Shown: positions 1 to 48,822 of the stretch, in pieces | Layout of the letters: the number at the start of each line of letters is the position of its first letter | Position numbering within the stretch: the stretch's first letter is position 1 | IMG/VR virus record: IMGVR_UViG_2541047788_000006 | DNA from: a virus | Taxonomy: Duplodnaviria; Heunggongvirae; Uroviricota; Caudoviricetes | DNA: 48,822 nt | Direction: 5' to 3' (one strand) | The notes under the pieces: model-generated | The model's database searches: none | Seen by the model: the letters and a program-made list of their open reading frames with translations, nothing else | Told to the model about the DNA's origin: nothing | Position numbers and translations under genes: made by a program

Positions 1-1284
1 TTACAGACTTCTTGAAGGTTGCGCAGCTGTTACAACACGCGGTTGATCTTCCGCGGCATCTTCCAGTGCACTTAAATCACGGTCTCTCACTTCTGGCATT
101 TTCAGCGCAGAGATTAAACCAATCACTGAATATGCCATGATCATAATGGCGATCGGATACCAGGATTCCGTCATGGTGCAGAAAATACCCGCCAGGATAG
201 GACCAAAACCGGAAGCGATAAGACCACCAATTTCTTTAGAAATCGCCATCCGGGTAAAGCGGTTTTTACAGCCGAACATTTCTGCCATGGTAATGTTTTC
301 CAGAGCAAATAATCCCAGCACCGCACAGTTATGAATCACAATCAGTGCAACCATAATGGTGCTCGGGGCATAGCTTTTATCTACGATGATAGAAAGCATT
401 GGCCACGCCAGCACAATCGCAGAGGTATTCATAATAATATACGGGATCCGGCGACCTATTTTATCGGATAACCAACCAAGGAACGGAATGGTCATAAAGC
501 CGAGAATCGAACTGATCATCAATGCATCTGTTGGAATTGCTTTGTTAAACAATAACGTCTGCACTAAATAGCCTGCAAGGAAAGTCTGAATTAAACCGGA
601 GTTACCAGCCTGACCAAAACGCAGCCCTGTTGCCAGCCAGAAGGATTTGCTCTGGAACATGCTACCAGCAGGTGCAGGTTTTGCTGTCGGTTGGTTGCTG
701 TCGTTAACCTTCTCAAAGACCGGGCTTTCTTTCAGATTCATACGCAACCAGATAGCAAAGACCATCACGACAACGCTCGCCAGGAACGGTATACGCCATC
801 CCCACGCAAGCAGTTCCTCTTTACTGAGAATGAAGAACATAAAGGCCCAGATTGCCGTTGCGCTCAAGGTTCCGCAGTTAGTCCCCATAGCAACAAATGA
901 GGAGATAATTCCGCGCTTACCTTTTGGTGCATATTCCGCCAGCATCGTGCCGGCACCGGAAATTTCCGCGCCTGCCCCCAGCCCCTGAATAATACGCAGC
1001 GTCACCAGCAAAATTGGCGCAAACACACCAATTTGTGCATAGGTCGGCAGCACACCAATTAAGGTAGTACAGATCCCCATCATAGTGATGGTAATAAAGA
1101 GCACTTTTTTACGCCCGATTCTGTCGCCCATTTTGCCGAAAATAAATGCTCCGACAATACGCGCCACATAACCTGCACCGTAGGTTCCCATTGCCAGAAT
1201 TAACGCCATTGCCGTTGATGATTCAGGAAAAAATATTTCATGAAACACTAACGCTGCGCCGAGCGAATATAACTGGAAATCCAT
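1..1284 (-). CDS. ydfJ: MFS-family metabolite:H+ symporter, apparently 5'-truncated at the prophage junction
   Basis: 427-aa ORF with MFS signature (GDRIGRKK loop, multiple TM segments); the N-terminus begins inside the first TM helix when compared from memory with ShiA/KgtP-type transporters, suggesting ~25 codons are missing. Stop TAA at 1..3. Confidence 0.8.
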   Translation of the reverse strand: MDFQLYSLGAALVFHEIFFPESSTAMALILAMGTYGAGYVARIVGAFIFGKMGDRIGRKKVLFITITMMGICTTLIGVLPTYAQIGVFAPILLVTLRIIQGLGAGAEISGAGTMLAEYAPKGKRGIISSFVAMGTNCGTLSATAIWAFMFFILSKEELLAWGWRIPFLASVVVMVFAIWLRMNLKESPVFEKVNDSNQPTAKPAPAGSMFQSKSFWLATGLRFGQAGNSGLIQTFLAGYLVQTLLFNKAIPTDALMISSILGFMTIPFLGWLSDKIGRRIPYIIMNTSAIVLAWPMLSIIVDKSYAPSTIMVALIVIHNCAVLGLFALENITMAEMFGCKNRFTRMAISKEIGGLIASGFGPILAGIFCTMTESWYPIAIMIMAYSVIGLISALKMPEVRDRDLSALEDAAEDQPRVVTAAQPSRSL

Positions 1285-2036
1285 AATTCACAGGTGTTTT
1301 TTCCCATCCTGTGGTTTCCTTGGCGTTTTCTAGGTTTTTTCAGATAGTTGCATTTTTTAAAAAGCATCCTAAGTTCGATCTCAGTGTCTATCTGGGGCCT
1401 ATTTCTGTCCCATATATGCCCCAAAAAAACTCCCCAACAGATAAGTAGTTTTTTCATGGATTTATGCGTAAAATCAAGAACGGCTGGAAATCATTCAATA
1501 CTCACACTATCGAAAAATTTACCAGCCAACCGCAGCACGTTCTTGCATAAGGCGTGTCTGCGGTTTTTCAACTATTCAGATACATCACTCCCATCACATT
1601 CATTCCTCCGCATCAAAGGCATATAGGCTATATCACCTTGATATTTTTCTTCTTCAGATAAAAACTGTTATCTATGTATACTTTTAAACCCAATCCGTGT
1701 AGAGTCTCTGCATAAGATAGTTTGCAGTTGCCGCTTCAGCTTGCGCCATAAACCGCCTGATTTTTGCTGCCACCTGTTAGCATTCCTGTATACCTGAAAC
1801 GACAATGTTTATCTACGAACTTTAAGAACACCCAAGATAAAAATTGTCAACTATATCATATATAACACATTACTAATTCGAGGCTATATGAACAGCATAC
1901 TGATAATCACTTCTCTCCTTATCATATTCAGCATTTTTAGTCATGCCCTAATAAAATTAGGGATTGGCATATCCAATAACCCAGACAAAACCGATGTATA
2001 AGCCAACATATCCTGAATCAGACATACAATATCGCA

Positions 2037-2303
2037 ATGAAAATCAATAATATTTTAAGGAATATCTTCATGAAATCAAAAGACACCCTAAAGTGGTTCC
2101 CTGCGCAGCTTCCTGAAGTAAGAATTATCCTAGGGGATGCTGTAGTGGAAGTAGCAAAACAGGGAAGACCTATCAATACCAGAACATTGCTTGATTACAT
2201 TGAAGGAAACATAAAGAAAAAATCATGGCTGGATAACAAAGAATTATTACAAACAGCGATATCAGTTCTTAAAGACAACCAAAATTTAAATGGTAAAATG
2301 TAA
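2037..2303 (+). CDS. ydfK: small prophage cold-shock-associated protein YdfK-like
   Basis: 88-aa ORF; position between ydfJ and pin matches Qin gene order. Likely true start is the internal Met at 2070 (MKSKDTLKWF...), giving 77 aa. Confidence 0.6.
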   Translation: MKINNILRNIFMKSKDTLKWFPAQLPEVRIILGDAVVEVAKQGRPINTRTLLDYIEGNIKKKSWLDNKELLQTAISVLKDNQNLNGKM

Positions 2304-3076
2304 TATAATAAACTTACTTTTTTATCATTTTTCCACTTTAACAACATTTTGCTCCACTTTTCCACGACCAAACAACTTGAAATCTGGTTAAAATAACACG
2401 CAACACTATTCTTCTTCCTTGAGTCCGCCCGGAACTCGAAAAACAAACCGAGTTAAAGCCATTTTTCACAAAATCGATTTTGGGTCTCACCAAAATTACG
2501 GGGTTGCATACGCATTCGTTTATTTTCGAACGTGTACATACAAATATGTACAAAAATAATCAAAATTATTTTCTGAGATGCATTATGATATGAACACCAA
2601 TTTCGTATAGAATCTCACTATGTCTCGAATTTTTGCTTACTGTCGGATATCAACGCTGGATCAGACCACCGAAAATCAACGCCGGGAAATCGAAAGTGCA
2701 GGTTTTAAAATCAAACCTCAGCAAATAATCGAAGAACACATTAGCGGCTCAGCAGCAACCAGTGAGCGTCCTGGTTTTAACCGGTTGCTTGCTCGCCTGA
2801 AATGTGGTGATCAATTGATTGTGACAAAACTGGATCGCCTTGGTTGTAATGCAATGGATATCAGGAAAACAGTGGAACAACTGACCGAAACAGGTATCAG
2901 AGTGCATTGCTTAGCATTGGGGGGCATTGACCTGACCAGTCCAACAGGAAAAATGATGATGCAAGTAATTTCAGCAGTCGCTGAATTTGAACGAGACCTT
3001 TTACTTGAACGCACTCATTCCGGGATAGTAAGAGCCCGCGGCGCAGGGAAACGTTTTGGTCGACCACCTGTGTTAA

Positions 3077-4271
<1,195 letters not shown>

Positions 4272-4506
4272 TTAAATGAAGAACAGAAACAGGTGGTATT
4301 CGAACGAATTAAGTCAGGTGTAAGTATAAGTGCCATTGCCCGGGAATTCAAAACCTCGCGGCAAACCATTTTAAGAGCCAAAGCAAAACTTCAGACACCT
4401 GACATATAAAAAATAATCTCGGTGTGAGATGCTTTACGTCTTCCAAGCCCCCTTCCTTGCCGTAAATGGAAAGATACATCTAATTATAGAATTTATATGT
4501 TTTACC

Positions 4507-5082
4507 CTACGGCAGTGCTGGCCATTCAATATCCTGTGCAGTTGACGTATCAACACGGTTCAGCAATACCCGATACTTTTTCCATGCTTCCAGCAACGAG
4601 ATTTCTTCCTCCGTTGCAATTTCCAGATCTGCAGCATCCTGAAGCGGCGCAATATGCTCACTGGCTACCTGCATCAGGTTGTTTTTTGTTTCTTCCGCCT
4701 CCCGGATCCGGAACAGTTTTTCTGCTTCCGTATCCTTCACCCAGGCTGTGCCGTTCCACTTCTGAAACTCCCCTTCCGGGGATAACCAGGTGACATTTTC
4801 CGGTAATGGGCCAAGTTCAGAAATAAATAACGCGTCGCCGGAAGCCACGTCATAGACGGTTTTACCCCGATGATCTTCAACGAGATGCCACGATGCCTCA
4901 TCACTGTTGAAAACAGCCACGAAGCCAGCCGGAATATCTGGCGGTGCAATATCGGTACTGTTTGCTGGCAGACCTGTATGAGGCGGAATATATGCGTCAC
5001 CTTCACCAATAAATTCATTAGTTCCTGCCAGCAGATTATAAATTTTTATGGTCCGTGGTTGTTCACTCATTCTGAATGCCAT
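4507..5082 (-). CDS. tfa: tail fiber assembly protein (Tfa)
   Basis: 191-aa ORF with the Tfa-family N-terminus ([35 protein letters not shown]); immediately downstream of stf. Its first ATG overlaps the stf stop (TAATG), with an alternative ATG at 5070. Confidence 0.85.
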
Positions 5083-7997
5083 TATGCAAGCCTCACAATG
5101 TAGTTAAATGCGATGTTTTTGACAGTGTTTTCCGCGTTACCAGCAGCGTTAACGGTGATGGTGTGTCCATGTGAGCCAATCGCAACAGAGTGCGTATGAG
5201 CACCAATACCGACAGTATGTGCGTGAGCACCTGCAGATGCAGCTGTGCCGCTGACACTATGAGTGTGCGCTCCTGCAGCACTTGTATTCACACTGGCCGC
5301 AGACACTACCTTATGTACTGACCCATTTTGTGACCACTGGCTGACTGCTGATGCGCCTGTGACACTATGAGTATGGTTTCCGGCACTTGCGGCTGTACCG
5401 CTCACACTGTGCGTATGCGCCCCGGTGTTATTCGTGGATTTAGTGCCGTAATCAAACGACGATGTGGTTTTCGTCCCCAAATCCGTACTGGATGCACTGG
5501 CGCTGTGGGTGTGCGATTTAATGCCGTCCTGTTCCTGAGACAATACGGCCCGACCACTGGCAGGTTTGCCCTTAATCGTCCAGCCACGCATATCAGGGAT
5601 CACGCCTGACGGATAAGCGGTTGCAAGTTTCGGGTAAGCGGATTTGTCAAAAGTCTGCCCCTGCATCAGGGCATAACCAGACGGAACGGTATCTGATGGC
5701 CACGGGATTGGTGCGCCAGGCGGATAAAACTGCTCTGATGGCGTATAGAGTGAATAAACTGTACCGTCCGTTAACCCTTCCGGCTTATTAGCAGAATATG
5801 CTGGTGACGTATGAATAGTCACGCTGGCATTACTGGTATAATCCCATTGAATATTTACACCAGTCGCATAATTTCCGATTGCAACGTAAATATCGTAAGT
5901 ATCACCAGATGTATTGACCCAGGCAAAATTTGTAAACCCTGTCGATGTGCGCTGCCATAAAGCACCAGTAATCCCCTTCGGATTACCATTACCTGCACGC
6001 AAAACAAGTTCAGATATACCTGCCTGTTGAGGTGACCCCACGTTAAATCCCGCGCCACCAATCAACGTAATTGAAACAACAGAACTCGCCTGTGGCATGG
6101 TTACCGTTGCTAATTTGAACCAACCAGCACCACCGCTGAATGACATTGTTGTTGAGTTAAGCGTACCAATATCTTTCGGCGTCAGTGTTATATCCGCTGA
6201 AAGCGCCTTACCATTCACCTTACGGGCAGAAGGTACCCGACCATTCGCATTATCATTAGCTGCTTTCACTGCTTTCGGTGTCGCGGCAAGCGTTTCAGAT
6301 GCGCTGTTGGTTGCACTACTGAGCTGGACAATTCCTTTTTGTGCTGTCGTAGCGTCCTGAGCAGTATATTTCCCGTTAGCAAGGTCATAGGCTGCCTTTA
6401 CCGACTTTGGCGTTGCCGCCAGCATTTCAGATGTGCTGTTGGTCGCGCTGCTGAGCTGAACTATCCCTTTTTGTGCTGTCGTTGCATCCTGTGCGGTGTA
6501 TTTCCCGTTAGCCAGCTCATACGCGGCCTTAACGGCTTTTGGCGTTGCCGCCAGTGACTCGGAAGTGCTGTTAGTCGCACTGCTGAGCTGTACTATCCCC
6601 TTTTTCGTCGTGCTCGCATCCTCAAGCGCCACGGCGGATGCAATATCCTCTGCCCGTTTTGCCGCTGTCTCGGCGCGCGTTGCCGCGGATTCCGCCGTAC
6701 TTTTGCTCTGAGCTGCCGCCGTCGCACTGCCAGCTGCCTCTGTCGCCTTCGTGGATGCCGTCGTGGCGCTGCCCTTTGCTGCTGACGCCTGTCTGGTCGC
6801 CTCATCTTTTGAAGCAGACGCAGATGATGCCGATGACGCCGCCGAACTGGCGGACGATGCGGCAGCCGTTTTTGAGGATTCTGCGCTGGTTTCCGACGCT
6901 TTCGCGTTCGTCTCGGATGTCTTCGCTGCGGAAGCAGACCTCGCTGCTGCGCTGGCCTGTTCAGTGGCTTCGCCAGCCTTCGTTGTGGCTGTTGAAGCGG
7001 ACGATGCGGCGCTTTCTGCCGATTTTCCGGCAGCGGTGGCACTGGCTGAGGCCTGCCCGGCACTTGTTGACGCGGCACTGGCAGACGACGCAGCCGCTGT
7101 TTTTGAGCCTGCCGCAGCTGAGGCGCTCTGTCCCGCTGCCGTCTCAGAAGACCTGGCGTTCGTCTCGGACGTTTTTGCCGCCTTCGCGGAATTTGCTGCC
7201 GCCGTTGCCGAGGAAGCTGCGCTACTGGCGCTCGAGGATGCGTTCGTTTCTGATGATTTTGCCGCCTCTTTTGAAGCCGACGCATCCCGGGCTGAGGTGG
7301 CAGCTTCTGACGCTTTCGTGGTCGCGGTGGATGCAGAAGTGGCGGCTGATTGTTGTGACGCTGCAGCATTCGTTTCTGACGTTTTCGCGGCAGCGGCACT
7401 GGTAGCTGCCGCGCTTTTTGAGGACTCTGCAGCGGCAGCACTTTTTTCCGCTTCAGTGGCCTTTGTTGATGCCGTTCCTGCGCTGGAAGACGCTGACTGA
7501 GCCGACGAAGCGGCCTGTCCGGCTGACGTGCTGGCTGCACGTGCTGAATCTGCAGCATCAGTCGCATGGGTTGCCGCCTCACGGGCAGATGTGCCGGCAT
7601 CACTGGCTGACTTCTTCGCGGCTGCCGTGTTCTGTGCCACCACGGACGCGTTACGCGCCACCTCTTCCACCATCTGTTCAAAACGGCGCAGTGCCTCCGG
7701 ACGGGCATCATCCTCCGTCATGGCACCGAGAAAATCATTCAGCGTACCGGGTTGAGAATCTTCATACACGGTGATGGTCCCGGCATGTGACGGCGGGAAT
7801 CCTTCCACCAACAGAATAACGCTGTACTGCCCGTACTCAACGTCCATGCTGTAACGCCCGGCTTCATCCGGATTTTCTGAGGCCAGCGTGTTCACCACCA
7901 CCGTGGTGCTGTTACGTTTTGCTTTCAGCTGGATTGTGCAGTTCTGTACCGGTTTTCCTGTGCCGTCTTTCAGTACACCTGAAATCTTTACTGCCAT
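5082..7997 (-). CDS. stf: side tail fiber protein (Stf)
   Basis: N-terminus [26 protein letters not shown] resembles lambda Stf; long Ala/Ser/Thr-rich segment, three 44-aa tandem repeats and C-terminal His-x-His repeats. Start taken at ATG 7997 (the ORF track begins at the upstream GTG 8003). Confidence 0.9.
6250..6700. repeat. three in-frame tandem 132-bp repeats inside stf
   Basis: Repeat units begin at 6301, 6433 and 6565 (period 132 bp) and encode the 44-aa unit [44 protein letters not shown] three times. Confidence 0.75.
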
Positions 7998-8007
7998 ATT
8001 CACCCCA

Positions 8008-8036
8008 CAAAAAAGCCCGCCTGAACCGGCGGGCTG
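8008..8036 (-). terminator. rho-independent terminator downstream of lom
   Basis: Minus-strand GC stem AGCCCGCC / GGCGGGCT with 6-nt loop followed by a U6 run; sits between the lom stop and the stf start. Confidence 0.55.
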
Positions 8037-8061
8037 TCATAACACTGTGTTACCTGGCTAA

Positions 8062-8661
8062 TCAGAACTTATAACCGACACCCACGATGAAACCGTCAGT
8101 GCGCCAGTCGCCACTGCCGGAGCCTTCATAAGCAATATCAATGGCCACGGATTCGGTCGGGTTAAACTGCACGCCAGCTCCCCACGCCAGAGACGTGTTG
8201 CTGTGGCGACCGTCATCACTTCCGGTCAGCACGTCGTGCGTTTTCCCCTTGTTGTCAGTTACGCGGAGATAATCCCCGGAGAAAGTCGACACACGGCTGT
8301 AAGCCATACCCGCCATCGCATACGCGCTGAACCATTCATTCACGCGCACAGACGGCCCCACCATCACGCTGAACCAGCGGTTACGCACGGAATCTTCATG
8401 CCAGCGGGTATCGCTGTAACGGGTAAGCTGGCGATTCTTGTCTCCTGCATAGCTGAATGACGTCACCAGCCCCAGTGTGTCCGTAAACTCATAACGGTAT
8501 TTCACGTTAATCCCGTTCAGATCATCACTGCCGGGAACGTTCGTCCGGGCATGAAGATACCCCGCGCTCAGCGTGGACTGATGTTCAGACGCCCATGCAG
8601 GCGCACCGGATACGGCCAGACAAATGGCTGCGGACAAAATGGCGGCATAAAGTTTACGCAT
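8062..8661 (-). CDS. lom: Lom/Ail-family outer membrane beta-barrel protein
   Basis: 199-aa ORF with signal peptide ([24 protein letters not shown]) and C-terminal ...GVGYKF typical of the Ail/Lom/OmpX family; occupies the lambda lom position after J. Confidence 0.9.
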
Positions 8662-8684
8662 AATTACCTCTCGCTTTTCTGCAA

Positions 8685-8710
8685 TAAAAAAGGCGTCATT
8701 TCTGACGCCC
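8685..8710 (-). terminator. rho-independent terminator between J and lom
   Basis: Minus-strand stem GGCGTCA / TGACGCC with 4-nt loop followed by UUUUUUAUU. Confidence 0.55.
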
Positions 8711-8727
8711 GTTCTGGGTTATAAAAT

Positions 8728-12129
<3,402 letters not shown>

Positions 12130-12186
12130 TCACGCTCCATAAACGATAAAACCGCCCGGAGGCGGTTTCACATAAAACATTTTGCA

Positions 12187-12834
12187 TCAGCGACCAATCA
12201 CCACAACCTGACCACCATCCCCTTCGTCTGCCGTGCTGATCTCCTGAGAAACCACACGTGACCCCACGCGCATTTCACCGTACAGAACAGGCAGAACATT
12301 GCCCTGGGCAACCATGTTATCCAGTGAGGAGAAATAGGTGTTCTGTTTGCCGTTATCTGTACTGGCTGCCGTGGGCGTCCTGGCTTTCGGTGCCAGCATC
12401 TGCGCCACTCCGCCCAGGATCATACTGGCCCCTGCCGCATACATGCCCGATACAGCCGCGGCCCCCAGCCAGCCCACAGGGTTCCACCATGCCACCGCAA
12501 TCAGCGCCGCCCCAAGCACCACCTGAAACACACCGCCACTTTTAGCTCCCGCCAGACGCGGCACGATGTGGATCACGGCACCATTTGCCAGCGGCTCATT
12601 AAGACGGGCAGATAATTCATTTTCGCCTGCATCACGCCCGGCAATGCGCACCTGATACCAGCCCTCATTCAGTTTCTGACGAAACACCGGGAGCTGTGTG
12701 GCCAGTGCCCGGATGGCTTCAGCCCCCGTTTTCACACGAAGGTCGATACGGCGACCAAATCGTTGCAAATCCCCGTAAAGGCAGATGCGTGCCATGCCCG
12801 GTGACGCCAGAGGGAGTGTGTGCGTCGCTGCCAT
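12187..12834 (-). CDS. I: tail assembly protein I
   Basis: 215 aa, MAATHTLPLASPGMARICLYGDLQRFGRRIDLRV... with Gly/Ala-rich hydrophobic stretch; lambda gpI-like; overlaps the end of K as in lambda. Confidence 0.85.
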   Translation of the reverse strand: MAATHTLPLASPGMARICLYGDLQRFGRRIDLRVKTGAEAIRALATQLPVFRQKLNEGWYQVRIAGRDAGENELSARLNEPLANGAVIHIVPRLAGAKSGGVFQVVLGAALIAVAWWNPVGWLGAAAVSGMYAAGASMILGGVAQMLAPKARTPTAASTDNGKQNTYFSSLDNMVAQGNVLPVLYGEMRVGSRVVSQEISTADEGDGGQVVVIGR

Positions 12835-13484
12835 TTGTCGGTGTACCTCTCTCGTTTACTCAGTTGTTCAGGAATATGGTGCAGCAGCTCGCCGTCGCCA
12901 CAGTAAATGGCGGCATGATTCGGCACCGATGAACCAAAACAGCACAGCAGCACATCGCCCGGCTGGGCCGCTGACAACGGCACCTGATACAACCCCGTTG
13001 CCTCCATATTATCCAGATAGAGATTCTGGCCGTGACGCCACCAGTCATCCCCGCGATGAAAATCCGGCATCTCAATTCCCGCCAGATGGTAAGCGTCCCG
13101 GAACAGCGTGTAACAGTCCGTCACCCCGTGCTCAAAGCGCCGCCCGGTGAGATGCGGCACACAGCGGAATTTATGAATCGCCCCCCGGCAGACCAGCCAC
13201 CACGGCAAATCACTCTGCACCTGCAGCCGCCGGTCGGCCTCACTCAGCCAGGGCAGACCACCGGGGTGGCTGTGGACCAGCGCCACAATCTCTCCCTGCA
13301 TTTCTGCACTCAGCCAGTCCTCCGGCGACATCCGGAAATACGCCTCCGGCTCACCAGAGATATTCACGCAGGGAAAATATCTTTCCCCCTCCGGTGTTCT
13401 CACCACGAAGCCGCACGACTCCGCTGGCGCACATCGCCGGGCGTGCGCCAGAATCGCTGATTCTGTCTCTGTCATGGGATTCAC
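12732..13484 (-). CDS. K: tail assembly protein K (JAB/MPN + NlpC/P60-like)
   Basis: 250-aa ORF with HSHP...SEAD JAB-type metal-binding motif and a downstream Cys/His region; lambda gpK-like; start may be internal. Confidence 0.8.
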   Translation of the reverse strand: MNPMTETESAILAHARRCAPAESCGFVVRTPEGERYFPCVNISGEPEAYFRMSPEDWLSAEMQGEIVALVHSHPGGLPWLSEADRRLQVQSDLPWWLVCRGAIHKFRCVPHLTGRRFEHGVTDCYTLFRDAYHLAGIEMPDFHRGDDWWRHGQNLYLDNMEATGLYQVPLSAAQPGDVLLCCFGSSVPNHAAIYCGDGELLHHIPEQLSKRERYTDKWQRRTHSLWRHRAWHASAFTGICNDLVAVSTFV

Positions 13485-14179
13485 TGCGAAAGTTTGTTAA
13501 TGGAAAGGAAGCCGCCAAAGTTGCCGACGTTATTGCGAAACTTACAGCCGCTCAGGCATTTGCTGCATTTATCCTTCGTGATATCGGACGTCGGCTGATC
13601 ATATTCATCCGCGACCGCCGGACCGTGATAACCGCACTCGTCACCGCGATAGGTCCAGGTGCAGGTGTTGGCCAGCATGATGCGCCCCGGAAAAACGGCA
13701 CCGTCCGTTTCCGTCGGCGTGGACAGTACAAAAGAGGCACTCACCGCGCTCAGTTCGCTGCACTGCTCGATGCGCCAGCGGCTGATCACCTCCTGCTCAG
13801 GATCGGCGTCACTGTTTCCGTTGACGAAGTTCACCGCATCCAGAAAACGGGCGTAAACCTTACGCCTGACCACCGTTCCGCCGACCAGACTCTGCAGATC
13901 TTCCGCCATCCCGGTGACCATGCCGTGCAGGTTAGAAACCGTCAGTGTCGGACGGGCAGCACTGCCCTTGCCATTCAGTTCAAATCCCGTCCCCTGAATG
14001 GGGTATGCCTGATACTGCCGCCCCTGCCAGGTAACCGGCTCACCTTTTTCGTTCTGCTCATTACAGAAAAAATAACGTTCACCACCGACCTCTGTCAGAT
14101 CGATTTCCCAGAGCACCACCTGGGCTGACTGAGTGAGGCGTGTCGTCTCATGATGTGTTTCCTGTGGAATATCCTGCAT
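13481..14179 (-). CDS. L: minor tail protein L
   Basis: 232 aa, same length as lambda gpL; C-terminal Cys cluster (CSKCLSGCKF); position between M and K. Confidence 0.9.
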   Translation of the reverse strand: MQDIPQETHHETTRLTQSAQVVLWEIDLTEVGGERYFFCNEQNEKGEPVTWQGRQYQAYPIQGTGFELNGKGSAARPTLTVSNLHGMVTGMAEDLQSLVGGTVVRRKVYARFLDAVNFVNGNSDADPEQEVISRWRIEQCSELSAVSASFVLSTPTETDGAVFPGRIMLANTCTWTYRGDECGYHGPAVADEYDQPTSDITKDKCSKCLSGCKFRNNVGNFGGFLSINKLSQ

Positions 14180-14188
14180 CAGAGCCTC

Positions 14189-14518
14189 CTATGCCACGAC
14201 CTGTTCAAAATCTGCCGTTATGGTTACCCACAACGCCCCCACGCTTGCCGACCATTTACGACAAACCACCCTGATCGGCTTCCAGTCATAAGGTGGCGTC
14301 CACTGAAATGCGCGGACGCCACCGTGCCGTTCCAGAAAGGCTTTTAAAGATGGGTGTTCACATTTACGAACACGTATCGTCACGCTGTAAGTCGACAACT
14401 GGTTATTCAGTCCCGCCGCACGACGCTGTTCATAACCATCGCCAAGCTTCACTGTCACCACTTTCGGCTCTGATACCACATTCATATCCGGGCGCACTTT
14501 CCAGTGAAACGTCTCCAT
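14189..14518 (-). CDS. M: minor tail protein M
   Basis: 109 aa, lambda gpM-like sequence and position directly downstream of H. Confidence 0.9.
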   Translation of the reverse strand: METFHWKVRPDMNVVSEPKVVTVKLGDGYEQRRAAGLNNQLSTYSVTIRVRKCEHPSLKAFLERHGGVRAFQWTPPYDWKPIRVVCRKWSASVGALWVTITADFEQVVA

Positions 14519-17500
14519 TACCGATATGCTCCACTTAACCGACCACCATCACGGGCCTGCTGTTGCATAAAGTCCGCTGCCGCTTTTTTCCCGAGGTCAT
14601 AAACCGCCTTCAGGGCAGCCGGACCTATCTGCCCGTTCGTGCCATCGTTATTGATCTCGATGTTGTACTGCGGGGAAAACATCGCCATACCTGAACCCCC
14701 AATATCCGCCACAACCCCCAGCTTACCGTCAGCACCACGACGCAATGGCAGAATGGCTTCAGGTCCCGCTTCCCCCATCACACCCGCGCCTTTTGCAAAA
14801 GCAAAAAACGTCGGACGGTTAACCACCGTGCCACTGTAACGACTCAAATCAGCAGACTGATAAATCCCCCCATTGGCATTCAGGGAAAGGCTGCTGAGAT
14901 CAAATCCCAGCACACTGCCAATCCCTTTTATCGATTTCATCATGGTTGCCTGCGCCAGGATTTTCGCCATATCTGACAGCACAGAAGAGGTGAAGGATTT
15001 GAAATTGAGTTTGCCGGTAGTGACAAAAGTTGCCAGGCCATTTCCCATGTTGCTGAAGGCTGACGAGAACACCTGTTCTGCTGTTCCTGCCGTATTATCT
15101 GCATCCACGGTAAAATCCTGAAATGCACGCAGGACTCCGTTTTTCCAGTTACCCTGCACAACTTCAAGCTGTTGCCAGTAACGGCGATTCTCATTCAGTT
15201 GTCGGTTCAGGCTCTCCGTCAGCGCCTGCTCGGCCTTTCTGTAGTCATCCGTGTTATATGTTCCTTTCTGCTCACTATCCCGCCTCAACTGCTCCAGCTG
15301 TTGCTGGTATTTCTGGCGAAGACTCAGTTGTACCTGATATCGCTGCCGCTGCTGATCACCCATACCCACCGTGGCGATATCCAGGTCATGTTGCTGACGC
15401 TGAGCGCGCTCTTCTTCAGCCAGTTGACTGGTCAGCTGAATTGTTTTTTTCTTCAGCTCGTTGAGTGCCGTCTGTTTCTGAAGCTCCTGCTGTTTTACAT
15501 CCAGCAGCGTCAGTGCCTGAATCAGTTCATCTTTACGGGCCAGCACACTCTTTTCATCTGCCGTCAGTTTTTTCCCGTCCAGGTCGCTGATGCGCTGCTG
15601 CAGAGCCAGAAGCTGTTTATGCGCTTCTGTCATCCTTTCCGTGGCAATGCCTGCTGACTGTCTGGCAGCAGCAATCTGTCCTTCCACCTGTGCCTGTTGC
15701 TGACTGTACTGCAGCAATAACCGGGTGGCCTCATCATTACGGGGTTCGCGTGTTTTTTTCTTACCGGATGCCAGGGCTTTCTCGTAACGTTCATTTTCAC
15801 GTTGTATCGCTGCATCCCTGACAGCCTGATCGGCGTACTGCATGGAATTAATACGCGCAATTTCACGCTGATGTCGTGCTGCTTCCGTTTCATTCATCCG
15901 GTTCAGTGCAGCATTTTCAGCATTACGTCGTTTCTGTTGCTCCTGATAATTCCGCTCTGCCTGCTCTTTTGCATCCTGCAAATCCTTCTGGCGTTTTTTC
16001 TCCTGAAGATCGTTAAGACGCTGCTGATCGTATTCAACCTGAGAAGATGATGCCGTCCAGGGGAGTCTTTTCGCCCGCGACACTTTCTCCTGTAAAGCGG
16101 CAATCTGTTCATCCAGCGAGTCTTCACGACCAATATTCATGGCCGCATCCCAGAAACGACTCCACAAATCAGACAGATACTTCAGCGTACTGCCAAGCGC
16201 ATTGAGGTTATTATCAATATCCGCAGTACGCCGACCGGTTTCCTCTGCCAGTGCAGACATGGCTATCCGTGCAGCATCACTGGACCGTCCCTGATCCCCA
16301 AGGACACGTATCTGCTCAAGCTGAGTGGCAGTAAGAAAATGCAGCTCATTGTCCAGAGCCTTCGCGGCATTTACAGGATCATCCTTCAGCCGCTTAAACT
16401 GATTTATGGTATCGCTGACCGACTGGCCAACCGATCGCTCCATCTGTGCGGCAGCTCTCGCCACCATACCGATATCGTTTCCACGAAATGCACCACTCCC
16501 CACCACCTGAGCCAGCGCACCGGCTGCAGCATGTTGCGTGATACCATTCCCGGAAATAGCACGACTGAGCGTCCACAGCTGCCCGGCAGTGACTCCGGCA
16601 TAATGCCCCGTCAGCGACAACTGGCGGTTAAATTCTTCCCCCTCCTTCTGACCGTCATACCAGGCTTTACCCAGACCATAGACGGACGCGGCAATACCGC
16701 CAATAACCCCGCCAAGCATCATGCCTTTCGGTGACATCAGAGTGTCTATCCATCCGGCACGGTTAGCCAGCGTTATCCCGGATCCCCTCAGCGCCCCTAA
16801 ATTGCCGCGGGCCAGTTCACCTATCAGAACGCCAATCTCCTGGCGGGCCGCTGCACTTTTCAGACCCAGCGAATGCGTGGCTTTTCCTGCCTGCTCCATT
16901 TTGCGGATATACACTTCTGCAGCACTGCTTACCCCCAGCTGGGCAGCCTTAGCACGAAGCAACTCAGAAGAAGAAAGATTCTGGCGGGTTGCCTGCTCTT
17001 TAAGCTGACGGATAAACGCCACTTTCTGTCGGGTAGCCTCTTCCTCAGCCTGCGTAAGAACACGGGTTTTCGCCGTAACCTCAGAAATCAGCGCCAGATA
17101 ATCCTGCTGACCAATCCCGCCACTGTTTCTGGCCTGTCGGATCTGCTGCTGAATACGCTGTAATTCCTGCAGCCCCGCACTGGCCTGTTTCACACTGTCA
17201 ATCTGACGATAAAACGCGGCAGCCGCTTTATCCTGAGCCTCCGCCAGAGCCATGGCCTGCGCCTGTTCCTCGCGCATTTTCTGGCTCAGTGCCTCCATAC
17301 GCTGGCGGGTTTGCTCCACCTCGCGGGCCATGCGTTCATGAGCCTGTGCGCTCTTCTCCACCGTCTGCGCATGGACGGATGCGGCTGTTGCAGCCGAAGA
17401 AGCCGCCTGCATTGTCTGCCGGGCGGCCTGAGTCTGACGCTCCATAAAACGCTGCATACGGGCAGAAGACCGTTCTGCATCGCTGGCTGCACCATTCAGA

Positions 17501-17613
17501 AGGTTTTTGATACGGGGAATTTCATTTTTAAACTCTGCCGCATCAATCCCCAAATCAATGACCAGGTTGGCTATCTGGTCCATAACGCACACCTCCGGAA
17601 ATACCTTCCCCAA
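14518..17613 (-). CDS. H: tail tape measure protein H
   Basis: 1031-aa largely alpha-helical, Ala/Gln/Arg/Glu-rich protein between G/T and M; start may be 17583 (MDQIANLVIDLG...). Confidence 0.9.
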   Translation of the reverse strand: MGKVFPEVCVMDQIANLVIDLGIDAAEFKNEIPRIKNLLNGAASDAERSSARMQRFMERQTQAARQTMQAASSAATAASVHAQTVEKSAQAHERMAREVEQTRQRMEALSQKMREEQAQAMALAEAQDKAAAAFYRQIDSVKQASAGLQELQRIQQQIRQARNSGGIGQQDYLALISEVTAKTRVLTQAEEEATRQKVAFIRQLKEQATRQNLSSSELLRAKAAQLGVSSAAEVYIRKMEQAGKATHSLGLKSAAARQEIGVLIGELARGNLGALRGSGITLANRAGWIDTLMSPKGMMLGGVIGGIAASVYGLGKAWYDGQKEGEEFNRQLSLTGHYAGVTAGQLWTLSRAISGNGITQHAAAGALAQVVGSGAFRGNDIGMVARAAAQMERSVGQSVSDTINQFKRLKDDPVNAAKALDNELHFLTATQLEQIRVLGDQGRSSDAARIAMSALAEETGRRTADIDNNLNALGSTLKYLSDLWSRFWDAAMNIGREDSLDEQIAALQEKVSRAKRLPWTASSSQVEYDQQRLNDLQEKKRQKDLQDAKEQAERNYQEQQKRRNAENAALNRMNETEAARHQREIARINSMQYADQAVRDAAIQRENERYEKALASGKKKTREPRNDEATRLLLQYSQQQAQVEGQIAAARQSAGIATERMTEAHKQLLALQQRISDLDGKKLTADEKSVLARKDELIQALTLLDVKQQELQKQTALNELKKKTIQLTSQLAEEERAQRQQHDLDIATVGMGDQQRQRYQVQLSLRQKYQQQLEQLRRDSEQKGTYNTDDYRKAEQALTESLNRQLNENRRYWQQLEVVQGNWKNGVLRAFQDFTVDADNTAGTAEQVFSSAFSNMGNGLATFVTTGKLNFKSFTSSVLSDMAKILAQATMMKSIKGIGSVLGFDLSSLSLNANGGIYQSADLSRYSGTVVNRPTFFAFAKGAGVMGEAGPEAILPLRRGADGKLGVVADIGGSGMAMFSPQYNIEINNDGTNGQIGPAALKAVYDLGKKAAADFMQQQARDGGRLSGAYR

Positions 17614-17884
17614 GATGCATCAGTTCTTCGTCCGTTCGCTCCGGTATCCCGTTCTCTTCCGGTAAAAGGCTGAAATCAGCCACCGCAGCATCACTGCTAC
17701 CGGACACCATTCTCACGATCAATGCCTTCAGCGAGGCAAACTGCGCATCCATCCACACATCACTGAAGCTCTGCATCCGGAAATAATCGCCCCACTCACC
17801 AAGCTCAGTGGCCGACATTTCCGACAGCATCCGCCGCCAGTCTGCCCGCCGGAACTCCCGGGCAAGCCGCATGACAAACTGCAT
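17555..17884 (-). CDS. T: T segment of the tail assembly chaperone G-T fusion (reached by -1 frameshift from G)
   Basis: ORF in the -1 frame relative to G; this frame is open from 17917, overlapping the last 8 codons of G; lambda gpT-like. Confidence 0.7.
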   Translation of the reverse strand: MQFVMRLAREFRRADWRRMLSEMSATELGEWGDYFRMQSFSDVWMDAQFASLKALIVRMVSGSSDAAVADFSLLPEENGIPERTDEELMHLGEGISGGVRYGPDSQPGH

Positions 17885-17892
17885 TTCCCGCG

Positions 17893-18321
17893 TCAGGACT
17901 TTTCCGGCGTCAGCACCTCATGCTCCAAATCCCCGGCATTCTCAATGACTCCCATACCGCTCAGCGACAGAACCATCTCCGCCCCCGCTCCCAGGGCATC
18001 ATACGACCATGTTGTAATAACGGATGCGCAAAGCGTCTCAACATCCTGAGACTGTTCCGCATTCCACAGTGAGCGGGAAACCAGCCAGGCATTGATATCC
18101 ATCCCCATCCGCAGAAAAGCAATCTGTCGTTCAGCCTCCGGCAGTTCTCCCTCTTCGGCATCAAACTTTGCCGTTCGCTGCTGAACAAACGCCAGATATT
18201 CAATTCTCTGCAGCCCGGACAGCTCACTGAGCACCACGGACTGCTTTTCATAATTAAACGTGCCCTGTTTCAGAAACATCATGTTCTCCACCTGCAAAAA
18301 AGCCCCGGATAACCGGGGCAA
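17893..18321 (-). CDS. G: tail assembly chaperone G
   Basis: 142-aa ORF; segment MFLKQGTFNYEKQSVVLSELSGLQRIEYL resembles the lambda gpG N-terminus (likely true start near 18279); followed by the overlapping T frame. Confidence 0.8.
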   Translation of the reverse strand: MPRLSGAFLQVENMMFLKQGTFNYEKQSVVLSELSGLQRIEYLAFVQQRTAKFDAEEGELPEAERQIAFLRMGMDINAWLVSRSLWNAEQSQDVETLCASVITTWSYDALGAGAEMVLSLSGMGVIENAGDLEHEVLTPEKS

Positions 18322-18339
18322 ATGATGAGTATCGTCCTG

Positions 18340-19089
18340 TTAACCTGCGGCGCTGACAGCCACCGCAGCCACTGCCACAAAATCGCCGTCAGAAGTCATG
18401 CCCACAATGCTGACACTGCCCTGCTTCACGCCTTTCACCGTGGCCACAAGCCCGTTCAGGGTCACCGTGGCAGTCTGTGGATCTGTCGAATGCACACTGA
18501 TCGCTTTGTCACTGGCTCCGTCAGGTTTTACTGTAAAGGTCAGCGTGGTGGTTGCTCCCACTTTTACACTGGCAGATGCCGGTGCCACCGTCAGCCCGGT
18601 AACGCTCACTGTTTCAGTGCCTTCCTCTGCCAGATACGGACGCCCCACACCGCTGATTTTCACTGTGCGGGTCATCACGTCTTTTGAGGCAATGGTTTTA
18701 CCCAGTGAGCTCAGCCAGCCACGGAAAACATCAACAGTGCCGTTGGGATATTTGATACGAAACGCGCAGACTTCACCGGAGTCGAACAACTGAACCAGTT
18801 TTTTCTGCCCGCTGTCACCCGGACGCCAGGCCAGCGTCGCCGAAGTATCACCGACGGATTTCTGCCCCTGGGTTGTCGTTTTCCAGTCTGCATCTTCATC
18901 ATCGAGATAAGTGTCATCTTCTGCATCAGCGGTCATTTCGCCAGGTTGCAGATCCTTCACCATCGCAAGACGCAGCCAGTCAGTGTCCGATAAAGGGTTC
19001 GCAAACGCATCGCCCTTGCCGGTGTACATCCAGAACGTCGTTCCCGCACCTTTCGTTTTTGCCAGTGGATTTGGTGTGGTCATTGCCAC
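18340..19089 (-). CDS. V: major tail tube protein V
   Basis: 249 aa with C-terminal Ig-like (Big_2-type) segment, as in lambda gpV. Confidence 0.9.
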   Translation of the reverse strand: MAMTTPNPLAKTKGAGTTFWMYTGKGDAFANPLSDTDWLRLAMVKDLQPGEMTADAEDDTYLDDEDADWKTTTQGQKSVGDTSATLAWRPGDSGQKKLVQLFDSGEVCAFRIKYPNGTVDVFRGWLSSLGKTIASKDVMTRTVKISGVGRPYLAEEGTETVSVTGLTVAPASASVKVGATTTLTFTVKPDGASDKAISVHSTDPQTATVTLNGLVATVKGVKQGSVSIVGMTSDGDFVAVAAVAVSAAG

Positions 19090-19094
19090 CTCCT

Positions 19095-19496
19095 TTAATT
19101 CGTGTACGTGATCTGGTACGTGATTTCCGCCATCGCCCAGGTGGCCATCTCATTATCACGTTGATAGTTAAAACCGAGAGGGATCAGGGTGTCGATGAGT
19201 CCGGAAAGTGCCGGTATATCATTCAGGGCCGGGAAAATGGTGCTCTCCATCCACATATCCAGCTCTGAATCCGGTGCCTGTGCCCGGATGAAGACAGCAA
19301 TATGCAGAACAGCCTGCCAGTCATCTTCATCCGTCATTTTTCCGGTGTACTGAGCATCACTCAGCCACACCGCCACGGCAGGCAGTTCCTGCGCATCAAT
19401 AAATGCCGGAAGCCCGTCAAAAAACGTGGCGCTGTCTCCACACTGTTCCCGAAGGCGTGCCAGTACGGCCTGGCGGATTTGTGTATGTCGGTTCAT
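19095..19496 (-). CDS. U: tail terminator protein U
   Basis: lambda gpU-like; start chosen at MNRHTQ, giving an ATGA overlap with the Z stop (the ORF track extends to 19508). Confidence 0.8.
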   Translation of the reverse strand: MNRHTQIRQAVLARLREQCGDSATFFDGLPAFIDAQELPAVAVWLSDAQYTGKMTDEDDWQAVLHIAVFIRAQAPDSELDMWMESTIFPALNDIPALSGLIDTLIPLGFNYQRDNEMATWAMAEITYQITYTN

Positions 19497-20071
19497 CGGG
19501 TCAGCCATAACCTCAGTTGTTGTTTCAGTGCATACCCCAGCTGTTTCGGCATTTCCGCAGCAATAATGCGGTCGCGGGCATCTTCAAATGCCTGTGTCAG
19601 CGGTCCGGACAGCGGGACTTTCACCACATCAATGGGGTAACGATTTTTGCCATCAATACGCCGCATCACATGCCAGCGACCATTCGCCAGTTGCTGAATA
19701 AACGCATCCCGGAAAAGATATTTACCCACCTTCAGCACACTGCCACGGTACTGCAGTTTTCCACCACGCCGGGCCAGTCTGACCCGGGCTGTCCCCAGCT
19801 TAATAGCGGGCAGATTGCCCCGGTTAACGCGGATCCTGGCCGTCATTTTTCCTGACGGACTGGCTTTAAACACCCGGACACGCTGACGTACCAGTTTCAG
19901 GGGGATCCCTTTCACCTGGTTATCTCCCGCAACGGTATTCCCGGCAACCTGCCGGGTGGCGACCGAGACCGCTTTCTGTGCCACACGGTTTATCGCCCAT
20001 GCGCTGGCCTGTGGCACCATACGGGTATCAAGGCTGTTCAGATTACGGATGGCATTCTCAAGCCCCTTCAT
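19493..20071 (-). CDS. Z: tail completion protein Z
   Basis: 192 aa, same length as lambda gpZ; basic protein. Confidence 0.85.
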   Translation of the reverse strand: MKGLENAIRNLNSLDTRMVPQASAWAINRVAQKAVSVATRQVAGNTVAGDNQVKGIPLKLVRQRVRVFKASPSGKMTARIRVNRGNLPAIKLGTARVRLARRGGKLQYRGSVLKVGKYLFRDAFIQQLANGRWHVMRRIDGKNRYPIDVVKVPLSGPLTQAFEDARDRIIAAEMPKQLGYALKQQLRLWLTR

Positions 20072-20082
20072 CCCACACCTCT

Positions 20083-20358
20083 TTACTCAATAAAGATCAT
20101 TGGCTTACCGTTAAAACGTTCATGCCGTGTGACCGTCCATTGTTGTCCGTCATAAACAACGCGATCCCCGCGCCGTGGGCGGTATCCCGAAGAAAACACC
20201 ACCAGAGAGACCGCAGGTCCGGACAGAGCATTCAGCTCTGCCAGTGTTTCTCCCGGGATCACAGTCATATCGACATCATTAATCGAGGCTGTCTTTCCCA
20301 TCTTTCTGACCGTGATAGCATCCATACGCGCTGCCAGCCGGGAAAAGGGATCAGACAT
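20083..20358 (-). CDS. head-tail connector / tail attachment protein (FII-like position)
   Basis: 91-aa ORF between the head module and Z; assignment by position only. Confidence 0.5.
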   Translation of the reverse strand: MSDPFSRLAARMDAITVRKMGKTASINDVDMTVIPGETLAELNALSGPAVSLVVFSSGYRPRRGDRVVYDGQQWTVTRHERFNGKPMIFIE

Positions 20359-20674
20359 TGAGTTTTACCGGCACTTCTTCTGCACTGGTTCCGGCATCTG
20401 CCCAGACAACCCCGACCAGCGGATCAGAGCCGCTGTTAGTCAGCTGAACTTTTCCGGACTTCAGATAAACCTTCTTACCCGTTTTCATGTCATCCGTTTT
20501 CAGCTTAGGCAGCATAAACACACCTTCGGTCATGCCGTCGCCTGTTTCACCCTGTGGAATATCGGTCAGCGCCACCGCAAAAACATCGCCCACCTGCACC
20601 AGATCTCCGCTGCTGATGGCTGCACTGGCAACAATCGCCACCGTTTTTCCTTCTTCTACAAAATTCTTTGCCAT
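20351..20674 (-). CDS. small head-associated protein (DUF2190-like), function unknown
   Basis: ORF 20351..20719; likely start MAKNFVEEGKTV; immediately downstream of the capsid gene. Confidence 0.45.
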   Translation of the reverse strand: MAKNFVEEGKTVAIVASAAISSGDLVQVGDVFAVALTDIPQGETGDGMTEGVFMLPKLKTDDMKTGKKVYLKSGKVQLTNSGSDPLVGVVWADAGTSAEEVPVKLNV

Positions 20675-20760
20675 AACTGTCTCCGCACAGCCCCGTTCAG
20701 GGGCTGATTTCAGGTACAAAAAAAGCCCTTACGGGCCATCAGAGTTGTTGTCTGCGACGT

Positions 20761-22719
20761 TTACGCCGTACATTTCACCAGACCGCGGTGATCAACTGGC
20801 GCGACACCGGCGTCAATACGCACTTTCGTTGTCACGCCATCCACACTGAAGCCCTCCATCTGATCAATATATGGCGTATCCACACCGTTGAGATAAGCCA
20901 CTTCAATCGTATCGGAGCCTTTTGACGCAGCCAGGTAGAAGGTGGTCTGGCTGTTATCATCAAGACGAGGCTCTGCAATAACGGTCGCAAAATCTTTCAC
21001 CGGGTTAATAATACCGGCGTTAATGTCAGCCCCCTTGACACTTGAGGAGCGAATGACCTGGTTAGCAACAGACTCCATCGCCGTCGGTACCAGTACGAAC
21101 GCAGGACGAATATTCAGATGACGCTCCCCCTCTTTCTGAACGCGCATCAACTGGCGGGCTTTATCCAGCGATGCCACGTCCATTGCAGCGCTCTCCAGTA
21201 CGTTTGCATGTTTCGCTTTATCGAACAGACTTACATTATCTGTGGAGATTTTCGGGTTAGACGTCAGAATGGCATAAACCAGATCGGCAATAGTGGATTT
21301 CGCCGCACGGCCCAGTTTCATCGGGACATCGGTCAGCATATTCAGATCATCATTGATAATGGCCTGACGGGTGATACTGAACAGCTCGCCATAGGTCGCC
21401 AGTGCAATAGTGGCCTGTTTATCTCCGGTGGTGACGTATTTATATTCCGCCCCTTCACGCACCTGACGTAGAGCACTGAAGCCCCCCATACCCACACGAT
21501 GGGCAATTTTAAAATCAGACAACTGACCTTTCCGCGTCCACTGTTCATAGGTTTCAGGGGCATCTTCCCAGCCCTGCAGAATGGCTTTGTTCGCAACATC
21601 CAGCAGAATATTACCGAAGTCAGACGTACTGTGTGTGAACGCCGCACCGACCATCTGCATCGGGTTATAACCGGAAACCCCAATACCCCGTTCAGTTAGT
21701 GACATACGGGCATATTCACGCAGGGTCATCCCGTTGTAGACATTATCACGTTCGGTTTTTTCAAATCCGGCACGCGCCATCAGCGCCTGGCGAATCCCGT
21801 CCCCCACAAAATTACCGTTACCGGCATAAATATGAGCCGGGGTATTTTTATTGGATGGCGTGGACTCGCGCCCCATCTCGTTCAACAGCTTTTCACGGGC
21901 CTGCTCCAGCGAACATTCAGGATCGGCAAGACACTGGGCCTGCAGCGTCTGATAACGCCCGCCAAACATGGCAAACAGATCATTAATACCGTTTACACGC
22001 GCTTTTTGCTCTGCCAGTACCTGCGCACGGATACTGTTTTCATCCACCACGGGTGCTGCTGCCTGCACTGGCGTCCGGGAGGCTGCAGGTTCATCATCCT
22101 GTACGCGTGGAGCACTGTTGCGTGGCGGAGTAATCATGTTTCGAATGGATTCCGGCATCTTTTTAAATTCCTCTGTACGTTTTGACTGAATACATGCCAT
22201 TGCCTTAACGGCTGGTGTCACCTGATCAGCAAATCCCTGTGCCAGACATTCGGCACCGGACATCCAGGTCTCATCCGCCAGCATGGCAGCAATTTCATCG
22301 GTGGTTTTCCCGGTTTTCTGTGCATAAGCGGGTAACAGAACCGCCTCAACTTTATCGAGCAGGTCGGCATAGGTGCGCATGTCCTCCGCATCACCGCCCG
22401 TAAAGCCAAATGGTTTATGAATCATCATGAAGGAGTTTTCCGGCATAATGACCGGGTTTCCCACCATCGCAATGACCGACGCCATTGACGCCGCCACACC
22501 GTCGACATAAACGGTAATGGACGCACCATGTGTTTTCAGTGCATTAAAAATGGCGATGCCTTCAAAGACATCGCCACCCGGTGAATTAATATGGAGATTA
22601 ATGTGGGTGATATCGCCCAGTGCATTCAGATCACTGATAAACTGCTTCGCTGTAACACCCCAGAAACCAATCTCGTCATAAATATAAATATCCGCGTCAC
22701 TCTGGTGACCTGCCTGCAT
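20761..22719 (-). CDS. prohead protease (ClpP/S49-like) fused to major capsid protein
   Basis: N-terminal ClpP-like segment (IYIYDEIGFWGV...INSPGGDVFEGIAIFNAL...MASVIAMVG) followed by ~450 aa capsid-like region; start set at MQAGHQ (ATG 22719), overlapping the portal end by 14 nt; the ORF track's upstream extension overlaps portal and is unlikely coding. Confidence 0.75.
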   Translation of the reverse strand: MQAGHQSDADIYIYDEIGFWGVTAKQFISDLNALGDITHINLHINSPGGDVFEGIAIFNALKTHGASITVYVDGVAASMASVIAMVGNPVIMPENSFMMIHKPFGFTGGDAEDMRTYADLLDKVEAVLLPAYAQKTGKTTDEIAAMLADETWMSGAECLAQGFADQVTPAVKAMACIQSKRTEEFKKMPESIRNMITPPRNSAPRVQDDEPAASRTPVQAAAPVVDENSIRAQVLAEQKARVNGINDLFAMFGGRYQTLQAQCLADPECSLEQAREKLLNEMGRESTPSNKNTPAHIYAGNGNFVGDGIRQALMARAGFEKTERDNVYNGMTLREYARMSLTERGIGVSGYNPMQMVGAAFTHSTSDFGNILLDVANKAILQGWEDAPETYEQWTRKGQLSDFKIAHRVGMGGFSALRQVREGAEYKYVTTGDKQATIALATYGELFSITRQAIINDDLNMLTDVPMKLGRAAKSTIADLVYAILTSNPKISTDNVSLFDKAKHANVLESAAMDVASLDKARQLMRVQKEGERHLNIRPAFVLVPTAMESVANQVIRSSSVKGADINAGIINPVKDFATVIAEPRLDDNSQTTFYLAASKGSDTIEVAYLNGVDTPYIDQMEGFSVDGVTTKVRIDAGVAPVDHRGLVKCTA

Positions 22720-22732
22720 CCTGAACCAGGAA

Positions 22733-24241
22733 TTATTCTTCGGACTGGTCGTCGGTGTGCTGCGGCTCCTGTCGTTTCGTTGCGGCACTGCTGCCTCCTT
22801 TATCACTGGCCGGATCGGTATCAAATACCAGATCCAGCTTGCGGTTTTCATCAATTTCGGCCTTGCGCCGACGTTTGACATCATCCGGATTACGACCACC
22901 TGCACGTACCCAGTCTGATTCTGTCGCCGCTCCACCACGAATCTGAATTTTCCAGGCCTCAGCCTCCTTAACAGGGTCAATCCACGGCATCACCGGTCCG
23001 GAATACACCGCGGTATACAGTGAAGAACGATCAAGATCGCGGGGTAGCCTGATAACACCGGATGCCACAGCCTGTTTCAGCCAGGCACGATACATCGGGC
23101 GGGTGACGGCACCAATAAACCAGTCCTGCAGGATCAGGTAGCCATCAGTGGATTCAACCAGCTCCTGACGCTGGGCGCTGTAAGTGCCGTTATAGTTGCG
23201 TGCCGTACTGGAAAAACTCAGACGACTGCCCGCCGCCACGGCACGCAACTGACCATTACGAAAAGTTTCAAGGTTAGGATTGGGACGATCCGACTTCACC
23301 ATTCCGATTTCTTCGCCGGGTTTCAGATCGTCGTAAATAATGCCTGGCTGAATGGTAAGCTCGCGTTCATTCTCCTTGCTGCCATTACCATCCGGTTCAT
23401 AGCTCTGCCCGTCGCCTTTCCGGATGTACATCCCCAGAGCAGCGGCGATCCTTGCTGCAGTCAGCTCAGAATCTTCATACTCTTTCAGGGCACTGAGGCG
23501 GATCAGCACACCGGACAACAAAGACGTCCCGCGCATCTGGTGCAGACGGCGAACAAATTTAAGATGCAGCATTCGCTCTGCATCCACTTCTTTGGTTTCC
23601 ATCTGCCGCCCGGATACGGGACGGCTTTTATACACCAGATATTTTTCGGGACGCCCCCAGTCATCAACAAACACGCCCTGATTCAGCCTGTTGCTCTCAT
23701 CACTGGTCATGGGAATAAAGTCCGGCTCGAGCGCCTCCAGCCAGAAATGAACACCGGCAGAAGGCGTCAGGCTGTTTATGCGCCCGGAAACCATCTGGGC
23801 AAACACCTCACCATCGCGCAGCCAGGTACGCAGCATCAGACGTTCCAGCATCGGACGGGTAAACTGCCCGGTGACTTCCGGACTGACAGACCATTCACTC
23901 CATCGGGTGCGTATCTCCGCTGCCAGATCACGGGCAATGGCCCCATTGCGTAATACCGGATGTGGCTCGACAATAATCCCGTTTTTCCCCACCACCCGTT
24001 CTTCCAGCTTGTCAAATACACCAATAACCAGATCGTGGTTGTTATCAAGGTAACGGGCCTGCTCACGTAACGACACGGCCCCGTACTGGCTTAACTGGTC
24101 GGCAGTTCGGTTTTCCCGCCGGGCTTTGTGTGTCCGTGTCGTTTTTACGGCCTCATAAGCCTGGATCACCGCACGGGAACGCAGCCTTGCCGCTTTCCAT
24201 CCTGGTGAAAAAACGCCAATCACATCATCAAGAATTGCCAT
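22733..24241 (-). CDS. portal protein
   Basis: ~500-aa protein directly downstream of W-like and terL; acidic C-terminus; start set at MAILDDVIG, whose ATG overlaps the W stop by one nucleotide. Confidence 0.85.
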   Translation of the reverse strand: MAILDDVIGVFSPGWKAARLRSRAVIQAYEAVKTTRTHKARRENRTADQLSQYGAVSLREQARYLDNNHDLVIGVFDKLEERVVGKNGIIVEPHPVLRNGAIARDLAAEIRTRWSEWSVSPEVTGQFTRPMLERLMLRTWLRDGEVFAQMVSGRINSLTPSAGVHFWLEALEPDFIPMTSDESNRLNQGVFVDDWGRPEKYLVYKSRPVSGRQMETKEVDAERMLHLKFVRRLHQMRGTSLLSGVLIRLSALKEYEDSELTAARIAAALGMYIRKGDGQSYEPDGNGSKENERELTIQPGIIYDDLKPGEEIGMVKSDRPNPNLETFRNGQLRAVAAGSRLSFSSTARNYNGTYSAQRQELVESTDGYLILQDWFIGAVTRPMYRAWLKQAVASGVIRLPRDLDRSSLYTAVYSGPVMPWIDPVKEAEAWKIQIRGGAATESDWVRAGGRNPDDVKRRRKAEIDENRKLDLVFDTDPASDKGGSSAATKRQEPQHTDDQSEE

Positions 24242-24459
24242 CAGAACCTCGCCAGCCGGTACCCGGGATGCCCCCGTCGTCGTGTAATCAGAGCCGCAAG
24301 GCGGCGCTCCCACTCCTGCCGTCCCTGCCGGATCTCAGATAAGTTTTCCATGGTCATCTGCTGACCATTAAAGGTGACGGATTTTCCGTCCAGCACCGCC
24401 ATTTCAGCTTCCGTATAACGCTGAATCATGGCTTCGATATCATTCTGGTTCATAACCAT
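24241..24459 (-). CDS. gpW-like head-tail joining protein
   Basis: 72 aa; C-terminal ...RRRGHPGY resembles the lambda gpW C-terminus (...RRRGPAGFYV) as recalled; located between terL and portal as in lambda. Confidence 0.6.
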   Translation of the reverse strand: MVMNQNDIEAMIQRYTEAEMAVLDGKSVTFNGQQMTMENLSEIRQGRQEWERRLAALITRRRGHPGYRLARF

Positions 24460-26552
24460 CCTCCGGAAGTCAGCCAGGGGTTAACATCGTCAGTTACTGT
24501 TTTCTTCCGTTTTTGTTTTTTAACAGGCGTGGATACCGGTTCCGGTGTGGGTGACGGTTCGGTACTGTCCGGGACACACTCCAGCCAGGTTTCCCGGCTC
24601 GCCCACTCCGGTGCATCCGGCCAGCGGATCTTTTCGTATCCATGCAGAATGACCAGAGCCTCGGCATACACCATCAGGTCAAAAGCTTCGTTGGCACCGC
24701 GACCCGGCTTACTCCATTTCCCGTCACTGCTCCGCTCTTCATACGTCAGTTCGTCGTAAAACCAGCTCCCCAGCCAGTCAGGGAAATGCACATAGCCGGG
24801 ACCTGGCGAGTCACGCCATAACGCGTTATTCACCCGGTCTTTCAGGGCATCCGTCTGAAGAAGCCAGAGCGGCACATCACCTGCGGCCTGCGCCCGGCGG
24901 CCCGTTCGTCCGGTGTTATCAGGGAATGTACGGCTGATCAGTTTTGCGCGCCGGATGCTGTCACCCTTAAACAGGTAAATACGTTTACCAAGGCCATCAC
25001 GACGGCAACGACGCCAGAATTTATAGGCATTATCAGTGACCCCGTCTTCACCGCCGGAGTCCACCGCCATTGCCATCAGTCGCATTTGTTGAGAAGGATC
25101 GGAGGCCAGCGGCCAGCTTTTATGAAAAACATCCGTCAGCAGGACATCCCAGTCTTCCGGATAGCTGGCCGGATCAATTCGCTGGCTCTCCCCGTCGCTG
25201 TCACCGCGCAATGACTGCGTGATGTTGTAACGATCAATAATCCAGCGTTCGCCACGGCTGCCATAGCCCGTTACCTGAACCACAAAACGGCGATGACGTC
25301 CCGCCTGCACATCCACTGTCGCCACAAGGAAATTAACGCCATCCGGCACACTGCGGGAAGGAACTGGCTCTGCCCGCTGCTCAAGCAATTCACTTTTTCG
25401 TTGCTCCATGCTGGCGCGGGGAAGATAAGGTAATCCCCAGTCGGTATTGATAACCGTCTTGAGTGTCTCTTCACTTCCGGTTGTCTCGTATTCCTGTTCT
25501 GCAGTAAGCAGTTTGTAAACGAGTTGCGAGAGTGTCTGATAAGCAGCTGCCGGACCCTCCATCCAGAATGACGCAATACGTGAACGCCGGGGATCACCAT
25601 AACGACTGCCATCTGCATTGATGGATTCACCATCCCGTAACCAGACCCCACGTCCGTTCAGCTCGCGTTTTTGTTCAGGCAAAATCCGTCCTGAACAGGA
25701 AGGACACTGAATATAAGCCGCCTCACTTGCCAGCACAGGATCGGCAATATCACGGAAACCAGCAACCACATCGCCGCAGGGCTGAAAATACTCACCACAG
25801 TGTGGACAGGGCCAGTACCAGCGACGGCGATCGCCACGGTTATAGAGCGACAGGATCCCCGTGGTTGGTGGAGCCTCATGCGGTGAAGTCCGTCGCCATT
25901 TCACATCCTTCACATCCCTGCCGGGGGAACTCTCCACCAGCGTCATACCACTGGACATAAATGTGGTGGTACGTTTTGAGGCAAGAGAGAAGGCATCCCC
26001 CTCACCATCAATATCTTCCGGAAAACGGTCATAATCCGTCAGCGCCACGCATTTATAATCTGATGAAGACATGATATTGACTGACGGCCAGCCGATTTTC
26101 AGGTAGTTGCCAGCAAGGAATGTTCTGTCATAAACGTTGTTGTCATTTTTGTTCGGACTCAGGCGACTGACCACTTCCGGGCTGACGCGAAACGTTCTGG
26201 CGAGTCGTTTTTTGGAGTGTTCGCGGGCTTTTTCCTCCGTCATCTGAATGATCAGCATATCAGCAGGATCGCAAATCACGTTGTAAATCACCCAGCCGTC
26301 AATCAGGCCGATAGTCTTGCCGGTTCGTGCCGGGCCAACAAATATCACTGCGTCGTATTCACGCGAGGCCAGGCAGTTCATAGGCTCAATAACATACGGT
26401 GCCACCAGCGGATCCCACGGGACTGAGTTCCCTGCCCCCATAGGCACCCGCATATACTGAGCAACGGCATCAGCAACCCGCATTCGTCTCGGTGCGCGAA
26501 GGATATAACCTGAATCGGTTCGTGCTGCCTTTGCGGTTTCCTGATTCAGCAT
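24450..26552 (-). CDS. terL: terminase large subunit (lambda gpA-like)
   Basis: 700-aa ORF with Walker A-like VGPARTGKT and a C-terminal nuclease region; 1-nt overlap with terS. Confidence 0.9.
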   Translation of the reverse strand: MLNQETAKAARTDSGYILRAPRRMRVADAVAQYMRVPMGAGNSVPWDPLVAPYVIEPMNCLASREYDAVIFVGPARTGKTIGLIDGWVIYNVICDPADMLIIQMTEEKAREHSKKRLARTFRVSPEVVSRLSPNKNDNNVYDRTFLAGNYLKIGWPSVNIMSSSDYKCVALTDYDRFPEDIDGEGDAFSLASKRTTTFMSSGMTLVESSPGRDVKDVKWRRTSPHEAPPTTGILSLYNRGDRRRWYWPCPHCGEYFQPCGDVVAGFRDIADPVLASEAAYIQCPSCSGRILPEQKRELNGRGVWLRDGESINADGSRYGDPRRSRIASFWMEGPAAAYQTLSQLVYKLLTAEQEYETTGSEETLKTVINTDWGLPYLPRASMEQRKSELLEQRAEPVPSRSVPDGVNFLVATVDVQAGRHRRFVVQVTGYGSRGERWIIDRYNITQSLRGDSDGESQRIDPASYPEDWDVLLTDVFHKSWPLASDPSQQMRLMAMAVDSGGEDGVTDNAYKFWRRCRRDGLGKRIYLFKGDSIRRAKLISRTFPDNTGRTGRRAQAAGDVPLWLLQTDALKDRVNNALWRDSPGPGYVHFPDWLGSWFYDELTYEERSSDGKWSKPGRGANEAFDLMVYAEALVILHGYEKIRWPDAPEWASRETWLECVPDSTEPSPTPEPVSTPVKKQKRKKTVTDDVNPWLTSGGWL

Positions 26553-27046
26553 TACTCCTCCTGCTGTAATTCCTCCTCATCATCCGCACCTGCTTCAGTC
26601 ACCCGCAGGGCTATCTGATCGCGCAGATCATCAATAATGGACTGAACACGGCTCACAGCGGCAGGCTGCAGACCGCAGTCACGTTCAAGAATATCCGGTA
26701 ATGTCTCCAGCACCTGCACGACCGCTTTTGCCCAGATGGCAAACTCCCGTCTGACATCACTGGCCGGAATGAGTTGTGCCGTTTCCTGTTCGAACTTAAG
26801 ACGCTCACGTTCAGACTGATACCAGGCTTTGCGCTCATGCGCGTCCATTTCGCCTTCTGCAACCGGCGGTGGTAATGCCAGAAATGCCGACACAATATCA
26901 ACCACCCGATAAAGCTTGAGGTTGCTTTCATGCCCCCCTGCAACGGGTAGATTTTGCAGCCTTGCCGCAGCAGTCTGGCGATGTACACCTGACAATGCCG
27001 CCAGTTGACTGATATTCAGCGTCAGATTTTTTAACTCTCGATCCAT
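26552..27046 (-). CDS. terS: terminase small subunit (Nu1-like, N-terminal HTH)
   Basis: 164 aa; N-terminal HTH-like segment (LNISQLAALSGVHRQTAAARL), acidic C-terminus; directly upstream of terL and downstream of the cos-like site. Confidence 0.7.
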   Translation of the reverse strand: MDRELKNLTLNISQLAALSGVHRQTAAARLQNLPVAGGHESNLKLYRVVDIVSAFLALPPPVAEGEMDAHERKAWYQSERERLKFEQETAQLIPASDVRREFAIWAKAVVQVLETLPDILERDCGLQPAAVSRVQSIIDDLRDQIALRVTEAGADDEEELQQEE

Positions 27047-27209
27047 ACCCGCTCCAGAATGTTTTAAACATGCATCTTGCGAACAACTTTAGGCAAACGG
27101 TGTTAGTGATGAACAAAAAACAATCAGAATCGACACCATAAAAATAAATCCACTGTAATATCAATCAATTACAGTAGTGGTGATGACGAATAAAATTTCA
27201 AAAACTAGC

Positions 27210-27290
27210 CTTTTTCCGCGACGCTCCCGCCCCGTGGCAGGGGCCCCCACCGGGAGGACCCGACAGCCTGACAGCCTGACAGCCGTGACG
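27210..27290. promoter_or_regulatory. candidate cos site (cosN-like core plus flanking repeats)
   Basis: Minus-strand sequence ACGGGGCGGGAGCGTCGCGG closely resembles the lambda cosN cohesive-end sequence GGGCGGCGACCTCGCGG as recalled; located ~170 bp upstream of terS; adjacent triple tandem GACAGCCT at 27262..27285. Confidence 0.5.
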
Positions 27291-27608
27291 AGCATCTGAT
27301 ACAGCGCTTTACATAATGGCATAGGAATAATTCAGAAGGACATCACAGCATGCCCACACAAATTAGTGTGAGTGTCCTGTTTCTTCCTACGCACAGGACT
27401 GACGAGCATGAGGGGAAAATATGCGAACCATAAATGCCTCATCTTCAGCAATGCAGCCGGCATCCGAACAGGACGATATTGTAAATTCACCTAATTACGA
27501 GGACATTGCAGTAGTTGAATTGCAGCTCTGTATTAGCCTGACAGTGACAGAATGCGATATTGACTCTGTCACAGGTGAAATAGTTTGAATGATTAGCAGT
27601 TATGGTGC

Positions 27609-27815
27609 TCAGTCAACCACCAGGGAATAATCCTTCGAATTCTTATCGTGCTTCACCAACGCTGCCTCAATTGCCCTGAATGCTTCCAGAGACACCTGAT
27701 GTTCTATACATGCAATTACAACATCCGGGTAACTCATAGAAATGGTGCTATTAAGCATATTTTTTACACGAATCAGATCCAACGAGAGTTCATCAGCAGA
27801 TTGTTCTTTATTCAT
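27609..27815 (-). CDS. ynfO: small prophage protein YnfO-like
   Basis: 68-aa ORF; symbol from Qin gene order (terS/nohA - ynfO - ydfO - gnsB - ynfN - cspI) and remembered sequence. Confidence 0.5.
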
Positions 27816-28115
27816 TTTGTCGCTCCATGCGTTTGCTCGTCATCTAGCGGTTAAAATATTACTTCAAATCTTACTGCATAAAAGAGGAAAAGTATGAAAG
27901 TTTGAGTACATCGACCTTACATACATCTGTCGGTTGCATATCCCTCCTGGATGCCAGCAAGGCTCAATTTTGTTACGCAATCAACACTATTCATTAAAAA
28001 CAGGCTTAATATTTGACATAAATCATCAACAAAACACAAAGAGGTCAGACCAGATTAAAACAATAAACACGATAATGCAAACTACGCGCCATCGTATCAC
28101 ATGGAAGGTTTACCA

Positions 28116-28526
28116 ATGGCTCAGGCTGCCATTTTTAAAGAAATATTCGATCAAGTGCGTAAAGATTTAAACTGTGAATTATTTTATTCTGAGCTAAAAC
28201 GTCACAATATCTCACTTTATATTTACTATTTAGCCACAGATAATATTCACATTGTGTTAGAAAACGACAACATAGTGTTAGTAAAAGGACTCAAAAAGGT
28301 TGTAAATGTTAAATTCTCCAGAAACAAACATCTTATAGAGACCTCCTATAATAAGTTGAAATCAAAAGAAATCACATTTCAACAATACAGGGAAAATCTT
28401 GCTAAAGCAGGAGTTTTCCGATGGGTTACAAATATCCAGGAACACCAAAGATATTACTATGCCTTTGATAACTCATTACTATTTACTGAAAGCATCCAGA
28501 AAACTACACAGATCTTACCACGCTAA
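28116..28526 (+). CDS. ydfO: YdfO-like protein (DUF1398-type)
   Basis: Start at [31 protein letters not shown], matching the remembered YdfO N-terminus; plus strand, opposite to neighbours. Confidence 0.7.
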
Positions 28527-28677
28527 ACCATAACGTCCGGCTTCTCTCACTCCTGAGCCGGACTGCATTGGTTTAATAAAAACCATCAACAATTGTGATT
28601 TAGATATTCGGAACCATTCAAATATAACAAAACCCCGTAAAAACGAGGTTTATGGATAAATTTTATTATTGAATACA

Positions 28678-28851
28678 TCAGATTAAATTAATCTTGACAT
28701 CATAGCTTTCAAGACCCGTCATTTTTTCCCGTGCGGTAAACTGAATACTGGTAACTTCTTTCCCGGTCTTTTTCTTAAGTTCAATAATTTTTTTTGTTAT
28801 ATATTCAGAAATATCTGCTTCTGCTTTTGTTTTTAAGTTTTCAATATTCAT
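28678..28851 (-). CDS. gnsB: GnsB-like small protein
   Basis: 57-aa ORF (below the ORF-track cutoff) MNIENLKTKAEADISEYITKKIIELKKKTGKEVTSIQFTAREKMTGLESYDVKINLI; GAGGAA ribosome-binding site upstream; resembles GnsA/GnsB as recalled. Confidence 0.7.
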   Translation of the reverse strand: MNIENLKTKAEADISEYITKKIIELKKKTGKEVTSIQFTAREKMTGLESYDVKINLI

Positions 28852-29022
28852 CATTTCCTCTTTTAGTCTGTTATGACTTTCCAGTTACACAGTAAGTCGA
28901 TTATATGGTGCAAACGTGTAAAAGATAAGATGAAACATCGCAATAATCAACATACGATAGTCTAAATTTTACACAAACAGACAAAGAGAATTTTCCTGAA
29001 TTATCAATACAATAGCATCAAA

Positions 29023-29253
29023 TCAACTCAAGAGCCTTATTGCTGCTTCCAGAATTTCTTCTGAAGTAACATGTCGATCCGCGGCTACATAAATGACTTT
29101 ATGATCTCCGGTCAGAGATGGAAACCCTGCGGCCATTACAGTAAGGTGTGTTTTTTCGCCATTTGGATATTCACGCATGATGGTGTTAACTCCAGTCATC
29201 GCTGGCACTACCACTGCTGGTTCAGAGTTAAAAAAAACTATGATTTTTTTCAT
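29023..29253 (-). CDS. ynfN: small prophage protein YnfN-like
   Basis: ORF 29023..29295; likely start MKKIIVFFNSEPAVVVPAMTG; symbol by Qin gene order next to cspI. Confidence 0.45.
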   Translation of the reverse strand: MKKIIVFFNSEPAVVVPAMTGVNTIMREYPNGEKTHLTVMAAGFPSLTGDHKVIYVAADRHVTSEEILEAAIRLLS

Positions 29254-29295
29254 GATGTTACCGTAGTATGTGAGTATCCATCGAATAGATACCAA

Positions 29296-29320
29296 GCAAA
29301 AAAGCTCCCGAAGGAGCCTT
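29296..29320 (-). terminator. rho-independent terminator (minus strand)
   Basis: Minus-strand stem GCTCC / GGAGC with loop TTCG followed by UUUUUUG; lies downstream of cspI and upstream of ynfN. Confidence 0.5.
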
Positions 29321-29524
29321 CATTTTCACTTTTTTAAATCCAACGACAGACGGCTGGCATTTAAGTATTGTGAAATATTATCAAATGTAATCATCATTGA
29401 TTTACAAAAGATACATTTTGCCCCGAAAGGATTCATGTCAGAAACATCAAAAGATGATGTTCTATACTGGGAACCATGACAACACGGGCATCTAAAGTGA
29501 ATATGGTTTGTAATATTGTCTACC

Positions 29525-29737
29525 TCAAAGCGCCACTACATGAACAGCGGCAGGACCTTTAGGTCCGTTCTCAATACCAAATTCAACTTCCTGATTCTCA
29601 GTTAATGTTTTGAAATCGTTGCTCTGAATTGCTGAGAAATGGACAAACACATCTTTGCTGCCATCTTTCGGCGTGATGAAACCAAAACCTTTTTCAGGGT
29701 TAAACCATTTCACTAAACCAGTCATTTTGTTAGACAT
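29525..29737 (-). CDS. cspI: cold shock protein CspI
   Basis: 70 aa [38 protein letters not shown]... with RNP1/RNP2 motifs; long AT-rich 5' leader (29738..30100) typical of cold-shock genes. Confidence 0.9.
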
Positions 29738-30100
29738 AATTATTACCTTTTGAAGAAATTAGCCCTTGGGCAGAATGGTCCGAAAAAAAATATCAGAGAG
29801 AAAAACCAACAAGGAAATCTCAAGAGGTACAAATAATAAAATTATAACAATGACTGCTTCAGATAAATTTGTAACAAACCAGAACACCATTAACGCATGA
29901 TTAACCACCCATAGCAAGGATTACTTTTGTAAAGAAAAACACAGCAATGAAAGAATAGCTTTATTTATTAATAATAACGTGTCATTCTGATTAAGACCTT
30001 TTATCTTACCCTTAAGATTTCAGGAATTTTGGCTCATGGAAGAGTCCTTTTTATTTAAATTTTACATTCCGCGATGTAAATGTTCCGATTTAATATTACC

Positions 30101-31124
<1,024 letters not shown>

Positions 31125-31128
<4 letters not shown>

Positions 31129-31412
31129 ATATATTTATGATGAGGACGCTCGTGCTTATTGGCAGGATTTTCAATCTTAAAGGAGTACTGATGCTGCAGA
31201 TAAGACTCAACTTTTTCTGACAATTTTTCTGCTACTTCCAGGAAGACTTGCCGGACGCTCCTTCTGGCTGCTGCCTCATAAAACTCCAGCGCAGCTCCTT
31301 CAACACGGTCCATGGCGACATCCAGGTCAAAAATTTCACCGTCAAAGCGTTCTTTGTCCTGTAAGGCTACAGTTACCGTAACTTTATTCTCAAAATTACG
31401 GACTCCTTTCAC
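31125..31412 (-). CDS. ydfR: small protein inserted between holin and endolysin (YdfR-like)
   Basis: 95-aa ORF; ATGA-type overlap with the endolysin start; symbol from Qin order. Confidence 0.5.
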
Positions 31413-31440
31413 AACCAGTTCATAGTCTTGAGTCGTTGGA

Positions 31441-31656
31441 TTACTCTCCTCTCGCAGCCTTACGCCTGTCTTCTTTAATCTTGAAATAAAGATTTGTCAG
31501 ATACGTCAGCAGGCCAAAAACCAGGCTACCCAGCACACCGATTGCAGCCCACTGTGACGGAGTTACTTTATCGAGTAACTGCAATGCCCAGAAACCAGCA
31601 TTACCCGCCGATGTGCCATAGGCAACACCTGTTGTTAACTTATCCATTGATTTCAT
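31441..31656 (-). CDS. essQ: pinholin (phage 21 S21-type) with dual-start motif
   Basis: 71 aa [71 protein letters not shown]; two TM segments and a Met-Lys-Ser-Met dual start; the ORF track's longer upstream extension is probably not translated. Confidence 0.85.
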
Positions 31657-31875
31657 ATCCTCACCCCGATGTACACGGATGGTGCAATATGTTTGAAAAG
31701 ATCGGAGTCTACGGGGTAGTTTTGACAGCACACGTTGTTCTCAACGGCGCTAAAAAAACATACACATTAAAAATGTGGGTAATTATTTTGAAAGAAAGTC
31801 ATATATAAAATAATAATACGAGAAATGTTTTCATATTTAGTGTACTGTATACGGCCATTTATACAGGAAAAGCCT

Positions 31876-32046
31876 ATGTCAGAACGTAAAAACTCAAAAT
31901 CACGCCGTAATTATCTCGTTAAATGTTCCTGCCCAAACTGCACCCAAGAGTCAGAACACAGTTTTTCAAGAGTACAAAAAGGTGCCCTTTTGATCTGCCC
32001 TCATTGCAACAAAGTATTCCAGACAAATCTTAAAGCTGTAGCCTGA
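31876..32046 (+). CDS. ynfU: small zinc-ribbon protein (YnfU-like)
   Basis: 56-aa ORF MSERKNSKSRRNYLVKCSCPNCTQESEHSFSRVQKGALLICPHCNKVFQTNLKAVA with CxxC...CxxC; start at the internal ATG of ORF 31825..32046. Confidence 0.5.
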   Translation: MSERKNSKSRRNYLVKCSCPNCTQESEHSFSRVQKGALLICPHCNKVFQTNLKAVA

Positions 32047-32103
32047 TTGATTTTATTAGTAACAAGTATTTTTTATATTTTAATAATATATTTAAAGCAG
32101 ATA

Positions 32104-32127
32104 ATAAAAAACCCGCCTGAGCGGGTT
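32104..32127 (-). terminator. rho-independent terminator (better on the minus strand)
   Basis: Stem CCCGC / GCGGG with loop CTGA; a U6 run follows on the minus strand, only UUU on the plus strand. Confidence 0.5.
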
Positions 32128-32409
32128 TGAGATTGTGGTGCTTTTTGTGGGAGTCATCCACTTACGCACTTTGTTTTGCCATGCCAGCAGTTAGCTTCTG
32201 CTGTAAAACTATTCATGCAGCAAACCTGCACTTCACCACAATGGTTAGCATACTTTTCCTGATTAAGATTTTGCCAAATATGCTAGCCATTGTTTCATGT
32301 ATTGGACCTCCTTACTTTTTATTAAAGAGATCCAATATTCACTACTCTGTCCGTATCTCTACTCAGGCATCAGCCTTCTTCGTTATCGTATACAGACGAG
32401 CGATGAATT

Positions 32410-32625
32410 TTAATCAGTAATGATGACATTTGCTGCTGCAGGACCTTTAGCACCACTCTCTATAGAGAAGGTAACCTTTTGACCTTCAAATAAGGTTCGA
32501 TAATTATCATTCTGAATCGCAGAAAAATGCACAAACACATCTTTACTACCATCAACAGGAGAAATAAAGCCGAAACCTTTATCAGCGTTAAACCATTTTA
32601 CTAAACCAGTCATTTTATTTGACAT
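32410..32625 (-). CDS. cspB: cold shock protein CspB
   Basis: 71 aa [67 protein letters not shown]... Confidence 0.9.
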
Positions 32626-32925
32626 TCTACATTCCTTAACTTGAGCCTTTCGGCATAAATGGTTTGCATAACAGAAACGACTTCGTACTTAATTGGAGAG
32701 ACTCAAAGAAGGAATAAGTGAATAACACCTGAAATGAGAACTGCTTTAGTAAACTACTTCGTATATCGTCTGTTCTTCAAACCGACGCAATCATTAACGC
32801 ATAGTTGAACATATGAAGCAATGTTTATTTTAGACATCCAGCCATCTTCAACCCCATCAAAAAACTATAGCTTTCTTCAGGAACGTGTGTATAGTGCGCC
32901 AAGTTATCAGTATTAAGGAATTTTT

Positions 32926-33138
32926 TTGTCCCGTAAAATGACAGGAATTGTCAAAACCTTTGACGGCAAAAGCGGCAAGGGTCTTATCACCCCATCCGAT
33001 GGTCGTATCGATGTCCAGCTTCATGTTTCAGCGCTCAATCTCCGCGATGCAGAAGAAATTACCACCGGATTACGCGTGGAATTTTGCCGGATAAATGGTC
33101 TGCGTGGCCCTTCAGCTGCCAATGTTTACCTTTCATGA
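32926..33138 (+). CDS. cspF: cold-shock-domain protein CspF/CspH-type
   Basis: 70 aa [70 protein letters not shown]; divergent from cspB. Confidence 0.85.
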
Positions 33139-33431
33139 GCTATATTAAAGCTTTAATTTCAGGCCCCATCGGATCACACATGGAGAGTTTTTATGAATAA
33201 CCCCGTCTGTCTTGATGACTGGTTGATTGGCTTTAAAAGCTTATGCTGTACTTTGGCCGTAATAGCTCTGCTAATAATATAATAAGCAGACTCATTGTGT
33301 TTAGGGACATTGTACTGGAAGAAAATATTTTAAACATCAGGCAAATAACCAAGTCACCAGCTAAATAATAAGTTAACAGACATGAGTCCCGGGATGAGAT
33401 TCAACATTACCATTGCCCCATTTAAAGCACA

Positions 33432-33458
33432 AAACCCGCTCATCAGCGGGTTTTCTAC
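33432..33458. terminator. bidirectional rho-independent terminator (candidate tR' on the minus strand; cspF terminator on the plus strand)
   Basis: Stem CCCGCT / AGCGGG with loop CATC, U-rich runs on both strands; ~100 bp downstream of the quuQ stop. Confidence 0.55.
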
Positions 33459-33499
33459 TTTTTCTTAACGTCGGGTATACAAAGCCCATCGTTGAAAAA

Positions 33500-33528
33500 A
33501 TTTTATCCATATTTTTTGAAAAATGCAA
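33500..33528 (-). promoter_or_regulatory. candidate late promoter (PR'-like) downstream of Q
   Basis: Minus strand: -35 TTGCAT (33528..33523), 17-bp spacer, -10 TAAAAT (33505..33500); located between the quuQ stop and the terminator at 33432..33458. Confidence 0.4.
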
Positions 33529-33559
33529 ACATCATGTCGCCATCTTCAGCAAAAATCAT

Positions 33560-34312
33560 TTATCTCGTCACCTTCCTCAATTGCGCTTCCGCGTATGCTT
33601 CTTCCTGCCAGCACTTTGTTACCAGTTTATCAATGACGTCCGCATACCCCTTATACCACTGATAATCGGTCAGGTCTGGTACCAGCTTCTGGACATGACG
33701 TCGTGCCAGCGTGGTCGGTAAACGACTAAATCGGTTTCCATTACAACGCCCACAAATCTTATATACCGGTACGCCATGAAACCGGGTTCTTTTTTCATCC
33801 AGAACAATCCCTTTACCCTTACACCCTCTGCACGCTGTGCTGACTTCGCCCTTACCATGGCAATGCTGACATAGTTCCTTCACCCATTCTTCCTTGATTA
33901 CAGATTCCCCGCGTCTGTAGTGTTTCACCACTTCGCGCAATACATTATAAAATCCCGTACCTGAACAATGCTCACAGCGAGCCTTACTTGCCGCAGACCT
34001 GGAGTAATCAGCAAAGGCAAAATTCACAAGGTAAGGAATAATCTGTAACCGGATTTCTTCACTCAATTTGTTCAATGTCGGGTTATCCAGTGCCATCGCG
34101 TAATTTAGCAGGCCTTCAATCGCAAACTGAGGGTCCTGAACACCAACTTTTGCCAGAAATAAGGCCAACCCAAGTGGTGCTTTCGACTGCACCATCCCCT
34201 GCGCTGCCATTACATCCGTAATTGTTAAACAACCGGTGCCTGTCGCTGGAGCGTCATCGCTCAATTTTGGAGATTTTGGGGAGTAATATTTTGGTAAGGC
34301 TTCAAGGTTCAT
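33560..34312 (-). CDS. quuQ: late-gene antiterminator Q
   Basis: 250 aa with Cys-rich zinc-binding region (CEHCSGTGF...CQHCHGKGEVSTACRGCKGKG...CGRCNGN); sits upstream of the lysis cassette. Confidence 0.85.
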   Translation of the reverse strand: MNLEALPKYYSPKSPKLSDDAPATGTGCLTITDVMAAQGMVQSKAPLGLALFLAKVGVQDPQFAIEGLLNYAMALDNPTLNKLSEEIRLQIIPYLVNFAFADYSRSAASKARCEHCSGTGFYNVLREVVKHYRRGESVIKEEWVKELCQHCHGKGEVSTACRGCKGKGIVLDEKRTRFHGVPVYKICGRCNGNRFSRLPTTLARRHVQKLVPDLTDYQWYKGYADVIDKLVTKCWQEEAYAEAQLRKVTR

Positions 34313-34325
34313 GCTCGTTCTCCAC

Positions 34326-35414
34326 TTACGCCAGTACGCCAGTTGCCAGCGCGCGATCGATAAAACGAAATATCAGCTCCAGTTGGGAGCCATACTTCTC
34401 TTCAAATGCCACTGTATCCGTATGCAGCTCGTTGTGATGCTTTCTGCACAAAGGCAACACAAAGAGATCATGTGCTTTTGTTCCCATTCCGCCCTGCCCG
34501 TGACCAATCAGATGATGCGGATCGTCGGCTGGCATACCGCAGCAAGCACACGGCTGTGTCTTAACCCAACGAGTGTATTTCTCCTTAACCCAGCGGCGAC
34601 GTTTAGGCAGCTTCATGAAAGATTCCGGAGACTCTGGATCAACGGTGATGCTTACCACCGTCTTTTCCTGTGGTGGTTTTTGTTGCTGGTGGGCGTAAGG
34701 CAACGGTGCAAGATTTTCTGTGCGTTGTTTCAATATGCTGGTGGCGGTCTGCTCTCCCTGTACGATGTCGCTTTCGCGGTACACCGAGCAGATTTTTTCC
34801 GCTGGTAATCCCAGCGAACGACGCGATACAGCCTCAGGTAGTGCATCCACCACCTGATTGCAGACCGCCCACCAGGATAATTCAGCCAAAGATAATTCCC
34901 GCTCCTGCGTACCGCTTATTGCGTGACGGATGACGTCAATCACCCATGCTGTCAGATTTTGTTGAGCAAGCAGCTCCAGTGATTCCGATGTCTGGTCACG
35001 CAGTTGGTTGTCGCAGTGCCAGCACAACACCATTGCGCCGGTACCATAACGGTGAATGACTGTTTCAGTGTGATGGTAATCGCCATTAGGCCACTGGCAG
35101 GATGTAACATGACGTAATAGCCAGTCAGACAATGCGCCAACGCCGCCAGTAGCACGAATCACCCGTTCGTTACTAAAAAACGGCAGCAATGTTTTGTCTT
35201 CTGCCAGCGGCTGGCGAACGGCAGGAACGACTCCGGATGGCAGATTTCGCATGCTTTTTGGTTCCGGTTCCACCAGCACTCGAGGATTATGAAATATCTG
35301 TATGGATTCACGGCCCGGCTTAAGGACCACCAGCCCAAGCTCAGGCACCAGAACAGGTCTAAGTAATACCCGCACGTTACCTCCAGATCCGTTGCTGGAA
35401 AGTGCGGGACGCAC
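34326..35414 (-). CDS. ydfU: DUF968-type protein with C-terminal HNH-like motif (YdfU-like)
   Basis: 362-aa ORF; C-terminal CACCGMPADDPHHLIGHGQGGMGTKAHDLFVLPLCRKHHNELH resembles an HNH/Zn-finger nuclease motif; start uncertain (overlaps the upstream ORF). Confidence 0.6.
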   Translation of the reverse strand: MRPALSSNGSGGNVRVLLRPVLVPELGLVVLKPGRESIQIFHNPRVLVEPEPKSMRNLPSGVVPAVRQPLAEDKTLLPFFSNERVIRATGGVGALSDWLLRHVTSCQWPNGDYHHTETVIHRYGTGAMVLCWHCDNQLRDQTSESLELLAQQNLTAWVIDVIRHAISGTQERELSLAELSWWAVCNQVVDALPEAVSRRSLGLPAEKICSVYRESDIVQGEQTATSILKQRTENLAPLPYAHQQQKPPQEKTVVSITVDPESPESFMKLPKRRRWVKEKYTRWVKTQPCACCGMPADDPHHLIGHGQGGMGTKAHDLFVLPLCRKHHNELHTDTVAFEEKYGSQLELIFRFIDRALATGVLA

Positions 35415-35655
35415 GTGGTGGGCGTTCGGAATAAGGCAGCCTGACAGAGATTATCCAGTGCCGATAGTCGAGACTGAGAGCTTTCTTAACCTCGAACCCG
35501 CGCCTGCGGTAAGAATGAATCAGCCATTCGGCCTGTTCTGCAGTGCATGGAGGGTGCTGGAACCATTCAGACTTGAATGCGTGAGAATACCGCCCGTGCG
35601 TGCAGGCAAGAACGGGCGAATTATCAGAATTGTAATATTTTACGTTGCGTGCCAT
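35377..35655 (-). CDS. hypothetical protein (occupies the rem position of Qin)
   Basis: 92-aa ORF upstream of and overlapping ydfU; no recognisable motif. Confidence 0.4.
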   Translation of the reverse strand: MARNVKYYNSDNSPVLACTHGRYSHAFKSEWFQHPPCTAEQAEWLIHSYRRRGFEVKKALSLDYRHWIISVRLPYSERPPRASRTFQQRIWR

Positions 35656-35721
35656 CGGTTTTCTCCGGTGGCACGGTGTTACTCAGCGGGAGTTCAGCCC
35701 CGCGCAAGATTGTAGATGAGT

Positions 35722-35973
35722 TTATTCTTCTGCAAAAGCAGAAAAGCCAGCTTTTATTCCGATCTCTTTCAATGCCTGTAATGAAGTGACAAACTCACCT
35801 TCGCGCAAGATAAATCCGTCCGTGACCCGAGCATCCACAAAATTAATTAACGCAGCCCCATTCTTTCGCAAACACATAATGCGGTAATGACTAACAAGAT
35901 TTCCATTTTCAACGCACACAGCATAGAGGCCATCTTCACAAAAAATTTTACGCAGTTCTTCGATGTTCATCAT
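35722..35973 (-). CDS. hypothetical protein
   Basis: 83-aa ORF between the hok terminator and the rem-position ORF; no recognisable motif. Confidence 0.4.
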   Translation of the reverse strand: MMNIEELRKIFCEDGLYAVCVENGNLVSHYRIMCLRKNGAALINFVDARVTDGFILREGEFVTSLQALKEIGIKAGFSAFAEE

Positions 35974-36091
35974 CAGAATCCTTCCGGATAATTAGCTCTC
36001 CCCTTTAAGGGACCATCCCTCTTATCCCTGCGCGCTACTTAAGTATTTTTGATTCTATTCCGGCACCGTCCAGATCTTCAAACGCGTTGAA

Positions 36092-36121
36092 AATAAAAAC
36101 AAAAACCCGCCGAAGCGGGTT
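36092..36121 (-). terminator. rho-independent terminator downstream of hokD
   Basis: Minus-strand stem ACCCGC / GCGGGT with loop TTCG followed by UUUUUGUUUUU. Confidence 0.55.
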
Positions 36122-36189
36122 AAGTGCGGGTGCGTTGAGGATGCCTGCCACATCAGAGGTGGCGAGGGATTTCTCCCTCGCCGGGTCTC

Positions 36190-36345
36190 TTACTCCTCAG
36201 GTTCGTAAGCTGTGAAGACAGCGACCTCCGTCTGGCCGGTTCGGATTCGTACCTCGCAGAGGTCTTTCCTCGTTACCAGTGCCGTCACTATGACGGTTAA
36301 ACAGATGACGATCAGGGCGATTAACATCGCCTTTTGCTGCTTCAT
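36190..36345 (-). CDS. hokD: Hok-family type I toxin
   Basis: 51 aa MKQQKAMLIALIVICLTVIVTALVTRKDLCEVRIRTGQTEVAVFTAYEPEE; the ORF track's in-frame upstream extension (to 36402) would be mok-like leader. Confidence 0.9.
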   Translation of the reverse strand: MKQQKAMLIALIVICLTVIVTALVTRKDLCEVRIRTGQTEVAVFTAYEPEE

Positions 36346-37467
36346 AGCCTGCTTCTCCTTGCCTTTCGGCTCGTAAGAGGCTAACCTACATGTGTCTAGC
36401 ATGAAATTGGCCTCAGATTAATGTTAAGCGTCTTGCAGGACGCGTAATGTTAACTGGGGCTTTTCTCTATCTGCCTTTGGTGTTCATGCCCGAGGCAGAT
36501 AGCCTCAAGCACCCGCAGCCATTCTACTTAACTACCGTTACCTCGCCAATATGAAATCAGTCAGAAAGGCGATCCATAAGAACAATAGCAAGACAATAAA
36601 TCGCCATTACAGCCGTAATAGCCAGCGCACATTTGAGAACCAGCACCACAACCTCCTGTATTGGACGTAGACCAGTCCTGATGAATATGAGGCTGTCTCG
36701 TCAGTGATTCAATACAACTATTGGGTATAGTTTCTCTGATTTTTTCTGTGGAAATGGGGCACAACCACTAGTCACCACCAGCACTTCTTTTAATACGCAA
36801 AGTCCGACACAAGCTAACCTTCTAGTCCGCTTTGAGCGAAAAACAGCCATAATTTAGTGCCACGTATATAATGATAGAGCTATTCAAGCTAGCAATTCAC
36901 ATGTAAAAATTCAGAGGGTAGAAGCACATAGTTATAAATGTTGGCTCCATCGACAAATTGCGGTCTCAAGTACATTTATTAATGTTGCCCCCGCATTAAC
37001 AAATCATCAAGGTGACGACATGGACGATATTAATATCAGCCTCGACGAACTTAACACTATTGATTTATCCCCCTTAATCCAGAGTAAGCTGCCAGTTACC
37101 TGCTTTGATATCACAAAGTATCTTTCTAGCCTAGGTGATGGAAGAGCGGAGATAAGACTGCTAACCCATATTTGCGGTTTTCACTTTCGTCCCGAAAATC
37201 CACAGGTACCATTTGGTCCGTGCTTTCAAAGCAGCCAAGGTAGATCTGCAATTCCGGATGACATTAACGGGTTGTCGCTGGAGGTACTTTCTCAATTTTG
37301 CCCGACGATAGAGCTACCCGAACTTCAAGCTCGTATTGCTGATACACTTTGGGTTCGTAAAATTGGTGGAATCCGTTTTCCTTTGCTGGCAGTCCGTGCT
37401 TATTATGCGTCCAGTATAGCTATTATGACATCGCAAGGGACGTGGGTTAGTGCTTTAGAACGCCTAG

Positions 37468-38662
<1,195 letters not shown>

Positions 38663-40224
38663 CTAGAGCGTGCGCTTAGGCTGTGTTGTTTTTTTCGAAA
38701 GAATACTGATTTCAGGGATGAATTTGATCAGCTTTCGGCACATCTACTAGCAGAGTATGAACGTACCAGAGAACAAGGCGATTCACCTTATCCGCTGCGA
38801 CTCCTGCAACTCGATATCGACTGTAAAGTGAGTGAGCCATCTTTTATTGCCCAGGAACTCCTGTTTCTGACAAAAAACTATCTGGCTCAAAAATTATTTT
38901 CATTTGCCGTCGATGCCTGTAAAACCGCAATCACGATTGCGAATAGGTGCTGTGACAGAGATACACAGTTTGAATTCTGGCGGCTTCTTGCCGATACACA
39001 TCTGGAAGAGTCAAAATTCCAAGATGGCGGTATGATTTCGGCAGCCTGCATGCAGAATGCTATTGAAGCACTGGCTAATATTCCAGGAACCCGAATAGAA
39101 CGTCTTGCGCTGTATGAAGAAATGCGTGATTACCAAATCGAATCCCGTCACCAGATGTCTATCCTTCAGTCTCCCCCTCAAGATATTAGTGAGATTGTCC
39201 ATCAAGCCAAGAGTCGGGTAGTCGGAAGAGATATGTTTGATATGGTTTTCAGACTTGCGATGCTGGTCTGTCGGCCAACCAGCATTGAGAGACTTAAGGC
39301 TCAAGCAATAGAACAAAAGGCCAACAGCATAGCTTGGATGTTTGGATCAACACATATTGATCATGAGGGAATGACACTTGCTCGCATACCCGCAGGATTG
39401 GGGATTGATGATGCAAATGGGGCAGTTATTTGGCCCATAATGATGACGAGAATGCGTATCGACCATGAGTTGGCAGTAGCTGGGCAAATTATTCCTGCTA
39501 CAGATGAGATCACAATGAAATATCCAATCTCGGAGGCGTTTTTTCGCGATATGTTCATCAATCATCCCTTCATCCCGTTTGGGCATGAAGAGTTTTTCAT
39601 CAAGGGTATGGTTTGCGGTTTCAATGGAGATTTTATGACGGCATGCCACGTGTTGATTCCCCAGATCGAAAATAGTCTGAGATATGTGGCTAAAATTAAA
39701 GGTGAGGAACCATCGCAGCTTCACGGGGACGGTTCGCAAGAGCGAAATGGACTCAAGGGATTACTAGATAATCCACTGATTATTGAAGCTTTCGGCGTAG
39801 ACATAATTGGCAATCTTCAGGCCTTACTGGTAGATAAAATCTATGGTGATTTACGAAATCAACTAGCTCACGGATATGTGCCTGCCGGTTACTACAATCA
39901 ACCTCCCTGCATTTTTGCATGGTGGCTTGTATTGCACATTCTAATGAACCCTACGGCGAGATACTGGCAAGCCACTTATGGCCAAGAGAGTGAGGCTCAG
40001 ACTTAAAGTGAATAAGTTTACGAAGTTGGCACTTCCGGATGCATGTCCATATGAGTTGAGGCGATTTGGTTAATAAGGTTGAGTGCTGCTGAAATTATTC
40101 GATGTCCGCTTTTGGCACAAAGCGGACAACCACGCCAGATCTACCCTGTGCCATGAAAAATGAGAATGTCAATTCACTCCTGAACTAATGCTTTTTAATC
40201 TAGTAACGTCTAAAATACCTAACA

Positions 40225-40626
40225 TTATCCCTGATAAAATGCCAGTATGCGCTGCATAACTTCACTCATCCGGCACTCGCGACAGATTATGTTTAGGCGA
40301 CTGTCGTAGCGACGTATTTCTCCATCAGGTAACGACCAGATAAGGTCCGGATCAACCACAGCTGTTTTCTTCACCTTTGCCCTCGAGAGTTTTTTGCGGG
40401 CGTTTTGCCAGTCCTTACGCGCCTGTTCAGACGGGAATAACCCGTAGCCGGAGTTGTATACATCGCCACTGGCTACCAGCTCTCTGGCAAGAACGCTCAT
40501 CAGATATCTAGTCGCACCTGTTTTAGCTTCCAGTTGCCGTAACGTCTCACGACCGCTCTGGCGCACGAGTTCCACCACCTGCCCTTTAATTTTTTCCCGC
40601 TCTTCTTGTGTAAAAACTTTTGCCAC
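40225..40626 (-). CDS. hypothetical early-region protein
   Basis: 133-aa ORF downstream of the O-like replication gene; no recognisable motif. Confidence 0.4.
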   Translation of the reverse strand: MAKVFTQEEREKIKGQVVELVRQSGRETLRQLEAKTGATRYLMSVLARELVASGDVYNSGYGLFPSEQARKDWQNARKKLSRAKVKKTAVVDPDLIWSLPDGEIRRYDSRLNIICRECRMSEVMQRILAFYQG

Positions 40627-40666
40627 AAGTCCCCCTTAAAATTACCTCATGACCTGAAATCAAAAC

Positions 40667-41686
40667 TTATCCTCTGAAACCAGGCGGAATTTCTGTATCC
40701 GGTTCAGAAATATGATTAACACAACGCTGTACAGGTGAACGCCCCAGGCGGATGACCAGTTCGTCCCATTTTTCGCGGAGCTTTGACGGGCTCATGATGT
40801 TTTTTACCCAGAATGGATCCCGCTGTACCCGACCAAACATTTCACAAATTTGTCTGTGGCTTCTGCCATCCAGCATCCGCATTGTGCGCACATCATTGGC
40901 CCAGACAGTCCAGTTAGGCTCTTTTGGTCGCATGATCTCGCCATCATCACTGGCGGCCTGTTCGTAGAGACCCACGATCCGCCCCCATATCCACTGCGCA
41001 CACGCCAGATCCTCCTGGCTACCCCACTGGCGTTTTTTCGCACTAAACACAACTGCGCCAGGGTGCCGGATTAAAAAATCCTGTTCAGCCGTCTGCGGGT
41101 CCGGTTGCGAAGCTTCCGGACGAAAAGTGTTTTTATTCTCTGTAGTAATCTCTGTTGTATTCTCTGTAGGATCATCGGGCCATTTTGACCCGATGACATT
41201 GGGTCGTTTTGAACCAATGGAGCGTTTCATTTTGACCTCTTCCATCGTGTCATTTTGACCTGATGGAGCGGCGCATTTTGAACCGATGGATTCGCTCAAT
41301 TTGCCATCATCTAAAAGCTCGCTTCCATAGTTAATCGTGTAGAAATTGGTCATATCGCGCTTTGATTTATTGAGCTTTTCACAACGCAAAAGCCCCAGCG
41401 TTTTCAGACTTGCAAACGCGCGCTTTAACGTTGACTCTGACCAGAATGGGAACTGTTCCAGCCATTGTTCCGTTGTGTTGTAAATCCAGCGAACACCATC
41501 ACATTCCATGCCGGAATTGGTATCTCTCAACCAGTAATGCAACTGCTGCAACACAATGGCTTCATTTAAGCCAATCTTCATCGCAAGCTGTGTGTTTATA
41601 ACCAGTGGGCGTTCAGCAAAAAGAAGGCTCATAATTCCATCCAGCTTTTTGTTGGTATTGCTGTCGATACGCAAGTTTGAAAGCAA
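40667..41686 (-). CDS. replication initiator (lambda O-like) with internal origin iterons
   Basis: 339-aa ORF; five ~23-bp iterons lie inside the coding region and translate to repeated SIGSK/IGSK peptide motifs, as in lambda O/ori; start may be the internal Met near 41632. Confidence 0.65.
   Translation of the reverse strand: MLSNLRIDSNTNKKLDGIMSLLFAERPLVINTQLAMKIGLNEAIVLQQLHYWLRDTNSGMECDGVRWIYNTTEQWLEQFPFWSESTLKRAFASLKTLGLLRCEKLNKSKRDMTNFYTINYGSELLDDGKLSESIGSKCAAPSGQNDTMEEVKMKRSIGSKRPNVIGSKWPDDPTENTTEITTENKNTFRPEASQPDPQTAEQDFLIRHPGAVVFSAKKRQWGSQEDLACAQWIWGRIVGLYEQAASDDGEIMRPKEPNWTVWANDVRTMRMLDGRSHRQICEMFGRVQRDPFWVKNIMSPSKLREKWDELVIRLGRSPVQRCVNHISEPDTEIPPGFRG
41175..41300. repeat. origin-type iterons (5 copies, ~23-bp period)
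   Basis: CATTTTGACC-type repeats at 41181, 41205, 41228, 41251 and 41274, each followed by YGATGGA-like sequence; flanked at 41121..41160 by short ATTCTCTGTAG repeats. Confidence 0.6.
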
Positions 41687-42134
41687 TTGCTTTTTCTATA
41701 AGTTCGTCAGTTTCACGATCCACTACGGCAGGATCAGCAAAAAGCAGTCCGGACTCCACCACATCGCCATATTCTTTGTTTAACCCGGCGATCATGTACG
41801 TGATGCTTTTTCCGTCACTAATTTCACGATACAACCTGAAATCATTAATCCGGATAGCCTCCATAATTGCAGGCACTAGCGCCGTGAACTTTTCACGCTT
41901 ATCCCTGGTGTCGATAGCCTTCCAGCGTTCGAATATCTTCACTCGATTAACGCCAAGCGCTCGCTGATCAACCGCGCCACCTTCATCTGTGACACGCTGA
42001 ACATCGATGTTCGGGCGCTCTTTCAAAGCCCAGAATGCTTCAGTGATTAATATCGTCGCCTGCTCCTGTGTCATTCCTGGTCGACATATCCAGGCATCCA
42101 GAGCCTCACGAGCCTGTTCAGGAGTGATTTTCAT
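41613..42134 (-). CDS. hypothetical early regulator (occupies the cII position downstream of the cro-like gene)
   Basis: 173-aa ORF immediately downstream of dicC-like gene; assignment by position only. Confidence 0.4.
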   Translation of the reverse strand: MKITPEQAREALDAWICRPGMTQEQATILITEAFWALKERPNIDVQRVTDEGGAVDQRALGVNRVKIFERWKAIDTRDKREKFTALVPAIMEAIRINDFRLYREISDGKSITYMIAGLNKEYGDVVESGLLFADPAVVDRETDELIEKAIAFKLAYRQQYQQKAGWNYEPSFC

Positions 42135-42345
42135 TGTTCAACCGCCCCGCCCGCTTCGTCTTACGATATTCGTCATAAACCTTGGGATCATACAGAAGCT
42201 CGCCGCCAGATGCCTCCTGTAGACGCATCGCGCGACCTTCAGGAACCAGCTCTTGCCATTGAGAAACAGCAGATGGGTCAACGCCAGCAGCTTTCGCTAC
42301 TTTGGCTTTCGTACCGTAAAAATTAATTACGTCTGATTTAAACAT
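42118..42345 (-). CDS. dicC: Cro-like regulator DicC-type
   Basis: C-terminus ...VPEGRAMRLQEASGGELLYDPKVYDEYRKTKRAGRLNNENHS matches DicC as recalled; divergent from the dicA-like gene; start at MFKSDV (the ORF track extends to 42372). Confidence 0.75.
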   Translation of the reverse strand: MFKSDVINFYGTKAKVAKAAGVDPSAVSQWQELVPEGRAMRLQEASGGELLYDPKVYDEYRKTKRAGRLNNENHS

Positions 42346-42354
42346 CGCACCTCC

Positions 42355-42410
42355 AGTATTGAGTTTTCTCAATGCTAATCACTCAAGGAATCTCAAGTCA
42401 AGGGTTATTA
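42355..42410. promoter_or_regulatory. candidate operator region between divergent dicC-like and dicA-like genes
   Basis: Palindrome TTGAG-TTTT-CTCAA (42359..42372) and nearby direct CTCAAG repeats in the intergenic region. Confidence 0.35.
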
Positions 42411-42422
42411 AGATATCTAAAT

Positions 42423-42830
42423 ATGAACGAGAAAACTTTAGGTCAACGCATTAGAGAAAGACGTAAGCAGGTAGGTTTAAGTCAAAACGGTTTAAGCAAA
42501 GCTGCTGGCGTATCTGGCTCATCAATTTCATTATGGGAAAGTGACCATACAGCCCCGCGCGGGCAAAATTTGCATCGCCTCGCCGAGGTATTGCAATGTT
42601 CACCAACCTGGATACTGTTTGGCGACGAGGACAAAACACCAGCTCCCCCTGTTTCACTCGATAGTGCCTTAGACTTATCGGAAGATGAGTTAGAGATGCT
42701 GCGTTTGTATCGCGCACTTCCTAAATCAGAGCAACAAGCACAACTCAGCGAACTCCGCGCCCGCGTTGAGAATTTTAATCGCCTGTTCACCGAGCTATTA
42801 GAGGCTCGCAAACGCAACAAGCATCAATAA
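42423..42830 (+). CDS. dicA: HTH_XRE-family repressor (DicA/CI-like)
   Basis: 135 aa; N-terminal HTH (LGQRIRERRKQVGLSQNGLSKAAGVSGSSISLWE) and ...VLQCSPTWILFGDEDK... resembling DicA as recalled; start at the ATG 42423 inside ORF 42372..42830. Confidence 0.8.
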   Translation: MNEKTLGQRIRERRKQVGLSQNGLSKAAGVSGSSISLWESDHTAPRGQNLHRLAEVLQCSPTWILFGDEDKTPAPPVSLDSALDLSEDELEMLRLYRALPKSEQQAQLSELRARVENFNRLFTELLEARKRNKHQ

Positions 42831-43022
42831 TCATCCCTTCACAAAATTTTAAAGCCTTACATTTCAATGTATTGGCTTTATCTTGCGCCAATACTTGAGT
42901 TTTCTCATCAAAAAGCCTTGGCGAAAAATAATGAGAAAACTAAATTACCTCCATCAACACACCGCACGGTGTTCTCAGCAAACAGTTCCGCTACCCCGGC
43001 GTTAAGGGGAAATGAGGTCAGC

Positions 43023-43178
43023 ATGGATACTATCGATCTTGGCAACAACGAATCTCTGGTGTACGGCGTGTTTCCAAACCAGGACGGCACGTTCACCGCA
43101 ATGACGTATACCAAAAGCAAAACGTTTAAAACCGAAAATGGTGCCCGTCGCTGGCTGGAAAGAAACTCAGGTGAGTGA
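43023..43178 (+). CDS. ydfA: small protein YdfA-like
   Basis: 51 aa MDTIDLGNNESLVYGVFPNQDGTFTAMTYTKSKTFKTENGARRWLERNSGE; first gene of the dicB-type operon. Confidence 0.6.
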   Translation: MDTIDLGNNESLVYGVFPNQDGTFTAMTYTKSKTFKTENGARRWLERNSGE

Positions 43179-43179
43179 T

Positions 43180-43755
43180 ATGGATTTCGACACAATCATG
43201 GAAAAGGCTTACGAAGAATACTTCGAAGGCCTTGCCGAAGGCGAAGAAGCTCTCAGCTTCAGTGAGTTTAAACAGGCACTCAGAATAAGAATGCGCTCTC
43301 ACAATGACGCGGAGCACAAATATGAGAAGCAAAATCAGACCGCAGAAAATTTTGTTCTGGAACCCGGAGAAACGCTTTTCAAAATTCCCGTTACGTGCCC
43401 CATTTGCGGTTTTACATCAGAAGAACTTGACGACTCCTGTAACAATCAGGAAACAACCAAGTATGTCGAAGATGATACCGAGTGCGCACGAAGAACGATT
43501 ATATCCACGAGTCCAAACTCCAGGACCAATAAATCTCACTTTGAGAGGGTGATTAATCCACTCCCCCAAACCAATAAAAAAGATGCCGGAGGACAAAAAA
43601 ACCAATGGAACAACGGGATATCTGTCAAAAAAAGACGTTCCATTAAAGACAAACAACGCAGCGCCAACAACTGTAAGCGCTTTATACCAGTAATCAATTT
43701 TCATGTTCTTAAGCGGATTTATTGGTGGTTGCGACATTGCTTAATGAATCCTTAA
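43180..43755 (+). CDS. YdfB/YdfC-like protein (single 191-aa ORF)
   Basis: Starts MDFDTIMEKAYEEYFEGLAEGEE...; contains CPICGF; TGATATG junction with ydfA. Confidence 0.5.
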   Translation: MDFDTIMEKAYEEYFEGLAEGEEALSFSEFKQALRIRMRSHNDAEHKYEKQNQTAENFVLEPGETLFKIPVTCPICGFTSEELDDSCNNQETTKYVEDDTECARRTIISTSPNSRTNKSHFERVINPLPQTNKKDAGGQKNQWNNGISVKKRRSIKDKQRSANNCKRFIPVINFHVLKRIYWWLRHCLMNP

Positions 43756-44014
43756 AACTGTGGTGATTTTAAGGATACCACCTCGCCTGACGTGGTTAAA
43801 AGCAGGCACACAACACGAAAGCGCACGGCGAAGTTCGTCTCACTGTACGGTGTCGTCAAATTTAATTCGACCGTGCGCTTCCGGTTGTGGCAACCCGCGA
43901 AATGGCGCGGCGGTAAGTATGGCGGGGTTATTCCTTCCCCGTTGAGGACACCGAGTTGTCAGGTTGACCATACGCTTAAGCGACAACCCCGCTGCAACGC
44001 CCTCTGTTATCAAT

Positions 44015-44067
44015 TTTCTGGTGACGTTTGGCGGTATCAGTTTTACTCCGTGACTGCTCTGCCGCCG
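44015..44067 (+). ncRNA. dicF: DicF small RNA (ftsZ-targeting sRNA)
   Basis: Sequence TTTCTGGTGACGTTTGGCGGTATCAGTTTTACTCCGTGACTGCTCTGCCGCC matches the 53-nt DicF sRNA as recalled; followed by GTTTTT; located just upstream of dicB. Confidence 0.8.
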
Positions 44068-44241
44068 TTTTTAAAGTGAATTTTGTGATGCGGTGAATGC
44101 GGCTAAGCGCACGCGGAACAGTTAAAACCAAAAACAGTGTTATGGGTGGATTCTCTGTATCCGGCGTTAATTGTTAACTGGTTAACGTCACCTGGAGGCA
44201 CCAGGCACTGCATCACAAAATTCATTGTTGAGGACGCGATA

Positions 44242-44430
44242 ATGAAAACGTTATTACCAAACGTTAATACGTCTGAAGGTTGTTTTGAAATTGGTGTCAC
44301 TATCAGTAACCCTGTATTTACTGAAGATGCCATTAACAAGAGAAAACAAGAACGGGAGCTATTAAATAAAATATGCATTGTTTCAATGCTGGCTCGTTTA
44401 CGTCTGATGCCAAAAGGATGTGCACAATGA
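44242..44430 (+). CDS. dicB: cell division inhibitor DicB (MinC-dependent)
   Basis: 62 aa MKTLLPNVNTSEGCFEIGVTISNPVFTEDAINKRKQERELLNKICIVSMLARLRLMPKGCAQ. Confidence 0.9.
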   Translation: MKTLLPNVNTSEGCFEIGVTISNPVFTEDAINKRKQERELLNKICIVSMLARLRLMPKGCAQ

Positions 44431-44618
44431 ATTCAGCATTTGCGCTTGTTCTGACAGTTTTTCTTGTTTCCGGAGAGCCAGTTGATATTGCAGTCAGTGT
44501 TCACAGGACAATGCAGGAGTGTATGACTGCAGCAACCGAACAGAAAATTCCCGGTAACTGTTACCCGGTCGATAAAGTTATTCACCAGTATAATATCGAA
44601 ATCCCGGCAGGTCTTTAA
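44427..44618 (+). CDS. ydfD: small membrane protein YdfD
   Basis: 63 aa MNSAFALVLTVFLVSGEPVDIAVSVHRTMQECMTAATEQKIPGNCYPVDKVIHQYNIEIPAGL; ATGA overlap with dicB. Confidence 0.8.
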   Translation: MNSAFALVLTVFLVSGEPVDIAVSVHRTMQECMTAATEQKIPGNCYPVDKVIHQYNIEIPAGL

Positions 44619-44711
44619 AACAGTTCCGTAATAAATATCCGGTTTCATTCTTATATGCCAGCAATGGCAGGGATTTGTTCATCCTTAAATCTGTCATGAG
44701 GTTAAAACAAA

Positions 44712-47183
44712 ATGAGTAAAGTCTTTATTTGCGCCGCTATTCCTGACGAACTGGCAACAAGGGAAGAAGGCGCTGTGGCTGTAGCCACAGCCATTGAAGC
44801 TGGCGACGAACGCCGTGCTCGAGCAAAATTTCACTGGCAATTCCTGGAACATTATCCGGCTGCTCAGGACTGCGCTTATAAATTTATTGTCTGCGAGGAT
44901 AAACCTGGCATACCCCGCCCTGCCCTCGATTCATGGGATGCTGAATATATGCAGGAAAACCGCTGGGATGAGGAGTCTGCTTCTTTTGTCCCGGTTGAGA
45001 CTGAATCCGATCCGATGAACGTCACTTTTGACAAGCTGGCCCCTGAAGTACAGAACGCTGTCATGGTTAAGTTCGACACATGTGAAAACATCACCGTTGA
45101 TATGGTTATTAGCGCACAGGAATTGTTGCAGGAAGACATGGCAACATTCGACGGACATATCGTTGAAGCGTTGATGAAAATGCCAGAAGTTAACGCCATG
45201 TATCCGGAGCTTAAGTTGCACGCCATTGGGTGGGTTAAGCATAAATGTATTCCTGGTGCTAAATGGCCCGAAATTCAGGCAGAGATGCGCATCTGGAAAA
45301 AACGTCGCGAAGGTGAACGCAAGGAAACCGGAAAATACACGTCTGTTGTTGATCTCGCCCGCGCCAGAGCCAATCAACAGTACACTGAAAATTCAACAGG
45401 AAAAATCAGCCCGGTCATTGCTGCCATTCATCGCGAATACAAGCAGACATGGAAAACACTGGATGACGAACTGGCCTACGCTCTCTGGCCTGGTGATGTG
45501 GATGCCGGAAACATTGACGGCAGCATCCATCGCTGGGCAAAAAATGAAGTTATCGATAACGACCGCGAAGACTGGAAGCGTATCTCGGCATCAATGCGCA
45601 AACAGCCTGATGCCCTTCGCTACGACCGCCAAACTATTTTTGGCCTTGTCCGTGAACGTCCGATCGACATTCACAAAGATCCCGTAGCACTGAACAAATA
45701 TATCTGCGAATACCTGACGACAAAGGGCGTGTTTGAGAATGAAGAAACAGACCTGGGCACTGTTGATGTTCTCCAGTCATCAGAAACACAAACTGATGCA
45801 GTGGAAACTGAGGTATCTGATATCCCAAAAAATGAAACCGCGCCGGAAGCTGAACCATCTGTAGAGCGTGAGGGGCCGTTCTATTTCCTCTTCGCAGATA
45901 AGGACGGAGAAAAATACGGTCGCGCAAACAAACTTTCTGGTCTGGATAAGGCACTGGCTGCTGGCGCCACTGAAATCACAAAAGAAGAATATTTTGCCCG
46001 AAAAAATGGCACATACACGGGCTTACCGCAAAATGTAGATACCGCTGAAGATTCAGAACAACCAGAGCCGATAAAAGTTACCGCTGACGAAGTAAACAAA
46101 ATTATGCAGGCAGCCAATATCATCCAGCCTGACGCCGATAAGTTGCTTGCTGCATCACGTGGTGAATTTGTTGAAGGGATTAGTGACCCGAATGATCCGA
46201 AATGGGTTAAGGGGATCCAGACCCGCGATTCTGTGAACCAGAACCAGCATGAATCGGAACGGAACTACCAAAAAGCGGAACAAAACAGCCCAAATGCGTT
46301 ACAAAACGAGCCAGAAACGAAACAGCCTGAATCAGTGGCGCAACAGGAAGTGGAAAAAGTCTGCACCGCCTGCGGTCAGACCGGCGGCGGCAACTGCCCT
46401 GATTGTGGCGCGGTAATGGGCGACGCAACATACCAGGAAACATTCGATGAAGAGTATCAGGTTGAAGTTCAGGAAGATGATCCGGAGAAAATGGAAGGCG
46501 CTGAACATCCACACAAGGAGAACACTGGCGGCAATCAGCATCACGATAGCGATAATGAAACTGGCGAGACGGCAGATCACTCAATTAAGGTGAACGGTCA
46601 TCACGAAATCACATCCACCAGCAGGACGTGTGACCATCTAATGATCGACCTTGAAACCATGGGAAAAAATCCTGATGCCCCGATCATCTCAATAGGTGCA
46701 ATATTTTTCGATCCGCAAACCGGAGATATGGGACCGGAATTTATTAAGACTATCGATCTGGAAACTGCTGGCGGAGTCATTGATCGGGACACCATTAAAT
46801 GGTGGTTTAAGCAATCACGCGAAGCGCAATCTGCCATTATGACCGATGAAATCCCGTTAGATGATGCACTGTTACAATTGCGGGAATTTATCGACGAAAA
46901 CTCCGGTGAATTTTTTGTTCAGGTCTGGGGAAATGGAGCCAACTTCGACAACACGATTTTGCGCCGTTCATACGAACGGCAGGGGATCCCCTGCCCGTGG
47001 CGTTACTACAACGATCGCGATGTACGCACAATCGTTGAGCTGGGGAAAGCCATAGACTTCGATGCCAGAACGGCTATTCAATTCGAAGGTGAGCGCCATA
47101 ATGCACTTGATGACGCCCGTTACCAGGCAAAATACGTTTCAGTTATCTGGCAAAAACTGATCCCGAGTCAGGCTGATTCTTAA
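44712..47183 (+). CDS. ydfE: large early-region protein with C-terminal DnaQ-like (DEDDh) 3'-5' exonuclease domain
   Basis: 823 aa; C-terminal ~190 aa contains MIDLETMG (Exo I), a middle acidic motif, and HNALDDARYQAKY (Exo III with His); upstream CxxC...CxxC zinc-ribbon (CTACGQTGGGNCPDCG); occupies the exo/recombination position upstream of xis-int. Confidence 0.75.
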   Translation: MSKVFICAAIPDELATREEGAVAVATAIEAGDERRARAKFHWQFLEHYPAAQDCAYKFIVCEDKPGIPRPALDSWDAEYMQENRWDEESASFVPVETESDPMNVTFDKLAPEVQNAVMVKFDTCENITVDMVISAQELLQEDMATFDGHIVEALMKMPEVNAMYPELKLHAIGWVKHKCIPGAKWPEIQAEMRIWKKRREGERKETGKYTSVVDLARARANQQYTENSTGKISPVIAAIHREYKQTWKTLDDELAYALWPGDVDAGNIDGSIHRWAKNEVIDNDREDWKRISASMRKQPDALRYDRQTIFGLVRERPIDIHKDPVALNKYICEYLTTKGVFENEETDLGTVDVLQSSETQTDAVETEVSDIPKNETAPEAEPSVEREGPFYFLFADKDGEKYGRANKLSGLDKALAAGATEITKEEYFARKNGTYTGLPQNVDTAEDSEQPEPIKVTADEVNKIMQAANIIQPDADKLLAASRGEFVEGISDPNDPKWVKGIQTRDSVNQNQHESERNYQKAEQNSPNALQNEPETKQPESVAQQEVEKVCTACGQTGGGNCPDCGAVMGDATYQETFDEEYQVEVQEDDPEKMEGAEHPHKENTGGNQHHDSDNETGETADHSIKVNGHHEITSTSRTCDHLMIDLETMGKNPDAPIISIGAIFFDPQTGDMGPEFIKTIDLETAGGVIDRDTIKWWFKQSREAQSAIMTDEIPLDDALLQLREFIDENSGEFFVQVWGNGANFDNTILRRSYERQGIPCPWRYYNDRDVRTIVELGKAIDFDARTAIQFEGERHNALDDARYQAKYVSVIWQKLIPSQADS

Positions 47184-47255
47184 TGTTCAACTGTCGCCGG
47201 TTGTGACTGGTATTCTGCAACCGGCGCTCGTCTAATATAAGAGATAAAGAAATCG

Positions 47256-47507
47256 ATGAGCGAAGTAATCATGATTGTCTCTCCCGGCAAATGGGTATCC
47301 GAAGAGCAGTTAATTGCGCTGAAAGGAATAAAAAAAGGTACGTTAAAAAAGGCCCGGGAAAAATCGTTTATGGAAGGAAGGGAATATAAGCATGTCGCTC
47401 ATGACGGTATGCCATGGGATAACAGTCCATGCTTTTACAACCTGGAAGAAATTGATCGCTGGATTGAGCGCCAGGCATCAGCAAGACCAAGACGTCATCT
47501 TACTTGA
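47256..47507 (+). CDS. xis: excisionase-like protein
   Basis: 83-aa basic protein immediately upstream of the integrase; assignment mainly by position. Confidence 0.55.
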   Translation: MSEVIMIVSPGKWVSEEQLIALKGIKKGTLKKAREKSFMEGREYKHVAHDGMPWDNSPCFYNLEEIDRWIERQASARPRRHLT

Positions 47508-47526
47508 CTAAAAGCCACACTAACTA

Positions 47527-48822
47527 ATGAGAGAAGTTGAAATGAAATATCCGACAGGCGTGGAAAACCATGGAGGGAAATTACGTATCTGGTTTGTTTA
47601 TAAAGGCGTAAGAGTCAGGGAAAACCTGGGGGTTCCTGACACAGCAAAAAACAGGCGCGTTGCAGGTGAGCTACGCGCCTCTGTTTGTTACGCAATAAAA
47701 ACTGGTGTTTTCGACTATGCAAAACAGTTTCCCTCCTCACGCAATCTGGAAAAATTTGGTGAGGCCCGACAAGATTTAACCATAAAAGAACTGGCTGAAA
47801 AATTTCTGGCACTGAAAGAAACTGAAGTCGCAAAAACATCACTCAACACATACCGTGCCGTCATCAAAAATATCCTGAGCATAATCGGTGAAAAAAATCT
47901 TGCCTCATCGATTAATAAAGAAAAATTACTGGAGGTTCGTAAAGAGCTACTGACTGGATACCAGATCCCCAAAAGTAACTATATTGTTACACAACCAGGG
48001 AGATCGGCTGTAACTGTAAATAATTACATGACAAATCTTAACGCCGTGTTCCAGTTTGGTGTTGATAACGGTTACCTGGTAGATAACCCGTTTAAGGGGA
48101 TCTCGCCATTAAAGGAATCAAGAACCATTCCGGATCCTCTTTCGCGGGAGGAATTCATCCGTCTTATCGATGCGTGCAGAAATCAGCAAGCCAAAAATTT
48201 ATGGTGTGTTTCTGTTTATACTGGCGTTCGCCCTGGTGAGCTGTGTGCACTTGGATGGGAGGACATAGATCTGAAAAATGGAACAATGATGATCAGGAGA
48301 AATTTAGCAAAAGACCGTTTCACGGTACCAAAAACACAGGCGGGAACCAATCGGGTCATTCATCTTATTAAGCCAGCAATCGACGCTCTCCGGAGTCAGA
48401 TGACATTAACGAGACTGAGCAAAGAGCATATCATTGATGTTCACCTCAGAGAGTATGGCAGAACAGAAAAACAAAAATGCACCTTTGTTTTTCAACCTGA
48501 AGTGTCAGCGAGAGTAAAAAATTATGGTGACCATTTTACCGTTGACTCAATAAGGCAGATGTGGGACGCAGCGATAAAACGTGCCGGACTCCGCCATCGA
48601 AAATCATATCAGTCGAGACATACTTATGCCTGCTGGTCGCTGACAGCTGGTGCTAACCCGGCATTTATAGCAAACCAGATGGGCCATGCAGATGCGCAAA
48701 TGGTATTTCAGGTATACGGAAAATGGATGTCTGAAAACAATAATGCACAGGTAGCTTTGTTAAATACACAGTTAAGCGAGTTTGCCCCAACCATGCCCCA
48801 TAACGAAGCAATGAAAAATTAA
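47527..48822 (+). CDS. int: tyrosine-type phage integrase
   Basis: 431-aa ORF; C-terminal catalytic region with R...HxxR...Y pattern (SRHTYACWSL...HADAQMVFQVYGKWM); stop TAA at the window end; start may be 47542 (MKYPTG...). Confidence 0.9.
   Translation: MREVEMKYPTGVENHGGKLRIWFVYKGVRVRENLGVPDTAKNRRVAGELRASVCYAIKTGVFDYAKQFPSSRNLEKFGEARQDLTIKELAEKFLALKETEVAKTSLNTYRAVIKNILSIIGEKNLASSINKEKLLEVRKELLTGYQIPKSNYIVTQPGRSAVTVNNYMTNLNAVFQFGVDNGYLVDNPFKGISPLKESRTIPDPLSREEFIRLIDACRNQQAKNLWCVSVYTGVRPGELCALGWEDIDLKNGTMMIRRNLAKDRFTVPKTQAGTNRVIHLIKPAIDALRSQMTLTRLSKEHIIDVHLREYGRTEKQKCTFVFQPEVSARVKNYGDHFTVDSIRQMWDAAIKRAGLRHRKSYQSRHTYACWSLTAGANPAFIANQMGHADAQMVFQVYGKWMSENNNAQVALLNTQLSEFAPTMPHNEAMKN

Follow-up and report, generated by a model that had tools for sequence, protein, structure and literature searches.

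A 48,822-nucleotide stretch of Escherichia coli chromosome (hereafter the window, meaning the whole of the DNA that was analyzed) harbors, at the Qin site and beside a truncated ydfJ, a lambdoid prophage. Within this prophage, a short gap separates two divergently transcribed regulatory genes and contains palindromic sequence, which raises the question of whether the palindromes are operators and, if so, for which proteins and for what kind of switch. A preliminary description had placed a 77-bp intergenic region here, between dicC-like and dicA-like regulators, and had read it as a bistable immunity switch. Both the coordinates and the length are exact, with the gap occupying positions 42346-42422 between the ATG of the cro-like gene (42345, minus strand) and that of the repressor gene (42423). 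The palindromes are real, and comparison with related regions indicates that they are most likely repressor operators of an ordinary lysis-lysogeny switch of the lambdoid/P22 type. More specifically, the gap very probably represents OR, the right operator, in an immunity region of the P22 type that belongs to a Qin-family, mEp460/HannyBb-like lambdoid prophage. The features on which this reading rests are collected in Table 1.

Table 1. Genes, predicted promoters, candidate operators, and RNA features of the immunity region and of rem; positions are those of the window, and a dot marks features assigned to neither strand.
Feature	Position	Strand	Basis or remark
rem, likely antirepressor gene	35725..35973	-	tblastn, 97.6% identity with K-12 Rem
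cro-like (DicC-like) gene, 75 aa	42118..42345	-	Pfam P22_Cro 3.2e-16
O1 (OR1/Oc equivalent), perfect 6-4-6 palindrome ATTGAGTTTTCTCAAT	42358..42373	.	
Cro-ward promoter (PR/dicCp equivalent), predicted -10, TAGCAT	42372..42377	-	Consensus scan
O2 (OR2/Om equivalent), degenerate, CTCAAG-GAAT-CTCAAG	42382..42397	.	Position; alignment with P22 OR2
Repressor-maintenance promoter (PRM/dicAp equivalent), predicted	42386..42414	+	Homology with P22; -35 AGGAAT (42386-42391), 17-bp spacer, -10 TAAGAT (42409-42414)
Cro-ward promoter, predicted -35, TTGACT	42396..42401	-	Consensus scan; 18 bp to -10
O3 (OR3/Oa equivalent), ATTAAG-ATAT-CTAAAT, ATTAAGATATCTAAAT	42407..42422	.	Adjoins repressor ATG
Repressor gene (DicA-like, 135 aa)	42423..42830	+	HTH_3; P22-c2-type HTH domain and short C-terminal part
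Terminator-like hairpin, then UUUAUCUU	42850..42880	+	3' of repressor stop codon
OL distal operator, CTTGAG-TTTT-CTCATC	42894..42909	.	Upstream of early-left promoter -35
Early-left promoter (pL/dicBp equivalent), predicted	42918..42946	+	Alignment with P22 pL and K-12 dicBp; -35 TTGGCG (42918-42923), 17-bp spacer, -10 TAAATT (42941-42946)
OL proximal operator, AATGAG-AAAA-CTAAAT	42930..42945	.	Over spacer and -10 of early-left promoter
ydfA (DUF1391), first gene of OL-controlled operon	43023..43178	+	Pfam DUF1391 1.7e-28
DicF RNA	44016-44067		Rfam DicF 72.5 bits

The naming of the two flanking regulators as dicC-like and dicA-like was borne out by Pfam, by identity with the K-12 proteins, and by matches to P22 structures. 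The cro-like protein has 70% identity with K-12 DicC and matches a P22 structure, that of Cro (1rzs, 1.9e-12), and its ATG is preceded at a distance of 4 nt by a GGAGG Shine-Dalgarno sequence (CCTCC on the plus strand, 42350-42354). The repressor shares 57% identity with K-12 DicA, and its residues 1-72 match the DNA-binding domain of P22 c2 (1adr, 2r1j, and 3jxb; 1e-14 to 8e-16). Unlike P22 c2, which has 216 aa and a RecA-cleavable C-terminal domain, the repressor of the window has only 135 aa, no S24 peptidase domain in Pfam that could serve for self-cleavage, and a C-terminal part that does not align with the C-terminal domain of P22 c2. Judged by these features of its sequence, the repressor is a member of the DicA/Gifsy subclass. 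In the annotation of phage HannyBb, the same gene begins at the ATG at 42372 and encodes 152 aa, but this codon is ATA in the relatives L006 and L090; because the upstream start is not conserved, the start at 42423 is the right one. The terminator-like hairpin behind the repressor gene folds as RNA at -11.3 kcal/mol (z=-3.3), with 0 of 200 shuffles as good, and a consensus terminator scan made no call there.

In phage lambda, OR lies between the divergent cI and cro genes and contains three sites about 24 bp apart, the strongest of which is nearest cro, and the repressor mRNA is almost leaderless. The gap resembles lambda OR in its divergent cI-like and cro-like genes and its site spacing of about 24 bp and, by prediction, in having its strongest site nearest cro and a nearly leaderless repressor mRNA. 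However, the proteins and operators are unrelated to those of lambda in specificity, lambda CI is RecA-cleavable, and the sites of P22 and of the window are placed differently from those of lambda relative to the -35 of PRM.

Alignment with P22 and with K-12 Qin supports reading the gap as an immunity switch. In K-12, where the dicA-dicC immunity region of Qin has been described by Yun et al. 2012 (PMC3441716) and, as cited in PMC10448788, by Bejar et al. 1988, DicA and DicC form a bistable switch in which DicA is not RecA-cleavable (PMC10448788). DicA acts as a repressor of dicC and an activator of dicA; in vivo it binds Oc, a 20-nt inverted repeat, and the cloned sites Om and Oa showed no DicA binding in the in vivo assay (PMC3441716). 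The gap aligns position for position with both the OR1-OR2-OR3 region of P22 and the dicC-dicA gap of K-12 Qin with its Oc, Om, and Oa. The alignment with P22 OR runs base for base over O2, the -35 of PR, PRM, and O3. Within an 18-bp site, the P22 repressor makes its contacts at positions 2-7 and 12-17 and leaves the central four bases uncontacted, and its Kd depends on these central bases, at 4.3 nM for an A-tract, 14.4 nM for T-A, and 57.6 nM for C-G (PMC4267663). Judged by sequence, the sites of the window fit this form of six contacted, four central, and six contacted positions with A/T-rich centers (PMC4267663).

The likeness to K-12 Qin extends beyond the gap. Both prophages occupy the same chromosomal site and share the order YdaT-like, dicC, dicA, ydfA, dicF, dicB, ydfD, and both have a 135-aa repressor, a strong palindrome after the -10 of PR, a site by the repressor ATG, and two sites bracketing the -35 of the left promoter. 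The window has what defines a DicA/DicC module of the Qin family, namely homologs of DicA and DicC, ydfA-dicF-dicB downstream, and rem on the same element. Two differences stand against these likenesses. Qin is a 20-kb remnant, whereas the prophage of the window appears complete, and the half-site ATTGAG of the window takes the place of GTTAGT in Qin. The K-12 Oc sequence TTGTTAGTCATAACTAACAA is absent from the 77-bp gap, where the operator is ATTGAGTTTTCTCAAT instead.

Within the gap, three candidate sites can be distinguished. The palindrome TTGAG-TTTT-CTCAA noted in the preliminary description is present at 42359-42372 and grows by one base on each side into the perfect 16-mer of O1. This site aligns with P22 OR1 and K-12 Oc, and it includes the final base of the PR -10 as well as the point at which cro transcription is predicted to start. 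O3 agrees with the O1 consensus at 10/12 half-site positions. O1 and O3 are clear sites (0 and 2 mismatches) with the top two scores of the weight matrix introduced below, while the middle site is correctly placed but degenerate and scores at background level. The CTCAAG pair of the preliminary description does exist, with copies at 42382-42387 and 42392-42397, and its halves do run in the same direction instead of being inverted. As a direct repeat, however, the pair is not conserved; Buttiauxella has CGCAAG-GAAA-CTCAGG at this place. The pair is better taken as the two halves of the degenerate palindromic operator O2. O2 occupies the PR spacer and the edge of the PR -35, its center is 24 bp from that of O1 and 25 bp from that of O3, and it aligns with the P22 OR2 palindrome CTAAAG-GAAT-CTTTAG. 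Its right half is a good half-site, reading CTTGAG on the other strand as does the left half of the OL distal site, and its left half is poor. O2 is the weakest part of the operator model. The third site by the repressor ATG, the middle-operator nature of the CTCAAG pair, and the two early-left sites had been overlooked in the preliminary description. Two further matches were set aside. One candidate for a fourth site, AACGAGAAAACTTTAG at 42426-42441, falls among the opening codons of the repressor gene; it is not kept in Buttiauxella and was regarded as a coding coincidence. A half-match in the 3' coding part (GTTGAGAATTTTAATC, about 42765-42780) sits in the conserved RVENFN codons and was not counted.

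The predicted promoters are arranged around these sites. Among 17 distinct gap haplotypes, which were drawn from 86 loci and are related to one another, the -10 of PR has the form TAnnAT in 16, the exception being TAGCTT, and its -35 is TTGACT or TTGACC in all 17. On the plus strand, the AGTCAA of this -35 is invariant in an alignment that includes P22 and K-12 Qin. The hexamers and spacing of PRM are identical to those of the promoter annotated in the P22 record, in which the RM transcript starts 4 nt ahead of the c2 ATG. Since PRM shares these elements with P22, and since the repressor ATG at 42423 has no Shine-Dalgarno sequence ahead of it, the repressor mRNA is predicted to start near 42420 and to be nearly leaderless. 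By prediction from the sequence, the divergent PR and PRM overlap the operators as they do in P22.

The operator sequence recurs at a second, early-left promoter, where one site lies on either side of the -35 hexamer. A 13-mer of O1, TTGAGTTTTCTCA, has an exact second copy at 42895-42907, within the OL distal site ahead of this promoter. In Buttiauxella L006 the distal site is the perfect consensus ATTGAGTTTTCTCAAT, and the proximal site is likewise kept in Buttiauxella. The OL region of the window aligns with P22 OL and with K-12 dicBp, and it shares with P22 a two-site layout about the TTGAC -35, with the start motif CCATCA downstream; the predicted start is the A at 42953 within this motif, which is also found at the annotated start in P22. 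By reading of the sequences, the centers of the two sites are 36 bp apart, compared with 35 bp in P22 and K-12 Qin. The -35 hexamer is TTGACG in 73 of 79 loci, and the TTGGCG form occurs in the window only. Unlike in P22, no clear third OL site was found in the window. About 24 bp upstream of the distal site there is only ATTGGC..GCCAAT, which lacks the invariant A and G of the half-site, overlaps the terminator-like hairpin, and was rejected. Downstream, ydfA is followed by DicF and, beyond it, by dicB and ydfD, whose names are those annotated in a 99.98%-identical record.

Palindromes of this kind could also arise by chance in A/T-rich promoter DNA and serve no specific function, and simple counts are compatible with such an origin. 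When the 77-bp gap is shuffled, 2.2% of the shuffles contain a perfect 6-4-6 palindrome, a share that rises to 15% once every spacer length of 0-8 is admitted, and the number of matches to ATTGAG-N4-CTCAAT with <=2 or <=3 mismatches across the whole window is not above expectation, although all three matches with <=2 mismatches fall in the immunity region. The exact 16-mer alone is not diagnostic either. When IMG/VR was scanned for it and 80 returned loci were read, 48 had a DicA-like gene, and in 47 of these the 16-mer was as far from the gene start as O1 is, but the remaining 32 had none and mostly represent chance occurrences in unrelated-looking sequence. A search of IMG/VR with the repressor added little diversity, as almost all copies that it returned are 96-100% identical. 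Because enrichment across the window was at chance level, it was replaced by tests of position, of a cross-genus matrix, and of conservation.

For the cross-genus test, a symmetrized weight matrix was built solely from eight Buttiauxella prophage sites and used to scan the approximately 48,800 positions of the window. The first four ranks fell to the sites starting at 42358 (O1), 42407 (O3), 42930 (OL proximal), and 42894 (OL distal), in this order, and O2 came 10th, no better than the best background scores. In the prophages of Buttiauxella ferragutiae and B. gaviniae, whose repressors are 73-76% identical to that of the window, O1, O3, and both OL sites are kept and the sequence between the sites has changed. 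Among the 17 haplotypes, 3/16 columns vary in O1 (at its outermost positions only), 4/16 in O2, 0/16 in O3, and 18/29 in the rest of the gap. For O1 and O3 together against the rest (3/32 versus 18/29), Fisher's test gives p=2.7e-5, a value that is indicative only, since the haplotypes are related. It is these comparative tests, rather than the simple counts, that contradict pure chance, and together with the exact copy of the 13-mer at the partner promoter and the positional homology to characterized operators they make a chance origin extremely improbable.

An effect at the RNA level deserves equally little credence. In this reading, the leader of the cro-like mRNA would fold into a hairpin at the palindrome and thereby influence stability or translation, and O1 does lie in the predicted 5' leader of this mRNA, just upstream of the Shine-Dalgarno sequence. 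The fold is weak, however (-3.1 kcal/mol, z=-0.7), and is matched by 44 of 200 shuffles, so O1 was rejected as an RNA hairpin. In addition, the motif recurs upstream of a -35, where it would not be transcribed from that promoter, and it occurs in both orientations.

The operator reading is retained over chance and over an RNA hairpin, and the question becomes how many of the sites belong to the repressor. The most serious rival to a three-site OR holds that only O1 and the OL pair are repressor sites, that O2 is promoter spacer in which CTCAAG happens to occur twice, and that O3 is kept only for the -10, the start site, and the leaderless start of the repressor mRNA, or for Cro, or for both. 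The failure of Om and Oa to bind DicA in K-12 (PMC3441716) points in this direction, as do the low matrix rank of O2 and its alteration in Buttiauxella. In addition, O3 is unchanged in Citrobacter braakii L008, where both O1 and the recognition helix of the repressor differ, and it follows the helix of Cro instead. Against this, O3 has near-consensus half-sites and the second-best matrix score, O2 occupies the exact midpoint between O1 and O3 and corresponds in the alignment to an OR2 that is palindromic in P22, and the K-12 assay used isolated sites, so that cooperative filling would have been missed. Taken together, this restricted scheme is a contender to be reckoned with but is doubtful, and a right operator with three sites is preferred.

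The comparison among lineages also bears on specificity. At the same positions, the half-site is ATTGAG in the window, GTTAGT in K-12, GTTGAG/GTTAG in C. braakii L008, and TTTAAG in P22, and in the same order helix 3 of the repressor reads SGSSISLWES, SHVSVSQWER, SHATISLWES, and SNVAISQWER. Relative to P22, the half-site of the window has G where P22 has A (TTGAG versus TTAAG). The repressor is 44% identical to K-12 DicA over residues 1-54, 38% over the HTH part (9/24, residues 21-44), and 65% over residues 55-135. Given the differing half-sites and the differing recognition helices, the prophage of the window and K-12 Qin are probably heteroimmune. The operator specificity is new relative to the literature searched, where searching full texts for the 13-mer turned up no paper, and the kind of operator, that of P22 and DicA, is known.

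The constancy of O3 may have a different cause from that of O1. Since O3 is identical in L008 despite the changes in O1 and in the repressor helix, the repressor may contribute less to its conservation than does Cro, or than do the functions of promoter and start codon. The four loci with the common O3, L008 among them, also share the motif SAVSQW in helix 3 of Cro, a motif that K-12 DicC is without, which hints that O3 is chiefly a Cro site, as is OR3 in lambda, with one lineage being informative on this point. It is conceivable, though we would sooner expect the contrary, that O1 and OL with the repressor helix, and O3 with the Cro helix, evolve as separate specificity pairs within one 77-bp region, and that Rem acts on the better conserved C-terminal half of the repressor. 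The suggestion about Rem arises from the 97.6% identity of Rem between the window and K-12, set against the much lower identity of the DNA-binding half of the repressor and the intermediate identity of its C-terminal half. If this were true, one antirepressor could induce several heteroimmune prophages of the Qin family at once.

By analogy with P22, the switch would operate as follows. Dimers of the 135-aa repressor would recognize the 16-bp ATTGAG-N4-CTCAAT, corresponding to positions 2-7 and 12-17 of an 18-bp site of the P22 style, with no protein contact to the A/T-rich center. Repressor bound at O1, with its A-tract center, would cover the cro-ward -10 and +1 and would silence the cro-like gene together with the replication and late genes behind it. 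O2 would be a weak site in the PR spacer that is filled cooperatively, if at all. O3 would cover the -10 and +1 of the nearly leaderless repressor promoter, such that its occupancy would stop repressor synthesis, and it would most likely be occupied first by the Cro-like protein. At the early-left promoter, the two OL sites, which bracket the -35 and cover the -10, would silence the ydfA-dicF-dicB-exo-xis-int transcript in the lysogen. The predicted order of affinity is O1 (perfect halves, TTTT center), followed by the OL sites, then O3 (ATAT), and finally O2 (GAAT, with a poor half).

Because the repressor is without an S24 autocleavage domain, induction would be expected through an antirepressor, presumably Rem, rather than through RecA-stimulated cleavage. 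In K-12, Qin-encoded Rem relieves repression by DicA (PMC10448788), and the product of rem in the window likely acts in the same way on the DicA-like repressor. A comparable arrangement is offered by the Gifsy repressors GfoR and GftR, which are short and under antirepressor control (Lemire et al., as cited in PMC10448788). The repressor of the window resembles them in being short, in having neither an Ala-Gly cleavage site nor an S24 domain, and in having an antirepressor gene on the same prophage. In contrast to the Gifsy antirepressors, which are LexA-controlled, no LexA-like box was found near rem, and the only CTG-N10-CAG matches, four weak ones, all lie elsewhere.

Whether such a switch still governs a phage depends on the state of the prophage. 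The window is 99.96-99.98% identical to a prophage of strain 118UI, whose annotation lists tail, head, terminase, portal, capsid, lysis, antiterminator, rem, hokD, replication, and immunity genes, as well as ydfA, dicB, ydfD, exonuclease, excisionase, and integrase. The prophage is in reverse orientation in the window and runs to the integrase gene at the right end. It could nonetheless be a fossil like that of K-12 Qin, in which the operators work but no phage is made and the module controls dicF, dicB, and other genes that affect the host. Such decay might be suspected from the position of the prophage at the Qin site beside the truncated ydfJ, from an IS5 insertion at 37468-38661, and from the weakened early-left -35 that is peculiar to the window. 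However, a DUF4209 gene, which is accessory, is all that the IS5 disrupts, the annotation of the closest record runs from integrase through tail genes with the flanking ydfJ as its sole pseudogene, and the immunity region is 98.5% identical to that of phage HannyBb and 97.8% identical to that of mEp460_ev081. Both are isolated phages, and mEp460_ev081, which has dicAC, dicBF, and rem, is cited as functional (PMC10448788). In view of the full gene set and of the identity shared with isolated phages, a fossil switch is the less likely reading, and we consider it improbable. The prophage looks complete, in keeping with the earlier suggestion that it is regulated rather than fossilized.

The understanding of such switches is unchanged by these results, as this kind of switch is well known and only its DNA specificity had been undescribed. 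What they provide is a testable operator map with five candidate sites, three predicted promoters, and an expected order of affinity. The immunity type concerned is common in E. coli, with about 800 of 5,426 complete genomes carrying most of the 1.1-kb immunity region, and it is also present in HannyBb and mEp460_ev081, which were isolated as gut phages.

The region that separates the cro-like (DicC-like) and repressor (DicA-like) genes is flanked by a perfect 14-nt inverted repeat (ACGCCAGCAGCTTT at 42281-42294 and AAAGCTGCTGGCGT at 42498-42511). The repeat encodes the residues KAAGV of the helix-turn-helix in both divergent genes, with identical codons. In the record of phage HannyBb (L002, 6273-6731), the repressor is annotated as a protein of 152 aa whose ATG lies inside O1 and the PR -10 element. 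This start was rejected, as relatives do not conserve that ATG, and the HannyBb annotation is therefore probably 17 codons too long.

Downstream of the repressor gene, a terminator-like hairpin closely follows the stop codon and precedes the OL distal site (Table). A simple terminator scan made no call at this hairpin, and Escherichia whittamii (L015) carries a clearer hairpin with a T-run at the equivalent position. The -35 element of the predicted early-left (dicBp-like) promoter, located at 42918-42923, reads TTGGCG in the window only, while TTGACG occupies this position in 73 of the 79 related loci and TTGGCG is also absent from strain 118UI, which is 99.9% identical. An A-to-G substitution at 42921, private to the window, would make the predicted promoter of the toxic dicF/dicB operon weaker, or TTGGCG could alternatively be a sequencing error.

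Table. Features located in the window outside the operator sites.
Feature	Coordinates	Strand	Details
Terminator-like hairpin, then UUUAUCUU	42850-42880		-11.3 kcal/mol, z=-3.3
DicF small RNA	44016-44067	+	72.5 bits; within OL-controlled operon
sok antitoxin RNA	36340-36514	-	116 bits; adjoins hokD
rem	35725-35973	-	97.6% identity to K-12 Rem
IS5	37468-38661		InsH transposase, 338 aa, at 37500-38516

The presumed target of Rem, the product of a likely antirepressor gene, is the repressor, which shares 57% identity with K-12 DicA (44% in the DNA-binding half and 65% in the C-terminal half). Since Rem is 97.6% and the repressor 57% identical to their K-12 counterparts, the comparison suggests that Rem recognizes the conserved half of the repressor and could work on repressors of different immunity types. 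The vicinity of rem contains no LexA-like box. The IS5 element interrupts an accessory DUF4209 gene starting at 37020; strain 118UI lacks this insertion and instead carries an IS200 near its tail-fibre genes that is not present in the window.

The same operator core also occurs in an unrelated metagenomic phage (L103, 1300-1560; also L160), where ATTGAGTTTTCTCAAT and TTTTGAGTTTTCTAAA lie approximately 55 bp apart between divergent genes for a 127-aa XRE-type repressor and a 76-aa Cro-like protein. A tblastn comparison of the L103 phage with the DicA-like protein detected no similarity, and the operator sequence common to this phage and the window may be shared or may have arisen by convergence. 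E. coli prophage immunity regions were further observed on contigs labelled as Bacillota, Veillonella parvula, and Collinsella metagenome-assembled genomes (L004, L005, and L009), with these taxon labels most likely reflecting binning contamination. L004 and L005 carry the immunity region of the window with a 100% identical repressor, and L009 carries one of the K-12 Qin type.

Follow-up and report, generated by a model that had tools for sequence, protein, structure and literature searches.

An intact, near-identical copy of the dicF-dicB-ydfD module in an apparently complete Qin/mEp460-type prophage of Escherichia coli

Few prophage products of Escherichia coli have been studied as thoroughly as DicF, DicB and YdfD, and work on the cryptic Qin prophage of strain K-12 has led to a detailed picture of how they act. 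DicF is a small RNA (sRNA) that, together with Hfq, represses ftsZ, xylR, pykA and manX (PMC5069750; PMC10448788); it pairs with xylR through its 5' end and with ftsZ and pykA through its 3' region (PMC5069750). DicB binds MinC, gets to the septum via ZipA and dissolves the Z ring, and via MinC it also stops mannose uptake and the entry of phage DNA that depends on ManYZ (PMC6832061). Lysis by YdfD depends on division and is counteracted by DicB, and the protein is reported to bind and inhibit IspG; it must be intact, terminal deletions being the only changes tested (PMC8835842). In K-12, DicF arises only from the transcript of dicBp, a promoter regarded as PL-like, no internal promoter having been found. 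RNase III generates a 190-nt species and RNase E the 5' end of the 53-nt DicF, the antirepressor Rem relieves repression by DicA, and dicBp is derepressed spontaneously in about 1% of cells, with DicF accumulating in stationary phase (PMC10448788). The genes flanking dicF vary between strains (PMC5069750), and the same module genes have been noted in the functional phage mEp460_ev081 (PMC10448788).

Here, we describe the copy of this module carried by IMG/VR virus record IMGVR_UViG_2541047788_000006, the whole 48,822 nucleotides of which are referred to as the window, and compare it with the annotated Qin region of K-12 MG1655, which was aligned to the window and served as the K-12 reference. 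We are highly confident that the interval 44015-44618 is the part of an early-left operon (PL-like and driven by dicBp) that comprises dicF, dicB and ydfD, and that this operon belongs to a complete lambdoid prophage of the Qin/mEp460 type, located at the E. coli Qin site. The features on which this reading is based are collected in Table 1.

Table 1. Features of the module, its operon and its control region in the window, with the related cassettes of other prophage lineages.
Feature	Position	Strand	Basis
dicF sRNA (53 nt)	44015-44067; 44015..44072 with the U tract of the intrinsic terminator	+	Rfam and K-12 alignment
dicB (62 aa)	44242-44430	+	K-12 alignment, Pfam, NCBIfam
ydfD (63 aa)	44427-44618	+	K-12 alignment, Pfam
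Exonuclease, full-length, 823 aa (intact form of the K-12 pseudogene ydfE), next gene after ydfD	44712..47183	+	ORF list, annotation, family search
Excisionase	47256-47507	+	ORF list, annotation
Integrase, end of the early-left operon and of the window	47542-48822	+	ORF list, annotation
DicF precursor leader, including the RNase III cut region for the 190-nt species (217 nt)	43798..44014	+	K-12 similarity
First 34 ydfB codons (as in K-12), fused to an open frame of 157 codons	43180..43755	+	Runs antisense through the membrane-protein gene
106-aa three-helix membrane-protein gene, antisense to the operon	43417..43737	-	Homologues, third-position substitutions, AlphaFold
ydfA (51 aa)	43023..43178	+	51/51 identical to K-12; Pfam DUF1391
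Predicted dicBp (PL-like) with operator copies	42895..42946	+	TTGGCG-N17-TAAATT (42918-42946), copies at 42895-42908 and 42931-42944
dicA-like repressor (135 aa)	42423..42830	+	NCBIfam DicA, Pfam HTH_3
Predicted operator, perfect palindrome TTGAGTTTTCTCAA between dicC and dicA	42359..42372	.	Motif search
dicC-like Cro-type regulator (75 aa)	42118..42345	-	NCBIfam DicC, Pfam P22_Cro
rem, antirepressor of DicA in K-12	35722..35973	-	81/83 identical to K-12 Rem
Cassette in other lineages	L009 3477-4142; L010 3474-3929; L013 566-1060		Homologue loci

The sRNA is recognized by family model as well as by direct alignment. When the whole window was scanned with Rfam at gathering thresholds, five matches were obtained, and the one to DicF (RF00039; plus strand, 44016-44067) spans positions 1-52 of the 52-position model with 72.5 bits (E 3.7e-14; gathering score 48). 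Alignment of 44015..44067 to K-12 dicF gives 52 identical nucleotides out of 53, the sole change being a C to G at nt 53 (window position 44067), which lies directly 3' of the terminator stem, ahead of the U tract, and is the unpaired last model position in the Rfam consensus. Because nt 1-52 are as in K-12, both pairing regions, at the 5' end and in the 3' region, are unchanged, and DicF carries no seed-region changes. The minimum-energy hairpin is the same in both alleles (-16.6 versus -15.9 kcal/mol) and is followed by UUUUU, and the duplex energies with the K-12 ftsZ leader are alike for the two alleles in a crude whole-length calculation that ignores intramolecular structure. C53G is a common natural variant: the exact 71-nt sequence with this allele is found in 890 complete E. 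coli records and that with the K-12 allele in 3048, and dicF is present in roughly three of every four complete E. coli genomes. A match to STnc100, a Salmonella sRNA candidate in Rfam, over the dicF-dicB spacer and the 5' end of dicB (44065-44274) stayed below threshold (34.5 bits versus a gathering score of 47) and was not accepted.

The two coding sequences downstream of dicF are equally well preserved. DicB is identical to the K-12 protein over all 62 residues, its gene containing one synonymous change, and it matches the DicB families of Pfam (PF05358, E 1.9e-40) and NCBIfam (NF049927, 132.8 bits, cutoff 100). YdfD shares 61 of 63 residues with K-12 (changes V6A and D55Y), has both termini unchanged and matches Pfam PF07358 (DUF1482) with an E-value of 9e-26 at its full length of 63 aa. 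The spacing of the genes has been maintained, with 174 nt between dicF and dicB in the window and in K-12 and the same 4-nt ATGA overlap between dicB and ydfD. No frameshifts, including in dicB, and no premature stops were found in dicF-dicB-ydfD (44015-44618) in the alignment with K-12. The first-pass annotation of this DNA had described DicF, a 62-aa DicB and YdfD as contiguous and intact at 44015-44618, a description that these comparisons bear out for the RNA and for both proteins: the interval fits the three features exactly, and each is near-identical to its K-12 copy.

The module is embedded in what appears, by its gene content and extent, to be a complete, full-length mEp460/HannyBb-like prophage. 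The window is collinear, at 99.99-100% identity, with the prophage adjoining rspB/rspA in E. coli CFSAN061770, except for two 1.2-kb insertions, and the annotation of that prophage includes terminase, portal, capsid, tail, lysis, Q antiterminator, replication, 823-aa exonuclease, xis and int genes. At its start the window lies in a fragment of ydfJ, the gene interrupted by Qin in K-12, and it ends with the stop codon of the integrase gene. Two IS5 copies (338-aa InsH) are present at 3077-4271 and 37468-38661 and absent from the CFSAN061770 prophage; each disrupts a gene, in one case the invertase gene pinQ and in the other a gene with a DUF4209 domain. Because of these two copies elsewhere in the prophage, its viability is not certain. 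The four other Rfam matches of the window (4541-4739, 29498-29883, 32394-32786 and 36340-36514) are typical of Qin and correspond to IS009 RNA, two cspA-type thermoregulator leaders, which lie within a stretch homologous to the cold-shock gene region of K-12 Qin, and Sok antisense RNA beside hokD. The operon itself is ordered repressor, promoter, small genes, dicF, dicB, ydfD, exonuclease, xis and int, which is, by analogy, the early-left (PL) layout of lambda with DicB in the place of Kil.

As the first-pass annotation had proposed, the module lies downstream of a dicA-like repressor gene, which is on the same strand at a distance of 1.2 kb and whose product belongs to the DicA family (NCBIfam DicA, 239 bits, cutoff 101). 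The divergently oriented dicC-like gene likewise encodes a family member (NCBIfam DicC, 165 bits, cutoff 130). Both regulators differ from their K-12 counterparts: DicA is identical at 75 of 135 positions (55%), with differences through the helix-turn-helix region, and DicC at 53 of 76, with the divergence in its N-terminal part. By these comparisons, the DicA/DicC pair of the window is a different immunity allele from that of K-12. Relative to K-12 Qin, the N-terminus of DicC, the operators, DicA and the dicBp operators have been exchanged as one block (42247-42951), the flanks of which are 98-99.7% identical to K-12.

The predicted operators of this allele are few and all lie close to the repressor gene. 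With at most two mismatches, the 14-mer TTGAGTTTTCTCAA has three sites only in the 48.8 kb of the window (42359, 42895 and 42931), all of which flank dicA, and the copies at 42895 and 42931, with one and two mismatches, are both at the predicted dicBp; with three mismatches the total equals chance, and the informative sites are those with two or fewer. Three operators per region are described in the literature, but only a single clear copy was detected between dicC and dicA in the window. In K-12 Qin another palindrome (TGTTAG..CTAACA) occupies the corresponding places, between dicC and dicA and ahead of ydfA, and the K-12 promoter, TTGACC-N17-TAATCT, carries its own operator over the spacer and the -10 element, the same layout as that of the predicted dicBp of the window. 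Moreover, the distance from the predicted TTGGCG-N17-TAAATT promoter to the conserved ydfA leader equals that in K-12. These features make 42918-42946 a plausible dicBp. A generic sigma-70 scan of 42000-44800 flagged neither this proposed promoter nor the DicF terminator, the loop of which is over the limit of the scan, and gave counts no higher than those in shuffled sequence, which makes it uninformative. The joint exchange of the repressor and both operator sets is what would be expected of a working immunity module, and we infer that the repressor binds at these sites. Likewise, control by Rem and the proposed operators for this 55%-identical DicA allele are put forward by extension from K-12.

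Identity to K-12 is about 98% over the sequence that starts 217 nt before dicF (at 43798) and runs on downstream, and the entire K-12 DicF processing region is covered by it. A long-range outer helix between GUGCGCUU (43873-43880) and AAGCGCAC (44105-44112) is predicted in the window and in K-12; the folds of the 281-nt precursor have weak z-scores (-1.1 and -1.3), and the minimum-energy folds of the two sequences differ in detail, with the outer helix common to both, and we accordingly attach little weight to it.

The sole unusual feature of the locus is the cassette immediately upstream of this leader, not dicF, dicB or ydfD. Over 520 bp (43278-43797) the window is without K-12 similarity, and this segment replaces the 3' end of ydfB and all of ydfC. 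The K-12 order ydfA-ydfB-ydfC-dicF-dicB-ydfD-ydfE, a feature of the K-12 copy only, is thus not found here: ydfB breaks off after codon 34 and ydfC is missing. The ydfC-replacing version occurs in phage HannyBb as well as in 806 of 5426 complete E. coli genomes. On the minus strand it encodes a 106-aa protein whose homologues, as little as 34% identical in other genera, come from Yersinia, Herminiimonas, Reinekea and metagenomes; among them, the motifs WYKA and GxGEWxNHP are invariant and an Asp-Tyr before WYKA and a Leu within the second motif are nearly so. The AlphaFold model is confident (pLDDT 85) and consists of three helices and a hairpin. Searches for this protein gave no match in Pfam, NCBIfam, PHROGs, PADLOC or a PDB sequence search, and Foldseek of the model against PDB and BFVD gave no significant match. 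In position and orientation the gene resembles sieB of lambda, an annotated superinfection-exclusion gene that is also in opposite orientation inside the early-left operon, but sieB is longer (184 aa versus 106 aa) and follows N rather than coming directly after the repressor gene. A relationship of the 106-aa protein to SieB was rejected, as no sequence relationship was detectable (hhalign probability 0.1%).

The antisense arrangement is found in four prophage lineages, namely that of the window, an Escherichia sp. Rac-like prophage, a metagenomic enterobacterial type and one from Yersinia enterocolitica; in the three other prophage types, the homologue comes directly after the repressor gene and is antisense to early-left genes. 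In all four lineages, the membrane-protein gene is without TTA, CTA and TCA codons, so that the operon-sense frame starting from the ydfB ATG is open for 191 codons across the antisense gene. Each of seven homologues outside this arrangement has between 3 and 17 such codons, and the chance of having none, calculated with the codon usage of the window itself, is about 0.10-0.15 per lineage. Within the overlap, the third codon positions of the 106-aa frame take most of the substitutions (for example, 11, 7 and 35 at the three codon positions between the window and the Rac-like prophage, L009 in Table 1), which indicates that there the minus-strand frame alone is under purifying selection. A short motif at the beginning of the operon-sense frame, IPxxCP(I/V)CGF, lies immediately beyond the overlap; it is encoded in all four lineages, with synonymous codon differences. 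In a few strains the plus-strand frame is frameshifted, and PGAP labels it either 'hypothetical protein' or 'ydfB incomplete'. The simple idea that the 191-aa plus-strand ORF is purely an annotation artefact was rejected in view of its stop-free state in all four lineages and the conserved motif outside the overlap. With three effectively independent lineages only, these observations hint that the ability to translate the operon-sense frame is being preserved. The frame could also encode a genuine small protein whose tail is free of constraint. That selection maintains translation of the operon transcript through the antisense gene, either against Rho-dependent polarity or as a true overlapping gene pair, is a tentative idea that we think is probably wrong; if true, the translated plus-strand frame could shield dicF, dicB, exo, xis and int from Rho-dependent polarity.

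Several other elements accompany the cassette. A perfect 10-bp inverted repeat, ATCCTTAAAA N9 TTTTAAGGAT (43748-43776), lies directly upstream of the start of the minus-strand gene and covers its likely Shine-Dalgarno sequence. Nearby GCCTG..CCAC..CAGGC..GTGG segments, conserved in the four lineages out to about 43830, could form interleaved helices. In the Escherichia sp. Rac-like prophage, which has kilR and exonuclease VIII, the same antisense cassette is followed by DicF (76.7 bits), after which a C4 antisense RNA, isrK and an Ash/Rha-type gene stand in place of dicB (L009 2757-3221). This DicF without dicB indicates that DicF travels separately from dicB. For the question of how a phage can accommodate opposite-strand genes in an early operon, the cassette is a lead, if a modest one.

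The position of the cassette between dicBp and dicF raises the question of whether the intact genes could be only weakly coupled to their promoter. According to this alternative, the transcript would be attenuated before reaching dicF by collision, antisense pairing or Rho, and little DicF and DicB would be made upon derepression. The segment 43278-43797 does carry a selected opposite-strand gene, transcription of which could collide with or reduce the operon transcript, and K-12 DicF depends on the dicBp transcript, as no internal promoter was found (PMC10448788). However, the plus-strand frame is open across the entire cassette, and its translation could protect the transcript; the scan of 42000-44800, which also missed the DicF terminator, gave no plus-strand terminator-like site between dicBp and dicF; dicF, dicB and ydfD are conserved downstream of the same arrangement in the many E. 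coli genomes and in HannyBb; and xis, int and the exonuclease gene rely on the same operon transcript. We therefore consider such uncoupling quite improbable and retain the reading of the interval as part of a dicBp-driven early-left operon.

In this operon, expression on derepression, processing and all of the activities are extrapolated from experiments with K-12, and the proposed course of events is as follows. In the lysogen, the operon would be kept silent by the DicA-type repressor, bound to palindromic operators that lie over dicBp and at the dicC/dicA promoters. DicA could be inactivated via Rem, encoded 6.5 kb away, or by spontaneous switching with DicC, upon which the transcript from dicBp would run through ydfA, the ydfB-derived frame, dicF, dicB, ydfD, exonuclease, xis and int. 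RNase III and RNase E would release the 53-nt DicF from this transcript, with its own terminator providing the 3' end, and DicF together with Hfq would pair with the ftsZ ribosome-binding region, xylR, pykA and manX. DicB would take MinC to ZipA at midcell, with the result that the Z ring is dissolved, and via MinC it would block ManYZ-dependent DNA entry; in view of its identity to the tested K-12 protein, both the division block and the inhibition of ManYZ can be expected here. YdfD would cause division-dependent lysis, reportedly by inhibiting IspG, and would be counteracted by DicB. The description of the locus as a cassette for cell-division inhibition and superinfection exclusion is supported, with one refinement: a division block by DicF and DicB and exclusion by DicB have been published for the K-12 sequences, but YdfD acts in lysis and has no part in exclusion (PMC8835842).

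Since the prophage looks complete, full derepression would most likely be the start of lytic growth, and by analogy the module most likely acts as an early-left (PL-type) function like Kil of lambda; exclusion would chiefly be relevant when derepression is partial or spontaneous. One may go further and see the module as serving a live phage early in its lytic cycle, by a transient division block and metabolic remodelling, and not as a cassette for exclusion or for the benefit of the lysogen, with DicB exclusion no more than a by-product of leaky or ectopic expression. The prophage is full-length and near deposited phage genomes, of which mEp460_ev081 has been described as a functional temperate phage with the same genes (PMC10448788), and the module occupies the position of kil in lambda, between a PL-like promoter and exo-xis-int. 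On the other hand, the spontaneous derepression of dicBp in K-12 and the presence of DicF in stationary phase (PMC10448788) make effects at the level of the lysogen possible too. We give this view an even chance; it concerns the role and not the identity of the interval and is compatible with the main explanation, an early-left operon segment of a complete Qin/mEp460-type prophage.

The closest described system is the cryptic Qin dicBF operon of K-12 MG1655 (ydfABC-dicF-dicB-ydfDE), which is at the same chromosomal site adjoining rspB. Qin and the window have rem, hokD/sok, csp genes and lysis genes in common. The window also has head and tail genes together with intact int, xis and 823-aa exonuclease genes, most of which K-12 Qin lacks. 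K-12 Qin is a remnant of the phage type represented by the window. Phages mEp460_ev081, Tritos, HannyBb and PhiR42_1 are 95-98% identical to the window over most of its length and 97-99% identical within the dicF-dicB-ydfD block. HannyBb has the same ydfC-replacing cassette as the window (99.8%), whereas Tritos differs in its repressor and retains both ydfB and ydfC; DicF is explicitly annotated in the record of this phage. More distant parallels are Kil of lambda and KilR of Rac, which are also small division inhibitors encoded in an early-left operon under the control of the prophage repressor, but which are unrelated to DicB in sequence and are without an sRNA partner, DicB working via MinC and ZipA. 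The finding adds little to what is known of the three products themselves. In a full-length prophage and with a different DicA allele, the locus could be a natural system for the role of the module in a live phage as opposed to a cryptic remnant. The dicF, dicB and ydfD genes described here are a near-exact copy of the textbook module in its ancestral setting, a complete lambdoid prophage; this is already known and ordinary, the same setting being in print for mEp460_ev081 (PMC10448788).

Follow-up and report, generated by a model that had tools for sequence, protein, structure and literature searches.

The window analysed here, the whole 48,822-nucleotide stretch of the virus record IMGVR_UViG_2541047788_000006, carries an intact ydfE gene within a complete Qin-type lambdoid prophage of about 45 kb that occupies the K-12 Qin site. 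The open reading frame is real and whole, with 823 codons from an ATG start and no internal stop, as the initial annotation had described, and it is preceded by a Shine-Dalgarno sequence, the DicF small RNA and the dicB and ydfD genes (Table 1). On its 3' side it is followed directly by an excisionase gene (PF06806, E 1.6e-31) and by an integrase gene. Between ydfD and ydfE, terminator-like matches are no more frequent than expected by chance (8 weak ones in the scanned region versus 7.4 expected), and the scan of the region found no same-strand promoter-like site. In K-12, dicB, ydfD and ydfE are co-transcribed under repression by DicA (bioRxiv 10.1101/2024.09.21.614188). The remark that K-12 retains just a fragment of the gene also holds, since IS2E interrupts b1577 and leaves a pseudogene whose first 256 residues are 100% identical to those of the window ORF.

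Table 1. Features of ydfE and its surroundings in the window, with protein positions given as residues (aa) of YdfE.
Feature	Position	Strand	Remarks
DicF sRNA	44016..44067	+	Rfam RF00039, 72.5 bits; upstream member of the early-left operon of ydfE
dicB (44242-44430) and ydfD (44427-44618)	44242..44618	+	directly 5' of ydfE, common operon
Shine-Dalgarno GAGG	44699..44702	+	9 nt 5' of the ydfE ATG
Full-length ydfE-type gene, 823 aa	44712..47183	+	PGAP name 'exonuclease', WP_000048333.1; PHROG 2082 match end to end
Alpha/beta domain, aa 1-100, Pfam YdfE_N	44712..45011	+	PF27430
Helical domain, aa 105-206, probably Pfam YdfE_C	45024..45329	+	PF27432; dN/dS 0.06-0.10
Helical domain, aa 245-345	45444..45746	+	common to RecE (~278-351) and all family members
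Small beta/alpha mini-domain, aa 386-432, GPFYFLFADKDGEKYGRANKL...	45867..46007	+	AF2 pLDDT ~80; dN/dS 0.03-0.05
Acidic, mostly disordered tether, aa 455-625	46074..46586	+	homologous to RecE 454-591
Conserved motif LLAASRGEFVEGISDPNDPKWVKGIQTRD within the tether, aa 478-506	46143..46229	+	
Predicted CxxC-x7-CxxC zinc ribbon, aa 551-565 (C551/C554 and C562/C565)	46362..46406	+	dN/dS 0.09-0.14; near-identical to the RecE ribbon
DexA/Rv2179c-type DEDDh 3'-5' exonuclease domain, aa 641-820	46632..47171	+	PF16473; sequence match PDB 8KEL; Foldseek 8KEL
Excisionase (47256-47507) and integrase (from 47527)	47256..48822	+	integrase cut by the window end

The gene is far from the rarity that the initial annotation had implied. 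Full-length copies are present in 3537 of 5426 complete Escherichia coli genomes (65%), and the plaque-forming phages HannyBb, PhiR42_1, Tritos and mEp460 carry it as well. Comparison with the mEp460 and Evi copies revealed purifying selection on every folded module of the protein: dN/dS is 0.03-0.17 for those of the N-terminal and middle parts and 0.16-0.38 for the exonuclease domain, while two linkers reached 0.7-0.96. The ORF is not a chance one. Many deletion variants exist, and the copy of PPompW_EH1846 is annotated as frameshifted. It could be argued from these variants and from the K-12 pseudogene that ydfE is a decaying, non-functional prophage remnant. We consider this extremely improbable and disfavour it, given the uninterrupted window ORF with its conserved catalytic residues, dN/dS values well under 1 throughout the folded modules and the presence of the gene in isolated phages. 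A functional study was not found in the literature on 'ydfE'.

At the C-terminus, YdfE far exceeds the cut-off of 27 bits set for the Pfam profile PF16473 (Rv2179c-like), with a score of 223.8 (E 1.6e-66), and aa 642-813 align to positions 2-177 of the 177 in the profile. All five catalytic residues are present, namely D646 and E648 in DLETMG, D746 in NGANFD, and H796 and D801 in HNALDDARY. They correspond to the Exo I DxE, the Exo II Asp and the Exo III H-x4-D, and are conserved among DEDDh-type homologues. In the AF2 model the domain adopts a DnaQ/RNase-T-like fold (pLDDT ~85), and the best Foldseek match is T4 DexA (8KEL, E 1.2e-10), with RNase T and Orn also among the neighbours. No match to DUF3799 or to any PDDEXK Pfam family was obtained in YdfE, and nothing in it aligns to RecE 592-866. 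The initial proposal of a C-terminal DEDDh nuclease in place of a PD-(D/E)xK one is thus borne out down to the residues. YdfE is accordingly predicted to attack the 3' ends of DNA as a metal-dependent 3'-5' exonuclease. Because the Pfam namesake, Rv2179c of Mycobacterium tuberculosis, is an exoribonuclease, RNA is also a conceivable substrate, and YdfE might process or turn over operon transcripts or host RNA. RNase T and Orn among the structural neighbours and a processed small RNA, DicF, within the same operon would fit such an activity. However, among solved proteins the best matches of YdfE, in structure and in sequence, are to the DNase DexA, and its scaffold is that of the DNA exonuclease RecE, which makes an exoribonuclease quite improbable and DNA the more likely substrate. 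Rv2179c also differs from the 823-aa YdfE in being a small RNase that stands alone.

The similarity to DexA raises the question of defence. EcD, an E. coli homologue of DexA, degrades T4 DNA and protects cells (PMC12153337), and YdfE could likewise serve the prophage in defence or superinfection exclusion as a nuclease of the 'HREX' type, sparing unmodified host DNA and degrading the 5hmC DNA of incoming T-even phages. In favour of this, the forward primer given in PMC12153337 (the EcD primers begin MIDTET) led to an EcD-like protein of 189 aa, itself standalone, which is 37% identical to YdfE aa 644-816 (E 8e-34). Moreover, T4 DexA and EcD (PDB 8KEL/8KEN) belong to the same catalytic family as YdfE, with the same DEDDh residues, and provide its best solved-structure match. 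Nevertheless, both are standalone proteins of 190-227 aa (EcD of about 190 aa), whereas in YdfE the domain makes up the last quarter of a fusion of 823 aa. The specific signature of the type is also incomplete. A78 of EcD, the equivalent of DexA D90 that is linked to the dimer-only state, corresponds to Asp718 in YdfE, and the Trp linked to 5hmC recognition (W152 equivalent) aligns to Tyr766; the D169 equivalent did not align. In addition, the lytic operon that contains ydfE is controlled by a repressor, the gene takes the Rec-module place beside xis-int, and the PADLOC-DB v2 profiles gave no family at E <= 0.01. Altogether, an HREX-type role seems unlikely. The possibility that YdfE is the published anti-T4 enzyme EcD itself was rejected because the matching standalone protein is only 37% identical, and membership of a catalogued defence system was rejected for want of a PADLOC match. 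Escherichia contributes the largest share of the bacterial DexA homologues reported in PMC12153337, and many of these are probably this prophage gene.

The remainder of the protein, strongly acidic as first noted (154 D+E versus 89 K+R) and provided with the CxxC...CxxC cysteines, had been left with no obvious assignment. This no longer stands, as aa 262-625 correspond to the non-catalytic region of RecE and aa 1-206 to YdfE_N and YdfE_C. These two recent Pfam families were assigned via homologues 83-99% identical over aa 1-350. YdfE 262-625 is homologous to RecE 278-591 (BLASTP E 2e-61), the identity rising to 67% between YdfE 474-625 and RecE 454-591 (E 1e-65), and the NCBIfam RecE model NF007259 covers aa 246-625 (E 1.8e-83). 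The full-length score of this equivalog model is missed, with 281 bits where 1269 are required and only model positions 271-602 aligned, and the Pfam profile search found no match to PF06630 (Exonuc_VIII). L250, in the helical domain shared with RecE, is invariant in the family alignment, and the mini-domain further downstream is absent from K-12 RecE, whose rows show a gap there. The tether and the zinc-ribbon region are of low confidence in the AF2 model of aa 351-823, and the cysteine pattern suggests that the ribbon binds metal. With purifying selection acting on about 640 residues outside the catalytic domain, YdfE could in principle be a self-contained recombinase with an unrecognised annealase in its N-terminal part. 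However, no annealase fold was found in this part, fold searches of it offered no functional clue, and what emerged was the homology to the non-catalytic region of RecE. A self-contained recombinase is therefore disfavoured as very improbable.

The combination of a RecE-homologous region with YdfE_N/YdfE_C in front of a DEDDh domain makes YdfE a RecE-family scaffold in which the nuclease has been swapped at a domain boundary. The junction falls at YdfE aa 622-626 and RecE aa 588-592, where the RecE nuclease domain begins, so that the DEDDh domain takes the exact place of the 5'-3' PD-(D/E)xK nuclease. RecE (exonuclease VIII of the Rac prophage of K-12) resembles YdfE in lying between kil-type genes and xis-int in its operon, in having a long non-catalytic N-terminal region before a C-terminal exonuclease, and in its near-identical SDPNDPKW motif and ribbon. 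The two proteins differ in that RecE has a 5'-3' PD-(D/E)xK domain, a RecT partner and an initial PF06630 domain, whereas YdfE has a presumably 3'-5' DEDDh domain, no RecT, YdfE_N/YdfE_C in its first ~260 residues and the additional mini-domain. A protein of phage vB_EcoS-640R1 joins RecE 50-591 to a DEDDh domain like that of YdfE in a dicB-ydfD-exo-xis-int context, and the architectures of 168 family representatives are combinatorial. Three of them, P0126, P0133 and P0139, combine YdfE_N and YdfE_C with no recognisable nuclease and are probably the 'RecE-2' proteins without a nuclease domain described in PMC12315714, from which the window protein differs in having one. In another homologue, P0232, two of the catalytic residues are lost in the family alignment. 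Taken together, P0232 and the members without a recognisable nuclease suggest that the scaffold may have a nuclease-independent function.

The nature of the nuclease correlates with the presence of an annealase gene. All five PD-(D/E)xK members examined are followed by an overlapping recT, which in Rac occupies the slot where the window has the excisionase and integrase genes. DEDDh members are instead followed by xis-int, with RecT in none of 80 IMG/VR loci, and more than 85 DEDDh-type loci across relatives have xis-int directly 3'. The same arrangement without RecT is found in Tritos, 640R1, mEp460, Evi, PPompW and three distant enterobacterial members. Thus, recT travels only with the PD-(D/E)xK cassette. 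In the window, no adjacent annealase gene (RecT, Redbeta, Erf, Sak or Sak4) is present, and none of the RecT, Bet or Erf type is annotated anywhere in the prophage, which extends the original observation that no RecT/Bet-like gene follows ydfE. Neither is YdfE the 5'-3' exonuclease that generates 3' tails in a two-component recombinase, its domain being DEDDh and, by family, of the 3'-5' class. We infer that YdfE does not form one half of a recombinase that pairs an exonuclease with an annealase.

A scaffold that has been joined to nucleases of opposite polarity suits the destruction of a target better than the production of a 3' tail for annealing. On these grounds YdfE could, as the initial annotation had also considered, serve in anti-defence, as an exonuclease with which the phage early on eliminates a host immune nucleic acid, for instance retron msDNA, cDNA made by a reverse transcriptase, or signalling oligonucleotides. 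Its position in an early operon and a catalytic fold that also resembles RNase T and oligoribonuclease are compatible with this idea, and a preprint discusses RecE in relation to retron systems (bioRxiv 10.1101/2020.06.22.160242). Against it, no characterised anti-defence protein resembles YdfE, the DNases DexA and EcD are the nearest relatives of its catalytic domain in sequence, and the strict coupling of PD-(D/E)xK members to recT suggests DNA recombination as the ancestral context. An anti-defence effector thus appears distinctly unlikely.

A module like that of the window has already been described among lambdoid phages. The 'Tritos' class of Rec modules (Zheng, Casjens, Davidson, Amundsen and Smith, Genome Res 2025; PMC12315714) comprises a nuclease only, with neither an annealase nor an anti-RecBCD protein, and its phages show Chi counts from 21/6 to 7/2. 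The window ydfE and the Tritos gene share 99.0% identity over the full length, the order dicF-dicB-ydfD-exo-xis-int is the same, and nothing substantive distinguishes the two loci, the window being the same entity in prophage form. The window prophage contains 9 Chi sites versus 1.65 +/- 1.34 expected, 7 on the virion top strand and 2 on the bottom, within the published range of the class, and no RecBCD inhibitor was found in this phage. The YdfE-type nuclease-only module is therefore catalogued, and it appears biochemically plausible; the main text of PMC12315714 names no nuclease type for Tritos.

The lack of both an annealase and a RecBCD inhibitor in a Chi-rich phage suggests that recombination is probably outsourced to host RecBCD and RecA. 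Our leading interpretation, held with middling confidence, is that Qin/mEp460/Tritos-type lambdoid phages encode in their intact YdfE a modular protein, a RecE-family scaffold bearing a DexA-type exonuclease, that serves as an accessory end-processing factor. The dicB (pL-like) operon, which is under repressor control, would supply the protein in the lytic phase, and the RecE-type scaffold would bring the exonuclease to its target. As one example, the enzyme might, speculatively, trim 3' tails or flaps to leave ends usable by RecBCD or by a polymerase. This end-processing role has to be weighed against the fact that the usual effect of DnaQ-type 3'-5' exonucleases on recombination is inhibitory, not stimulatory (PMC12315714). 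A bolder generalization, to which we assign a low probability, is that the RecE-type N-terminal region of about 600 residues is a portable targeting scaffold that delivers interchangeable effectors (PD-(D/E)xK, DEDDh or none) to one common target. The DEDDh version would then be an adaptor to host RecBCD/RecA in Chi-rich phages devoid of annealase and Gam, or a new anti-defence or exclusion nuclease, and the family would not be defined by strand-annealing recombination.

These proteins constitute a natural experiment on what the large N-terminal region of RecE does, and on the recombination-dependent growth of lambdoid phages that have neither an annealase nor a RecBCD inhibitor. Deletions and domain swaps are directly feasible because isolated phages such as Tritos, mEp460 and HannyBb carry the gene. 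Many database records label ydfE as 'exodeoxyribonuclease VIII', a name implying a RecE-like 5'-3' activity that YdfE almost certainly lacks.

The gene under study is an uninterrupted ORF and encodes a strongly acidic protein (154 D+E versus 89 K+R). The window matches the E. coli 118UI chromosome at 100% identity, and the gene is annotated there as a plain 'exonuclease' (WP_000048333.1). It belongs to a complete lambdoid prophage of ~45 kb flanked by a truncated ydfJ and by rspB, the position occupied in K-12 by the defective prophage Qin, whose ydfE (b1577) is a pseudogene broken by IS2E with its first 256 residues identical to those of the ORF described here. Of 5426 complete E. coli genomes, 3537 have a full-length copy (at least 80% coverage), and the match to PHROG 2082 spans the whole protein. 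This is an abundant, catalogued RecE-family member with a predicted DexA-type nuclease replacing the RecE nuclease-RecT cassette. In PPompW_EH1846, a prophage of EHEC O26 type, the annotation gives the copy as a frameshifted pseudogene; the same gene, 90.5% identical, is also found in several records of Stx2a-converting phages.

At the C-terminus, the single Pfam domain is Rv2179c-like (PF16473; aa 642-813, E 1.6e-66, 223.8 bits versus a cut-off of 27), sequence comparison with solved structures finds only chains of 8KEL/8KEN, identified as T4 DexA (PMC12153337), and a Foldseek comparison of the modelled domain (pLDDT ~85, AF2 model of aa 351-823) with the PDB ranks DexA (E 1.2e-10), RNase T and oligoribonuclease highest. 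Therefore, the C-terminus is a DEDDh exonuclease. Its catalytic residues are intact in DLETMG (D646/E648), NGANFD (D746) and HNALDDARY (H796/D801). The ORF, motifs and cysteine pairs reported in the initial annotation were all recovered. The enzyme would be a metal-dependent 3'-5' exonuclease acting on DNA 3' ends; an RNase constitutes a rival reading. P0232, a DEDDh-type relative of 752 aa, has replacements at two catalytic residues (E-to-K in DLKTMG and D-to-A in SFAN) within an otherwise conserved domain, and this protein may be a catalytically dead variant.

The interpretation in the initial annotation was partly correct; the N-terminal region and ribbon, for which it saw no obvious assignment, can for the most part be assigned. 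The NCBIfam RecE model spans aa 246-625 (E 1.8e-83, far under its full-length cut-off), and BLASTP aligns aa 262-625 to K-12 RecE 278-591 (E 2e-61), with 67% identity between aa 474-625 and RecE 454-591 and near-identical SDPNDPKW motif and zinc ribbon. At the nucleotide level the resemblance to recE ends at gene nt 1867 (aa 622), and RecE leaves the protein alignment after '...ETGEVADPVI' (RecE ~591), the start of its nuclease domain (limits from PMC11611040). The protein is thus the product of a domain swap and not a new protein. Phage vB_EcoS-640R1 encodes an 813-aa protein made of RecE 50-591, in long near-identical blocks, plus the same DEDDh domain, in the context dicB-ydfD-exo-xis-int. 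Further upstream, PF27430 (YdfE_N) and PF27432 (YdfE_C) have precomputed matches on homologues 83-99% identical over aa 1-350, a region modelled with a mean pLDDT of 87.5 (21-sequence alignment, 22-56% identity); aa 346-640 are mostly low-confidence or disordered except for a mini-domain on which purifying selection is very strong (dN/dS 0.03-0.05) and which alignment finds neither in K-12 RecE nor in the 640R1 protein.

Coordinates of the features discussed (nt, window; aa, protein; L, compared loci)
Feature	Position	Strand	Remarks
ydfE-type ORF	44712-47183	+	823 codons, ATG start
Ribosome-binding site	9 nt 5' of ydfE-type ATG		GAGG
DicF sRNA	44016-44067	+	Rfam RF00039, 72.5 bits; 5' of dicB, as in K-12 Qin
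191-aa ORF	43180-43755	+	annotated hypothetical; CPICGF motif; no Pfam match; in place of K-12 ydfB/ydfC
106-aa hydrophobic ORF	43417-43737	opposite to 191-aa ORF	overlaps it
DUF4209 gene	38219-40006 (L001:2508-4295)	+	595 aa; between hokD and replication genes
IS200C transposase gene	~8606-9064	-	between tail-fibre gene and lom-like gene
Chi site	46615-46622		inside exonuclease gene, just ahead of DEDDh domain
Alpha/beta domain	aa 1-100		AF2 model
Helical domain	aa 105-206		AF2 model
Disordered linker	aa 207-244		AF2 model
Second helical domain	aa 245-345		AF2 model; part common to RecE
Beta/alpha mini-domain	aa 386-432 (45867-46007)		GPFYFLFADKDGEKYGRANKL...; small, confidently folded
Putative zinc-ribbon cysteine pairs	C551/C554, C562/C565
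PPompW_EH1846 copy	L123:1501-3968
Sipho_Gp157 gene after P0133	L119:7223-7717
Sipho_Gp157 gene after P0139	L120:7367-7927

Among 1.84 billion representative proteins searched with aa 1-350, only 168 relatives turned up, which makes this a narrow family. Architectures among these relatives are combinatorial: a YdfE_N/C or RecE PF06630 head is followed by the shared helical domain, and the C-terminus carries a DEDDh domain or a RecE-type/DUF3799 PD-(D/E)xK nuclease, or lacks any recognisable nuclease. An overlapping recT comes next in each of the five PD-(D/E)xK members examined (Rac, phage 666R9, P0128, P0222, P0173). DEDDh members are directly followed by excisionase and integrase at all 80 IMG/VR loci, with no RecT match at any of them, as well as in phages Tritos, 640R1, mEp460, Evi and PPompW and in three distant enterobacterial members. 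No annealase gene is annotated in the prophage, and the initial annotation had likewise seen no partner annealase; a hidden annealase is disfavoured, and the ydfE-type enzyme would not be half of an exonuclease-annealase pair. The interest lies in a RecE scaffold that is portable and in how strictly nuclease type and recT are linked, which together make the role of the RecE N-terminal region testable. Many records (ON470612, OV696610, PV340562 and others) label DEDDh-type members 'exodeoxyribonuclease VIII', which is misleading because they lack the RecE nuclease domain. Proteins termed 'RecE-2' are described as being without a nuclease domain (PMC12315714). The nuclease-less relatives P0133 and P0139 precede an overlapping Sipho_Gp157 gene, which suggests a third cassette type attached to the same scaffold.

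Computed per module against the mEp460 and Evi copies, dN/dS is 0.03-0.17 for the ribbon and each folded N-terminal and middle module, 0.16-0.38 for the exonuclease domain, and reaches 0.7-0.96 in the two acidic linkers. The low values indicate that every module is maintained by selection, and a decaying remnant is disfavoured.

The gene comes last among the cargo genes of the early-left operon, whose order is repressor, ydfA, unknown ORF, DicF sRNA, dicB, ydfD, ydfE-type gene, xis, int. The K-12 promoter of dicB reads through dicB-ydfD-ydfE under repression by DicA (10.1101/2024.09.21.614188); accordingly, expression is expected upon induction or infection and not in the lysogen. An exclusion nuclease of the anti-phage HREX type is a rival explanation, given that EcD, a standalone E. 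coli DexA homologue, protects against T4 (PMC12153337) and the exonuclease domain shares 37% identity with an EcD-like protein. However, residues stressed in that study differ here (D718, Y766), the gene is under repressor control, and PADLOC found no match for the protein. An anti-defence nuclease, of which the initial annotation had also thought, is a further rival. Our preferred reading is an exonuclease that would be tethered via the RecE-type scaffold and active in lytic growth.

Chi (GCTGGTGG) occurs nine times in the window, spread over 25934-46622, versus 1.65 +/- 1.34 expected, and none of 100 shuffles reached nine; seven of the nine lie on the minus strand, which is the late-gene coding strand and virion top strand. 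This enrichment agrees with the pattern of Zheng et al. (Genome Res 2025, PMC12315714), in which lambdoid phages that lack an inhibitor of RecBCD are rich in Chi and are proposed to rely on the RecBCD of the host. 'Tritos', whose gene is 99.0% identical and in the same order, is there the prototype of one of 13 Rec-module types, with a nuclease only and Chi counts of 21/6 to 7/2. DnaQ-like 3'-5' nucleases have been reported in lambdoid Rec modules, and such enzymes usually inhibit recombination (PMC12315714). Speculatively, trimming of 3' tails or flaps might aid RecBCD/RecA use by a Chi-rich, annealase-less phage.

Elsewhere, the prophage, otherwise complete, carries at least one insertion sequence (IS200C). 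Its DUF4209 protein has a match (E 8.4e-103) to PDC-S39, one of the candidate defence families in PADLOC, and is therefore likely a defence 'moron'.
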